Below, in pieces: positions 1 through 64,000 of a DNA stretch of 64,000 nucleotides. A program made the translations under genes and the position numbers. Source of the DNA: Octopus sinensis. Lineage: Eukaryota. The notes under the pieces are model-generated. The model was not told the origin of the DNA and ran no database searches. It saw only the letters and a program-made list of their open reading frames with translations. Each line of letters opens with the position of its first letter. Position 1 is the first letter of the stretch. The stretch is taken from NCBI RefSeq assembly GCF_006345805.1, contig NC_042997.1, forward strand, positions 204,414,001 to 204,478,000, read 5' to 3'.

Positions 1-53
1 TCTGATGAAACTGTAATTTATATTGACAATGTGTGTGTGCATGCATATATATG

Positions 54-146
<93 letters not shown>

Positions 147-1091
147 TATATACATATATATATATATATACACATATAAATAGACACATATATATGTATG
201 TATATGTTGGTTGCAAATTTGATTTTGAGCATAACTATGTTCTCATTGCAGGCATATTCTTGTAACAGGCTTGACAGCATTTCTACCATGGGCACTCAGA
301 GGACTACACACACACACACACATACAAATATATATGTAATGTGTTTATATATATATATATTTATGTTTATAGGTGTGTGTGTATTCTTTTATTCTTTTAC
401 TTGTTTCAGTCATTAGACTGCGGCCATGCTGGGGCACCGAAAGCATGGACTATAGTAGTTTAAAATTTTTTTATGCATGGTACTTATTCTATTCATCTCT
501 TTTGCCAAACTGCTAAGTTGCATTAAACACACCAACACTGGTTGCCAAGTGGTGGTAGTGGTTGTGGGGGGCACACACACACATACACACACATGTATAT
601 ATATACATGTATATATGATGGGCTTCTTTCAGTTTCCAAATCCACTTACAAGTCTTTGATTGGCCTGAGGCTGCAGTAGAAGACACTTGCCTAAGGTGCC
701 ACTCAGTGGGACTGAATTTGGAACCACGTGGCTGGGAAGTAAGCTTCTTACCATACAAAAACAATCCATACAACAACTATTCATATATATATATATATAT
801 ATGAATAGGTAGCTACATTAATATTTATGCAACATATTAAGCAAGTTCTCAATATGATAAAGTAGAGCATAATATAATTTATTTATTGTTGAGATCTTAG
901 GGCTCACTACTCAGAGTTTACTAGTTTTGTTCACCAAAAAACTGAAATTCTAGATAGTGAATCAGAACAAGATTTCAGTTCCATATGTCTTATATTATTA
1001 TTATTATTTGTATCATGCCTAATGTTATATTTTTGCACTCAAGTCAGAATCAAATTTACAGAATTATGGTTGTTATCTGTAAAAGCATGAA

Positions 1092-1512
1092 GGCGCAGGA
1101 GTGGCTGTGTGGTAAGTAGCTTGCTTACCAGCCACATGGTTCCGGGTTCAGTCCCACTGCGTGGCACCTTGGGCAAAAGTCTTGTACTATAGCCTCGGGC
1201 CGACCAAAGCCTTGTGAGTGGATTTGGTAGACGGAAGCTGAAAGAAGCCCGTCGTATATATGTATATATATGTATGTGCATGTATGTTTGTGTGTCTGTG
1301 TTTGTCCCCCTAGCATTGTTTGACAATCGATGCTGGTGTGTTTATGTCCCCGTTACTTAGCAGTTCGGCAAAAGAGACTGATAGAATAAGTACTGGGCTT
1401 ACAAAGAATAAGTCCCGGAGTCGAGTTGCTCGACTAAAGGCGGTGCTCCAGCATGGCCACAGTCAAATGACTGAAACAAGTAAAAGAGTAAAAGAGTAAA
1501 GAGTAAAAGAGT
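1092..1512 (+). mobile_element. tRNA-derived SINE family A, full length, 31-bp TSD
   Basis: Head ggcgcaggagtggctgtgtggtaag...ggttcagtccc (Pol III A/B-box-like), internal (TA/TG)n, (GTAAAAGA)n tail; direct repeats at 1062-1092 and 1513-1543. Confidence 0.9.
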
Positions 1513-1691
1513 AATTATGGTTGTTGTCTGTGAAAGCATGAAGAGCTGTGTGATGGTATCCTTTCTCTTACATGAGTCATACATACACAAATATACTATG
1601 TGGTTTTATCCACACCCATATTTCACATGATTTTACATACATGTATCTGTTACACCTTTACCATACACACACACACATGCACACACACACA

Positions 1692-1731
<40 letters not shown>

Positions 1732-2379
1732 ATACAAACCTTCTCATACAAGTGTACATTATATGATTTCGCATGTGTGCATGTTATATAATTTTTACAT
1801 GTGCACACACATATCACATAATTTTACTTGCACACATATATGATTTTACCTATATACATATATTTCATGTTGCATATATACATATATTGTATGATTATAA
1901 ATACATGCATATATTACATGATTTTACATACCTATATTACATGATTTCTGAACATGCTCATACATTTCATAATTTTATGTATACATATATTACATGATTT
2001 TATCTACATTCATACATTACATGATTTTCTTCGAGTGCGTGTACTGTAAGAAATTATATTCATGTCTACTGTGCTTAGGAAAATAGACTTGAGATGTAGC
2101 AGTGTAGCTGAATTAATAAACATTAAATAGACAATGGAAGAAGTATTAGTATTACGAATAACATTTGAGATCTCAATTTGCATAACTGCTCTACTCTGAT
2201 AACAACTACCAGAACTATCATTACGAGACAGATTTAAATTTGTATTTGTAGATCAGTTATCATTTAGAGATTAGTGTCATCATAAGACTGTTGTTTAATT
2301 AAGCCCTAATAAATGACAAAAGAACAGTAGGTTCATATTTCTTAAAGGACTTGGAATGTAATGACATCTATATATATAT

Positions 2380-2875
2380 ATTTATAAATGAGGGTGAAAA
2401 ATTGATATTAATTTAATAATACCATTAATTTAACACCGAGTGGCTTAGCACAAAAAAAACTATGGAGAAAATACAAATTTATACATAAATTATTAGAGAG
2501 TTAACCACTATGTGGATAGCTCTTGTGCTAAAAATAGCTCCGATAGTATAGCCACAGAAAAAGATGTTTCCAATTAGAAATAACATACATCTAACGGAAG
2601 GAAAGTGAAATATAACGAATAAATAGATTGACCCTGAACAAATTGTTTCATTACTAATGTAATATGTAATTTTACTTACATACACATCTATAAATCATCA
2701 GCAGAGGTTTGTCTTAAATACAATTAATTAGACCGACACGAGCGTCAAAAACACATGCGGTTTAACGAATTGCATTTTTAGTTATGCCTCAATTGGAAAC
2801 ATCTTTTTCTGTGGCTATACTATCGGGGCTATTTTTAGCACTAGAGTTATCCACATAGTGGTTAACTCTCTAATA

Positions 2876-2880
<5 letters not shown>
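2380..2880. mobile_element. (TA)n-embedded element with 89-bp inverted arms enclosing a hammerhead
   Basis: Arms 2487-2575 and 2791-2879 are near-perfect reverse complements; TA arrays on both sides. Confidence 0.8.
2632..2707 (-). ncRNA. Type I hammerhead ribozyme motif, intact core, extended stem II
   Basis: Minus strand: CTCTG-CTGATGA-[tttatagatgtg TATGTAA gtaaaa TTACATA ttacattagtaat]-GAAAC-AATTT-GTT-CAGGG. Stem I CTCTG/CAGGG (one G.U), near-palindromic stem III, GUU triplet. Confidence 0.7.
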
Positions 2881-2921
<41 letters not shown>

Positions 2922-2922
<1 letters not shown>

Positions 2923-3220
2923 GAGGCGCAATGGCCTAGTGGTTAGGGCAGCGGACTTGTGGTTTCGATTCCCAGACCGGGTGTTGTGAGTGTTTATTGA
3001 GCGAAAACACCTAAAAGCTCCACGAAGCTCCGGCAGGGGTGGGGGGGGGTGATCCCTGCTGTACTCTTTCACCACTCTTTCTCCCACTCTTTCTTCTGTT
3101 GGCCTGCTCACTTAGCCAGCGGGGTGGCGTCATTTGAAGGCTAAAACAATGCAAAGCTCATTGTGACCAGCGATGTGTAGCAACACCTGATGGTCTGGTC
3201 GGTCACGGTGATCACGGTGA
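2922..3220 (+). mobile_element. tRNA-derived SINE family B (tail type 1) inserted in (TA)n
   Basis: Head ggaggcgcaatggcctagtggttagggcagcggac...gtttcgattccc; closely matches 39248-39548. Confidence 0.9.
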
Positions 3221-3230
3221 TATATATATA

Positions 3231-3261
<31 letters not shown>

Positions 3262-5149
3262 AAACTAAAGGAATATATAAGCATCCTAAAATTATTTGTC
3301 CGTTTCTTATATGTTTGATGATGACACAAGTGTCTAGAAATGTTTATTGTATAGAAAAAAGGATCAGTGGACTGACAGACTTGGTAGAGCAGCTAACCAA
3401 ATACCTTACAATATTTATTTACATCTTTATTTCCCTGAGTTCAAATCCTGCTTATGTCAACTTTGACTTTCATGTTCCAAGGTTGATAAAATCTATATTA
3501 CCAATACCAGAATGTCTGCTATTATGCAAGGCTGTTGAAATAAGGTTTAAAGTTTGACATAGCTTGTATATTTAATCAGAAAATTTGAAACAACAGTAAT
3601 GACATCCTGTTTCATGTTTGTTTCACATTGAATAATAATAAACGTTGATATAGCAAATTAATTGTAAACTTTGGAGGTTTCATGTCTCCATTCAATGGGC
3701 AAGACATTAATCTACATCTGTTGATAAGGATCCAATATGGAAGTCAGGGATTTTTGGGGGTGTGTATATTAACCCCTTAGTGAAGTTTACTCCGAGGGTG
3801 GCAGTAGCTGTCAAAGATCCCAGTTATGAGTCAATGAACAGATGGTCCTGTGGCTGAGGCATGCAGGTCACAGAGAGGAGATCTGGCCCCTAGTCATGTG
3901 TCACACAGGCCTACAGGTGTGTGGATATATCCTGATGTTATGTGAATGTGTCCCTATGCCTAGGAGTTAAATAAACCTCAAAGGTAAACTTGGGAGTGCC
4001 AGAGACGAGCTGAGGAAAGGGTAAATAAACAGGCTGAAGGCAACGGGGAACCAATTCTGTGTCTTTCCCAAGAAAAATCAAGAATCTTTAGACTTTATGT
4101 AACAATATAATTACCAGCACAAAAATGTGTTATGTTGTGTGGAGGAAGGGATAGGAAAGATGGAAGTTCATGATTGCTGATGCTTTTAGGCATGGTGCAG
4201 AGAGAGATAGAGGGGGGAGAGGGAGAGAGAGGGAGAGAGGGGAAGAGGGAGAGGGAGGGAGAGAGAGGATTTCTTTACCATTATTTAACGTCAATTTGTC
4301 CATGTTTGCGTGGGTCAGATGGAATTTACTGAAGTAGATTTGCTACTACCAGATGCCCTTCCTATCAGCAACCTTCATCTGTTTCCCCTTGGTCAGATAA
4401 GTTTTTCCACAAAAGATTAGACAAAATCACTTGTGTGATGGTAATGCTCATTTACAACCATCACATGATGTCAAAGTAAAGGTACACACACACACACACA
4501 CACGAGATGGGATTCTACTCAGTTTCTGTCAACCAAATCTACTCATAAGGCTTTGGCTGGCTTGGCACTATAGTAGAAGACATGTGTGAAAGTTGCCACG
4601 AAGTGGTTCTGAACTAATGATTCGTGGTTGGGAAGGAAACCTCTGAACCACATGACTGCAATTTTTTGCAATGGAACAAAACCACAAATTTCCTTCATCA
4701 TCATCATTGTAATTGTTTAACGTCCACCTTTAACGATGATGATGATAAGGATGAATGAAATTTGTAGTTAGAGATTGTAATTTGTTTGGTTTAAACTCAG
4801 AGCTACACTCTTAGTTTATTGAATCTGGAATCATAAGAGGCAAAGTAAGATTTGATGGGTTTTGAATTCAGAATGTAAAAGGATAGAACTAAATAGCAAA
4901 GGGCTTTCTGCCAAGCACTCTACCAATTAAGCCAATCCTAAATAGAAAGCTAGCATCAGTTCCAAACTCTGTTTTAATGCTGATGTAATAGATTGAAGTA
5001 AAGAAAATTAGATGTGTAGTCACTGTTTCATGATACAGAGTCAAGCTGAAACCTTTTAAATTATATTTGAAGGTATTTTAAGTCTGTAACTGAATAGCCA
5101 CAGAAGAGCAAAGAAGCCCCCAATTTAGATCCCAATGCACTTGCCTTGC

Positions 5150-5845
5150 TTTGTCTATTCCCATCGTCCTTGCCAAGGGTCAGGGACCATGCATGTATCA
5201 TCTTTCTTCATGGTTGTGCATTTGGTGAGCTCTTCCAGTCCATTCTTTGTGGTCATCCAGCAAATATTTTCTCAGTCTCCCCAGTTCTGGTGGTTCTTCC
5301 CTCTCTTCAATGTGAATGCTACGATTCTGGGCCATGATGACATACCAAGCACCGCAGCTCTTTCTTCCCGTTTTCTCAAGTATTGACTGAAATGGTCAGC
5401 CCAGCTGATCCTCAGTACTCCTTGGTAGCACATTGTTTCAAACACTGAGTTTCGTAGAGTTGTTTGCTTTCAGGATTCAGCTTTCACATTCCACATAGTG
5501 CAACAGGTCAGATCAGTGTCTTCATAAGCTATAATTTGTTGTTCTTATTAAGAGCTTTGTCTTTCCAGGTTATAGTGAATGACTTTAAAGCTGATCTTAC
5601 TGTCCTGAGTTGTACTCTTAATTCATAACCTCCATCTCTTAATGATAGTTACCTGATATTTGAACTTGGTGACCCGTTCTAACGTTACTCCTTGGAATTG
5701 GATATTGCATTGATGATATGACTTTTGTCTTCTTTGCATTGATTTCTAGTTTGTGTTCAGTCAATACACTTTGCAGCTTGTCCAGTAATCACTGTATCAC
5801 ATCTGGCAATGTTTATGATAAGGATTATTTTGTCAGCAAACCATA
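5150..5845 (-). mobile_element. Decayed RTE-clade LINE, RT C-terminal part
   Basis: Minus-strand translation with stops and frameshifts: FADK...LEINAKKTK...GVTLERVTKFKY...TWKDK...LMKTLI.PVA. Confidence 0.7.
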
Positions 5846-8449
5846 TTTGCTTTTAATTCTTCATTATTGTAGTAATGATTAAAGGAGTCATTTTAAAGTA
5901 ATTAAAGTTTAGAACATAACTGAGTGATATTTTATGGTACATCTATTCCTATTTAATGAAATAATTCTTTGCAAATTAATGAAATGATATTTAAGTAAAA
6001 GATGGATAAAGACTTTTCTAGCATTGTAATTTTACAACTGATTTCTAACACAGGCAGAAGGCTGGCTACACATTTTGGAGAAGGATATAATTGATTGAGT
6101 TAGCCCCAGTGCTTGATTAATACTTTTTAAAAAATATATATTATTGTCTCTAAAGAATAAAGGTAGGAAGCCTAATAGCTAGGGTGTTGCACTCATGAAT
6201 GTAAGATTGTGGTTTTGATTCCTGGACTGGGTGCTGTGTTGTGTTCATTAAGCAAAGCACTTCATTGCTGTTCCAGTCCACTCAGCAATAGCTGGGGAAG
6301 TTGATCCTGCAATGGTCCAGCATTCTACTCAGCAGGTGAGTGTAATGATCTCAGCCACTTACACACCATAGAAACCGGGTTAAGTCCTGGGGATCAGAAT
6401 AGGCCTAAGTCTAAGAAGAATGACAAAACTGACCTTAGTAAGGATTGAGCTCAGAAACATAAAGCACTGTAAGTAAATGCTGCAAAGCAATTAGTCTGAT
6501 GCTTTAAGAATTCTGCTAATCTAACTACAACTTGATTTACTTTAATATCTAATGATATAAATCCTAGAGAGCCACTGATCTCTCTGACCTAAGTATGGTC
6601 AGTTTTGTATCACATACTCAATATCCAGACAATATTATATAAACTGTTGTTTCTGTTTTGATGTTAATGTTTTCATCAGTGTGAAATATTAATTATCTTT
6701 GTCAGAGAGAAGAAGCAACTGACTGGAAAGTCCTCTCTTCAATAACTGATACTTGGGCTATGTATTTTTATGGCTTACTCAGAGAAGGAAAGGTAGTGTC
6801 TATGAACTTTTCCAGAGTCTCTAAAACTGGAGAAGGCTATCTTTAAATCAGATGCCTTGTTCAACTCTCTGCAACACAGTAATTTCTGCTGAAGAATCTA
6901 AGGTGGGTTAAACCAAGTGATTGATTAAGTTTAGCTCTAAGTCAGCTCTGATCAAGTCAGCTCTGATCAAGCTGACTTGTGATGATCTTATCACTTTTTG
7001 ATTATCATCATCATCATCATCATCATCATTAGTATTGTTATTATTATTATTACATAAATATTGGAGTCACTTGCAAAAAGATTAAAGAGAGATAGAATTA
7101 GTCCTAGATTCTTGGAAACCTTTCCTTTCCTAAGACTATTTTGTCAAATGTGTCCTTTCATTTTTTAAAAGATGGTGTGATAATGATACTTGGAAGGGAT
7201 TTTACTACTATTTTTAAAAAGCGAAGCCACCACATAGTCCCTCTCTTATGAATAAAAGATAATGGTTCAAGTCTTATGAAGTTTAGAATTAAGCAATTTT
7301 AGTTATATACTTCTGACAACTTCAAGATATTTGTTGTCTGATTTCCAATAAAGAAATTTTCTCTTAATTAAATAAACTGTCATTTTATTCAGAACCTCCT
7401 TGTTAAGTGATGTAAATGTCACAAAATAACATATTTATTTTTCGTAAACTAATTGTCATTGCTTTAGTACCTGTTAGCCCATCTGATGCAGCTTTGACTG
7501 GGAAAATATTTTTGTGTGAAGGTGGGGGAGTGGGGATGAGAACGTTTAACTTTGTTAGTCTATCGAAGCTTTGCTGAGACCAATAGTATTTCAGAAATGA
7601 GAAGGCATTTTTTGAAACGTGACAGATTGAAAGCGAGTGAGTGAAAATAAGGTTAAAGTAAAGCTGAAGTGAACGGGAAGGTCTTGATAAAGGGTGAGAA
7701 CGAAAGAAAGAAAGGAAGAAGAGAAAGAGAGAGGGAAAGAGAGGAAGGGAGTGAAGCCATATAATTAAGGAACAAGGAAGATTAATTGTCAAAATTTGGT
7801 TATTAATGCATTGGAAGCAGACAATTATTTGACAAGATAATTTATTTCAGAACTAGTGAGTACAGTTGTGCAGCAGATAGGGTCATTTGTTACATGGAGA
7901 CACATCAAGTTAGCAACACACATAAAAAAAAACAGACACATAATTGACAGTTATTGGTCTATTAAATGAATGCAGCTTTAAGTGTTATGGTCAACTATTT
8001 AATATTTAGAAGATAAAAATTAAAATTAACTAATTTCAGTTTAAAATATTTTCTGATTAATTTGAAATATTATTATTATTTTTTTTGCTTAGGAAAAGAT
8101 TATTTGTTACAAAAAGGGTCAGAAAGAGTAATCCTGTTATGTATTTATTTCTCAATAAAACCATGTCACCAAGTGTAAACTGTTGCTGGTAGAAAATAGG
8201 TTTTAATAGATTAGCAAAAAACATGTATGAACATATGTAATTATCTAAAAAGTTAATTATTAAATGTAAAACTGCTAAATACTCTACAAAAATCAGAAGC
8301 AAATTACTCGGTGTGTGTGTGTGTGTGTATACATACTTATACATATAAATATACATGCATATACATATATACATACATACATACATAAATACATACATTT
8401 CATATACACACACACATATTTATAAATGTATGTATGTATGTATGTATAT

Positions 8450-8491
<42 letters not shown>

Positions 8492-8831
8492 CATATGTAT
8501 ATGTATATTTATATGTATATATATGTATCTATTTATATATATATATATATATATGTCTCTCTATATATATGAAAAATTGAAGGAAAGAAAGTGAAAAAGA
8601 TATTAAAATTATGAGATTATATGAAAATATTTACTATAAAAGAAGAAAATTTATTATTTGACATTTTCAAAAACAGTTTCTTTTTTTGCTCTCTATTATT
8701 TGAAAATTGATACTAATTATAGTATGTAATATTAGCATAAATCACATTCTATGTTCAAGTGAGTTTTGCTTCAGTGCAGACACATTGTGTGTGTGTATAT
8801 GTATATAAATATATGTATGTATGTATGTATG

Positions 8832-8870
<39 letters not shown>

Positions 8871-8883
8871 GTATATATATATA

Positions 8884-9206
8884 CAGGTACCAAATCTCTT
8901 ATCTAGCAACCTTGGGACCAGAGGTGGTCTGGATTTCTGGATTTTTCCAAATTTCTGGACATAGGTTAAATATATACCGAAAATATAAAATAAACAATAT
9001 AAAATAAAATACAAAATTGTATAACATATACAAATTTAAACATTTCTAAAGCAGGGTCTGTTTGATTTGGCGTTGTGTGACGCATACACCACAGAAGCCA
9101 AAACAAAGCGGTCGCATGGTGAACTACTATAGCCAGCAAAATTCAAAGCTAGCCAGTTTCAAAAATAGCTGGATTTCTGGATTCCAGATAAGAAGTTCGG
9201 TACCTG
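8884..9206. mobile_element. Tc1/mariner-pogo-type MITE
   Basis: TA|CAGGTACCAAATCTCTTATCT...AGATAAGAAGTTCGGTACCTG|TA; inserted in (TA)n. Confidence 0.85.
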
Positions 9207-9218
9207 TACATATATACG

Positions 9219-9250
<32 letters not shown>

Positions 9251-9261
9251 CATATATATAT

Positions 9262-9353
<92 letters not shown>

Positions 9354-10692
9354 GTGTGTGTGTGTGTGTGTGTGTGGTGTGTGTGTGTGTGTGTATTGTT
9401 AGTATCTTTTTTTGCTTGTTATTATATTGTAGTCCTCCCATTATATAATCTAGATACATATTCTCAAAACATCTCTTAGCTCTAAAGAAATCTTTCAGAG
9501 CAAGACAATAGCAGTTTCTATACTCAAACTCTTATAGAAAATTACCTGGACCAGCCTAATTCCAGATACCTTTAGGTGTTCTGTCTAACAACAATTATAC
9601 ATAACTTGATGAATAAGATAAAAGCTTATCTGATAGAGCTTCAGTAATTATATTAACTTTGATAAACTATTTCTCCTTCAGTTCTAGATTTTTGTGGATT
9701 ACTGGAAGCCTGAGTCTTGCGGTCTATGGTAAAAAGCTAGATGAATAATGATGTTCTCAGTTTAAGACAAAGAAATAAAGAATCAGCAAACTTCCCACTT
9801 TATGGCAAATAACTAGACTAGTTTAAGATTCCCAGTTTATGAACAAAAATAACTTGAAACAAAAATGTGTTTGTAAAAAGAGTTACTAGTATTGGGGGAG
9901 GAAAAGCAAATGTTGGAATGTCTTTAAATCCATTCTTTAAATGAAATAAGCAACTGGATGTAAGAGGAGGCAGTGGATATCTTGAGAATAGAAGATAATT
10001 AGCAGGAAGCTGATTAAAAGCTGTTGGACATGCTTCATTGATAATTAGTTCAAAAATGAAATTATCTGAGTTGTTCCACAGGCAGTTGTTCAATGTGGAT
10101 AGTGACAGGCATTTGAAGAGGGCACAGGGAACTTCTCAGCATTGGGAATGTGTAGAAAGTTCTTAGAATCACGTGTCATCAATGTGACGATTGTGGGGCT
10201 GCAAGTTAATGACAGTGGGAGAGGTAGAGCAAAGATGTTAGTGTAGAAATAATATTTGCAGCTAGCTTTAGGGTATTAGAAGAGCCAGCATCATCTCAAG
10301 ATATAGAAAAATTGGTAATGGAAGATGTTGAGGGTTACAAATGTCTCAGAGTTTACTTGACATGTAGTTGGGGCACAAGCAGAAGTTGATGTTAAAATTG
10401 GCTTCAATTAGAAGGGGACATTTGACAAATATTTCCCATGAGTGTTGTGAGAAAGTCAATTAGATAAGTTAAGCAATGGGCAGCATCAGTATATGGTCTA
10501 TGAGACTTTCTCATCATAGCAGTTAAGAAGAATAAAAAAAAAAATTTAACTAAGACCCTAACATGTTATTATATTTAATCTATGAAAATTGTACCTTGGC
10601 ACACATACAATCCTATAGGGTTAGAATTTATTGAGATATATATGTGTATATATATATATAAATATAATATGGAACAATTATTTGGTAGCCAT

Positions 10693-10753
10693 GATAAAAC
10701 TCTGAGTTTTGGATGTCGGGGCGGAAACCCATGCTGGCATCTCTTCAGTTATC
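10693..10753 (-). ncRNA. Degenerate type I hammerhead motif in a TA-flanked element
   Basis: Minus strand: GATAA-CTGAAGA-GATG...CATC-C-AAAAC-TCAGA-GTT-TTATC. Stem I is 5 bp perfect; GAAA has become AAAA, consistent with CpG decay. Confidence 0.55.
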
Positions 10754-11639
10754 GGGCTATATATATATATATAATCATCATTTAACATCCATTTATATAT
10801 ACTTATATCATCCACTTCTTCATCATTTAATGCTCATATCTATCTATCCATCTATGTATCTATGTATCTATCTTTCTATCCATCTATCTATCTATCTATC
10901 TATCCTTTTATTTGTCATTGGATTTCAACCATCCTGAGGTGTTGCCCTGAAAGGTTTAATCGAACAAATCACTCCCAATACTAATTCTTTTAAAATGTTG
11001 CCTGGTACTTATTCTATTGGTCTCTTTTACAAAAGTACTAAGTTATGGGGATATGAATGAACCAACACTAGTTGCCAGGTGACATGGGAACAAACATATA
11101 ACCATGCACATACACACAACCACACATTTACAATGGGCTTCTTTCAGTTTGTTTCAACCAAATCCACTCACAAGACATTGGTCAGACTGAGACTATATTA
11201 GAAGACACTTGCCCAATGTGCCATAGAGTGGAACTGAACAAAAACCATGTAGTTGGAAAGCAAATATCTTATCATACAACCATATATATATATATATATA
11301 TATGGAGATATGATAAACCTATTATAATGGGTAACACTACATGTACTTTTCATAATGGGTAATACTACATGTACTTTTCATATTTTTTATATTGTGATGT
11401 AATTCTTTGGACTAACAATGTTTGCGGCTGAAGAGAGCTTTAAACCATCTTTTATATCAATAATACATGATGTAATAACGGATTGTTTATAAAGCTTGAA
11501 ACATGTGTACCGCGATAAATTTTGTGTTTTTTTTTTAATTTTATTTGATATATTCCCTCTCACCTCAGCCACTATCTGGCATATAAAGGTGCCCACACTT
11601 ATCAAGTATTCACCCTAAATTTACAGTACCTACTTGATA

Positions 11640-11689
<50 letters not shown>

Positions 11690-11857
11690 TATATATGTAA
11701 ATATATGTAAATGTATGTATGTATGCATTTGTGTGTTGGTCTTTCTTAGTCCTGGCAACTGACCAGAAAATGTTTCACTGAGGAAGTGTTGTTTTCACCA
11801 GTGTTACATATTTTATATGGAAACATTTCACGAATCAATGTTTTTCTATTATATACT

Positions 11858-11896
<39 letters not shown>

Positions 11897-11929
11897 CAAA
11901 ATAGGAAATGGAGAATACATTCTATTTGT

Positions 11930-12415
11930 ATGGCACGTGGCACATAAGAAAACCATCCGAACGTGGCCGTAGCCAGTACCGCATCGACTGGCCTCCGTGC
12001 TGTGGGCACGTAACAAGCACCATCCGATTGTGGCCGTTTTGCCAGCCAAATCTGGCACCTGTGTCGGTGCACATAAAAAACACCATCCGAGCGTGGCCGT
12101 CTGCCAGCCTCGTCTGGCACCTGTGTCGGTGGCACATAAAAAACACCATCCGAGCGTGGCCGTCTGCCAGCCTCGTCTGGCACCTGTGTCGGTGGCACAT
12201 AAAAAACACCATCCGAGCGTGGCCGTTGTCAGCCTCGTCTGGCACTGTGTCGGTGGCACATAAAATCACCCATACACTCTCGGAGTGGTTGGCGTTAGGA
12301 AGGGCATCCAGCTGTAGAAACACTGCCAGATATTGACTGGACTGGTGCAGCTTTCGGGCTCCCCAGACCCCAGTTGAACCGTCCAACCCATGCTAGCATG
12401 GAAAGTGGACGTTAA

Positions 12416-12445
<30 letters not shown>
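11930..12445 (+). mobile_element. RTE 3'-UTR-derived short element with 63-bp internal tandem repeats and (GAT)n tail
   Basis: Units start at 12081, 12144 and 12207; tail ccaacccatgctagcatggaaagtggacgttaaatgatgatgat. Related copies: 16784-16980(-), 17995-18232(+), 22152-22580(-), 28940-29310(-), 36925-37200(-), 38871-39110(-), 39820-40208(+), 55470-55722(+). Confidence 0.85.
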
Positions 12446-12447
<2 letters not shown>

Positions 12448-13208
12448 TTTGTGGTAAAATATTTTACCTTTCCCCATATAATACAGTAAATGAATTAATT
12501 GCATCGCAATTCTTAACATGTATGTATTAACTTTGTTGGGTACTTCACTAGCAGTATATTGGATATATGTTATCCCATGGAGGGTTGCATTTACAACCCC
12601 TATCTCAATTTGTATATATATATGTATATATCTTGGTCAGCTAAATCAAGTAGATGATGATAATGCTGATGATGAGGATGATTAGAATGGTGATAGTGGA
12701 GGTTGTGGTAAAATGATGGTCATGACAAAGCAGAATGAACCTAAAGTGCTCATAAGGTTGATGATTAAGAATGAATTCCTTGTGGTGCTATGCAATTTAA
12801 GCTAAAACTCAGGCTGAAGCTGGCCTGTCATGTTTAACACCATCAAGATATCTGTTTGGCAAACTGATAGAAATACATTTCACCCATCAACAATGTCAAT
12901 ATTTACTATAAACATTGCCCTAGCACTAGACTATCGAGATATCTGTTAATCCCTCGACCGCTTTATCACTTCAGATGTATTATTATTATTATTTTATATA
13001 CTTAACATTAATTCGACCCATGCCTGTTCATAGTATTAATACATAGATACATACATACATACATACTTGCATGTGTATGTGAGTACGTGTGAGTGTGTGT
13101 GTGTGAGTGCGTATGTATCTCTCTATATATCTGTCTGTCTTTTGGTTTATGTCTATCATTGTTTGAATTGCATAATAGTGGTTTTTTTCTCTAATTTATA
13201 TATGTATA

Positions 13209-13249
<41 letters not shown>

Positions 13250-13270
13250 GCATATATACATATATAGATA

Positions 13271-13335
<65 letters not shown>

Positions 13336-14354
13336 GACTGTCTTTCTTCCAGTGGTACAGGCATATGTTTTCAGTGATATTGGTTTTTTGCTAATTTTAA
13401 CCACTAAACTACACAAGGAAATACAACCCAATAAAAACCCAATTAGAGTACTGGTCTTTGAGTATGCACTCATGATTTTCGTCAGAAGTCAAATATACTG
13501 ATCTTCTCCATTCCACTTGACAAATTTCTTTGGTCAATATTGAACTAATCCTCCCAACTTCACAAGCTATGTCTGACTTCACCTGAATAGCATGCCATGA
13601 AATTGAATCACTTAAAATCTGTATTAAGATTTAAATTATCTCTAAATATTCTGGATTAATTTTGTCTATATTTAGATATTAGTCTTCTGTTATAATTCAG
13701 CTCATATTTGGTACCAGCTTATGGCTGGTACTTTATTTTATTGACCTTGGATGAAGGTAAAAGTTAATTTTGGAAGGATTTTTGACTCAGGATTTAATGG
13801 TCATTGAGGTGTGAAGATCAATTGATATAATAAAGCAGAAAGGTATCACAGAGTAGGAATTCTTTCCAGAATTAAATTCAAAGAAAACCAGTTGAAAAAA
13901 TGAGAAAACTTGTCCAATAGTAAGTCTAAAATATCTACCTTCTTAAAATCTCTAATATAAATACACGTTGCACACACACACACACACGGATATAATAAAA
14001 GAATATGAAGAATGGAGATACTGTTAAAACTATGCTATGCATATTTCCACCATGTTATTTATTTGCTCATTAAATTACATGATTACATAAACAGATCATT
14101 TCATCAGGTATTTTGACAAGTAAGACCGATTTACATGATTTGCGTAACATCTCCACTCTATTCATATGCTTTTGTTATATTGTACACTGTGTTAAATGTT
14201 TGTTGCTACATATACAGGAGTTACAGAGTAGATATTATTATTGCATTTCTTATTCTATTGACTTGTGAATATAACCAATATTCCTCCAAGTACACGCTGG
14301 AGTGTTACTGAATAAATTGCCAGGAGTGTTCAGATCCCCACTATTATATACATA

Positions 14355-14397
<43 letters not shown>

Positions 14398-14602
14398 GAT
14401 AAAAATCATGTTAATGATTTTTATCAGGTAGTCCACAGGCTATAAAAATTTATAGGTAATTTATACATTAAATTAATCACAATATACATATGTATATAAT
14501 TATACTAAGGGAACAAGGGCAAAAACAGCCTATCTCCAAATCTGGAGTTTTTGGTAGCTTTTTGAAGGTCTTAGCACTTCAGCCATGTATATATTTGTCA
14601 TC

Positions 14603-14657
<55 letters not shown>

Positions 14658-15577
14658 AACATTAATAATAGTAAAGAATATGGAGATTTTGTACATCCAC
14701 AAAATTCATCTTATAGTTATGTACTAATTGTTATGCTTAGCTGTCAACTGGAACTCAACCGAGAGCTAACATGTTATCCACCTGGGTAACACATCCGTCA
14801 ATAAAAACTCACTTTTATACACACACACACACACACATTCATACATACATACATACATATCTATATATATTTAAATATATATATGTATGTGTGTGTGTGC
14901 ATATGTATATATATATATATACATATATGTATATGTTATGTTATGCTTTTGTTATATTATATTATATCAAATTATGCATCCACATACATACAATGTTATT
15001 AACTGCTTCCTCAGAGTGTTATATGAAGTTTAATTAATTAATATTCACGACTAAATGTAAGGAATGAGACCTGAAAACAATGTTTGGAACACATTTGAAA
15101 TAGTAAAGCTACAGAAGAATAGATGAAATGGAAAAGTATAGAATCAACAGTGACTGGAATGGAAATAATCATTTGGGATTAGATGAGTGCTGAAAGAGGA
15201 AAGCATGAAATCTGAAAGAAGGAAAAATGGCTCAGAAAGAATTCAATTTAGTCTCAAAAGAAATTCTGAAATCTTAGGTGAGAAAAAATATAAGAAATAC
15301 AATAGATAACAAAGAAAAACGAAAGCCTTTGAAGATCTTATTACAAGTAAAACATTGAGGAATGTAATGAGATAAGTTTGTTAGAAGAGAAAAAATCTTT
15401 TGAAATGTGTAAAAATAGGATTTTGGATTAAAATAGATTAGGATTACATTTTGTTGTATTTTGGTTACAATGAATTATTAAGATGCTGTAAATGATATCT
15501 TGTTATAATTATGTCATTAGAAATGACATAATTTCTGTTTGCAGACATTTGGTGATGTGTCTAGACAAGAAATCAAC

Positions 15578-15655
<78 letters not shown>

Positions 15656-15737
15656 GTATATATGTATATATTTATATGTATATATATATATTTATATGTA
15701 TATATATATATTTATATGTATATATATATATTATATG

Positions 15738-15768
<31 letters not shown>

Positions 15769-17204
15769 ATATATATATATGTGTGTGTATATATATATAT
15801 ATAGTTAATCGAAACATGAACAAGAGAGAAAACACAACAATGTGAGGACATGGAACAAGTATAGTGTTATTGGACGCTCAGGAATATATATCTGTGCGTG
15901 TGCACTCACTCTCTCTCTCTCTCACACACAATATATATATACTTACATATCTATATATTGATATATGTGTTTATGTATGCGTGTGTGTGTGTATATATAT
16001 ACACATACACACACACATATATATCTACATATGTATCAATTTATGTATGACAAAAGAACAGGGATTATGTAATTAATTAGCTTAAAGCTGTGCAATATTT
16101 TATAGCATCCTCAAAAGCTATTGTAAAAACTGGAAGACATGGTGCCTAACAGTCAACAATGATGTCAAGCTGATATAAATCTTTGGATTTTCCGAGAGGT
16201 AAGCAAATAAGGAGCTGGTAAAAAGGTACTCCACCAACAAAGAAATTGTCTTGGTTTTCATTCCAATATGCCAAAATTTCACAGAAAGACTAAATTCCTG
16301 TATAAATTAGAATAATATAAGGGAAGGGTGTTTATGTTCCTTCAGAGTTGTAGACTATGTAAGCAGTGAACGCTGCACATAATGACATATGTGATGGCAG
16401 TGGGTGGGATATAGTTTGGTGTTGGGTGTTGTTTGTGGAGAGAGGAGAGCAAGAGAAACTGAGGTGTTGATAAAAATATTCATGTAAAAAAAAAGGTTCA
16501 TGTGATACACAAACACACACACAGATGTGTGTGCATCCATGCATCCATGTGTAATCCAGTGATTTGTATATATCTGGGTATCAGTGAGTATATAAGTGAT
16601 AGATGAATATCCAAGTATATAGAAATGGGAAAGTGTAAGCTATGTGTGTGAGGAGGTGACTAAAACGAATCGTATTAAGAAGGACTTCAAGCTGTAAACA
16701 CTGAATGCCCTTCCAATCCATGTCAGTATGGGATATTGGATATAAAAGCATTGAAGATACTACTATGTGTGTATATATATATATCATCATCATCATTTAG
16801 CATTCGCTTTCCATGCTAGCATGGGTTGGACGGTTCAACTGGGGTCTGTGAAGCCAGAAGGCTGCATCAGGCCCAGTCTGATCTGGCAGTGTTTCTACAG
16901 CTGAATGCCCTTCCTAACGCCAACCACTCCGTGAGCGTAGTGGGTGCTTTTTACATGCCACCCGCACAGGTGCCAGACGGAGCTATATATATATATATAT
17001 ATATGTATGATAAATGAGTAAATATTCGAATGAATATTCATATAGATATTGTTGTTATTATTATCATTAGCAGTAAATATATAAATAATTAATAATAATA
17101 ATAATAATATTAGTGGCCAGCATATATAATATAACAGCATTTATATACATATATATGTATCTACACACTCACACATTTATATATATCAACATACACACGT
17201 ATAT

Positions 17205-17675
17205 GTATATATGAGACATACTTATCTACATAGCCGAAACAGCTGTAAGATGTAATCTATACTTGTGTTTATGTTTGCTTATATTTATATTCTCTTTTAT
17301 ATATATTCTACTTATTATACAACATTACTCTTTTATGTACACTTTTTTATGTATATTCCTTTATGTACACTGATTTGTTCTGCTTTTTATATTTAACCCT
17401 ACAGTCTCTTATGTGGTGGTTTAATGAAGTATGTGATTGAGTATTATCTGGTAATTGATATTTGATTTAGATGTATTTCTCCATTTTCTTATCTTGTATT
17501 AGTAATTTGTGGTAAATCATTTTACCTTTGCCCATATAATACAGTAAATGAATTGATTGCATCGCAATCATTAACATTTATGTATTAACTTTGTTGGGTA
17601 CTTCACTAGCAGTATATTGGATATATGTTATCCCATGGAGGGTTGCATTTACAACCCCTATCTCAATTTGTATAT
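17205..17675 (+). mobile_element. TA-embedded repeat with the 3' half of a hammerhead; second copy at 12447-12620
   Basis: CGAAAC-AGCT-GTA-AGA near 17235-17250. 17506-17675 closely matches 12447-12620, and 11892-11925 is an inverted copy of 17469-17501. Confidence 0.65.
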
Positions 17676-17723
17676 ATATATATATATAACTACACACATA
17701 TATCTATATATATCTACACACAC

Positions 17724-17759
<36 letters not shown>

Positions 17760-17925
17760 ATTTGAAAACCCCACTAGAATGGGAGAAAGCGCTAATGATC
17801 TGAATGATATGATATATATGTAAAAAATGTAATATACAAATACATATCTGTAAATATGAACCATCCGATCTTCTGATTACCTCATTTCTTCTAATATATA
17901 ATACCTGTACATCATCTCCAAACCT

Positions 17926-17986
<61 letters not shown>

Positions 17987-18674
17987 CAGATAGGGAGGAT
18001 GCCATGTAAAAGTATCCATGCAGTACCACATAAGAGTGCCCATGCAGTACCACATAAAAGCACCCAGTACACTCTGTAAAGTGGTTGGTATTAGGAAGGA
18101 CTTCCAGTTGTAGAAACCATGCCAAATCAAACATGGAGTCTGGGGCAGCTCCCCAGTTTGCCAGCTCTGGTCAAATCATCCAACCCATGCCAGCATGGAA
18201 CATGGACGTTAAATAATGATGAAGATGATGATGATAAATATTCATGCATACATATATGTATATGCATATATGTACATATGTATATATATATATATTTGTA
18301 TATTTATATCTGTCTACATCATCATCATTTAACATCCATGTTCCATGCTGGCACACACACACACATATGATTTCTAGCATCCCTATGACAACATTATAAG
18401 TTGAAGGCCAAACCAAGTAATACACACACACACAACACACACACACACATATATATCCTGAAGCTAAAGAAAATTACTCAAAAGAACCAGTGACATGAAT
18501 TTGTATAACAAATGTAAGCAAATATGTAACGGTGATTGTTAGTTCATTCTGAATGAGAAGTGGAGAAGGAGAATGCTACATTGGTGACAAATACTATGCC
18601 AACCAAGACAAGGTGTTCACAGCTGCCTTTTATACATACAGAAACCAGGCTGTTGTTTTTCTCTTCATATTTAA

Positions 18675-18896
18675 CCCTTTCATTACTGTATTTATTTTGA
18701 GATGGTCTGTGTTTCTTTCAATTACTTTTAAATATAACAAAGAATTTAGTAAAATTACTTAGTTATTACTAAGCTAGTGTTAGGAACATAAATTGTGGCT
18801 AAGGTTTGGTGGAAGATTTTAATTCAAAACTTATGAAAACAAGACATTTGTACTAAAGAGCCAGAGCCGGTTTCAGCCGGGTTGGTAACGAAAGGG
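18675..18896. mobile_element. piggyBac-type MITE
   Basis: TTAA|CCCTTTCATTAC...GTAACGAAAGGG|TTAA. Confidence 0.85.
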
Positions 18897-19101
18897 TTAA
18901 TTCATAAAGGGACATTTTCATTTTCTTGAAACCATCACCATTTCTTATTCAGAGTCATTAACAATAACTGCTAGGTTTTTGTTCACCTTTGTCCACAAAG
19001 GAAATTTCTATAATTTAAAAATTTATATGTATAGCATTCAGTTTCACAATTCATATATATATATATGTGTGTGTGTGTGCGTGTGCGTGTATATATATAT
19101 A

Positions 19102-19158
<57 letters not shown>

Positions 19159-19831
19159 GACACACACATATATGTGTGTGTATGTATAAATAAATATATA
19201 TAGGTGTGTATGTATATATATATATATATATCCATATATATCATATATATGCATATATATATGTGTGTGTGTGTGTATGTATGTATGTACATGTGTATAT
19301 GTATATATATATGATCATATCCTTATAATATGACAGACAAAAATTAGTCAAAGAACTCAATACACATTATACAAAATATAAATACAATTTCCTGTGTAGA
19401 TGTATGAAAATCCTTACAGTGTGTCCACTGTTCTGTATAAACTTCTCTACTTGTCAAATGATATCATTTTTGTGAATAACAAAATAGAAAGAACTCTGGA
19501 AGTCTGTTAGATGCCTTAACCATTTACTGACATTTTCTTTCAAAAATATTACACAGTTAGGTCAGTAAGAACAAACTGAACAAAACAACAGCTGCCAAGC
19601 CAATATGTGAAGTATGAGCTTAATGCACAGCTTAACATATCTTTTACTTAAGTGTTATTAATAATTCATTCCTATCACTTAGCAAATAGAATTTATTGTA
19701 AGAATAGTTATTCACAAAACTAATTTTCATTTGACCAGTAGGAAAGTTCATATGGGAAAGGGATCTATGGAGATTCTTTGGTAAGGGAATGAATAAGTAT
19801 GCAGACTCTTAACATATACATATACATACAC

Positions 19832-19918
<87 letters not shown>

Positions 19919-20022
19919 GTATGTATATATATATATATATGTGTGTGTGTGTATATATATATATGTATGTAAGTATATATGTAAGTATGAATATATATAT
20001 ATATGTATATACATACACACGT

Positions 20023-20055
<33 letters not shown>

Positions 20056-20862
20056 CATACACACGTATATATATATATATATATACATACACATGTATAT
20101 ATATATATATGAACATATATATAAACATATATGCATAAATATGTATAATATATATAATCATATAATACATATAATGTATATATATGTTATATATATGTGT
20201 ATGTGTATATATAAGTGTGAATGTGTGTCTGTGCATGTGTGTGTTTGTTTACAGTCAGGATTGTATCATCTATTGACTTGAATAAAGAATATTTCTAACA
20301 AACAAATCATCATTAAAGAAAAACGCAATTACAACATGTAACAACAACAGACATGATAAGATCTTCAAAGGAAAGAAAGACAGAAAGGGGAAGCAGCAAG
20401 TGTAAAGACATCTGGTAGTAAATGGTTGGGAAATTTCCGGATAAACTAGCAGTGGAAGATTGGTGCTTTTTAAAGTGCAGAATGGCATACAATATTGTGC
20501 ACGGTCCAGTGATCCATGCAGTGAACAAGCTGTTAGTTTTTATGGAAGGTTAAACTTTCTATATCTAAGTGTAATCTGAATCCTATTTTTGAAATGTCCC
20601 TTTATTTGCACTAGAAATACACTAGAGAATCAGTCTGGAAGAAAAGAAATAAATAGCAAGGGTCTCTGTTTTAGGGACAAGTCTGCCATTGACCCTGTAC
20701 TTAATTTTATCACCTCTGGGGGAATGAGAGGCAAAGTGACTTTGAAATCAGAAAGTAAAGAGCCAGAAAAAAATACTGCATAGAATTTTGTCTGATGCTT
20801 AAAGCAATTCTGCCAGCTCACAAATAATAATAATAATACAATAATAATAATAATAATAATAA

Positions 20863-21141
20863 TGATATGAAAACCATAATGGCTGTGCCTGTAAGAATTG
20901 GTGCATTGGGAACTGCAAGTAAAGATATAGACAAATGGTTGAAGGAGATTGGAATAGAATGTCCTGTAGATCTTCTACAGAAAGTTTGCCTCTGAGGGAC
21001 AGGAAAGATTATCAAGAAGTTTTTAAGCACTTGAAAGACTATTGAAAGATTGTGGATATCTAGGATTACAGGTAGTAACACCCATTACCCACATCAGTTC
21101 TACCAGGAATAAGAAGAAACCTGAGTCAAATCATCAAAAGT
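20863..21141 (+). mobile_element. R4/Dong-type (restriction-like endonuclease) LINE 3' end inserted in (TAA)n
   Basis: VPVRIGALGTASKDIDKWLKEIGIECPVDLLQKVCL*GTGKIIKKFLS; (AAT)n arrays on both sides. Confidence 0.8.
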
Positions 21142-21392
21142 AATAATAATAATAATAATAATAATAATAGCAATGGTCTCAAATTTTGTCACAAGGGCAG
21201 CAATTTTGGGGGAGGGGATGAGTCGATTACATTGCCCACAGTATTCAACTGGTACTTATTTTATTGCTCCCTCCCCACCGGATGATGAAAGGTAAGGTCG
21301 ACCTTGGCGAATTTGAACTCAGAATGTAGCGACAGGTGAAATACTGCCAAGCATTTCATCCAGCGTGCTAACGATTCTGCCAGTTTGTTGCC

Positions 21393-21424
<32 letters not shown>

Positions 21425-21552
21425 CCTTTCAACTATAGTCACAAGGCCTGGAATTTGTAGGGAAGGGTACAGTTGATCACATCAACCTAGTACTTGACCG
21501 ATACCTACTTTATTGACCTCGAAAGGACGAAAGGCAAAGTGAACCTCAGCGG

Positions 21553-21585
<33 letters not shown>

Positions 21586-21742
21586 CAGAAGAAGAAGAAG
21601 AAGAAGAAGAAGAAGAAGAAGAAGAAGAAGAATTAGAAGAAGAAGAAGAAGAAGAAGAAGAAGAAGAAGAAGAAGAAGAAGAAGAAGAAGAAGAAGAAGA
21701 AGAAGAAGATGAAGAAGAAGAAGAAGAAGAAGAAGAAGAAGA
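21553..21742. repeat. (AAT)n followed by a long (GAA)n microsatellite
   Basis: About 50 GAA units with two interruptions. Confidence 0.95.
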
Positions 21743-23054
21743 ATCGTTTCCTGAGTCTGACAATTTTGAATGAAGTGGCTAAATTGATACCATCAACACC
21801 AAGATTTGACTGGTATTTAAGTTTATCTACTCCGAAAGGATGAAAGACAAAGTTGACCTCATCAGTATTTGAATTCAGAATGTAAAGAGCCAGAAAGAAA
21901 TATCACAATACATTCTTGTTGCAGTACTCTAGAAATCCTGCCAATATAAACAAACCAGAAACAAGAATTTTAATGAAGTCTTGAGAAGAGAAATACATAT
22001 TTATCAACTGTATGGGAAGAAGATTGTTCCCCAACCACATGGTTCTGGGTCCAGTCTCACTGTGTGGAAGGAACATTCTACTATAGCCTCGGGCCAACCA
22101 AAACCTTATGAGTGGATTTGGTAGTCAGAAAACTGAAAGAAACCCATTGCCGTCATCATCATCATCATTGTTTAACATCCGCTTTCCATGCTGGCATGGG
22201 TTGGACGGTTTGACTGAGGACTGGTGAGCCAGAGGCTGCACCAGGCTCAATCTTATCTGGTAAAGTTTCTACAACTGGATGTCCTTCCTAACACCAACCA
22301 TTCTGAGAGTGTAGTGGTTGCTTTTACGTGCCACTGGCACGAGGGCCAGTCAGGTGGTTCGGGCAACGACCATGCTCAAAAGGAGTTTTTTACATGCTAC
22401 CTGCATGGGAGCCAGTCTGGCAGCACTGGCAATGACCACGCTTGAATGTTGCTTTTCATGTGCCACCAGCATGGGAGTCAATCTGTGGCCCTGGCAACAG
22501 TCATGCTCGGATGTGCTTTTAACGTTCCACTGGCACGAGTGCCAACCAGGCAGTACTGTCATTGGCCACGTCAGCGATTTTGATTGAGTATATACATATA
22601 CATATGTGTGTGTGTGTGCATCTTTGAGTGTACATTCCCACCCCCCACAACCACTGCTTGACAATCGGTGTTGATATGTTTATGTCTCCGTAACTTAGTG
22701 GTTTTGGCAAAAGCAACCGATACAATAAATACCAGGCCTAAAAAGGAAAAAGTACTAGGGTTGATTTATTCAACTAAAAATTCTTGAAAGGTAGTGCCCC
22801 AGCATGGCCATAGTCTAATGACTAAATCAAGTAAAAGTTAAAAGATATTTAGATTATCAGACTAATCAGTTTATTATTTGCATGAATCCTTAGATGAGGA
22901 AAGAAAGAAAAAAAAGAAGCTGATCTATCAATAAGTAATAATTGGAGAAGACTTGTTCAACCTTTTTCATTTATGGAAAAACAGACCTTAAATGACAATG
23001 ATGATGATGATGATGATATGTATTTAATTAGATTGCAATGTATTTATCAAGAGA

Positions 23055-23495
23055 TAGTGGTGAGCTGGCAGAAACGTTAGCATGCCAAGCAAAATGCTTA
23101 GCGGTATTTCGTATGTTTTTATGTCCTGAGTTCAAATTCCACTGAGGTCGACTTTGCCTTTCATCCTTTCTGGGTTGATAAATTAAGTACCAGTTGTGTA
23201 CTGGAGTTGATCTAATTGACTGGCACCCCCTGCCAAAATATTTCAGGTCTTGTGCCTTGAGTAGAAAAGAATATATTTATCAAGAGACGGGTGGTGAACT
23301 GGCAAAATCGTTGGGCAAAATGCTTAGCAGAATTTTGTCTGTCTTTACATTCTGAGTTCAAATCCCACTGAGTTCAACTTTGCCTTTTATCCTTTTGGCA
23401 TTGATGAAATAAGTATCATTTTAGCACTGGGGGAGATGAAATTAACTTACCCTTCCCCTGAAATTTCTGGCCCTGTGCCTAAATTTGAAACTATT
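23055..23495 (+). mobile_element. Two tandem copies of SINE family C (gagctggcagaa...ttcaaattcc...ctttcatcctttc...gataaattaagtaccag)
   Basis: The same conserved core recurs at about 21170-21395(-), 21425-21550(-), 31285-31505(-), 46385-46602(+), 51705-52145(+, tandem), 54510-54742(+) and 62720-63065(+). Confidence 0.85.
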
Positions 23496-24542
23496 AAATT
23501 TATCAAGAGAGGTTTGATATTGTCACATCAATGGTAAGATAACACGAGAAAGGAAAATAAGATGATTGCCTTATTGTGGCTGTCTACGTCTGGCCTTTCT
23601 AGTGTAGTGTTAGCTGTTTTGTAAGCATTGGGTATATTGTAGTCCTACCTGTAACCAGGGCCGGCTCAAGGTACCAGCAACTTGGGCAGTTGCCCGGGTC
23701 ACCATGAATTTGAAAAAATTATACTTGTAAAGAAGCCTGTAACACATGCACACATGTGTATACATATACCCAAATTTGAGGCTGAAACAAACCTTTTATG
23801 TCTAAATCTATATGTACTCTTACTTTTTGTCTTGTTAATAAATTCAGATGTATATACATATATGCATACACACACACATATAAACACATACATATATGCA
23901 TACATATATACATACATACACACACACATGCAACTACACACACATACATATACACAGTTGAGACATTCCTTTTATAAATGTATGTATATCCATATATATA
24001 CATGCATACATATACATACTCACACATATAAATGAATATATACATCTACATTTATCTCTCTATGTATATCTGTATTTTTTCCAACCACTTTTTCTCAATC
24101 TGTTATTTTTTATGAAAAACTCGTATCCAACGCATCAAAACTCCTTCCCTTCCTTTTAAGGGATAAACTAATACAAAATTTGTTAAAAATAGTATTTTCC
24201 ATGTGGTCCTATTATGTCTGCACATTTACAGGCACACACACGTATATTTGTTTGAAACTGATGATTCAGTTTATCCATTTTTCTCAGATGTCTGCTCTCA
24301 TCTGCCCCAACAAACACAGGAGATTACAATTGTTGAAAATACACAGAAATCAAACAAAAATCTTCATCTAGTGAACCTTTCTAGGACTGACCCATCCCAG
24401 TCCCACCACCCATCATCCTTACAATGCTGGTCAATGAAGGATTTTGCTGAACTCCTAACCTATTAATAAATAATTGTTAACTTCTTTATCTCCATTTTCT
24501 TTTCTTCTATTAATCATATATATATATATATATATAAATATA

Positions 24543-24820
24543 ATAAAATATTATTTGAGACAAAACCACTATTTTGCAAAACAAACAAGGAAAGACTTAA
24601 TCAATACATAAAATTTAATAAATAGTCAAAGATTGTAGTGGCGGTTTCTTTGACTATTTATTAAATTTATGTATTGATTAAGTCTTTCCTTGTTTGTTTT
24701 GCAAAATAGTGGTTTTGTCTCAAATAATATTTTATAATATTTTACTATAAAATTGGATTTAATCCTAAATCTGATTTTTTTTCCCTGTAAATTTGGATAT
24801 ATTCCCTAATATTTATTATA
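24543..24820. mobile_element. (TA)n-embedded foldback element
   Basis: Arms 24543-24632 and 24647-24735 are near-perfect reverse complements around a 14-nt loop (ttgtagtggcggtt); an unpaired tail runs to about 24820; TA arrays flank it. Confidence 0.85.
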
Positions 24821-24841
24821 TATATAAATATATATATATTT

Positions 24842-25405
24842 TTGGCATCCTTTTTGTCTCGGGAGACAATGGAGTTGCGCATAAAATTATCTCGTCTGGC
24901 TTTTACATTTCATGTCCTAATACAACTCCTGCTGTGGCTGTGTAGTCCTATCCTGGACAAACACTCCCTCTAGCAGGTGCCACAAATGTAGCAAAGACTT
25001 TGCCTGACTGGTTGTAATGTCATAGTTTCTTGAAATAAAACCCAACTGACTGCCAGACGCTGTGCAAATAAGTATTGGCAGGAAATCTGTCAAAGTATCC
25101 AGTCAGCTGCTGACAGTGGTGACACCCGTGGGATGAATGCCGGCTTGAAGAAGGCCCTCAACCAAGTCAGCCCCTCTGAAATCCGCAACCAAGTCAGCCC
25201 CTCTGAAATCAACTACTGGAGATCTCATCAAGGACCAAAGCAAGCAAATGGATAGATGGGTGGAGTACTACCAGGATCTCTACTCACGGGAGACCACAGT
25301 AGCTGAGGTTGCAATTGAGGGTGTCAAGATCTTGCCAGTCATGTGCGAACTTGACAGTCTGCCATCTATAGCAGAGCTCACCAAGGCTATTTACTCCCTA
25401 GCCAG
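24842..25405 (+). mobile_element. Internally deleted RTE LINE fragment
   Basis: SIQSAADSGDTRGM..GLKKAL...PLKSTTGDLIKDQSKQMDRWVEYYQDLYSRE...ELDSLPSIAELTKAI (APE-RT linker), with a local 27-bp tandem duplication near 25158-25210. The upstream part resembles an RTE 5' UTR. Confidence 0.75.
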
Positions 25406-26294
25406 TATACACACACACACACACACACATATATATATTGGCACAGACATGAGTGTGTGATGAAGACACTTCCTTCTCAGCCATATGATTTCAGGTTCAG
25501 TCCCACTGCTTGGCATAATAGGCAAGCATTTTCTACTATAGTCTTGGACTGACCAGAGCCTTTTGATAGTTGCTGCAGCAGAGATGTAGGTGCTATGAAG
25601 CAACTATAATTCCTTTCTAGACTTTGAGTGATGATGTATTTATTATACTGGCTTCCATTATTTCAGGATGTCAATGCACAGACAGACATCTTAAAATTAA
25701 TCACAGTGAAATGTTAATTAAAAGAATAAATTCATCATTTATAATTTCATGATTTAGTGTAGGTTCCCTGACCTACCTCCTTCTACAGTGATCTTTGCCA
25801 TTTCCTTGATTAAGAGGAGATTTGGAAATTCTAGATATAGGCTTGTATATATCATCCAGTAAAGACCTTTATATATACATGCACGCATACATACATACAC
25901 ACACATACAAAAACATACATGCATACATACATACATACACATACATACATACATACATACATACATACATACATACATACATACATACATACTCTTGTGT
26001 ATTGCATAGTTTATTCATATTATATCTAAAAGTAAATCTTTAAATTTATGTAGTAAATGAAATTCTATGAAAAGAAAGTCCCTGCATTGTTATTACTGGT
26101 CAAAAACTATTCTGGAATATTAGCATTTCAATATTATATCATATTATATATTATGAAATATTTCTGTAATTAAAAAGCAGAATTCTGCAGACAGAACTAT
26201 ATTAGAAGACAATAGATGCAGTATTCCATAAATACTTCCTTGTATATTATTTCTACCACGAAGATTCCAAGTCTTAAATCACAGGAAATATAAT

Positions 26295-26683
26295 GGAAAC
26301 ACTCCGTCGGTTACGACGATGAGGGTTCCGGTTGATCCGATCAACGGAACAGCCTGCTCGTGAAATTAACGTGTAAGTGGCTGAGCACTCCACAGACACG
26401 TGTACCCTTAACGCAGTTCTCGGGGATATTCAGCGTGACACAGAGAGTGACAAGGCCGGCCCTTTGAAATACAGGTACAACAGAAACAGGAAGTAAGAGT
26501 GAGAGAAAGTTGTGGTGAAAGAGTACAGCAGGGATCACCCCCCCCCCCTTCCCTGCCGGAGCCTCGTGGAGCTTTAGGTGTTTTCGCTCAATAAACACTC
26601 ACAACGCCCGGTCTGGGAATCGAAACCGCGATCCTATGACCACGAGTCCGCTGCCCTAACCACTGGGCCATTGCACCTCCACT
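26295..26683 (-). mobile_element. tRNA-derived SINE family B (tail type 2), 13-bp TSD
   Basis: Same head on the minus strand but a different 3' body; caggaaatataat at 26282-26294 and 26684-26696. A related older copy lies at about 58990-59310(-). Confidence 0.9.
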
Positions 26684-28777
26684 CAGGAAATATAATATTG
26701 AGATTCTGACCAGGGCATGAGATTATTCACAAGAATAAGACTTAGACTGATTTAAACACTTCCATTGTAAGAAACAACACAGCAGACTTCTTCAGCCTTG
26801 TTTCACAGAAGAAAACTTAGTTATAATCAGAACATGCAAGAAGCAAAACTGCAATCATAGTGGTTGAACCACTCAACCCAAAAAGAAAAGAAAATTAAAA
26901 AGGTTAAGTATGAGAGTATTTAAGAAAAAAAATTAAAAACTGACTGAAAATATTTGCATCACGGTTGTTATTTTGTTATTTCAGGCTTGATTTCTGAAGT
27001 TAACAAACATTTCTTTAAAGGTTTAAAGTAGCTTAATTGCAAAACTAGGGATCCTGGTTTGTGCTTCGACTGGTCAGCCATAAGTTTTAGGTTTTATACC
27101 AGTGAAGTGAGAATATCTTAGATATTTTACGTAACGATGAAAGTAAAAGGCAAGACCCAACATTGGCAGATATTGGGTGCTATGAGGAATTAAAAATAAT
27201 AGATTAAGTCAAACTCAAACTCACCTTGGTTCTTAATGATATAAGAAACAAAGGAGATAGACTGTACTTAGTTTCAATTTCCTGTTGCAAATATTTCAAT
27301 TATGTCACTAATAACTCTGGGAAATGTTTGAAGATTACTGATTCTCATTGCCTTTCCTCTATAAACTCAAAAACGCTGGGCCTATATTTCATAACCAAAG
27401 TATATAGAATCAATAGTTCTATATACATTTGCAAGGGCCTTGAAAGTAGCCAGCATGAAGTTAGAGTAAAGGTTGTCATGATAAGCAATAATAGCATTTC
27501 ATGTCTAGAACCAATTGAAGTCGCTGGAAAGGTCTGTGTTGGGATCTGTTTTCATAGAGTAGATCAGTCTACGTTTGCAGTGATTATATTTAGCTATTCT
27601 TCAATCTCACCCAATGCTTTAACTGAGAAGAAATATGTCAGTATTCCACCATGGATTGAAGCATTGCATTTGGAGTTTTCGTCTGGTCATTAATCTCTCC
27701 CACAGAAATAAGCTTTAATTAAAATATCTAATCAATGTCATCCAAGTTACTCTGGAGAGTCATGTCTTTATTTAGACAAATTAGGAGATGACTGGAAGTC
27801 CATAAGAGAGGTCTGTTGGAGTGTTTGAAATATTAGTTAATTCTTAATTATCTTATTCATTCTTAACTAATGTTAATGAGTGAAGGAAGAGTGAAAGAAT
27901 CTCGTTAAAACAACTTTTGTTCTAAAGCTACATTTTCTTTCTGTTAAGAGGTTTCATGAGTCACAGGTGGAGATTATGTAAAAGATATCAAACCAATAAT
28001 AAATCAATACACAAACACACGTACACACACACACAAATAACAACACTGACACACAGAGGAATTATGACAATCCAACCACATATTATTAAATAGGAGAGTT
28101 ACAACATGAATTAATTGTGAAAATAGTATCACCTAGATGTTATACCCTTATGACTTAGTAATATTTTGTATTCACTGACAACAACATCACTTAACTTAAG
28201 CATGACATTTACCTGCAGAAGCTCAGCCCGATGTCAAGAGATGACAGATTGCTTCTAAGTAAGTCAGTCACATAGGATCAAGCTATCCAAGCCATATAAT
28301 ATATGAGTGTGTGTGTATATATATATAGATATATATATATCTACTTCAAGTGTAGGGTATTCCATTAAGTGGTTGCTATAAATATCAATCAACTGGTCCA
28401 AACTAAGATATTTTCAGAATCAGACAATATTCAAGGATGAAAACTATTTGACACCTCCTGGTTTCAGACTGCTATCACACGTGGAATAAAGAGACAGGCT
28501 TCCAAAAGTTCTAATTACAAGATGATTAGTCGGAGTCCTTCCATGAAAGAATATTGGTCAGATGTCTTTGATGGGGTCACTCTGTAAGCTCTATTTAACG
28601 CATATAGTCCCATCCCTTTGGAGAAAAATGGTGCATGGTTAGAAGTATTGAAAATAGAAGTTAGTACAAAGTTACAAGATTGTGTGAAGTGTTAGGAGGA
28701 ACTATGGAGACAGAAAGAGATATGTAAATGAATGGTGTTTCATGGATATGCATTGCTAGGCAAAGGAATGACACCTG

Positions 28778-28811
<34 letters not shown>

Positions 28812-29339
28812 TTGTAGACATTTGTAATGGTTGGCTGATAATGTGTAGAGATGTTAAGAACTGGTAATTTGGTTATGTCTATCAACATGGATAAGTGTGA
28901 ATATAAATCGATGTGTGTGCAGGCATGTACTTATGTATGTATCATCATCATCATCATCGTTGTCGTTTAACGTCCGTTTTCCGTGCTGGGATGGGTTAGA
29001 TGGTTTGACTGAGGTCTGGAAAGCCAGTAAGCTGCACCAGGCTCCAATCTGATCTGGCAAAGTTTCTACAGCTAGACGCCCTTCCTAATGCCAACCACTC
29101 TGAGAGCATAGTGGGTGCTTTTTACATGCCACCAGCACAGGAGCCAGTCAGGGGGTACTAGCATCGGCCACATTTGGATGATGCCTTTTATGTGCCACCA
29201 GAACAGGGGCCAGTCAGGGGGTAATGGCATCAACCACGTTTGGATGGTGCATTTTACGTGCCACTGGCATGGGAGTCAGTCAGGGGGCACTGACCACAGC
29301 TGCTATTTTGGTTTTACTTGTATGTCGTTATTCAGTTTT

Positions 29340-30000
29340 ATTTCATGATTTCTTGCAAAGAGAGAAAGAGCCAATTTCTAATGTAGCCCCAAGGCTCTTT
29401 TGTTGGAATTTCAACATCAACAGTGTATTTTTGTATGTATGTATGTATATGTGGAGATTTGTATGTTTTGTTTCATGCATGTCTCCTCATACACATACTT
29501 CCATATCTGGACATGTTCATATATACTTAAGGGATAAACTTCTGGAAAGTTTTACAAATTTTTACAGTTTCAGTGATAGTTTGGATCTGTAGTCTTCAAA
29601 TCAGCTTTCCCCTCTCTGATTTTGAGAAGAATAATTTCTCCAGATTTGTATTTAGGCAGTGCGTTACTTATCCCAGTGCCCCAATAATTACAGGTATAAA
29701 TCTGAACCTGTAATCTGAATAGAGTAACTGCATATTTCTCAATAGTTCAGTATAGATATTCTCCTTTTCACTGATCTTCAGCTTTATGTTAACATCTGCT
29801 GGACAGCTAATTTCCACAACTGTGCACAGTTTCTCTTCTCCATCCCAAATCATTATATCAGGTCTGTTGTTCCTATATTTTACTGAGGTCTTCACTGGGA
29901 CATTCCACCGGTATTCCTTTTTATTATGAGTAGCCATGGCTTCTGTCATACTGTGGGCTCTTATTGCTTTATCTTTAGGGTTATCGTTTCAACAGATTTC
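29340..30000 (-). mobile_element. R4/Dong-type LINE 3' end with REL endonuclease
   Basis: ORF 29668-29949: NNRPDIMIWD...VEISCPADVNIKLKISEKENIY..L...IPVIIGALG. Confidence 0.85.
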
Positions 30001-30387
30001 ATTATGTATGTATGTATGTATGTATGTGTGTGAGTGTGTGTGTGTGTGAGTATGTATGCAAGTCTGTGTGTACATAAATGCCTGTTTGTATATATGCATT
30101 TACATATATAAACATACACACACATAAACAAATACATATTTGTGTGTATGTGCGTGTGTATATATATTTATGTATGTACAACTGTGCATCTGAATGAATA
30201 GGTGTTATATACATATGGTCAGGTATGAGACTTTGAACTTATGATAAGAATTATATGAAAGAAAAATTTGAAATGAGCAAAAAGGATGGAACAAATTTAA
30301 TGAATTTAACTGCAGCAAATTTATATACACATTCCTCTCACTCACTCTGTGAGTGTATGTAAGCATGTATATGAATGTGTGCCTGTT

Positions 30388-30423
<36 letters not shown>

Positions 30424-32029
30424 ACAATTTATTGAAACTGTATTTTTCAATGTGTTTATTGTACATGTGGTGTGTGTGTGCGTGTGTGTATGCATCTCAT
30501 CATCATCCATGCCTACCACCAACCTCACACATTTATATATATATATATATATATATGGAGAGAGAGAGAAAGAGGGAGAGATAGAGAAAGTTAGAGAAAG
30601 CAATAGATACATACACACACACACACACATATATATAAACACACACACATACACACATTTACACATACACATTCACAGATATATATTAGCTATTCCTTTT
30701 AAGGGTGCAGGCACCGATTCTACGTGACAGTTCCAGGTACCAAATAGCAGTTCAATCTCTCTCAAACTATAATTTTACATTTCAAAAAACAAAGGACATG
30801 TTGGAAAATGTAGTTCTAGATAAACAAAAAAGACAGGATGGTCATGGTAGGAATTCATTTGATTGCAGATCTGGGACTAAAAACAACAATAACAACAAAA
30901 GCAATTGATAAATGGCAAAGTTCTAGTGACTACCATTCTGGGCTAGGAAGATAGCAAGCTAATGAGGCAGCCAATATGTGGTTATTTGGCCAGCTAGAAA
31001 TAGCGGTAAAATCTCTATATAATCACATCCTACATTTTTAAATAATGAAGGATGCGTCAGATAATGTAAAAGAATTACACATACATACACACATACAAAA
31101 ACATTTATACACTCTCTAACATACAAACATACACACACTTAGATATTATTCATTAAATATTTACTGAAAGGATTTTAATGGAAATTTTGAAGTATTTTTT
31201 GAGATACTCAAGACTGATATCTTAGAGATGTTGTAATTAAGCTAATAACGATGAATAGTTCTGAACTTTTCAAATGATTAAGTTAATAATTGTTTTTGAT
31301 TTTGATACAAGGCTAGCAATTTGAGGGATGGGATCAAATCAATTACATCAACCCCAGAATTTGACTGGTACTTTATTTTACCAACCCTGAAAGGATGAAA
31401 GGCAAAGTTGGCTTTGACAGGATTTGAACTCAGAATGTAAAGAGCTGGAGGGAATGCCACTAAGCATTTTTCTGATGCTCTAATGATTCTGCCAGCTCAT
31501 TCCCTTGATGGTTAAATTAATAATAAATAACAAAGTAGTATTGTTAAGGATTCTCTATCAACTCAACCATCCAGAATACAAGAATATTGTATAATGGAGG
31601 AAAGCTTCAGACAATATCATTATTAATATAATAGGCGAATTATACAAGTTACAGAGTTTAAGATGGTAGCAATTATCAACATTTTAGATAATTTAGAGTT
31701 AGATCTTAAAATAGATCAGATAATTTAATAATATCTTTGTCTCCTTCACCTTTATATCTTTGGTACAAATTGTCATTGTTTGGAAGCAATCAGATTTGCA
31801 ACAAGAGGACGAGGAAGTGCATATTTTAGACTTTAACCTTGCTTATATGACATTAGCTCTCCGCAAAAATCTTTTGCATTAAAGTCTTACATCTTTACTC
31901 CTTGACATATCTGAGTATATTTTGACTCGAAGAGTGTGACTTGGCAAAAAAGGAACATTGCAACATTAAATTTTTACGTTATATATTTTATATAAGACTT
32001 TAAAATGTTTTACAACCAGTATCTTGAGC

Positions 32030-32600
32030 AACATCGTAAATAATATTCCTCATTTAGAAAAGATAATAATTCCTGATGACGTTAATGGTTGGGTTAGTTG
32101 TAATTATGTACTAGGACTAAAATGTTATTGGCAAAGAGGGCATGTGGAAGTGCAATGCAGATGGCATACTTCTACTTGGAACGAGTGCAGAACATGACCA
32201 GGAAGTCACCAACACACATTTTACACAAAACAACCACCATGAGACATTGTAGTACCAAACATTATCTCATCAGTGGTCATATGGCTATGTTATGGCTTGT
32301 AACTGTAGAGGAAACAACTTGAATATCACAAAGGTATATGTTGATGACTGCTGGGTAAATCATTGGTCTGTATTAAAGCTTAACTCTGAGCAGAAACACA
32401 GGAACCACAAGCAGATGCATCACAAACATATGTTTCAACCTTCAAAGGGAACAGTTTACAAACATTGACAGAGCATCTTTGAAGCTCACCCTATTCCAGA
32501 AAAGGTACATGAGGACTGGGATCATTTCAATCAGCAACCTCTGAGCTCTGCAAAGAAACAATTGGCTTTACAAACATGAAACACCAGGAATGTTTTAATT
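32030..32600 (+). mobile_element. Decayed RTE LINE AP-endonuclease fragment
   Basis: In frames not shown in the track: NIPHLEKIIIPDDVNG...VIGKEGMWKCNADGILLLGTSAEHDQEVTNTHF...DDCWVNH...CKETIGFTNMKHQECFN, matching RTE APE motifs (GDFN, G.CN.NG.LLL..CAEH, DCWTDH, KHQDWF). Confidence 0.75.
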
Positions 32601-35323
32601 AATCTCCTTCAAGGAAAGATCACTTCTCTCATTAATAAATACATTAAAAAAGATTGGCAAATAGACGAAATACCCTCTAGTAATAAGAAAACCTAATCTG
32701 ATTTCATTAACAAAACCAACACTCAGGATATAAAACTCAGAATTTCTTCAAATATATCAAACCACTTTACGAACCAATTTATAGAGGTCAGAGTCCAAAA
32801 TAGTCAAAGAAAGAAACAGAATATTCAAAGCTACAGAAACTAACAATTCCTGGTGTGTAAGCACCAAACAAGATTGCGATTTTAATAAGATTATCATCCA
32901 GGTTTCAATAACTCAGAGACTCAAGACAGAAGTTAATGTTTTGAAAATTTGGCTTTAAGAAAATTGATACCTTCTATTCAACAAATAGTAATAAAAATTT
33001 ACAAGTTGAGGTTTACAAACTTAGAGATGTCTTAGTTTGCTTATTATTTTTACACACTGTTTTTGAAATAAATTACAAACATGAGACATATTCCAAACGT
33101 AGAAGTCAACCATTTTCTACAACCACTCTTGCATGTTCAAATATAAAGTTACTCTCCAATAAAGTCTCTAAAAACTCCCTATGAGAAAGAAAGTAAACAA
33201 TTTAAGCTTTATGGAGCCTTATGACAAAAACAGTAATTTTATTTCAGTTACATCCCTAAAGTATTTGCACAGATACAGATTCATTATTTTTCTTGCAGAG
33301 ATGTGCCCTCACAAGTTCTTATGCATTTGCAATTTGATCCCCACATTGAAAATGTTACTCAGCCCCGATCAACAAAAAAGAGAAATAAATTAGACTGAGG
33401 CAGCTAAATGGTCTTGCCCTGATGTTGAAATCCTAATGAGTATTTTTTTTTTACTATAATCTCTATCAGAAGATCTACATCAGTTTCACTGTACATTGAG
33501 CCATCACAGGAAAACTACAGACCTAATCTTCTTTATAGGAGAAATACCAAGAAGAAAATCAATTCCAGTATATAGATTTTATTTAACAAATGTTGTGACA
33601 CCTTCTGAAACCTTTTATAAGTTTGTTTACTCAGAGAAATATTTTAAAATCCTGTTTAAAGTGAATAGTCCTGTACTATAAGAATTGGCATAATGACTGA
33701 GATACAATAACACATTTGACACCTTTGTTGAAAAAAGTAATTAACCAGGATTAAACAAGGTTACATTATTACTCCAGATCTAATCTCTATTTTCCTATGT
33801 ACAATTTGCCCTATGATCTCAGCTTATTTCCTTTTTGGAACTAAGAGAAGCATCTTAAATCAAAATCATGTAAAAACACCATCAGTTGTAGTTGAAGAAC
33901 CAGAATATGTTATTGGTTTTATAGTTGTCTGTGAAAACTCTGCTGTAAATTTATTGTCTTTGGTTCTATTGCAGAAATAAATACAAACAACACTGTGGTA
34001 GCTACCATCCAAGTACAAAACAAAAGTTTCAGTAAGCAATACCATATTTGATTTAATTACCTTATTAGATAAATTGCTCGAAATATTGATGCATAAATTC
34101 TATAGAAGGATTATCTTGGAAAGTTACAACTTCATAAAATTAATAATCAGGAAACAACAACCAAAACAAGGATTACTATATATGAAACAGCTGTGAAGAA
34201 ACTGAGACTGTATTGCAAAAACTATAAAAAAATAGACTTGAAAGTTCTTACCAAAGAAAGATCTTAAATGGATAAAGAGTTAAGTATCAATTTTGGTGAG
34301 CTTGTTATTAGGCTAGCATCATCAAACCCCAAAATAATAGTGGTAGAGGTTGTCATTGTCTTAATGATGGACAATATTAGACTGCAAAAATACACCTTTT
34401 ATTTCCATCTGAAAAAAACACCTGAGAACAACTCCAAGAAATGATCTCAATATCAACTCAGATCCTACCTCATTGGCAGGGACAGCCACAAGAACAATGT
34501 AAATATTTAGGGATTTTTATAGAGATGAGAAAACATTCAATATTTTGTGGTTGAACTCAAAGACCTTCCATTTGTTAAGATGTTAAGAATAGCTGACAAT
34601 GAAACAACAAAATCTTACATCTGACCCTCATGACAAAAAGTACAAGTCCCATAAAAATTGAACTTATTCATCCATCTAAAGATACATAAATAAAGATCTG
34701 ACATCATATCAAGAAGATATCTTATCAAATATAACCTACTAGATATCATTATGTCTCAGAGGATATCTTATACAATAACCAAGTAAGTATACAATATAAC
34801 ATAGTAGATATTTTACACAGCAACAACAAGGGATTCCATGATAAAATATTCAATACAAGAATAATTTCTAATATGATCAGGAAGGTGATGTGAGTACCAT
34901 TGATAATACCATTAGTTATCAAGGAGTTTAGTATAGTAAGAAGGATATGGAGGAGGCAGGGTGCAGGTAACTCCATTGGGCAGACAATCTTTGTATGAAA
35001 TACTTTAATGGAATGTTTAGAGACACAGACATACTAGTATGAAATGCAATGAGGAGAGCAGCAGGTGCATTGGATAGGTTGAAGCAGAGGATGAATGAAG
35101 CTGAGTCTAGTGCAGTAGTGAGAGCAGAGAAGGAGACATTGCAGATTGAAGGTTTAAATGAAAAAAGATCTATCAAATGTTTCGGTGATCAATGAAGGTT
35201 AATGACATTGGTATGTGAACAGTACACTACAGTACACTATTAGGAACTTGTAGAACATGAAGACCTGCATAAAGCAGAAGTATTTCTTGGTTCTAATAAA
35301 AAAAGAAAATCAAGATGTCTAAA

Positions 35324-35552
35324 CCCTTTAGCATTCAGATTACTCTGTCTAATGTAATGCTTATTTATTCAAATTGTTTTTAATTAATCATACATTATTT
35401 AATAGCTTTGAAATTTCAATGAGGTTTTTGTTTATTTTTAGAACAACATTGTTGGGGGAGTGTGAAAAGCAGGATCTGGTTAGTTTGAACATAAGACAGA
35501 TAGAATATTTAGACTGGATTTAAATATTTTAGCTGGTTTAAACGCTAAAGGG
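35324..35552. mobile_element. piggyBac-type MITE (second family)
   Basis: TAAA|CCCTTTAGCATT...AACGCTAAAGGG|TTAA. Confidence 0.75.
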
Positions 35553-37242
35553 TTAATAAATGACTAAATAATTTAGTGTCAAACATGTAGAAGTTCTTGA
35601 GATTAATTCCTCCACCTGGGTTAGAAGCCTGGTTAAAGCTATTTCCCTTCACACACACAGCTTATATTCTTAGGTACAGTGTGACAGTGACAACAGCTCC
35701 TCTTTAATAATTGCAAGGACACAAGTTTATCAAGAACATGTTTCTAAAAGTACATCCATTTCACCTGATCCCATAAAAAAAACTGTGAAAGGGACATTAG
35801 GGTTTGAGCTAAGTGATTTCAGTAAAAAAATCTCATAATCTGCATAATACTCTATCATAATACTTTACAGTTCCAAGAGGCAATCTCATGGATGCTCTGG
35901 AATGCATCATCAGTGATGTTTTTGGGGTCTCATGGGGCTTTATCTTTCAGCATCAGACTCCATTACCCATTTAACCCAGCTGAGGCTGATCAAGTCTCAG
36001 TTTGCATCCCAGGAATACTGTACAGTATCATAATACTGTACAAAGGAAATTCTGACTCTGCAAACTTATGATTAAAAGCATTTCAGCCATGACCATCCCA
36101 CCTTTTTAGGTGTGTACCTAGCTAATGTGTCCTTCATTTTTTTAGACAGTATAATGTAATCTGAGGAAAATCTAGCTGCTATTCCTAGCAAGTTGAGTGA
36201 TCATAAAGTTCCCTAGTTGGTTTGTGGGTGTTAATGTGGGTGGTGATTTTAGGGTGTAAATAAGGGTTGTAATTGTTGGAAGTGGGTTGTGGGTAGTGCA
36301 TGGGGAAGTGATTGTGAGAAGTGACTGTCAGTAGTGGTTGCGGGTATTAATTGCAGGTATTAGTAGTGGGAAGTGGTTGTGGGTATTGGTAGTGGGAAGT
36401 GAGTGAGGAACTCCAACCCTCCTATACTATCCTGGAAGGATCTAAACCTTAACACACTTTCCTATCATCTCTTCACATTCTAATTTACATATTCTTCCTT
36501 TATCCTTTACTCGTTTTAGTCATTGGTCAGTGGCCATGTTGGGGCACTGCCTTGTGAACTCGGCTAACATAAAATTGATTTATTGATTTCTTAGAGTGGA
36601 TCAGGCCACAAATATATAGGAGGTAGGTGGGAAGAGTTCTGACATTGATAATACCACTACATAACTGGTATTAGTACTTTCTTCACTGAACTGGGCGAAA
36701 TGATATTCAGTGTCACCTTTGATTTGAACCTAACCCCAGAAAGTGAAGACACAGAACTGTATGCTGTAAGGAATTCGATCCAATGCTCTACAGTTTCTGC
36801 TGTTCCACCATATCTAAGAGAATACTGAGCCATGATCATCAAAGCTGTCTTCGATTTTTCTCAATTCTATAGTTTTAAAATACAGGTAACTTTCCAACAG
36901 AGCACTGTTTCACAAGTTACCATAATCATCTTTTAACATCTATTTTCCATGTTGGCATGGTTGGAATGGTTTGACTGGAACTGGCAAGCCGGAGAGCTGC
37001 ACCAGGCTCCAGTCATCTGTTTTAGTTTGGTTTCTATGGCTGGATGCCCTTCCTAATGCCAACCACCTCACAGAATGTACTGGCTACATTTTACATATCA
37101 CTGACACAGGCGCTTTTTATGTGGCACTGGTACTTTCACATGGCACATGTACTTTTTACATAGCACCAGCACACATGCTTTTAATGTGGCATTAGCACCA
37201 CATGAAAAATTTCATATATATATATGTGTGTGTGTGTATGTA

Positions 37243-37553
37243 GAGGCGCAATGGCCCAGTGGTTAGGACAGCAGACTCGTGGTCGGAAGATCATGGTTTC
37301 GATTCCCAGACCAGGTGTTGTGTGTGTTTATTGAGCGAAAACACCTAAAGCTCCACAAGGCTCCAGCAAGGGGTGGTGGAGACCCCTGTTGTACTCTTTT
37401 GCCCCAATTTTCTCTCATTCTCTCTTCCTGTTTCTTGAGTAACGCTGCAATGGACTGGCATACTGTCCAGCTGAGGGGAACACATATGCCATAGAAACCG
37501 GGAAACTGGGCCCATGAGCCTGGCTAGGCTTGAAAAGGGCACATGAATAAATA

Positions 37554-37558
<5 letters not shown>
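37243..37558 (+). mobile_element. tRNA-derived SINE family B (tail type 3)
   Basis: Same head, followed by a different body (ctgcaatggactggcatactgtccagc) and an (ATAA)n tail. Confidence 0.85.
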
Positions 37559-37591
<33 letters not shown>

Positions 37592-39247
37592 TATATATAT
37601 ATAGAATCATTAAAAATTAATGGTAACTAAGGATGTCTCAGCCTTGAACTAAACTCTGTACTTAGCAAAATAAATTACAAACATTGTTTAAATCTCGTTT
37701 CATTTTTGAAGAAAGGAAATAACTTCCATGCAAAATTGAAAATATTGCATTTTCCTGTTAAAGATTAACTGATATAAACATAATTACTTTTAGTACAGAA
37801 GAGTAACATACAATGCCTTGCAAACAGTAATCATCCTATCAAAGTTGCCTGTTGCTCAAGATTGGCAAAATCTCACAAGTTTCATGTTTATTTATTTATT
37901 TATTTAATTATAGCTTATATTGTTAATTAAAGAACATTAGCACTGCTGATTACTGGTTTCTAACGGACCAATCTCAGAGAGGGTGACAAGTGAGTATCTC
38001 TAACTCAATACAGGAAAAATATATTAAGGGACTTTATTCGTAAGGCACCAGTTTTTTTTTTCAGTTTTGTTGTCTATGTTTGTATCTTTTGATGATATAC
38101 ATCAGTAAAAGCTATACATACAAGTGTCTTCTACTATGGCCCCAAACCAACTGATACCTTGGGAGTGGCATGTGTGAGACAGAAACTGTACAACGATTGT
38201 TGTAATGCATATTATATATCATCATCATCATCATCGTTTTAGTGTTTACTTTTCCATACTTGTATGGGGTGGACTGAGTTTAATGAGGCAGATTTTCTGT
38301 CTGGATGCTCTTCCTGTTGTCAACCCTCATCCATTTCCAAGAGCAAGGTAATATTTGCCTATTGCCAAACATATTTTCACAGACTTTTGGAAATGACACA
38401 CACACACACACGCATGCACACGTCAGGCTTTCTTCAGTTTCCATCAAGTAAATCCATTCACAAGTCATTAGTCTGTATGGGACTACGGTAGAAGAAACTT
38501 CCCCAAAATGCCATTCAGTATGTTGGGAAGCAAACTTCTTAACCACAAAGCCATACCAGCACCTGTATATATATATATATATATATACATGGATACACAC
38601 ATAGACACACATTTGTGTGTGCTGTGTGCAAATGCATGTTGTGATATTTCCCTTGTTACCAAAAGGTGCTGATGTTTCCATTTCTTGTTGACATTTTAAT
38701 CAGTCACTCTGCCCTTTCAAAGACATGTGTGGTAACAATCCCTTTCTTGAAAAATAGGTGAGGGTTGGCAACAGGAAGAGGATTATCTGGACATACAACC
38801 CTGCCTCAAACTCAATTACTACCCATGACATTCAAACATGGGAAAATGTATGTTAAACAAATGATTGACTCATCATCATCATGATTTAGCATCTGTTTTC
38901 CATGCTGGCATGGGTTAGATGGTTTTACTGGAACCGGTAAGCTGGAGAGCTGTGCCAGGCTCTGGTTTGTTTTGGTTTGGTTTCTATGGCAGGATGCCCT
39001 TCCTAATGCCAACCCCTCCACAGAATGCAGAGTGTGCCTTTTACACATCACCAGCACTGCTATGACTATGATTTCACTTGGCTTGACAAGTCTTCTCAAG
39101 CACAGTAAATCACCAAAGTTACTGAAGAAAATATGGAATGCTTCAGGAACAGGCATGTCTCCCTTGTGCAGGGCAATGTTAATCTTCTCTGTATTGTTCT
39201 AATTTTAGGATATGTATAGCTGAAGATATATATATATACATATATAT

Positions 39248-39542
39248 GGAGGTGCAATGGCCTAGTGGTTAGGGCAGCGGACTCGCGGTCGCAGGATCGC
39301 GGTTTTGATTCCCAGACCAGGCATTGTGAGTGTTTATTGAGCGAAAACTCCTAAAAGCTCCACGAGGCTCCGGCAGGGGATGGTGAACCCTGCTGTACTC
39401 TTTCACCACTCTTTCTCCCACTCTTTCTTCTGTTGGCCTGCTCGCTTAGCCAGCGGGGTGGCGTCATTTGAAGGCTAAAACAATGCGAACGCATTGTGAC
39501 CAGCAATGTGTAACAACATCTGATGGTCTGGTCGGTCACGTG

Positions 39543-39548
<6 letters not shown>
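39248..39548 (+). mobile_element. tRNA-derived SINE family B (tail type 1) inserted in (TA)n
   Basis: Intact tRNA-like head tggcctagtggttagggcagcggactcgcggtcgcaggatcgcggttttgattccc; same body as 2922-3220. Confidence 0.9.
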
Positions 39549-39592
<44 letters not shown>

Positions 39593-39782
39593 TAGGGATG
39601 GTATTATTAAAATACCATCACAAGTGGTAAGGGAATTATCAGCCATACAGGCAAATTAATAAAATATATACATACATTATTAATATGTACATATATACAC
39701 AAGGGTACTACATGAGTACCTATACCGCTAATGATAGAAGTGAAAAAATACTTCTGTGCCACTGAATAGTCACAAATCTATT

Positions 39783-39822
<40 letters not shown>

Positions 39823-40211
39823 CGAAACCAAAATCGAAATCGATCAACATCAATGGAATTTGTAGTTTTGTGGTACCAGTGCCGTAGCCAGTACTGCATT
39901 GACTGGCCTCCATGCTGGTGGCACGTAACAAACACCATCCGATTGTGGCTGTTGCCAGCCTCGTCTGGCACGTAAAAAGCACCATTCGATCGTGGCCGTT
40001 TGCCAGCCTCATCTGGCACCTGTGCAGGTGGCACATAAAAAGCACCCACTACACTCACGGAGTGGTTGGTGTTAGGAAGGGCATCCAGCTGTAGAAACAC
40101 TGCCAGATCTGACTGGCCTGGTGCAGCCCTTGGGCTTCCCAGACCCCATTTGAACCGTCCAACCCATGCTAGCATGGAAGGCGGACGTTAAACGATGATG
40201 ATGATGATGAA

Positions 40212-40242
<31 letters not shown>

Positions 40243-40857
40243 ATATATATATCATCATAATCCTTATCCACACAACGGGTTGACAGAATTTACTTCTCCT
40301 GGACTCCACTGACAAGGTATTGGCTAATATGAGCCTAAAGTAGAAAATGAGTGCCCATGACATGGGATCAAACTCATATCCAACTTGTTGCAAAACAAAA
40401 CTGCTTACCCACACAATTATGCCGACAGATTGAATCTACCCCCGAACAAACTTTATACTTGAAGTTGATTGAGGCAGAATTTGAACTCGGATATTGAGGG
40501 ACACAACAAAATACTGTATGGTATTTACTCTAACATTCCATTATTTCTACAATGCCACTTTTTCTTCAAAAAAAAAAAAACCCAGTTATGGACGAATAAT
40601 GACCAAGTAATGGGTAATTTGGAATTTGAGGAATAAAATGAAATAAAATAAATTGTAATAAATTATTATACTTATGCAGATCTTATATCTAAAGTTTTAA
40701 GTGTGTGAAACTACACGGATAAGAAGCAAGGATGGAGAAGCTGTTTGCAAAGTGTAACAATTGATGGAGTTAGTAAAAGCCTACAATTTGGCTGAGAAAT
40801 GATGAGATCATGAAAGGGAAATTTCCTCTAATGTTACATACATACATACTACAATTA

Positions 40858-40946
<89 letters not shown>

Positions 40947-43829
40947 TATATATGTATATATGTATGTATGTATGTTTCTGTATAGGTTTTAAATGACAGA
41001 GTATTTCAGATTTTGCCTGCAAAAGAATCAAGGAATTAAAAGTAAGAGAATACTATCTAGCTATTATCAATAGATGGGATAATATATATGTAGTTAAATT
41101 AATTGCATTAAATGAATGTCTTAACATTTAAATTAATACAATCAATAGTGTTGAAGTTGTAAATATGTAACAATGATTTCTTAACTGAAAGACATCAAGG
41201 TATGTGTCTATATATATATATACTTATATGTATATAAAAGAATAATCTGCTTCTTTAATCTTTTCTTAGGTAGTTATTAGTATAAAGTCATTAGAGTTAA
41301 AACATATAACTAAGAAATTAAGATCATACATACTTTAAATAGCAGATTTATTAAGGAGCCTTTAGAAATTCTCTTAAACTGTGAATTTACCATGCTACCT
41401 ATTCACATACACCGGGACTAAATACATTACTATCAAATTATTCATGTAAATTCATCTATAAGTACTTTAGTGAGTTAATATATGTATATATATATATGAC
41501 TTCATCCTTAATAATTTAACTATTTCTGAAGATTTTCATCTTTATCCTGGCCTTTAATCTTTCTCAGATATAGATTATAAACCCTTATATCCTTGTTCCC
41601 CACCCCAACCAGCTCATAAAAATATTTGTATTTTAAAATATAAATAAATATTTTTAATATCTCTTATTAATTAACTTCTGAAGTTAATGAAGGCTAAACT
41701 ATTTTCTGAAAAAACATTTCAAGCAAACAGGACGGACCTACCTTACTGGGTTTATCCATCTTGCCAGACTTACTAGTTCAGTAGGCCCAACCCTTTTGAT
41801 GCCCCATGTACCTTTAGAAAATGTGTGATTAATTTTCACCCCCACCCTAATAATATCACAGTTGAAGATAGAAAAGTCAATTTATAATGACCAATTTTTT
41901 TTCCCCCTTTTTTTTTTTTTTGATAATTGAACCACTTACTTCACAGAACACAGATATTTTGAAGAGTTATTTTTCATTTTTCTATCTTTTTTAGTCAGGA
42001 AGGAGGGCAGTGTTTATAGTCCTTTACAGGGCATCTGAGGCTAGTGAAAAGGAAAGAGGGAGAGAAGAAGAGAGGTATCCTCAAACCAAAATACCTGCAC
42101 CAGAGTAGACTCTGTTAAAGGCATCCAAAGTGCCAGGTGATAGTATAAGTCAGTCTACTACTTAAGTAGATCACGACAGGATTTGAACTCCAGATGCAAA
42201 GAGCTGGAACATATACAGGCAACTCATTCAAGTTGGTGGTCTTACAGTTCTGCCAATCCACTGCACCAGGTTGGTACTTTTTTTTTATTGACCCTTGAAA
42301 GGATCAAAAACAAAGTTTCCTGCAGTAGGATTTAAACTTAGACAGCAAAGGGTCAGAACAAAGACCATAATGCAATCTGTCCAGTGCTCTAACGACTTTG
42401 CCAATTTGTCACTTTAAAGTTAATAATTAAATTGTGAAAAGCATTTTGGAAAGCCAACTCATATTCCAAGAAATGTGGAGACCCCAGGTCAGGAAACCCA
42501 GAACTAGATCTGGAACTCACTCACTCTATATCCATATTGTGATTGCTTTGCTCCCAGGTCAGTCTTGACATGATCAAAGATGTTCCAGTTGTTATAAGCT
42601 CATCTTTATTTATTTTTCATACATATTATCTACCATATCATCTGTCTTTATGTGTTTCAGATGGCAGACTGTGATTTGAGGGAGATTTGGTTGCTATTTC
42701 TATTAGGTTAGATCAAGTAATCATGTAGAGGCCACCTTATTGATCTATAGGTATGAATGCAAACCTCACAGATGGTTCTAGAAAGTGTTGCAAATTATTG
42801 ATTTTTAATTAATGTATCATGCTACTGAAATATTTAATTAATGACAGCTTAACACAGGTATGTTAATTCATGCTTTACATAATTAAATACTGAATTATTA
42901 ATTCATAAATAATGTGTTGATAGTATGTGTCACAATTGTGAGTTTATAATATGAGCTCCAGAATGACAACTCAACTATCAATGGGCGGGCCCTTATACTG
43001 TCACTAGGTCCGCTGGTTATAACAGCTAAATTCCCTCAAATGATGCTTTATTTTCTTAAACAAGGGCATGCTGTACTGTGTATCACTAAAAAGATTCACG
43101 GATCACAACAGGAACACCTTTGTGCTCAATCACAACTGACCTTGGGTTAAAAAGCAACAACAATTCATTGATTAAATTAAGAATTGAAAAAAATAAGTAT
43201 TCCGTATATATATGTGTGTATATATATATGCATATATACATACATATATATACACACACACATACATGTACACACATGCATATATACATACATATATTTA
43301 TATGTGTGTGTGTGCGTGTGAACATACATATACATACAAACATACATATGCACATACATCTATATATATATAAACATATATGTACACACATATATACATA
43401 TAAACATATATAGATATATATACTCATATACATATCTGTATGGACACACAAGTGTGCATGTGTGCATATATAAATTACACACACATAGTTGGCAAAGGTA
43501 TTTTCTGACAATTACCAATCATACATGCAAACATAATCACCAAACTAAGACCCCCTCTCTTTAAAACGAACAAATCACTAAATTAAGACTCACCTATCTA
43601 TAACATTCACCATGCTATGAAACTGAGATTTCTTCTACCTGTAATATTCACCATCCCATAACACTAATAGCAGAACTGAAGTGTTAGTTTAATTTATGCA
43701 GTATAAATACTAAACGAAATAGCTTATCAAATCCATCTGATTTAATTGTCTCTTGTGTGGCAGTAACAATTACTCTTACTATGGACTAAGCAGCTACTCA
43801 TTTACTATACTGTACTAAAATACAATTGG

Positions 43830-43874
<45 letters not shown>

Positions 43875-43878
<4 letters not shown>

Positions 43879-44012
43879 CAAAATAACTAATAGATAGGAA
43901 AAAGTCAGAGCTGCCACAAATACAATATCTATCTATCTATCTCTATTTATCTATCTATCTCTCCATCTACACATACATATACGCACACACATATACATAC
44001 ATACATATATAT

Positions 44013-44055
<43 letters not shown>

Positions 44056-44202
44056 ATATATATATGAGCAAAATAACTAATAGATAGGAAAAAGTCAGAG
44101 CTGCCACAAATACAATATCTATCTATCTATCTCTATTTATCTATCTATCTCTCCATCTACACATACATATACGCACACACATATACATACATACATATAT
44201 AT

Positions 44203-44240
<38 letters not shown>
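43875..44240. repeat. Direct tandem duplication, period about 190 bp, just downstream of the TRIM stop
   Basis: tgagcaaaataactaatagataggaaaaagtcagagctgccac... starts at 43875 and 44065; the non-TA portions appear identical. Confidence 0.9.
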
Positions 44241-44256
<16 letters not shown>

Positions 44257-44352
44257 GTATATATATATATATGATGCACACACATGTGTGGGTATGTGTA
44301 TGTATGGTATGAAGCTATTAATCAGAAAGAGAATCAATAACTACTAAAAGAT

Positions 44353-45963
44353 CTATGAGGAATTATCGCTTTCTGCACTAAAAAAGTTTTCTTCAACACT
44401 GCTGCTGTGCTTAAGAACCGGACTGCTCCCTACCGATGAAATTACACAAGCTGATGTGTAGGTTGTCGGTTCGTCTCCCACCTCCATAGCTCTTGGTCGT
44501 TCTCTTCGGCGTCGATGGTGTCGGCGATTGATGACAGGAGAAGATTGTGGCTCGGGGGGTGTTTGTGGCTCACCATTATTTTCCGGAGATCCTTCCTTGG
44601 AGTTGCGTTGAAGCTGATAGGTTAAACTCTGCAGACTACGGGATCGAGTATTAACAGCCTTCTCTTCAGTCTCCACTTTGTCAGTACTGATGGACTTATC
44701 ATCGGCTCCAGGTGGGGCTGGAGTTTCCTCAACATCCGTCTGTATTGCCGCTTCCCTCAGCTTATGGCTCTTGTCTTCTTTTTCAGTTTGCGTCGAGGTA
44801 GAAGAGGATGGCGGCGCTCTAGTGGGGGACTTTTCTCTCCAGTAATCAGCCGCTGATAAAGACCGACGAGGTTGCATCGATACTTTTGGTTTCGGCCGAT
44901 CCGGATCTTCAATTGTTCCCAGCTCTATACTTCCCGGAGTAAATAAAATTTGCTTGCACACTGTATTAGGGAGTTCCTTAAGCTCAATTTCCGACAGACA
45001 TGAAAGTTTTTCTTGCACTTGATTTTTAAGCAGGAGCAGTTCAATGTCTTTCCCTTTCAGAACTAACTCTGTCAAGTTACATGTATTTCTCAGACTTTCC
45101 AAATTTGATTGCATTTCCACTTTTCTGTTAATATATTCCATCACCTCAGATCCATACAATGAATGCAATTCTTCAACCAAGTTTTTCTCTTTAGATCGAA
45201 TTTCAGCAATAAAAGCGATAGCTACATCATGAATTTTTTGTTCAGCATCTTTGATCAAAGTGTCACATCTGCCAAGCGTATCAATTTGAGTATCATATAC
45301 ATTAATACGATCCTTGCAAGATTCCAAGAGACGTTGTATACTATCTTTATATTTAACGACAGCATCCGAGAAATTTGTAATTTCATGGTCCTTATGTTCG
45401 TTAAATGTACAGAGGACACAAATACAAGCTTGGCATGGCTCACAGTAGAATCTAACCACTTCTTCCTTGTGTTCCTTGCATTCAATATCTTTTTCAATTT
45501 CCACATCGAAAAGACTGTGAGACTTGGTGACTTTCGTTTCTTTATGCAATTCCACGCATGGTTTGCAGAGAAGCTTATTACAGTCTAAACATTTTGATGA
45601 TGCTTCTCTGTGTTTACGATTTACCATCTTACAGATATCACAGAATGGAAACTTGGATGGTCTTTGTCGTGCCACCACCTCTCCTAAACTTGAGACCAGA
45701 AAGTTATCTGGAAGTTTTTTCACACCACCGATTGGAAGATTGGTTCGTTTCCGACATAATGGACATGTGAATTCACGATAGTCACTATATTTTTTATACG
45801 TGCATTCTGACATAACATGGTTCTCAATACACTGTTCACAAAATGTATGCAAGCAGTCTAAACATTTTGGGTTTTTAAAGCCCTCCAGACAGATCTTACA
45901 TGTAAGAAATTCATCATGAATTTCCTGGGCTAACTTATTTCCTGTGGTGGTTGTGGCAGCCAT
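44353..45963 (-). CDS. TRIM/RBCC E3 ubiquitin ligase (TRIM56/TRIM2/3/45-like N-terminus, no NHL or filamin domain seen); 536 aa from first ATG, in a single exon
   Basis: Open frame to TAG at 44353. C3HC4 RING (CKIC...CLHTFCEQC...CPLC), B-box1 (CDIC...CLDCNKLLCKPC..H...H), B-box2 (CKEH...YCEPCQACICVLC...H.DH), coiled-coil region, then Ser/Pro/Arg-rich tail. The frame is open back to the acceptor, so an upstream exon could extend the N-terminus. Confidence 0.95.
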   Translation of the reverse strand: MAATTTTGNKLAQEIHDEFLTCKICLEGFKNPKCLDCLHTFCEQCIENHVMSECTYKKYSDYREFTCPLCRKRTNLPIGGVKKLPDNFLVSSLGEVVARQRPSKFPFCDICKMVNRKHREASSKCLDCNKLLCKPCVELHKETKVTKSHSLFDVEIEKDIECKEHKEEVVRFYCEPCQACICVLCTFNEHKDHEITNFSDAVVKYKDSIQRLLESCKDRINVYDTQIDTLGRCDTLIKDAEQKIHDVAIAFIAEIRSKEKNLVEELHSLYGSEVMEYINRKVEMQSNLESLRNTCNLTELVLKGKDIELLLLKNQVQEKLSCLSEIELKELPNTVCKQILFTPGSIELGTIEDPDRPKPKVSMQPRRSLSAADYWREKSPTRAPPSSSTSTQTEKEDKSHKLREAAIQTDVEETPAPPGADDKSISTDKVETEEKAVNTRSRSLQSLTYQLQRNSKEGSPENNGEPQTPPEPQSSPVINRRHHRRRRERPRAMEVGDEPTTYTSACVISSVGSSPVLKHSSSVEENFFSAESDNSS

Positions 45964-46027
45964 GATATCATTGATGTCAATCGCAGTTGTGTGATATCTA
46001 CTTCCAACTTCAAGACGTCGGCGGTTC

Positions 46028-46055
46028 CTGGAAAGAGATAAAAAAAAATACAAAG
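46028..46055 (-). promoter_or_regulatory. 3' splice acceptor and polypyrimidine tract of the TRIM exon
   Basis: Minus strand reads a T-run then atctctttccAG|GAACCGC; the exon begins at 46027. The ORF-track start at 46053 lies in the intron. Confidence 0.85.
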
Positions 46056-46944
46056 AATTAAAATAAGGGCAACTGCAATGAAAATGGATATTAAAGAATA
46101 AAAAGAAACATAATATGTTCCATTAAATCAATATGCAAAACAAATGAATAATAAATGAAATAGAAAATATGACAGTCATTGTTAGTTAGGGTCAAAAGAA
46201 GTCTAACCATGACCACCCCACTTTTTAGTTTATTTCAGACTGCACTATCTAACATGTTCTCTTTTTCATGATTTCAGAGAGATTTGGCTACTATTCCTAG
46301 AAGACTGAGAGACCACATAATGGCTACCTTGAGAGATCACATAGAAGTCGTTAAAAGGAATGTTGTTAATATTGCTGTTTAAACAAGGTGGCGAACTGGC
46401 AGAAATATTAGCACATTGGGCAAAATGCTTAGCGGTTGTTTGTCAGTCTTTACGTTGTGAGTTCAAATTCCACTGAGGTCGACTTTGCTTTTCATCATTT
46501 TAGGGTCGATAAATTAAGTACCAGTTGCATACTGGGGTCAATCTAATCGACTAGCCCGCTCCCCCAAAATTTCGGGTCTTGTGCCTACAGCAGAAAAGAA
46601 TATTGTTGTTTAAACCCAGGACTGACATGGTCGAGCAGTTCCATGATTAAAAGACATTCTGGCTGTGAATATCTGATAGTTTTCTGAACATAGCATACCC
46701 TGGACTGCGTTACTCAGTGTGTCCTTTTAAGATGTAATTTGAGGGAGATTTGGTTGCTCTTTTCAGTAGGATGTGCAGCCATTAGAAACTCCTTTGCTGG
46801 ACTAAAAGAAATGTTATAAAACAAAGGGAGGAAAGTTTGGTGGCTCACAAATAATTGAAAATGGAGACACAAGTGTCCAGTTGATTTATTATTATTGTTG
46901 TTGTTGTTGTTGTTGATATTATTATTATTATTATTATTATTAAG

Positions 46945-47910
46945 GTGGTGAGCTATGACTGAGTTGCAAACCTGGATTAGGCGTAGACCAAGGAGGAGTG
47001 CTTGGCACCTCAAGTGCCATCAAATGCTCACAGCCCTCTGTCAAGTGGGCAATGTGGTCAGTGGTAGTTCCACTCTAGTGTTCTATAGAGGGCTAGAGAA
47101 GGGGGTGTGCGACGACATTCTTGGAGAAACTCTCGGCATTGACGAAGATCAATTAACCAATCTGTTTTGGAGAACTTTCAGGCCTGGGCCTATGGATAAC
47201 TTCCAGAAATCCCTTGGCTGGTAGTGCTACTGAGAGGCACTGCTCCTTCAGAATAAACTTTACAGGCATGGAAGTGCTGGCATCAGGGCCTGCCCAATGT
47301 GTGTGTAAAGTGACAAAACCATTCTGCATGCCCTCGTCCAGCACCCGAGCATTGCTGACCTGTGGGTTTATGTTGAACACCTGCTGTTGCATGTAGGATG
47401 GATCCAGCTATCTACTGAATCCAAAGTGAAGATTGCTCCTTCGCCCTCTTTTGGCCAGGAGGGGCAGGCAATTTTTATTTGTTTAGTGACTGTAGTGAAA
47501 GAGGTAGTGTGGTGGACTCATTTGAAAGGGCTAATGTCAGATACTTTCCTCTTTGGTCAAGCCCTCATCACTTGAAGAGGAAAGTGAGGATGGAGAAGAC
47601 TATTGGAAGAATGGCTGGTGTGAAAGGACCAATTCTGAGCATCTGAAGAAATAAAAAAAGAAGGGCTCTTGGCTTGTTGATCAGGCACCCATGGCTTTTG
47701 TGGGTTTTTCCACGAGGAACCTTAAAGCACCTCCCACTATTGGAAGATTCATGCTGTTTAATTTTTTATCATTTTCTGATGTTTACATCCTGTAAAACCC
47801 TTTGTATCATCTTGTGTTGTCTTTTATGATGTGTCATATCATTTTATGTTGTTTTATACAAGCTCTTGTGGCTAATAAAAGAATTTATAATTATTATTAT
47901 TATTATTATT
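46945..47910 (+). mobile_element. Tx1/L1-like LINE 3' end with zinc-binding (zf-RVT-like) region
   Basis: DNFQKSLAW...KLYRHG...CPMC..SDKTILHALVQ...LWVYVE...KEVVWWT; AATAAA near 47874 then (ATT)n; (ATT)n also upstream. Confidence 0.7.
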
Positions 47911-47941
47911 ATGATGATGATGATGAAAGAAAACCCAACAA

Positions 47942-48112
47942 GGCGCAGGAGTGGCTGTGTGGTAAGTAGCTTGCTTACGAATCACATGGTTCCGGGTTCA
48001 GTCCCACTGCGTGGCACCTTGGGCAAGTGTCTTCTACTTTAGCCTCGGGCCGACCAAAGCCTTGTGAGTGGATTTGGTAGACGGAAACTGAAAGAAGCCT
48101 GTCGTATATGTG

Positions 48113-48147
<35 letters not shown>

Positions 48148-48361
48148 GTTTGTGTGTCTGTGTTTGTCCCCCCACCATCGCTTGACAACCGATGCTGGTG
48201 TGTTTACGTCCCCGTCGCTTAGCGGTTCGGCAAAAAGAGACCGATAGAATAAGTACTGGGCTTACAAAGAATAAGTCCCGGGGTTGAGTTGCTCGACTAA
48301 AGGTGGTGCTCCAGCATGGCTGCAGTCAAATGACTGAAACAAGTAAAAGAGTAAAAAGAGT
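47942..48361 (+). mobile_element. tRNA-derived SINE family A, full length
   Basis: Highly similar to 1092-1512. Older partial copies at about 386-755(-), 10905-11283(-), 22020-22145(+), 22600-22845(+), 25445-25560(+). Confidence 0.9.
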
Positions 48362-49416
48362 ATATGAAATTATGGCTGAAGACCATTTTGGTTCTGAGTA
48401 ATCAAAATATAAGGAACATGAAGTGAATAATTCTTTCCTAAAAATGCTCAGTGCATCTTTGTTATTACCTTGTATTTTGAAATAAAACAGGATGAATGAC
48501 TAATAAAAAAAAAATTGAAATGACTACATGTGCAATATCTCAAGTACTTCTTCCAATTTCATAAATTTACTGTTCTCAAAGAATATGTTTTTTCTAATAT
48601 AAATAGATAAATGACAGAGAATGGAATGAATGACATTTAAAATCACTGCATTTTTACACCCTCACTGAGTGAAATCTGAGAATCTAATGAAGGATTTATT
48701 TAAAGAATCACCTGGTGAAGTGCATTTTACATCTTGGATTAAAGACGATGATTACACAACACCTCACCAATGCACTAAAGATATAAAAATGTGTTGAAAC
48801 TATTGTAGTGGGTTTAAATAAAGAATGACATTCATTCTATTTTCGATCATTTATCTATTTATATAAACTCTATGGATACTATGGATTCCTGATGGATATC
48901 TAGTAGCAGAAGCATTTCCACAGCATGATGACATCAGGTAGCCAATAACTATGGCTGAGCTTTACACAGCATTCTACAAACCTTTTTACTTGAATCTTAT
49001 ATTCTTTCTAATATGTATTTCATTGTGACAATCATTGCAATAGTACCGCCAGGATTTTGCTTTGATTTACTCATTGTATTGCATATGCCACCCTATTCAT
49101 CTGGAAAACCACAATCTGATTTTCATAAAAAATTCTACAGTACAGCTATTGTCAACAGTTTTCAAATGAATTTTCTGTAATTTATGATTTGAATTGGCTG
49201 ATGGAAACAAAAATGCCATACCTTGCAGGGTATTAATGAAGTAAATCCAAATATTTTGATATTTTACTGCTAAGAAATATTTCTCATATCAAAGGTTAGT
49301 ACTTAAAAGAATAGTTTCTCTACTCCACATCATTTTCTGTACTGGAAACTAGTGTGTTTGGAGATAATTAATTTAGGAGTTTGAACCACACAATTAGTTT
49401 GAAACTGATGCATATA

Positions 49417-50295
49417 TTGTCATTGTCATTTAATGTCCATTGTCCATGCTGGCATGGGGAGGACGGTTTGACCAGGACTCGCAAGCTTGAAGGCTGCACC
49501 AGACTCCAGTTTGACTTGGCATGGTTTCTATGGCTGGATGCCCTTCCTAACACCAACCACTCTGGGAGTGTAATGGGTGCTTTTACATACCACTGGCACA
49601 GGTGCCATTTGCGTGACACCAGTATCTGCCACAACTGTGATTTTACTTGGCTTGATGGGTCTTCTTCAGCATGACATAATGTCAAAGATCTTGGTCATTC
49701 ATCATTGCTTTCATAAAGCCCAACACTTGAAAGGAGCTTTTCACATGCCACTGGCACAGGTGCCAATTAAATGACACCAGTATCAGCCATGACTACAATT
49801 TCAATTGGCTTGACGAGTCTTCTAAAGCACAGCATATTATAAAAGGTCTCAGTCACTAGTCATTGCCCCCGGGAGGTCTAAAGTTCAAAGATCATGCTTC
49901 ACCACCTCATCCCATGTCTTCCTGGACTTGCCTCTACCACAGGTTCCTCATATAGTTAGAGATCAGCACTGCTTTATACAGCTGTCCTCGTCCATATGCA
50001 TCACATGGCCATACCAGTGCAGTCATCTCTCTTGCACACCACATCTGATGCCTCTTATGCCCAATTTTTCTCTCAAGACACTTACACTCTGTTGAACATG
50101 CACAATGACATTGCACATCCAGCGAAGCATACTGGCTTCATTTCTTTCAAGCCTACACATGTCCTTGGTTGTCACAGCTCACGTTTCACTGGGGTGTAGC
50201 ATAGCTGTTCCCACACAGGCCTCATACAATCTGAAGGAAAGGCCCTTTGTTACCAACAGAGGTAGGAACTCACTGAACTTTGCCCAACCTATTCT
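49417..50295 (-). mobile_element. RTE LINE 3' end (ORF C-terminus plus 3' UTR)
   Basis: Minus strand: GIRGIRCGVQER.LHWYGHVMHMDEDSCIKQC...GRGKSRKTWDEVVK, then a 3' UTR matching the (GAT)n-tailed short elements. Confidence 0.85.
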
Positions 50296-50325
50296 TATAT
50301 GTGTGTGTGTGTGTGTGTGTGTGTA

Positions 50326-50915
50326 TTTATTGAGTTAGAAAACAGAGAAATTTAATAGACACAAATTAATTTATTAATTAATCAACAAATTAACCAACAA
50401 TTGTTTCCGTTCTCAAATAAGATTAAAATTACAAATCATATAATAAAAATATAATTTTGCATTTTAAATACCTTGTAAGGAAAATCATTAGGGTTTTCAG
50501 AGGACAATAAGGATTACATTAGGATACTTTTGGAATATACAAAATATATAAACAATATACTGTATATTCCGAAAGTATCCTAATGTAATCTTTATTGTCC
50601 TCTGAAAACCCTGATGATTTTCCTTACTAGGTATTTAAAATGCAAATTATATATTTATTATATGATTTGTAATTTTAATCTTATTTGAGAAATGAAACAA
50701 TTGTTGGTTAATATGTTGATTAATTAATTAATTAATTTGTATCCATTGAATTTCTCTGTTTTCTAAATCAGTAAAAATGTTTGACATCTTATGATATTCT
50801 ATTTAATATATTCATTGAAAAATTATCTCTTCAAAATTTAATATATTAAACCAGTGTATCTTGGCTAAATATCCCTAAAAGAAGTTTGAATATTCTCATT
50901 GTGACTATTTGTTAT
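50326..50915. mobile_element. Large foldback element (about 215-bp arms) with a hammerhead in each arm
   Basis: 50326-50541 is the reverse complement of 50561-50775 with scattered mismatches and a 19-nt loop. The right side continues about 140 bp into (TA)n; the left side abuts (TG)n. Confidence 0.85.
50607..50709 (+). ncRNA. Type I hammerhead ribozyme motif, intact core, about 75-nt stem II hairpin
   Basis: AACC-CTGATGA(50611-50617)-[long hairpin including GCAAATTATATA/TATATGATTTGT]-GAAAC(50694-50698)-AATT-GTT-GGTT. Palindromic ACAATTGT stem III. A mirror copy on the minus strand (50392-50495) has a mutated CTAATGA core. Confidence 0.7.
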
Positions 50916-50963
50916 ATACACATATATATATATATTATCATATCATATCATATATATATATAC

Positions 50964-51000
<37 letters not shown>

Positions 51001-51024
51001 GTCTGAGAGGAGCTGACTCTTAGA

Positions 51025-51186
51025 ACTACTACTACTACTACTGCTGTTGCTGTTGCTGTTACTGCTACTATGACTGTTACTAATGCTGCTGCTGCTGCTA
51101 CTACTACTACTACTGCTATTACTACTAATACTGCTGCTACTACTACTAATACTGCTGCTGCTGCTACTATACTGCTGCTGCTGCTG

Positions 51187-51225
<39 letters not shown>

Positions 51226-51311
51226 ACTACTGCTACTTACTACTACTACTACTACTAATACTACTACTACTGCTACTACTACTACTACTACTACTACTAT
51301 TACTACTACTG

Positions 51312-51353
<42 letters not shown>

Positions 51354-51363
51354 ACTACTACTG

Positions 51364-51401
<38 letters not shown>

Positions 51402-51471
51402 GCTACTACTACTACTACTACTACTACTACTGCTGCTGTTGCTGCTACTACTACTACTGCTGCTGCTGCTG

Positions 51472-51518
<47 letters not shown>

Positions 51519-51523
51519 ACTAC
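51025..51523. repeat. Compound (TAC)n/(TGC)n microsatellite, about 500 bp
   Basis: Visible directly; explains the poly-T, -L, -Y and -S ORFs. Confidence 0.95.
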
Positions 51524-53769
51524 TGACTTAATGCATGTAATGTAGTATAGTGTTAATAAACAGCTGACTATTGCAACAACTAGTTTGTCAGAAGATTGAA
51601 CAGGCACAAATGATGTAATGTGCTTACTTTCAGTATAATATGATTTAAAGCTGTGAATACTGTAAAACAATCTCTATAGATATTATTTATTGGCAAACCT
51701 TACGGCCGTGAGCTGGCAGAATCATTAGTGTGTCAGACAAAATACTTAGTGGCATTTCTTCCAACTCATTATGTTCTGATTTCAAATTCCAAAGGGTTGA
51801 CTTTGCCTTTCATCCTTTCTGGCTCGATAAAATAAGTACCAGTCAAATACTGAAGTCAAAGTAATCAGTTTACCCTCCTCTCCCTTACAATTGCCGGCCT
51901 TGTGCTAAAATTTGAAACAATTAAAGGCAGTGAGTTGAAAGAAATGCTAATGTGTTGGAAAAAATGCTTTGCTGTATTTCTTCTAGTTCTTTATGGTTCT
52001 GAGTTCAAATCCTGCCCAGGCCAACTTTGCCTTCTATCCTTTCATGGTTGATAAAATAAAGCATGAGTCAACTACTGGAATAAAAGTAACTGACCAGCCT
52101 GCACCCCACCAAGTTTCTGACCTTATTCCAAATTAGGAAGAATTATTTATTGGCATACTGTAACTTTAGAAGTTGATCTGGATATTTATTGGCTTCTAAT
52201 TAATTCTTACCCCTCTCTCATCCCTGGAATAATTTATTTCAATCTTTCACCTAACTTCTTTAGAGTTACTTCCCCTTTGATTTTTTTGTAATCCTGATTA
52301 ACTCTGATTTGTACATTATGCTAAATATTCTTCATTGACTTCTCATTGTTCATTTAAGATTATTTACATCAACAGATACGTTTTAAAACCTACAGGAAAA
52401 TGCTTGGTTCCACGAGTGACAATTCATTTCAAATTCAGAAAATGAAGATATATTCAACAATATATATTTGATTTCTCTGCCTGATCAAATGTAATTTTTC
52501 TATCTCCAGAGCGTAAAGAGCTCTAGCTATTTATAATTTCCCAAAAATGTCTGAAGACTGCAAAGTCTCTCTTCCGAAATCAGGAATTTTATTTTTATGT
52601 GAAACTGATTGGTAACACCACTTGTCTATAATATGCTTCTTAATTTATAATTTTGTATCTGAATTTTACACACACACACATGTACACACACTATCACCAT
52701 CATCCTTTAACATCCACTTTTCCATGCTTGCATGAGTCAGGTGGAATTTATTGAGGTAAATTTTTTACAGCTAGATGCTCTTCCTGTCACTAAGCCTTGA
52801 CTATTTCCAAACAAGGTAATATTTCCCTTTGGCTAGACATGTTTTCCATAGAAGACTGAGAAACAAACATCACTTGTATGATGTTGATGTTTGTTTATAA
52901 CTATCACATAATGTCAAGACAAGGTCACACACACACACACACATGCACACATCTACAGCAGGTCTCTTTCAGTTTCCCATAACCAAAATTATTCAGAAAG
53001 CTTTATTTGGCCGGGGGCTATAGTAGAAGACACTTGCTCAAGGTGCCATGCAAGACCACTGAACCTTAGACTACATGGGTGTGAAGCAAGCTTCTGAATC
53101 ACACAAGCATGTCTACATAACAACAACAACAGTGGCAACAACAACAACAACAACAGCAACAACAACAACAACAACAAACTGTAAGCAGTTATCTTCATAA
53201 AAGCCTTTTAAAACACGAATACTGTTGTGATGGTGCATAGATTAGTGGATCGGCTGTTGTGCTCACAATCCTAAAGTTGTGATTTTGATTCTTGGATTGT
53301 GCAGCACATCAATCTCTTGAGTCAGGTATTTCATTTTAAAATGCTGTCTACTCAGCTAAAAAGGAACACCAGCCTGGTGTTGTTCTTGCGGCACTCTCCT
53401 GTCCATCAATTCTTATTCTCTGTGTTCTATTGCACCAAAGGGTGTTAGAGCTAAGAAGGTATCTATATGTGCTTGCAACTACATGGGTACCTAAAGCAAT
53501 TAGCAAATGCATGGTAAATGTTGCCAGGTCATTCCCTTGCTGGTGATATGTTCTTTTCTTTTAATAATACCATTGTATTTATTGTTATTTCCGTTCATGG
53601 TTGAAACACATTTTTGTTTCTCTTTAAAGGATGTGACATACTTTAGACATGCTTTTATAAATTAAACATTGTATGGCTTATGCAATAGGCCGTATTGATG
53701 GTCACACGTTAAAGTAAATGAGAATGACAGGTAATAAATATTAATTTGGACTTGTAATGTAAAGAAGTA

Positions 53770-53928
53770 CAGTTCTATATTTAAGAGATGAGGAATTACG
53801 TACATTATTTACATTTGACGGATATTTGTCCTCATCTTGTTTGTTGCTGGAGGGTATATCAGCCAAAATGTTGTGTTAGCAACAAGCAAGATGAGGACAA
53901 ATATCCATCAAATGTAAATTATGTGTAA
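53770..53928. mobile_element. Small foldback insertion with 12-bp target-site duplication
   Basis: Arms about 53801-53848 and 53878-53925; direct repeat tgtaaagaagta at 53758-53769 and 53924-53935. Confidence 0.7.
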
Positions 53929-54374
53929 AGAAGTAGACTTAAAATTTTCTGCTATCAGACAATTTCACAATAAACTTGTATAATATGTTCCCAATGCACC
54001 TGTAGAATGATTTCACATCACATCAATAAAATTTTGCAACACACTTGTCTGGCCAAGAGTATGGAAACAGGTGAGAATTGACAGGAAAGGCATCTGGCTA
54101 TAGAAAATCCACCTCAACAAATTACATCTAATCTATACGAACATGGAAAAGAGGACTTTAAATCACACCAATAATGGTGATGAGACACAAATGTCCGTTT
54201 AATAATTTTACAACACCTGTATAATAGGAGTAAAGATTGTTTGCCAACATAACACGGCAGTCCTGGTTTAGAATGAATGTTGCTGTAATTTAGCCCCAGG
54301 AGACATCGTCTCCAGCTGGCTATATGACACGATCTGTGTCTATATTTTCGAACAAGGGAATCTAGCACCCACTC

Positions 54375-54417
54375 TCTGTATCGTGATTTCTGGGTTATTT
54401 CCTTTCATCAGTACAGA
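54375..54417 (-). ncRNA. Hammerhead relic, likely inactive
   Basis: Minus strand: TCTGTA-CTGATGA-AAGG aaataa CCCA-GAAA-TCACGA-TACAGA. Stem I is 6 bp; stem II and the NUH triplet are mutated. Confidence 0.45.
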
Positions 54418-55414
54418 ATAATTGTTCGGCTAGAGATATAATAGTAACTTCACAAAATACTTATATAGTAATATTTCTTTATGATTTCTTAAACATTATT
54501 TGCTATAATAAAGGTGGCAAGCTGGCAGAATTGTTAGCATGCCAGGTGAAATGCTTAGTGGTATTTCATTTGCTGCTATGTTCTGAGTTCAAATTCCAGC
54601 AAGGTGGACTTTGCCTTTCATCCTTTCAGGGTCGATTAAATAAGTACCAATTATGCACTGGAGTAATGTAATCGACTTAATCTCTTTGTCTGTCCTTGTT
54701 TGTCCCCTCTATGTTTAACCCCTTGTGGTCAATAAAGAAATAATTATTTGCTATAATAGTTTGTGATGACAGTTGTAAGAATAACACAATGACACTGACA
54801 GAGTATGTCCATAGATACGAGATAAGTTTTAAGTATAAGTTGCTGTGATAAATAGTTATTGTTGATTGAGCAGTTTGATATAATTGATTGATTTCTTACA
54901 GATTACACACACACACATTTTCATAGTATATGTATTGGTCTGTCCATCAGACAGCTGCCTCTCTCTCTCTCTCACATACACATACATATGCACACACACA
55001 CACACATCTAAGGAACACCACAGAAAAAATCAACAACTATATGAAGCCACAAACAATGCAAGTAAAGCACAGTCTGATGGAGGTAGCTCAGCTGAAACTT
55101 CGAAATCACTATCAATCTTCTCTACTAAGAATTATTGAATAATCCAGTTTAATGCTAAATTGTGTTTTTTATAGATACCCCAACATAAAAATATAGAATC
55201 TTTATATATATATATAATGTACACTCTACAGCATGTAGTTGACGAATACGCACATATTCTAGGTATCCTTTTTTTCCTTATTTCTTTTTTCTTCATTCTT
55301 TCTTTCTCTACTTTGATAAAGGTTTCATCCAAAATGTTAGTTTGCTTCCTTTTCCATTTGTCAACATACATTTCAAAATGCACAACTGTTTAACATTTTT
55401 GATGTATGCTTTTT

Positions 55415-55449
<35 letters not shown>

Positions 55450-56984
55450 CATAGTGCCACATTAAAAGTATTGGTGCTGGTGCCACATAAAAAGCACTGG
55501 TGCTAGTGCTACATAGAAAGCACTGATGATGGTGCCACATAAAAAAAAAACACCAAGTATATTTTGTAAAGTGGTTGGCATTAGGAAGGGCATCCAGCTA
55601 TAAAGACCAGCTAAAAACAGACTATGGGACCTTTTGTGTCTCCTGATCTTGCCAACTCCTATCAAGCTATCTGACCCATGCCAGCATGGAAAAAAGACGT
55701 TAAATTATGATGATGATGATGACGAAAATTTATATGCACATACTTGCAGGCAATTGGAAAGACAAAGTATATTTTACAGTGTCTTATTTCAAATTCAAGG
55801 GCACAGACAGACAGACAGAAAACAGAATGGATTACACGTGAAATGCATGACTGTATTTGCTTCTATATTTAATTTGTTCTCTAACATGTTTTAAACTTAT
55901 ATATAACATTTTATTAGGGTTATGGAAAGTGATGTTCACTTTTGGGAAAAGGACAGAATTACCAGAAGCTCTTTGACTAAAAGCTACATGAGAGCTATCT
56001 ATTATTGTTTTGTAAGTACTTATTTACTATGGCAGCAAGTAACTATCCTGCTGCTACAAGCAGACAAGATCAGGGATGCAAGAAGTGGACGTGGGGTGGA
56101 GACATATAAACGTTTTGAGAATCCCTAAGATGGAAAAGTTCTGTCATGCCTTAATAATTTCATTCCAGCTTTGAAGGGTAAATCTTTCAAGAGTTATGTG
56201 TGGATTGTGTGGTGAAGAAGGAAAGGGAGGCTGTTAGAATTGAGAAGGTTGTAAAGTATCTGTGAAAATGTTTGTTGTCTCTTTTTCATAATACAAACAT
56301 TCTCCTCTTTCGCCCGGAGATAATATAACTGAAGAAGATTCTATTGCAGGAACTGAGTTACTTGTGATGTCTCTAATCCATTAGCTATTAATTCTATCAT
56401 ACTAATTAAAATTGCAGTTTATTGCAGTTACTGTTATTGTTCAAGGTTTTTCCTGTAATATAGATTTCACTGACATCACCTTCATCCTTCACACCTTTCA
56501 AATATTGTTTCTAGGCAACAGTCACAAACAAAACATGTGTGAAACACTTAAGATTAATGTGATAAAAAAAAGATTATTTTGTCTGACTTTTGTTATGAAT
56601 ACAATTCCAAGGATGCGTAAGTGGCTCAAACTGCAATACGATGAGAGAGGAATACAAAGCAAGAGGAAGAATGTTTAATTATAAATCGTTAATATGGTTA
56701 TTGATATTTATTTTTAACATAGCCACACAAAGCCACTCAGTTTTTTGGAGACTATTGGGGATTATATCAATGTCAATACTCTGAATTATTGTGGAGAATT
56801 TCATGGATAATGCATAAGTCAAAATATATAAATTGACAGAGGAAGAATTGTTTGTTAGCTTTCCATGTATGTAGCATAGTTCAGGTTTATTTATATTCAG
56901 CAATGGTTAACATGTTGATAACTCTTCTAAAAAGTGGAAATAAACTGTGCTGCAAATGATGTCAGTGAAATCCCAATAATGTCA

Positions 56985-57240
56985 TCAACAGAACTGGTGA
57001 AATACCTTAATATTATTAACAGATTTCCCTGATCATGCCACGTCCACAGACAGTTGTATAGTGTCTTCTAGTGATATATTAAGAAATTCTGAAATAACAG
57101 CTGAGGTACACTGTTGTAATCTAGTATACACAAATGATGAGAGCATCCATACACAGACCATCGAAGGGAGATGGATGCTTGCCAAAAAGAAATTCAAGCA
57201 AAAAGGTGAGATGCTTCATTTACTTGTGCATATGTGGTGA
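56985..57240 (+). mobile_element. Probable Merlin/IS1595-like DDE transposase relic
   Basis: NRTGEI...PDHATSTDSC...EVHCCNLVYTNDESIHTQTIEGRWMLAKKKFK resembles the Merlin motifs DR...L, PG..I.SD.W and VNH...FV....HTQTIE..W...K. Confidence 0.5.
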
Positions 57241-58360
57241 CTGTTGTGTTTTCCTGTAAATGATATCTGTACTCTACATTGTTTTCATGTTAAATAAACA
57301 CAATACAATTATGCAATTTCAATGTCAGCATTTCTGGTTTCTGTTGCAATTTACTTTCACTATTTTTTAGAGAAAATTAAACAGCATGTTTGGACTTTAT
57401 AATATTTGTCCAAAAATTTACACTTTGATTGTAACCCAGGGGCCTGGTTGCATTCCAGATGATTTGTTTTCTGGTGTGGAAGCTACCTGAATGTTTATCT
57501 GTGATAGCCAACTCATCTTGGGTGGGTGGCTCTTCCAGACTGTCTGGAGATTTTTGACTATATGAGTAGGGAGTCCCATGGACATTGTAGACTGCTTCCT
57601 TCTCAGTGGGGAGGAAGGGAGAGAGAGAGAGATGGAAAAACAGGAGAATCGATCCTCAGTACTTAGCTGATATTTCATATATTGACACTAAAGGGACAAA
57701 AAGCAAAACAATTGATGCTAGTGAGATTTGAACTCAGAGTACAGAGAGGTAGAGCAAATACTGTCAGACATTCTATCTGATGCTCTGACTTTCCTGTCAA
57801 TTCATCAGATTTTGTTTTAGTTTGTTGCCTCACTGTTCTATAATCCAATCGGGACATCAGCTTCACCTTGCAACCCCTAACTCTAGTAAAACAAATGTCA
57901 GTGATATCCAACTAAATCTATCCACAACAAAATTGATTCAGTTTAATCAAAGGAAATATTTTATTGTAAAAAAATTGTGCCTCCTTGAATATCAGGAATC
58001 TTTGATTGCATGCCAGAAGTCTAAATTGATATGATGTCACTAAAAGTTAATTTTGCATGAGATCATAGTTCATCTGAAGAGAGAAATATTAATTTGATGG
58101 TTTCATTCATTTGTAGTGAGGCTTCTGCTGAATTTCAAACTGTATCACTCCGATTCGCTATTTAGGACAACAACCAATCTATATTGCCATAAATGGTAAA
58201 AGCCAGCTATGAGAAATTAATTGTGTTGCTATAAAAGACATTCGGGCCCAAGCAAACAGGGTTTGACCAATTCGATTGGCTGATGTGTTACCAAATGATG
58301 GAAGTGATAATATCTTTTGTGAAGTTTCCCTCATCAGTTTTGTGATAAGGTGTTCTCGTC

Positions 58361-58622
58361 TTAGTTAGTTAGTTAATTTGGCTCAAAAGCAAATAGCAAG
58401 GCCATGTAGGGGGGACATGGAGTTAAGTACAGGGTGGTGTTCATGTAAAGAGTTCAGGCCACTTGAGGTCAAGGGAGGCTTTGAACAAAGCGGTCGTCGG
58501 CATCTTCACCATCTCGTCTAGCAGCTTGTTCCACGGATCCGCAACCCGGACGGAGAAAGCTCCTCTCCGTCGATTGAGATGAAATCGTCGCAGGTAGAGC
58601 TTTTCGGAATGACCCCGCAGTC
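58361..58622 (-). mobile_element. CR1/L2-like LINE 3' end, young
   Basis: LRGHSEKLYLRRFHLNRRRGAFSVRVADPWNKLLDEMVKMPTTALFKASLD; (TAAC)n tail; many CpGs retained. Confidence 0.85.
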
Positions 58623-58748
58623 TACTTATTCTGTCTTTAATAAGTATGAATAATTTTCATATTACTAAAATATTTTATGCCATGAAAATTTTTAACAGTT
58701 ATATTCATTATTTCACATATGATGCATTTATGTAAATGCTCCAGGAGA

Positions 58749-58854
58749 TAAAAAAAATATAGAGACTTACACTTAAATAAAAAATATAGAGACTTACACT
58801 TAAATAAAAAATATAGAGACTTACACTTAAATAAAAAATATAGAGACTTACACT
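58749..58854. repeat. 27-bp minisatellite, about 4 copies
   Basis: taaataaaaaatatagagacttacact at 58774, 58801 and 58828, plus a partial upstream copy. Confidence 0.9.
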
Positions 58855-60984
58855 ACTATCAGTGTGGTCATTCTTGCTTTCACACACAATCTACCCAATA
58901 TTGTGTGCTACCAATGACAAATTATTGACTTATATCAATATGGATAATTCCCCCACTAAACGATCAGCTGGCATAATGGTGCTGTAGCCTGGCCCTCCAT
59001 TGGTTACAATGACAAGGGTTCCAGTTGATCCGATCAATGGAACAGCCTGCACATGAAATTAATGTGCAACTGGCTGAGCACTCCACAGGCATGAGTTCTC
59101 TTAATATAGTTCTCAAGGAGACACAGTGTGGCACAGAGTGTGACAAGGCTGGCCCTTTGTATTACGTGTGCAACTCATTTTTGCCCATTGAAGGGACTGG
59201 AGCAATGAGAAATAAAGTGTCTTGCTCAAGGACACAACATGCCACTGGGAATTGAACTCATGACCTTATGACAGTGAGCCAAATCTCCGGCCACAAAGCT
59301 AAGCATCTTCACTTGATATCATAGAATAAGAAACATTATAACATTCACCAAACACAACATTTAATATGAGTCATACAAACTGTTTCAAACCTTTTTCTAT
59401 CATTAATATAACACATACTGGAAGTAAAAGTGGATGTTTGTGGTAATTAATGTTAAGAACCTCTTCCTGAGAAAATATTTAAGAACTGAAGAAAAAAGAT
59501 GTAAAATATTTTGCTTTAGGTGAATAGGTTAAAACAGAGGGCTATTTATATTCCACTCTTTCAATTCTCTCCGCATTCTTTACAATGTAGCTGTGTTTAT
59601 TTCAGGTGCAGAATGGGTAGACAGACAGTCCTTTTGCCTTTTTCAGAATAGCAGACTGCTAATGTCATTTGACGTTCCTTGCCTGTTGCTACTACTCTGC
59701 TAGGTATTAGTTGCAGTTATTCCTCAGTAATAACGTTAGGTGAACATCTTGAAGAAATGTTAATGCTACATAAAATACGTTATTTCAGTTAACTTTGTGG
59801 CTGACATGAGTTGATATAATAACTTCTTCGTTTTTTTATTTTTATTTTTCCAGATTCCAAGATTCAACAGAATAATTATTTGACTGTTCATAACGGATTG
59901 TTCTTTCTTGAAATTTGAGAAAAGAATTTAAGAAAATCATAACTGGCTCCTGCAGGAAATAATTTAAATATATTTTATCCAAACCTACCAGGAAAATGTG
60001 AAGAGAAAGTTTGTTAATTAAATGTGGTGGCATTTTGAAAATCTGTTAATTACACTAGCAGTCAGGAGAGAAAACTTATGTCTGTAGCTACTGCTAGGAA
60101 GAATGTGCCAGAACATCCATTCACCTACCAATATTTTGATTAATAAATCAATTTGCCTCAAGGAAAAGCATTTCTAAACATTATTGAGTTACAAAACTAG
60201 AAAACACCAATAGCTTATCTCCATTTTTCTTTTCTTTTTTCTTTCTCTTTTTAGTTTTCAGGAGTATATATAAGTTTTAAAGATGCTGGGTATTAAAGAT
60301 GGTGGGTATATATAAGTTTTAAAGATGGTGGGTATGTCTGGGTATTCCATGGAGACTTTTAATCATTGAGTTTAATTTCTTAGCACAAAACATATTTCTT
60401 CAAAGGATACCAGATAAACCACATATATCTGGGTACATCTTAATAAGCAACAACTCCCTTCTTGCATGGGCCATGATACCACAAAACCTGTTTTGAAAAT
60501 GACTTAACAGATCCTATCAGGTGGTACTATTAAGTTAGACATGCCCAGGGGCCATTCTTTGGCTGAAACATATCTAAGTTATTTATCAGTTATTATTAAA
60601 GCTAGTTTTATATATTTCCATGTTAATTGTCATTGAAATGGTGTTCAAACATCAGAGAATAGATCCAGTAAAGACAATCTGAAAAATTCTGAAACTGGAA
60701 TACTCAATGTAACATCCATTTTAGTAAGTTCAATGTACATTGATTACCGATTGAATATGCAAGATAGAAGAGGCATGAATGTGTGGTTTAGAAGTTTGCT
60801 TTATAAACATGTAATTCCAACTTCAATCCCATCAGTGCTAAGTTAAGTAAAATTTAGTAGATGGAAACTGTGTGGACACCTGCTGCCTGGATAGTTTCTG
60901 CTCAGTAATTAATTATAATTAACCATAAATGAGAATAATGAGAATCATTTATAATAATGTAGTTGTCTGTTGTGGAAGCTGGAG

Positions 60985-62660
60985 GAACAATTTTGAAGTC
61001 TGTTTTAAGAAACTCCAAGAACAGGAATTAAAACAAAAAAATCTCAGTAGATTATTGAGATTTGTGTTACAAAGTAATACAATGAAATTTGGACAAAGAT
61101 TGTACCACCAGACGAGGGGTTGTGCCATGGGTACTTCCATGGCAATTAATTTCGCTAATGTCTTCATGACGAAATTTGAGACACAACTACTGAAGACATT
61201 CAAATCCCTTCATGGTCATGAACCAATACTTTGGTTACGGTTCATTGATGATGTCTTGTCTGGGATGAATCACAAGATAGTTTAATTGACTTCTTGCATT
61301 TCTGTGACAGTTATGCTAAAAATTAAGGCTTTAAGTCCAACATAATATTTACGTCTAGTTTTTCAAAAACTAGTGTTGAATTTTTAGAACACAAAAGTTA
61401 AGTTTTTTGGAGGCAGAATGGTAACAGAGTTATTTTGCAACCCACGTCATCCCACATTTATCTCCACCACCGCTCCAATTATCCACATCATCCTATTCGA
61501 TCAAATCCGAAATCCCAATTTTTGAGGATAAAACGGATTTGTACTGACATAGGGGATTACTGGAAACATGCAAATGCTTTTGTACATCATTATGTTAAAC
61601 ACAGTTACAGTGAATCATGATTAAAGGAAATAGCAAATAACATAGCTAAGATTAGCAAAGAAAGTTAAACCTTCATGCATAATTTTAGCAAACACAATAC
61701 AATTGATGACAGAATTCCTTTAGTGATTAACTGGCACCAAAATTTGGCTGGTATGTCAAAAGTGTTGCATGAAAGTTACCAGCATGTAGCGAAAAAATAT
61801 CCACATTTCAAATTTGACATTTCCTCGGCTGCCTATTGTAGCCTTTAGACGGAATAAGAATATAAGAGAATTATTGACCTCTATTTCTGACTCCAAGAAA
61901 ATGAACATTGGAGTATCTGCATGCTGTACCTTAAAAAACAGCCGCAAGAGAAGTAAGCCCTGTTCATTGCGCAACAATATGGGTCAAGTCAGGAATCATA
62001 ACAGAAATGTTATGATTTATACAGAAGGTGGAACATGTAGAGATTCAAATTTGGTGTACATGGCAGAATGCATGAAACACAACTTAATTTATGTTGGCTG
62101 CACAACAGAACAATTAAACAAAAGGTTTAATGGGCTCAGATTCGACGTCAGGCACAATAAGAGTAGTTCGACAGAATTTGCTGAACATTTTACTTCAAAC
62201 GGCTGCAATTATGAAGAAGACTTGAAAGTGCATATTCTCTGAAAATATTCTGAATCTGCTTCACTTTCACTTCTCAAAATGCATGAGGAGAAATATGTTT
62301 GTGGGTTATTAACATCACACTCTGGAGGAGTGAATGAAATGACAGGCGAATATCAAATTTATACAAAACAGTTTGATTAAATAGTCATTTTTCTTTTCTT
62401 TTCTCTTTTTTTCTGTCTTTTTCTTTTTGCCTGTTATAAAACTGAAACTTAAAAACTGATGATGTCATCCCATCAACATGTGGAAGCTGGTTTCTCTTGT
62501 TTATACTTTAAATTTCTATAATTTTGAATTTTTATCACTTCTTATTTTGAACTTGACAAAGACAGATTTACTGACAAAATATTGTTCAACCAATAAAATA
62601 TCTATTACAATCGAATTGCACTCTTTGTCTTGACTGTTTACCTTTGTGAAGAGTTACATC
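60985..62660 (+). mobile_element. Penelope-like retroelement (Neptune-type), 5'-truncated and frameshifted: RT plus GIY-YIG endonuclease
   Basis: RT motifs QTRGCAMGTSMAINFANVFM..FE and WLRFIDDV; thumb region YLHHRSNYP...KSQFLRIKRIC; PIVAFRRNKNIRELL; Cys cluster followed by GIY-YIG TCRDSNLVYMAEC...YVGCTTEQLNKRFNG; AATAAA at 62592. Confidence 0.9.
62547..62589 (+). ncRNA. Degenerate minimal hammerhead-like motif at the Penelope 3' end
   Basis: TTGAAC-TTGACAAA-GACAG attta CTGAC-AAAATATT-GTTCAA: 6-bp stem I and palindromic AATATT, just before AATAAA. A second relic (CTGATGA...GAAGCTGGTT) lies at 62456-62492. Confidence 0.5.
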
Positions 62661-62678
62661 AATCCTTTTAAAATATTA

Positions 62679-62721
<43 letters not shown>

Positions 62722-64000
62722 AATGGTGAACTGGCTGAATTGTCAATGTGTTGGAGCTTTCAGCTTTTTATATTCTGAGTTCAAATTTTACTGAGGTCAA
62801 TAAAATAAGTACCGGTTTAGCACTGAAGGGGTCAATGTAATTAACTTCCCCACCTTTCAAAATTGCTGGCCTTGTGCTAAAATAAGAAAGGATCATTATT
62901 ATAATTATTACACTGGTGAGCCAACAAAAACGTTAGGGCCTCTGGCAAAAATGCCTTGTAGTATTTTCTTCAGCTCTTTGCAGTTTCGGTTCAAATCCTA
63001 CCACGGTCAACTTCACATTTCTTATCATCAGAGTCAGTAAAATAAAGTACCAGTCATATACTAGGGTAATGGTGGATATAGTCAACTATCCTTTTCTTGT
63101 GTGTCTTTGTTACAAACAATTCTATGAGAAATTTTGAAGGTGGAGAGAACATAAAGAAAACCTCAAAATGGCTTTAAATTTTGATTGACCAAAACACCAA
63201 AGGAACCTCTACTTAATCTCTCAATGTACTAAATACCCTCAAAACAGCATCCAACCATCTTAAATAATGAAAGGAAACAGACAATGTAAGCTGAGACACA
63301 TTCTGAATAAAAGACAGGATGGTTATGGCTGGATAATCTTTGATAATAGATCTGGCTGGTCTACGATTTAACTGTAACAACAAAGGACACATTAAGTAAT
63401 GTAGTCTTGGATACATTATGTCTGAATAAGAAAAAAAACAACAAAACAAAACAGAACATGGTCAAGAGAAGAAGGTGGAAGAAGATTCCATTTGGGTCTC
63501 AGGAAGTGAGAATCCTTGCAAAATTAAAGGGAGTGTTGAAATTTAAAAAAATTGTTTTTGGGAAGGAGCCCAGCAGATTATCAGTGGGTTCTTCCTTTGC
63601 TCTCAGGGCCTTGGACTAATGTACCAACTGAACCCCACCCTCTCTGTGGGCTCTGGTCACAACTAGCATATCTTTGATCATCGGTCTGCTCAATCAGGAC
63701 TGACAGAGAATAAACAATAACAATGACGGCAGATTGAAAAATCAATGTGAAGAATATTGATATAAGTTCTTACATATTTTTACAGTAAACAAGTATTTTT
63801 CAGTCGGAGAAAACAGGGTCAACCAATTGCAGAACTAAGAGTATAAATATATGAAATAAAACTGTAAACAAGATAAAGCAGAACCAGATTATTTCTGCCA
63901 ATGGCACCTCACCCTTAGAATAGAAAGGTTATCATAAATGGATCCTTCACATTTTTTATCCAGCTTCTATCAAAACGTGCTGTTTCGCTCTCATTTCCCC

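Follow-up and report, generated by a model that had tools for sequence, protein, structure and literature searches.

A truncated, partly inverted insertion of a putative Penelope-mobilised hammerhead retrozyme family in Octopus sinensis

Known retrozymes and the octopus locus

Metazoan non-LTR retrozymes form a published class (Cervera and de la Pena 2020, PMC7229834), and their derivation from the terminal repeats of Penelope elements has been treated by Li, Clavereau and Pollet 2026 (bioRxiv 10.64898/2026.07.22.740005). The available parts of these sources describe non-coding tandem monomers, each with one type I hammerhead and a GC content below 50% (PMC7229834), which co-occur with Penelope-like elements (PMC7229834; bioRxiv 10.64898/2026.07.22.740005). 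In the Xenopus study (bioRxiv 10.64898/2026.07.22.740005), eight of nine predicted retrozymes gave no cleavage in vitro. The mussel is the mollusc named in the available parts of PMC7229834, and the available text of the Xenopus preprint names none. For Penelope-like elements, Craig et al. 2021 (PMC8557442) described a layout in which copies are truncated at the 5' end, form partial tandems and bear both a truncated copy in inverse orientation and a tail on one side only; elements of the Hydra clade combine a (TA)n target, inverted 5'-truncated copies and a one-sided tail with hammerheads of palindromic stem III (PMC8557442).

The octopus family described here is like both the metazoan retrozymes and the Hydra-clade elements in the features just listed. 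It is also like the minimal hammerheads of Penelope-like elements (Cervera and de la Pena 2014, PMC4209133), which have a helix I of 4-5 bp and a palindromic loop 3, occur as opposite-strand motif pairs 100-700 bp apart and were proposed to act as dimers, and like non-autonomous Chlamys elements such as MRC1 (PMC8557442), which are non-coding and head-to-tail and have a 3' end similar to that of the autonomous partner; the Chlamys elements are green algal, and most are described as lacking canonical hammerheads. In contrast to the published retrozymes, as the available parts of PMC7229834 and bioRxiv 10.64898/2026.07.22.740005 present them, the octopus family has a stem II of about 45 nt and explicit Penelope-type insertion marks, and its monomers measure 487-539 nt against 150-450 bp and 51-972 bp in the two sources, respectively. 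Unlike the Hydra clade as described in PMC8557442, it has no ORF, and its tail is about 90-100 nt long against 30-40 bp.

The locus lies in a 64-kb stretch of O. sinensis DNA (the window), in which a sequence-only reading had described a hammerhead ribozyme caged between inverted arms. With a probability of about 0.8, judged from sequence, the window carries a truncated, partly inverted insertion of a tandem non-coding family with a covarying hammerhead fold, likely a non-LTR retrozyme mobilised by Hydra-clade Penelope-like elements. Its features are listed below; stem I, both core segments, stem III and the triplet are read from the sequence, and the hammerhead as a whole from the sequence and from covariation across the family.

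2369..2380, no strand: (TA)n flank on the tail side
2380..2792, minus strand: main copy, a 5'-truncated monomer of the putative retrozyme, positions 87-497 of 497 nt
2380..2470, minus strand: tail of about 90 nt between the two fixed 3' ends, in the main copy only
2487..2575, minus strand: main-copy segment complementary to the inverted arm, with the first-end motif at 2511-2489
2632..2706, minus strand: type I hammerhead
2706-2702 and 2636-2632, minus strand: stem I, CUCUG with CAGGG, 5 bp
2701-2695, minus strand: core CUGAUGA
2650..2694, minus strand: 45-nt stem II, with U.U and three covarying pairs, an internal loop and a distal AU-rich hairpin
2673..2679, minus strand: GUAAGUA, apex of stem II
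2649-2645, minus strand: core GAAAC (GAAA at 2649-2646)
2646-2645 and 2639-2638, minus strand: stem III, with the palindromic loop AAUUU
2639-2637, minus strand: GUU triplet, predicted cut 3' of 2637
2793..2879, plus strand: second copy in inverted orientation, 5'-truncated; it starts at monomer position 306, stops at the first fixed end and has no hammerhead
2855-2877, plus strand: end motif in the inverted copy, common to a Hydra-clade element by sequence comparison
2881..2919, no strand: (TA)n flank on the inverted-arm side
44353-46122, minus strand: RING and B-box, TRIM-like stop-to-stop frame of 589 aa

The TRIM-like frame is on the same strand as the element, as had been remarked, and lies 42 kb away; no link was found that would give the shared orientation a meaning. 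A SINE-like repeat (2920-3220) adjoins the element and has three further copies in the window at 78-87%. At 60929-62242 on the plus strand there is a broken remnant of a Penelope-like reverse transcriptase and GIY-YIG endonuclease, with a weak Neptune-type protein match (28%, E 6e-5), and about 200 nt past this remnant a CTGATGA occurs without a complete hammerhead.

Structure and distribution of the repeat family

The main copy is 96% identical to a reference monomer of 497 nt, a natural tandem unit (L005:1501-1997), and appears to be a mosaic of family haplotypes. It is joined head-to-head to the inverted piece. The inverted arms of 89 bp and the (TA)n flanks are present as previously described; the arms (2487-2575 and 2791-2879) consist of 87 nt with three mismatches plus a common 2-nt junction, and the 506-nt stretch folds into a long hairpin (z -18.6). 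Since the inverted piece starts at monomer position 306, the arms are an internal segment duplicated at this insertion. Two of the three sites at which the arm differs from the main copy separate family haplotypes, and the arm (2793-2879) has an exact match in six retrieved loci, the main segment in none. These haplotype differences hint at two templates, gene conversion being possible as well.

The genome searched comprises 2.72 Gb in 13,516 contigs. Among the best 40 of 1,425 candidates at least 144 matches were obtained, most of them spanning only positions 89-501 of the query. The monomers are arranged in head-to-tail tandems with one hammerhead each; a monomer end precedes the 5' start of the full monomer in 78 of 82 cases, and the runs reach six pieces. 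Among 54 distinct insertions, 33 contain an inverted piece, 32 a tandem junction and 7 neither. The length of the arm varies at every insertion, and the monomer itself is without arms. The longest ORF starting with Met is 21-32 aa and the GC content 31-34%; six-frame translation of the element gave no ORF and no endonuclease remnant, and the ORF for a reverse transcriptase with C-terminal GIY-YIG (DKT, CxCx5C) is absent from the element itself. The proposal of a non-autonomous, retrozyme-like element is supported, and so is a type I hammerhead with palindromic stem III that is akin to those of Penelope-like elements.

The non-tandem 3' ends fall at two positions in 94 of 105 cases, 57 at 493-497 and 37 at 395-416, with 11 elsewhere. 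A TA-rich repeat follows 76 of these 94 ends (51 of the 57 and 25 of the 37, respectively). The 5' ends are variable, and the insertions are dispersed across many contigs. Thus (TA)n target, 5' truncation, inverted copy and one-sided tail, the marks of Penelope-type insertion, were all found. The predicted cut site has just one of the 115 5' ends less than 6 nt away (2.6 expected), 60 of the others being upstream and 54 downstream of it, in a set of loci chosen for long matches and thus biased toward long copies. Templates therefore span the cut site, with which circles and uncleaved linear multimers both fit.

The circular monomer is predicted to fold about 4-5 sd below 25 shuffles; for monomer A the predicted circular fold is -114.5 kcal/mol against -89.4 +/- 6.3 kcal/mol for 25 shuffles. 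In assembled contigs from six presumed-RNA runs and one run of unknown kind, the monomers were partly covered without any splice joint; such contigs cannot reveal RNA ends, strand or circles, and none is on record as RNA.

The hammerhead fold and its long stem II

The hammerhead descriptor identified exactly one site in the 64-kb window, against a mean of 0.06 in 100 first-order Markov simulations. The CUGANGA...GAAA core and a NUH triplet, which define a type I hammerhead, are present, and the core, the GUU, the 5-bp stem I, the near-palindromic stem III and the stem II of about 45 nt were all located where the sequence-only reading had placed them. Its term 'minimal' does not fit, because the 4-bp base of stem II covaries and is followed by an internal loop and then by a distal hairpin. 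The minimal motifs of PMC4209133 have a helix II of 7-8 bp with conserved G10.1-C11.1 and lie in the terminal repeat of a coding element, whereas here the stem II is branched, its base is mostly closed by U.U, and the motif sits in tandem monomers. Nor is this U.U atypical, as had been supposed: it occupies the stem II base in 14 of the 26 Hydra rows of File S2 of Craig et al. 2021 (PMC8557442), which have U at the cut site in 10 of 26, and it is also found at the helix II base of axolotl HHR_Amex2, which cleaves better as a dimer (PMC7229834). The same File S2 gives a loop 2 of 3-10 nt for the Hydra rows, in contrast to the long stem II here, and long loops for two Selaginella PLE-X rows; the listed Hydra-1_oBim hammerhead differs in sequence from that of the octopus family (PMC8557442).

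The isolated 91-nt hammerhead stretch is of nearly ordinary stability (z -1.08). By ViennaRNA, the hammerhead fold of the window copy is 3.3 kcal/mol above the minimum with the arms included or removed, so the arms should be no block to it in the model; the earlier idea of a caged ribozyme thus fails, the monomer having no arms and the second arm being part of an inverted 5'-truncated copy. The corresponding cost is 0.4-1.3 kcal/mol in one B copy, one C copy and one G-C/GUC copy, by which comparison the window copy looks weaker. Non-optimal features for a hammerhead are the U.U at the stem II base, the U at the cut site and, in subfamily B, the U4C core. With its single, weak-looking predicted ribozyme and without the first 86 nt of the monomer, the window copy is probably a dead end.

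Rfam hammerhead models gave no match at E<=10 in the window stretch and none at E<=0.5 in five loci, one of which holds a short-stem Hydra motif; as even this motif is missed, the models are insensitive to this lineage. The genome-wide search that had been proposed was made with custom patterns: a long-spacer pattern (43-48 nt), which excludes the 5-nt loop-3 variant of the window copy itself, had 1,231 exact matches against 3 for the reversed control, and a short-spacer pattern (4-32 nt) had 2,083 against 10.

The sequence comparison of subfamilies indicates that the hammerhead is real and that its fold is under selection. Subfamily B, 85% identical, has A-U in place of G-C in stem I and C-G in place of U-A in stem II, and in subfamily C (69% identical) and other subfamilies more pairs are altered. 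A set of 143 distinct rows, among them mis-registered and chance ones, has standard pairing at positions 1-5 of stem I in 131, 126, 128, 138 and 124 cases and at positions 2-4 of stem II in 134, 130 and 128; pair 1 of stem II, the G10.1-C11.1 site, is U.U in 99 rows, as in the window copy, and G-C in 27. A 34-row alignment was hand-picked to represent the subfamilies; family D, mis-registered rows, near-duplicates and the odd rows L174, L176 and L184 were excluded from it. In these 34 rows two-sided change was detected in all five pairs of stem I and all four base pairs of stem II, 93 such changes in total, with 93.1% of the cells paired against 84.0% after shuffling and 29-45% after sliding, and both stems, I and II, emerged from RNAalifold without prompting. 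The same rows did not exceed shuffles in the two measures based on a tally of pairs or of types (62 and 112 of 500). Stem III is A-U and C-G in 34 of 34 rows; being invariant and required by the search patterns, it lends no covariation support, and the invariance of the core in this alignment is likewise built in by the patterns.

Copies selected by BLAST give an unbiased test of core conservation. The expectation that copies keep the core above background is clearly borne out in subfamily A, where 4 of 531 core cells differ against 663 of 14,123 elsewhere, and barely in the younger subfamily B (8 of 792 against 340 of 21,198); the core is intact in 52 of 59 A copies and 83 of 88 B copies. Subfamily B (L077, L080 and others) is the most homogeneous, with about 97% identity and long tandems. 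It carries a CCGAAGA core (U4C) with GUA, and one hammerhead sequence is common to 57 of 147 copies.

Within stem II, the distal pairs vary almost only on one side, and 99 of 112 distinct hammerhead rows whose stem II measures 43-50 nt retain the apex GURAGU. Pairing accounts partly for this conservation. Canonical hammerheads have a contact between loop 1 and loop 2, and by analogy this contact could be made by the internal loop, which lies 4 bp away from the core. The apex GURAGUA reads like a 5' splice site. We consider it rather improbable that the distal stem II is a functional add-on, in which GURAGUA would bind U1 snRNP or the Hydra reverse transcriptase and thereby gate hammerhead cleavage, with a driver that could be named and with copying that switches between RNA molecules.

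A further, short hammerhead family, with a stem III of the ACUCAGAGU type, was detected at L128:2662-2718, L146:2676-2733 and L162:7764-7909, where it sits in its own small inverted repeats.

Candidate drivers and rival readings

Coding Hydra-clade elements of the same genome agree with the monomer in their palindromic stem III, in targeting (TA)n and in having two fixed 3' ends, and the families D and E and the monomer all share GAAACAAUUGUH and TA targets. The short-spacer hammerhead matches mostly belong to family E, which has a hammerhead at both ends, two fixed ends and, in L285, a frame of 859 aa; the order in L288-L290 is hammerhead, reverse transcriptase-endonuclease ORF, a 3' region of about 3 kb and terminal motif. 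Pfam gave no match in the 859-aa ORF. The protein contains DKT, CxCx5C and IKWK in place of RWK of Hydra, and by these motifs and by visual likeness to published Hydra alignments family E appears to be Hydra-type. The end motif before the first fixed end of the monomer is the same as that of family E in 20 of 23 nt, which 2 of 500 shuffles reach. The gapped alignment of the 3' part of the monomers with the end of family E was reached by 82, 20 and 34 of 300 shuffles and is thus not significant, so that the link between monomer and family E rests on short motifs. Of the loci of Hydra-type family D, which also contains CxCx5C, 18 of 20 have a hammerhead with a 58-nt stem II downstream of the endonuclease, indicating that long stems occur in coding elements too; a coding element with the exact 45-nt-stem-II hammerhead was not found. 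Taken together, these sequence comparisons make Hydra-clade Penelope-like elements the likely drivers.

Some related repeats were observed in addition. The 3' region of family E (L285-L290) is internally repetitive and TG/AC-rich, the protein has an Asn-rich linker, and the element is much longer than the described Hydra elements of under 3 kb. Behind a third Hydra-type endonuclease (L245:597-1540) comes a hammerhead-like motif that combines GUC with the same stem III. A repeat at L160:6513-7481 and L167:2313-2663 has a Hydra-like endonuclease that ends an Asn/Ser-rich frame of 323 aa, with no reverse transcriptase seen nearby.

It is likely, as far as the models go, that the family cuts and circularises its own RNA. 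In the proposed mechanism, tandem arrays would be transcribed and their hammerheads would cut, probably aided by the pairing of two palindromic stem III halves, after which the monomers would be ligated into circles. The Hydra reverse transcriptase/GIY-YIG protein would nick (TA)n and start priming from the motif at the fixed end, which lies 150-255 nt 3' of the cut site. Copying round the circle would give the tandems, and a second priming or a template switch the inverted arm.

The strongest competitor, possible though doubtful, keeps the same element and the Penelope-type insertion and takes an uncleaved linear multimer as template, with a ribozyme that trims read-through or cuts rarely and with no circles. 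Copies that span the cut site agree with it, as does the same stem III in the coding Hydra elements, for which circularisation is not needed; the head-to-tail runs of at most six pieces and the stable circular folds, however, match the circular retrozymes of coral, mussel and axolotl (PMC7229834).

A driver from another Penelope-like clade is unlikely. The candidate is a young Neptune-type family (L160:3350-5782, an 811-aa frame with a second ORF ahead), of which at least 150 matches, those scored, have 96-100% protein identity; its many near-identical copies with 811-aa open frames, its inverted pairs and its ends at TA-rich sequence would suit the role. This candidate is disfavoured, because its similarity to the monomers is not above chance, its end-motif score of 16 is at the shuffle level and a hammerhead scan of its 3' end found none, whereas stem III is common to the Hydra families and the end motif to family E.

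We regard as very unlikely a satellite-like relic of a Penelope terminal repeat, multiplied by DNA-level duplication and with a dead ribozyme. Tandem arrays do exist, some loci (L006-L009, L016) are segmental duplicates, and a model of local amplification is discussed in bioRxiv 10.64898/2026.07.22.740005, but dispersed insertions with variable 5' ends, fixed 3' ends and inversions argue against it, as do compensatory changes between subfamilies down to 69% identity. Hardly any weight can be given to a MITE-like DNA transposon whose terminal inverted repeats would be the 89-bp arms, or to a designed hairpin that cages or regulates the ribozyme: the long hairpin inside TA repeats would suggest it, but it is largely refuted by arms that correspond to an internal segment of the monomer, vary in length from one insertion to the next and are absent in 21 of 54, one arm here lying 90 nt inside the end of the element.

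The literature search found no paper on a cephalopod retrozyme or on a long-stem-II Hydra hammerhead, in line with the suggestion that the family may be undescribed; repeat databases may hold it under another name. Compared with the published cases, the apparent novelty lies in the stem II of about 45 nt with its internal loop and conserved GURAGUA apex, which the Rfam models miss. This suggests that long-stem-II hammerheads are under-counted in molluscan genomes. The family provides many natural long-stem-II variants, with U.U or G-C closure and with GUU, GUA or GUC. The mobilisation of animal retrozymes by Penelope-like elements has so far been argued from co-occurrence and terminal-repeat similarity; here the putative retrozyme insertions themselves bear the Penelope signature, and the same genome contains Hydra-clade elements with long open frames as candidate drivers, so that the pair would be testable by a retrotransposition assay.

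Follow-up and report, generated by a model that had tools for sequence, protein, structure and literature searches.

A foldback in the Octopus sinensis genome is probably the decayed 3' end of a Penelope-like retrotransposon with two long-stemmed hammerheads

The Hydra clade of Penelope-like elements (PLEs), described by Craig et al. (2021), includes Hydra-1_Obim, an element of 2507 bp, and the same source names the way in which PLEs form inverted repeats as an open question (PMC8557442). For PAc, a Poseidon element of Anolis, it is known that the element's protein nicks and extends both strands, that two start sites of reverse transcription bound the tail, and that the hammerhead is protein-assisted (PMC11167929). 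In the description of the axolotl retrozyme HHR_Amex2, the hammerhead monomer reached 22% cleavage in 1 h, and the dimer cleaves more (PMC7229834).

We analysed a stretch of 64,000 nt of O. sinensis DNA (the window), in which a foldback with arms of about 215 bp, carrying mirror-image hammerheads, had been predicted. We conclude, with a probability of about 0.85, that the locus is the decayed 3' end (pseudo-LTR, or pLTR, plus tail) of an old PLE, likely of the Hydra clade, lying in a microsatellite beside a second copy that is inverted and has no tail, and that both long-stemmed hammerheads are predicted to be inactive. The features are listed in Table 1.

Table 1. Features of the foldback locus, in window coordinates.
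Feature	Position	Strand	Basis
(TA)/(TG)n microsatellite, left flank of insertion	50296-50325		Sequence; a microsatellite follows 16/17 short ends in the family
Left arm: inverted, 5'-truncated copy of the element 3' end; ends at the family short end, tail-less	50326-50554	-	Arm alignment, family 3' ends
Second hammerhead, likely inactive: G5A in the core (CUAAUGA), two further changes where stem II begins	50396-50491	-	Family alignment
Right arm: direct pLTR copy, pairs with left arm	50555-50775	+	Arm alignment
Type I hammerhead motif: stem I 50607-50610/50706-50709 (4 bp); core 50611-50617 (CUGAUGA) and 50694-50697 (GAAA); 2-bp stem III; predicted cut after 50705 (GUU)	50607-50709	+	Descriptor, family alignment
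Stem II hairpin, 76 nt, about 31 bp, U·U mismatch at base	50618-50693	+	Folding, z -4.48
Tail, about 135 nt, between family short and long 3' ends; right copy only	50776-50908	+	Family 3' ends; counterpart is 155 nt in full-length L221
(TA)n microsatellite, right flank	50909-51000		Sequence; a microsatellite follows 29/35 long ends in the family

The foldback is real. Its arms pair in two blocks, 50326-50457 with 50644-50775 (92%) and 50456-50547 with 50555-50646 (93%), and differ at 17 of 222 alignment columns, i.e., a divergence of 7.7%. The predicted folding energy was -277.6 kcal/mol (z -48), and none of 100 shuffled sequences was as stable. There is no true spacer between the arms; the left copy extends 7 nt more 5' and terminates at the centre of a 12-nt palindrome of the family, as also happens in L016. 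The arms have in common three deviations from the family majority, one of which is absent from all of the other 48 copies. Inverted duplications are a familiar artefact of long reads, so a chimeric foldback read could in principle have entered the assembly. The probability of this is close to negligible, given the 17 differences between the arms, the end of the arm at a family-specific site and the presence of the same design at eight other loci.

The complete hammerhead core predicted in the right arm (50611-50705, with GUU) was found, and its stem III palindrome spans 10 nt (50696-50705) rather than only 8. The left-arm copy with CUAAUGA was also as described and lies on the minus strand, at 50491-50396. 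The nested stem II hairpin, which had been put at 75 nt, is present with 76 nt; folded alone it had an energy of -16.5 kcal/mol, and none of 200 shuffled sequences was as good. With a strict hammerhead descriptor there were three cores in the window (50611+, 2701- and 11428+), compared with 0.01 per shuffled window (100 shuffles); no hammerhead appeared among the 150 of 186 matches listed from an Rfam scan of the window. In a 121-nt hammerhead fragment the minimum-energy fold was not the catalytic form, and the core paired instead with the stem III region.

Both ribozymes are likely to be dead at this locus, to judge from these models. In read-through RNA both motifs would be buried in a duplex of about 220 bp, and because the foldback would block hammerhead folding, neither is expected to work there. 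Plus-strand RNA would yield the antisense arm first, so that the intact motif would be paired while emerging. On the minus strand, which is the sense strand of a neighbouring TRIM exon, the sense-oriented motif is the G5A copy and cleavage is therefore unlikely; G5A serves as an inactive control in the work described in PMC4075628. In the active ancestor, the hammerhead was probably a weak cleaver that acted as a dimer or with the assistance of a protein.

Conservation of the core and of stem II pairing was examined by aligning 50 of 54 collected copies, the exclusions being one duplicate and three rearranged copies. All 11 core positions were intact in 24 of the 50, and core columns were less variable (6.9%) than other columns (11.0%). 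In a 37-pair structure 89.3% of cells were paired, against 87.0% in shuffles, and there were 50 cells with a double change, against 24.6; the number of base pairs with a double change (10, against 7.4) was not above shuffles (59/500). The covariation came mainly from a single compensatory pair in stem I together with two in lower stem II; all three mark one subfamily, so that they represent few events, and there was no double change in the upper or middle stem II helix among the 50 aligned copies. At the base of stem II, the two opposed positions were U in 49 and 45 of the 50 copies, so that the conserved G10.1-C11.1 closing pair is replaced by U·U, and the cleavage-site base was mostly U (42/50). 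The core and the three helices, of which stem I and lower stem II covary, assign the motif on sequence grounds to the type I hammerheads.

The genome searched comprised 2.72 Gb in 13,516 contigs, and the arm belongs to a dispersed family, with 610 candidates; scoring 40 of these gave 47 matches with 82-93% identity, self excluded. The copies have variable 5' ends and two discrete 3' ends, about 135 nt apart: among 73 distinct 3' ends, 17 were short (50750-50780), 35 were long (50880-50912) and 21 lay elsewhere. A microsatellite adjoined 45 of the 52 short or long ends, a preference for (TA)n like that of the Hydra clade. Head-to-head pairs made up 9 of the 28 distinct loci in the scored search. 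Eight of the nine combined a short-end with a long-end copy, in the ninth a long end was paired with one at 50811, and no short-short or long-long combination occurred among them. The tail was thus confined to one end in 8/9 pairs, its length being about 135 nt and not 30-40. Two tail-to-tail arrangements were also observed. Overall, the family displays the 5' truncation, partial tandems and inverted 5'-truncated copies that are seen in PLEs with an endonuclease (EN+).

These family data bear on the idea that the locus is a MITE or foldback DNA transposon in which the hammerhead-like motifs are incidental. The terminal-looking inverted arms in AT-rich sequence do have that appearance, but 19 of the 28 loci were not head-to-head, the 3' ends were fixed while the 5' ends varied, and stems I and II covary. 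Continuity with an open reading frame (ORF) for reverse transcriptase (RT) and EN, described below, would refute a DNA transposon altogether unless the linkage were an artefact of nesting, and we regard this origin as very improbable.

For the inverted arm of the retroelement, we infer a two-strand priming model from the behaviour of PAc (PMC11167929). At a (TA)n tract, the element's endonuclease would nick each strand; reverse transcription would start at two sites about 135 nt apart, giving one cDNA each; and both cDNAs would break off near the 12-nt palindrome and be joined head-to-head in a single event. The main rival is snap-back at that palindrome, in which one cDNA of the same element folds there and copies itself up to the short end, or, as a variant, later conversion from arm to arm. 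Snap-back is attractive in that the left copy stops at the palindrome centre here and in L016, and in that private variants are common to both arms. It is a possible course of events, although a doubtful one: other pairs were truncated unequally, their matched parts lying as much as about 640 nt apart; the inverted arms end at a short end that is also used by solo copies (17/73 ends); and PAc extends both nicked strands, with two start sites (PMC11167929). Priming on both strands is therefore the course that we prefer.

The parent element was sought in other copies, from which the linkage to RT and EN was read, the window copy being 5'-truncated. Stepwise searches upstream revealed continuous overlapping homology (e.g., 2175 nt at 78% between L149 and L154) that reached a decayed ORF for RT with a C-terminal GIY-YIG domain, on the hammerhead strand and 2-3 kb upstream of the hammerhead. 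Remnants of the GIY-YIG ORF were present in L149, L151, L154 and L155, and of the RT in L154 and L186. The distance from EN to hammerhead was about 2.0-2.9 kb in L151, L154, L187, L192 and L196; it was greater in the two loci with later insertions, L155 and L186. When 12 loci were chosen by EN similarity, the hammerhead region lay downstream on the same strand in four (L186, which was known before, and L187, L192 and L196) and was inverted on the 5' side in L190; it was absent from 7/12 within the 10 kb fetched. An earlier view of the family as a 1-kb non-autonomous unit was overturned by the upstream homology, and the short non-coding head-to-tail monomers of a non-LTR retrozyme do not describe a family that continues into a coding element. 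Several other candidates were rejected. L005 and L010, 2.7 kb apart, had no ORF between them that they could flank as direct pLTRs; the GIY-YIG ORFs beside L008, L024 and L057 came with a separate hammerhead and (TA)n end, whilst that beside L084 was on the opposite strand, so that these are mere neighbours.

Features common to this family and to the Hydra clade, as the clade is described in PMC8557442, are the C-terminal GIY-YIG domain, the CxCX5C linker (present in L186 and L188) and an EN without CCHH but with CxxC and CxH near its conserved E and N residues (as judged by eye in L186, L187 and L189); (TA)n targets and a sense-strand 3' hammerhead are also common to both. A weak Pfam match to GIY-YIG (E 0.0011, below the cut-off) was obtained with one of six proteins. 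The RT of L186 was 50% identical to a 590-aa relative and 50-61% identical, over the segment used for a tree, to 20 relatives, several of them with DKT. In that tree, of 21 copies all from this genome, the family RT groups among sister families. The sister families have ORFs of up to 960 aa with DKT and RW motifs; DKT was present in 9/20 relative loci and RW[RKL] in seven, all in sister families, the N-terminus of the window family not having been recovered. No intact ORF of the window family was found. A protein fragment of L134 was, by eye, a near letter-for-letter match to the published Hydra-1_Obim. Together these comparisons place the family among EN+ PLEs, and make membership of the Hydra clade likely, published Hydra proteins having been compared by eye.

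A young full-length Hydra-like relative (L221:2368-6851) has three hammerheads and an ORF of 906 aa; its layout is (TA)n, short-end pLTR in inverted orientation, direct pLTR followed by a 155-nt tail, ORF, pLTR with tail, (TA)n. The foldback in the window is this design minus its middle. The inverted pseudo-LTR arrangement suggested in the original prediction, which is already known for PLEs, is thus supported by the RT/GIY-YIG linkage, the family 3' ends and the layout of L221. A further subclade (L222:1249-6750, L231, L232 and L236) has ORFs of up to 960 aa, 3' UTRs of >2 kb and a stem II of about 85-103 nt. Elsewhere in the window, at 61000-62400 (+), there is a decayed PLE of another clade, with RT and GIY-YIG and with no match to the family RT. 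The window also holds a diverged U6 copy at 39127-39231 (-; 76 bits), probably a retro-pseudogene, and, at 53802-53924, a hairpin with 47-nt arms, 94% complementary, within a high-copy repeat.

The TRIM exon (RING/B-box) lies at 44432-46027 on the minus strand, with a near-perfect tandem duplication of about 190 nt (43900-44260, junction 44016-44075) directly downstream. Contigs from runs presumed to be RNA ended at the TRIM acceptor (46027-46029), 4.3 kb from the foldback, and scattered low-depth contigs covered 46-64 kb. This pattern fits a long TRIM intron over the foldback; the breaks exactly at the acceptor may mean that there are several upstream exons. A scan for ORFs and CpG in 40 kb beyond the window found no upstream exon. 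With such an intron and so stable a hairpin, the foldback could have been kept by the host as regulatory dsRNA, i.e., as an ADAR substrate, a source of small RNA or a splicing element. This we consider unlikely. The arms are as diverged as decaying family copies, and foldbacks occur in 9/28 family loci, so that selection is not needed to explain this one. No difference was seen in the 50186-50839 bin among the rows listed, which come from contigs that drop rare variants. In the foldback bin, four presumed-RNA contig sets had depths of 5.8-26.8; this signal probably stems from other copies and for that reason is uninformative on editing.

The original prediction had also noted a second element, near 2632, with the same architecture and an unrelated stem II. 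BLAST of the arm against this element gave no similarity, and the architecture was found both within the family and in unrelated families. Other families in the genome had 45-103 nt between the core halves; eight such segments folded as single hairpins (z -1.3 to -4.0), of which six closed <=1 base from the core. In pattern counts over the genome, which record the pattern only and are inflated by a few high-copy families, cores with a spacer of 60-90 nt numbered 1584 against 435 in the control (excess 1149), those with a spacer of 8-38 nt numbered 586 against 440 (excess 146), and the U·U/GUU pattern with a spacer of 35-65 nt numbered 461 against 26. The excess was thus about eightfold greater for long spacers, so the number of these ribozymes would be underestimated by searches confined to a short stem II. 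A descriptor search found no hammerhead downstream of 12/18 relative ORFs, some being recovered by another scan or by eye (L222). Nor is a long stem universal in octopus Hydra elements, the listed Hydra-1_oBim hammerhead having a 7-bp stem (PMC8557442).

Three further families were observed. The 2632 family (window 2471-2895) is young (94-99%, 874 candidates). Its hammerhead has U·U/GUU and a stem II of 45 nt, its two 3' ends are separated by about 95 nt, and its head-to-tail units have a period of about 497 nt, with no ORF seen; it looks like a retrozyme or a mini-PLE. The third long-stem hammerhead in the window, at 11420-11520 (+), has a 63-nt stem II, a 6-bp stem I and GUA and is followed by (TA)n; its family has 1042 candidates, head-to-head pairs among them. 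An abundant family represented by L096, L101 and L106 (match at about 1500) has the core pattern with no pairing beside GAAA, and possibly is not a hammerhead; ORFs of a different type of retroelement lie near L101, L120 and L121.

Tentatively, a giant stem II of 45-103 nt may have been retained repeatedly in octopus Hydra-clade elements as a functional component of the hammerhead, e.g., as a docking site for the element's protein or as a substitute for the contact between loops I and II, and the strict short-plus-long pairing would be the trace of twin priming, in which a dimeric RT used the two start sites. If so, a large class of ribozymes has been missed by short-loop descriptors; both ideas are directly testable in young full-length copies. 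The locus alone is an ordinary dead transposon end, and the wider pattern is of modest importance. The long tail and the short-plus-long rule nevertheless provide a clear genomic readout of how PLE inverted repeats form. About one third of sampled insertions were foldbacks, so the elements could supply long dsRNA steadily; this could matter in a heavily editing animal, although the link to editing is hypothetical.

Among known systems, there is already precedent in print for hammerheads in mirror-image arrangement, for U·U at the base of stem II and for a U at the cut site. Many listed Hydra hammerheads have the last two, as here (PMC8557442 File S2). However, the clade description in PMC8557442 gives a stem II of 3-7 bp with a loop of 3-10 nt, against 76 nt here and 45-103 nt in the other families; a stem III of 3-4 bp, against 2 bp; a tail of 30-40 bp, against about 135-155 nt; and whole elements generally <3 kb, a tendency and not a diagnostic motif, against a 3' UTR that alone is 2-3 kb. 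The minimal PLE hammerheads described by Cervera and De la Peña (2014) resemble ours in being of type I, with a stem I of 4-5 bp, a short palindromic stem III and dual opposite-strand motifs 100-700 bp apart, mostly in truncated PLEs; their helix II is 7-8 bp with a conserved G10.1-C11.1, whereas that here is about 31 bp with U·U (PMC4209133). HHR_Amex2 is alike in its U·U stem II base and 2-bp stem III with a tetraloop, but is a non-coding tandem repeat, whereas the octopus copies are 3' ends of a PLE that encodes protein (PMC7229834). In PAc, too, the two start sites bound a tail carried by some copies, although it belongs to a different clade, with a tail of 30-40 bp and a hammerhead that overlaps the ORF start (PMC11167929). 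The hammerheads of PLE-X1_sMoe and PLE-X1_sTam also have an enlarged stem-loop II, with loops of about 30-35 nt, but these spike-moss elements are EN-less, rDNA-targeted and shorter, and are marked as deviating (PMC8557442 File S2). No account of long-stem hammerheads in octopus PLEs was found in the literature, Repbase being outside its scope. Provisionally, therefore, what is new here is the giant stem II across families, together with the length of the UTR and of the tail and the rule that short ends pair with long ones.
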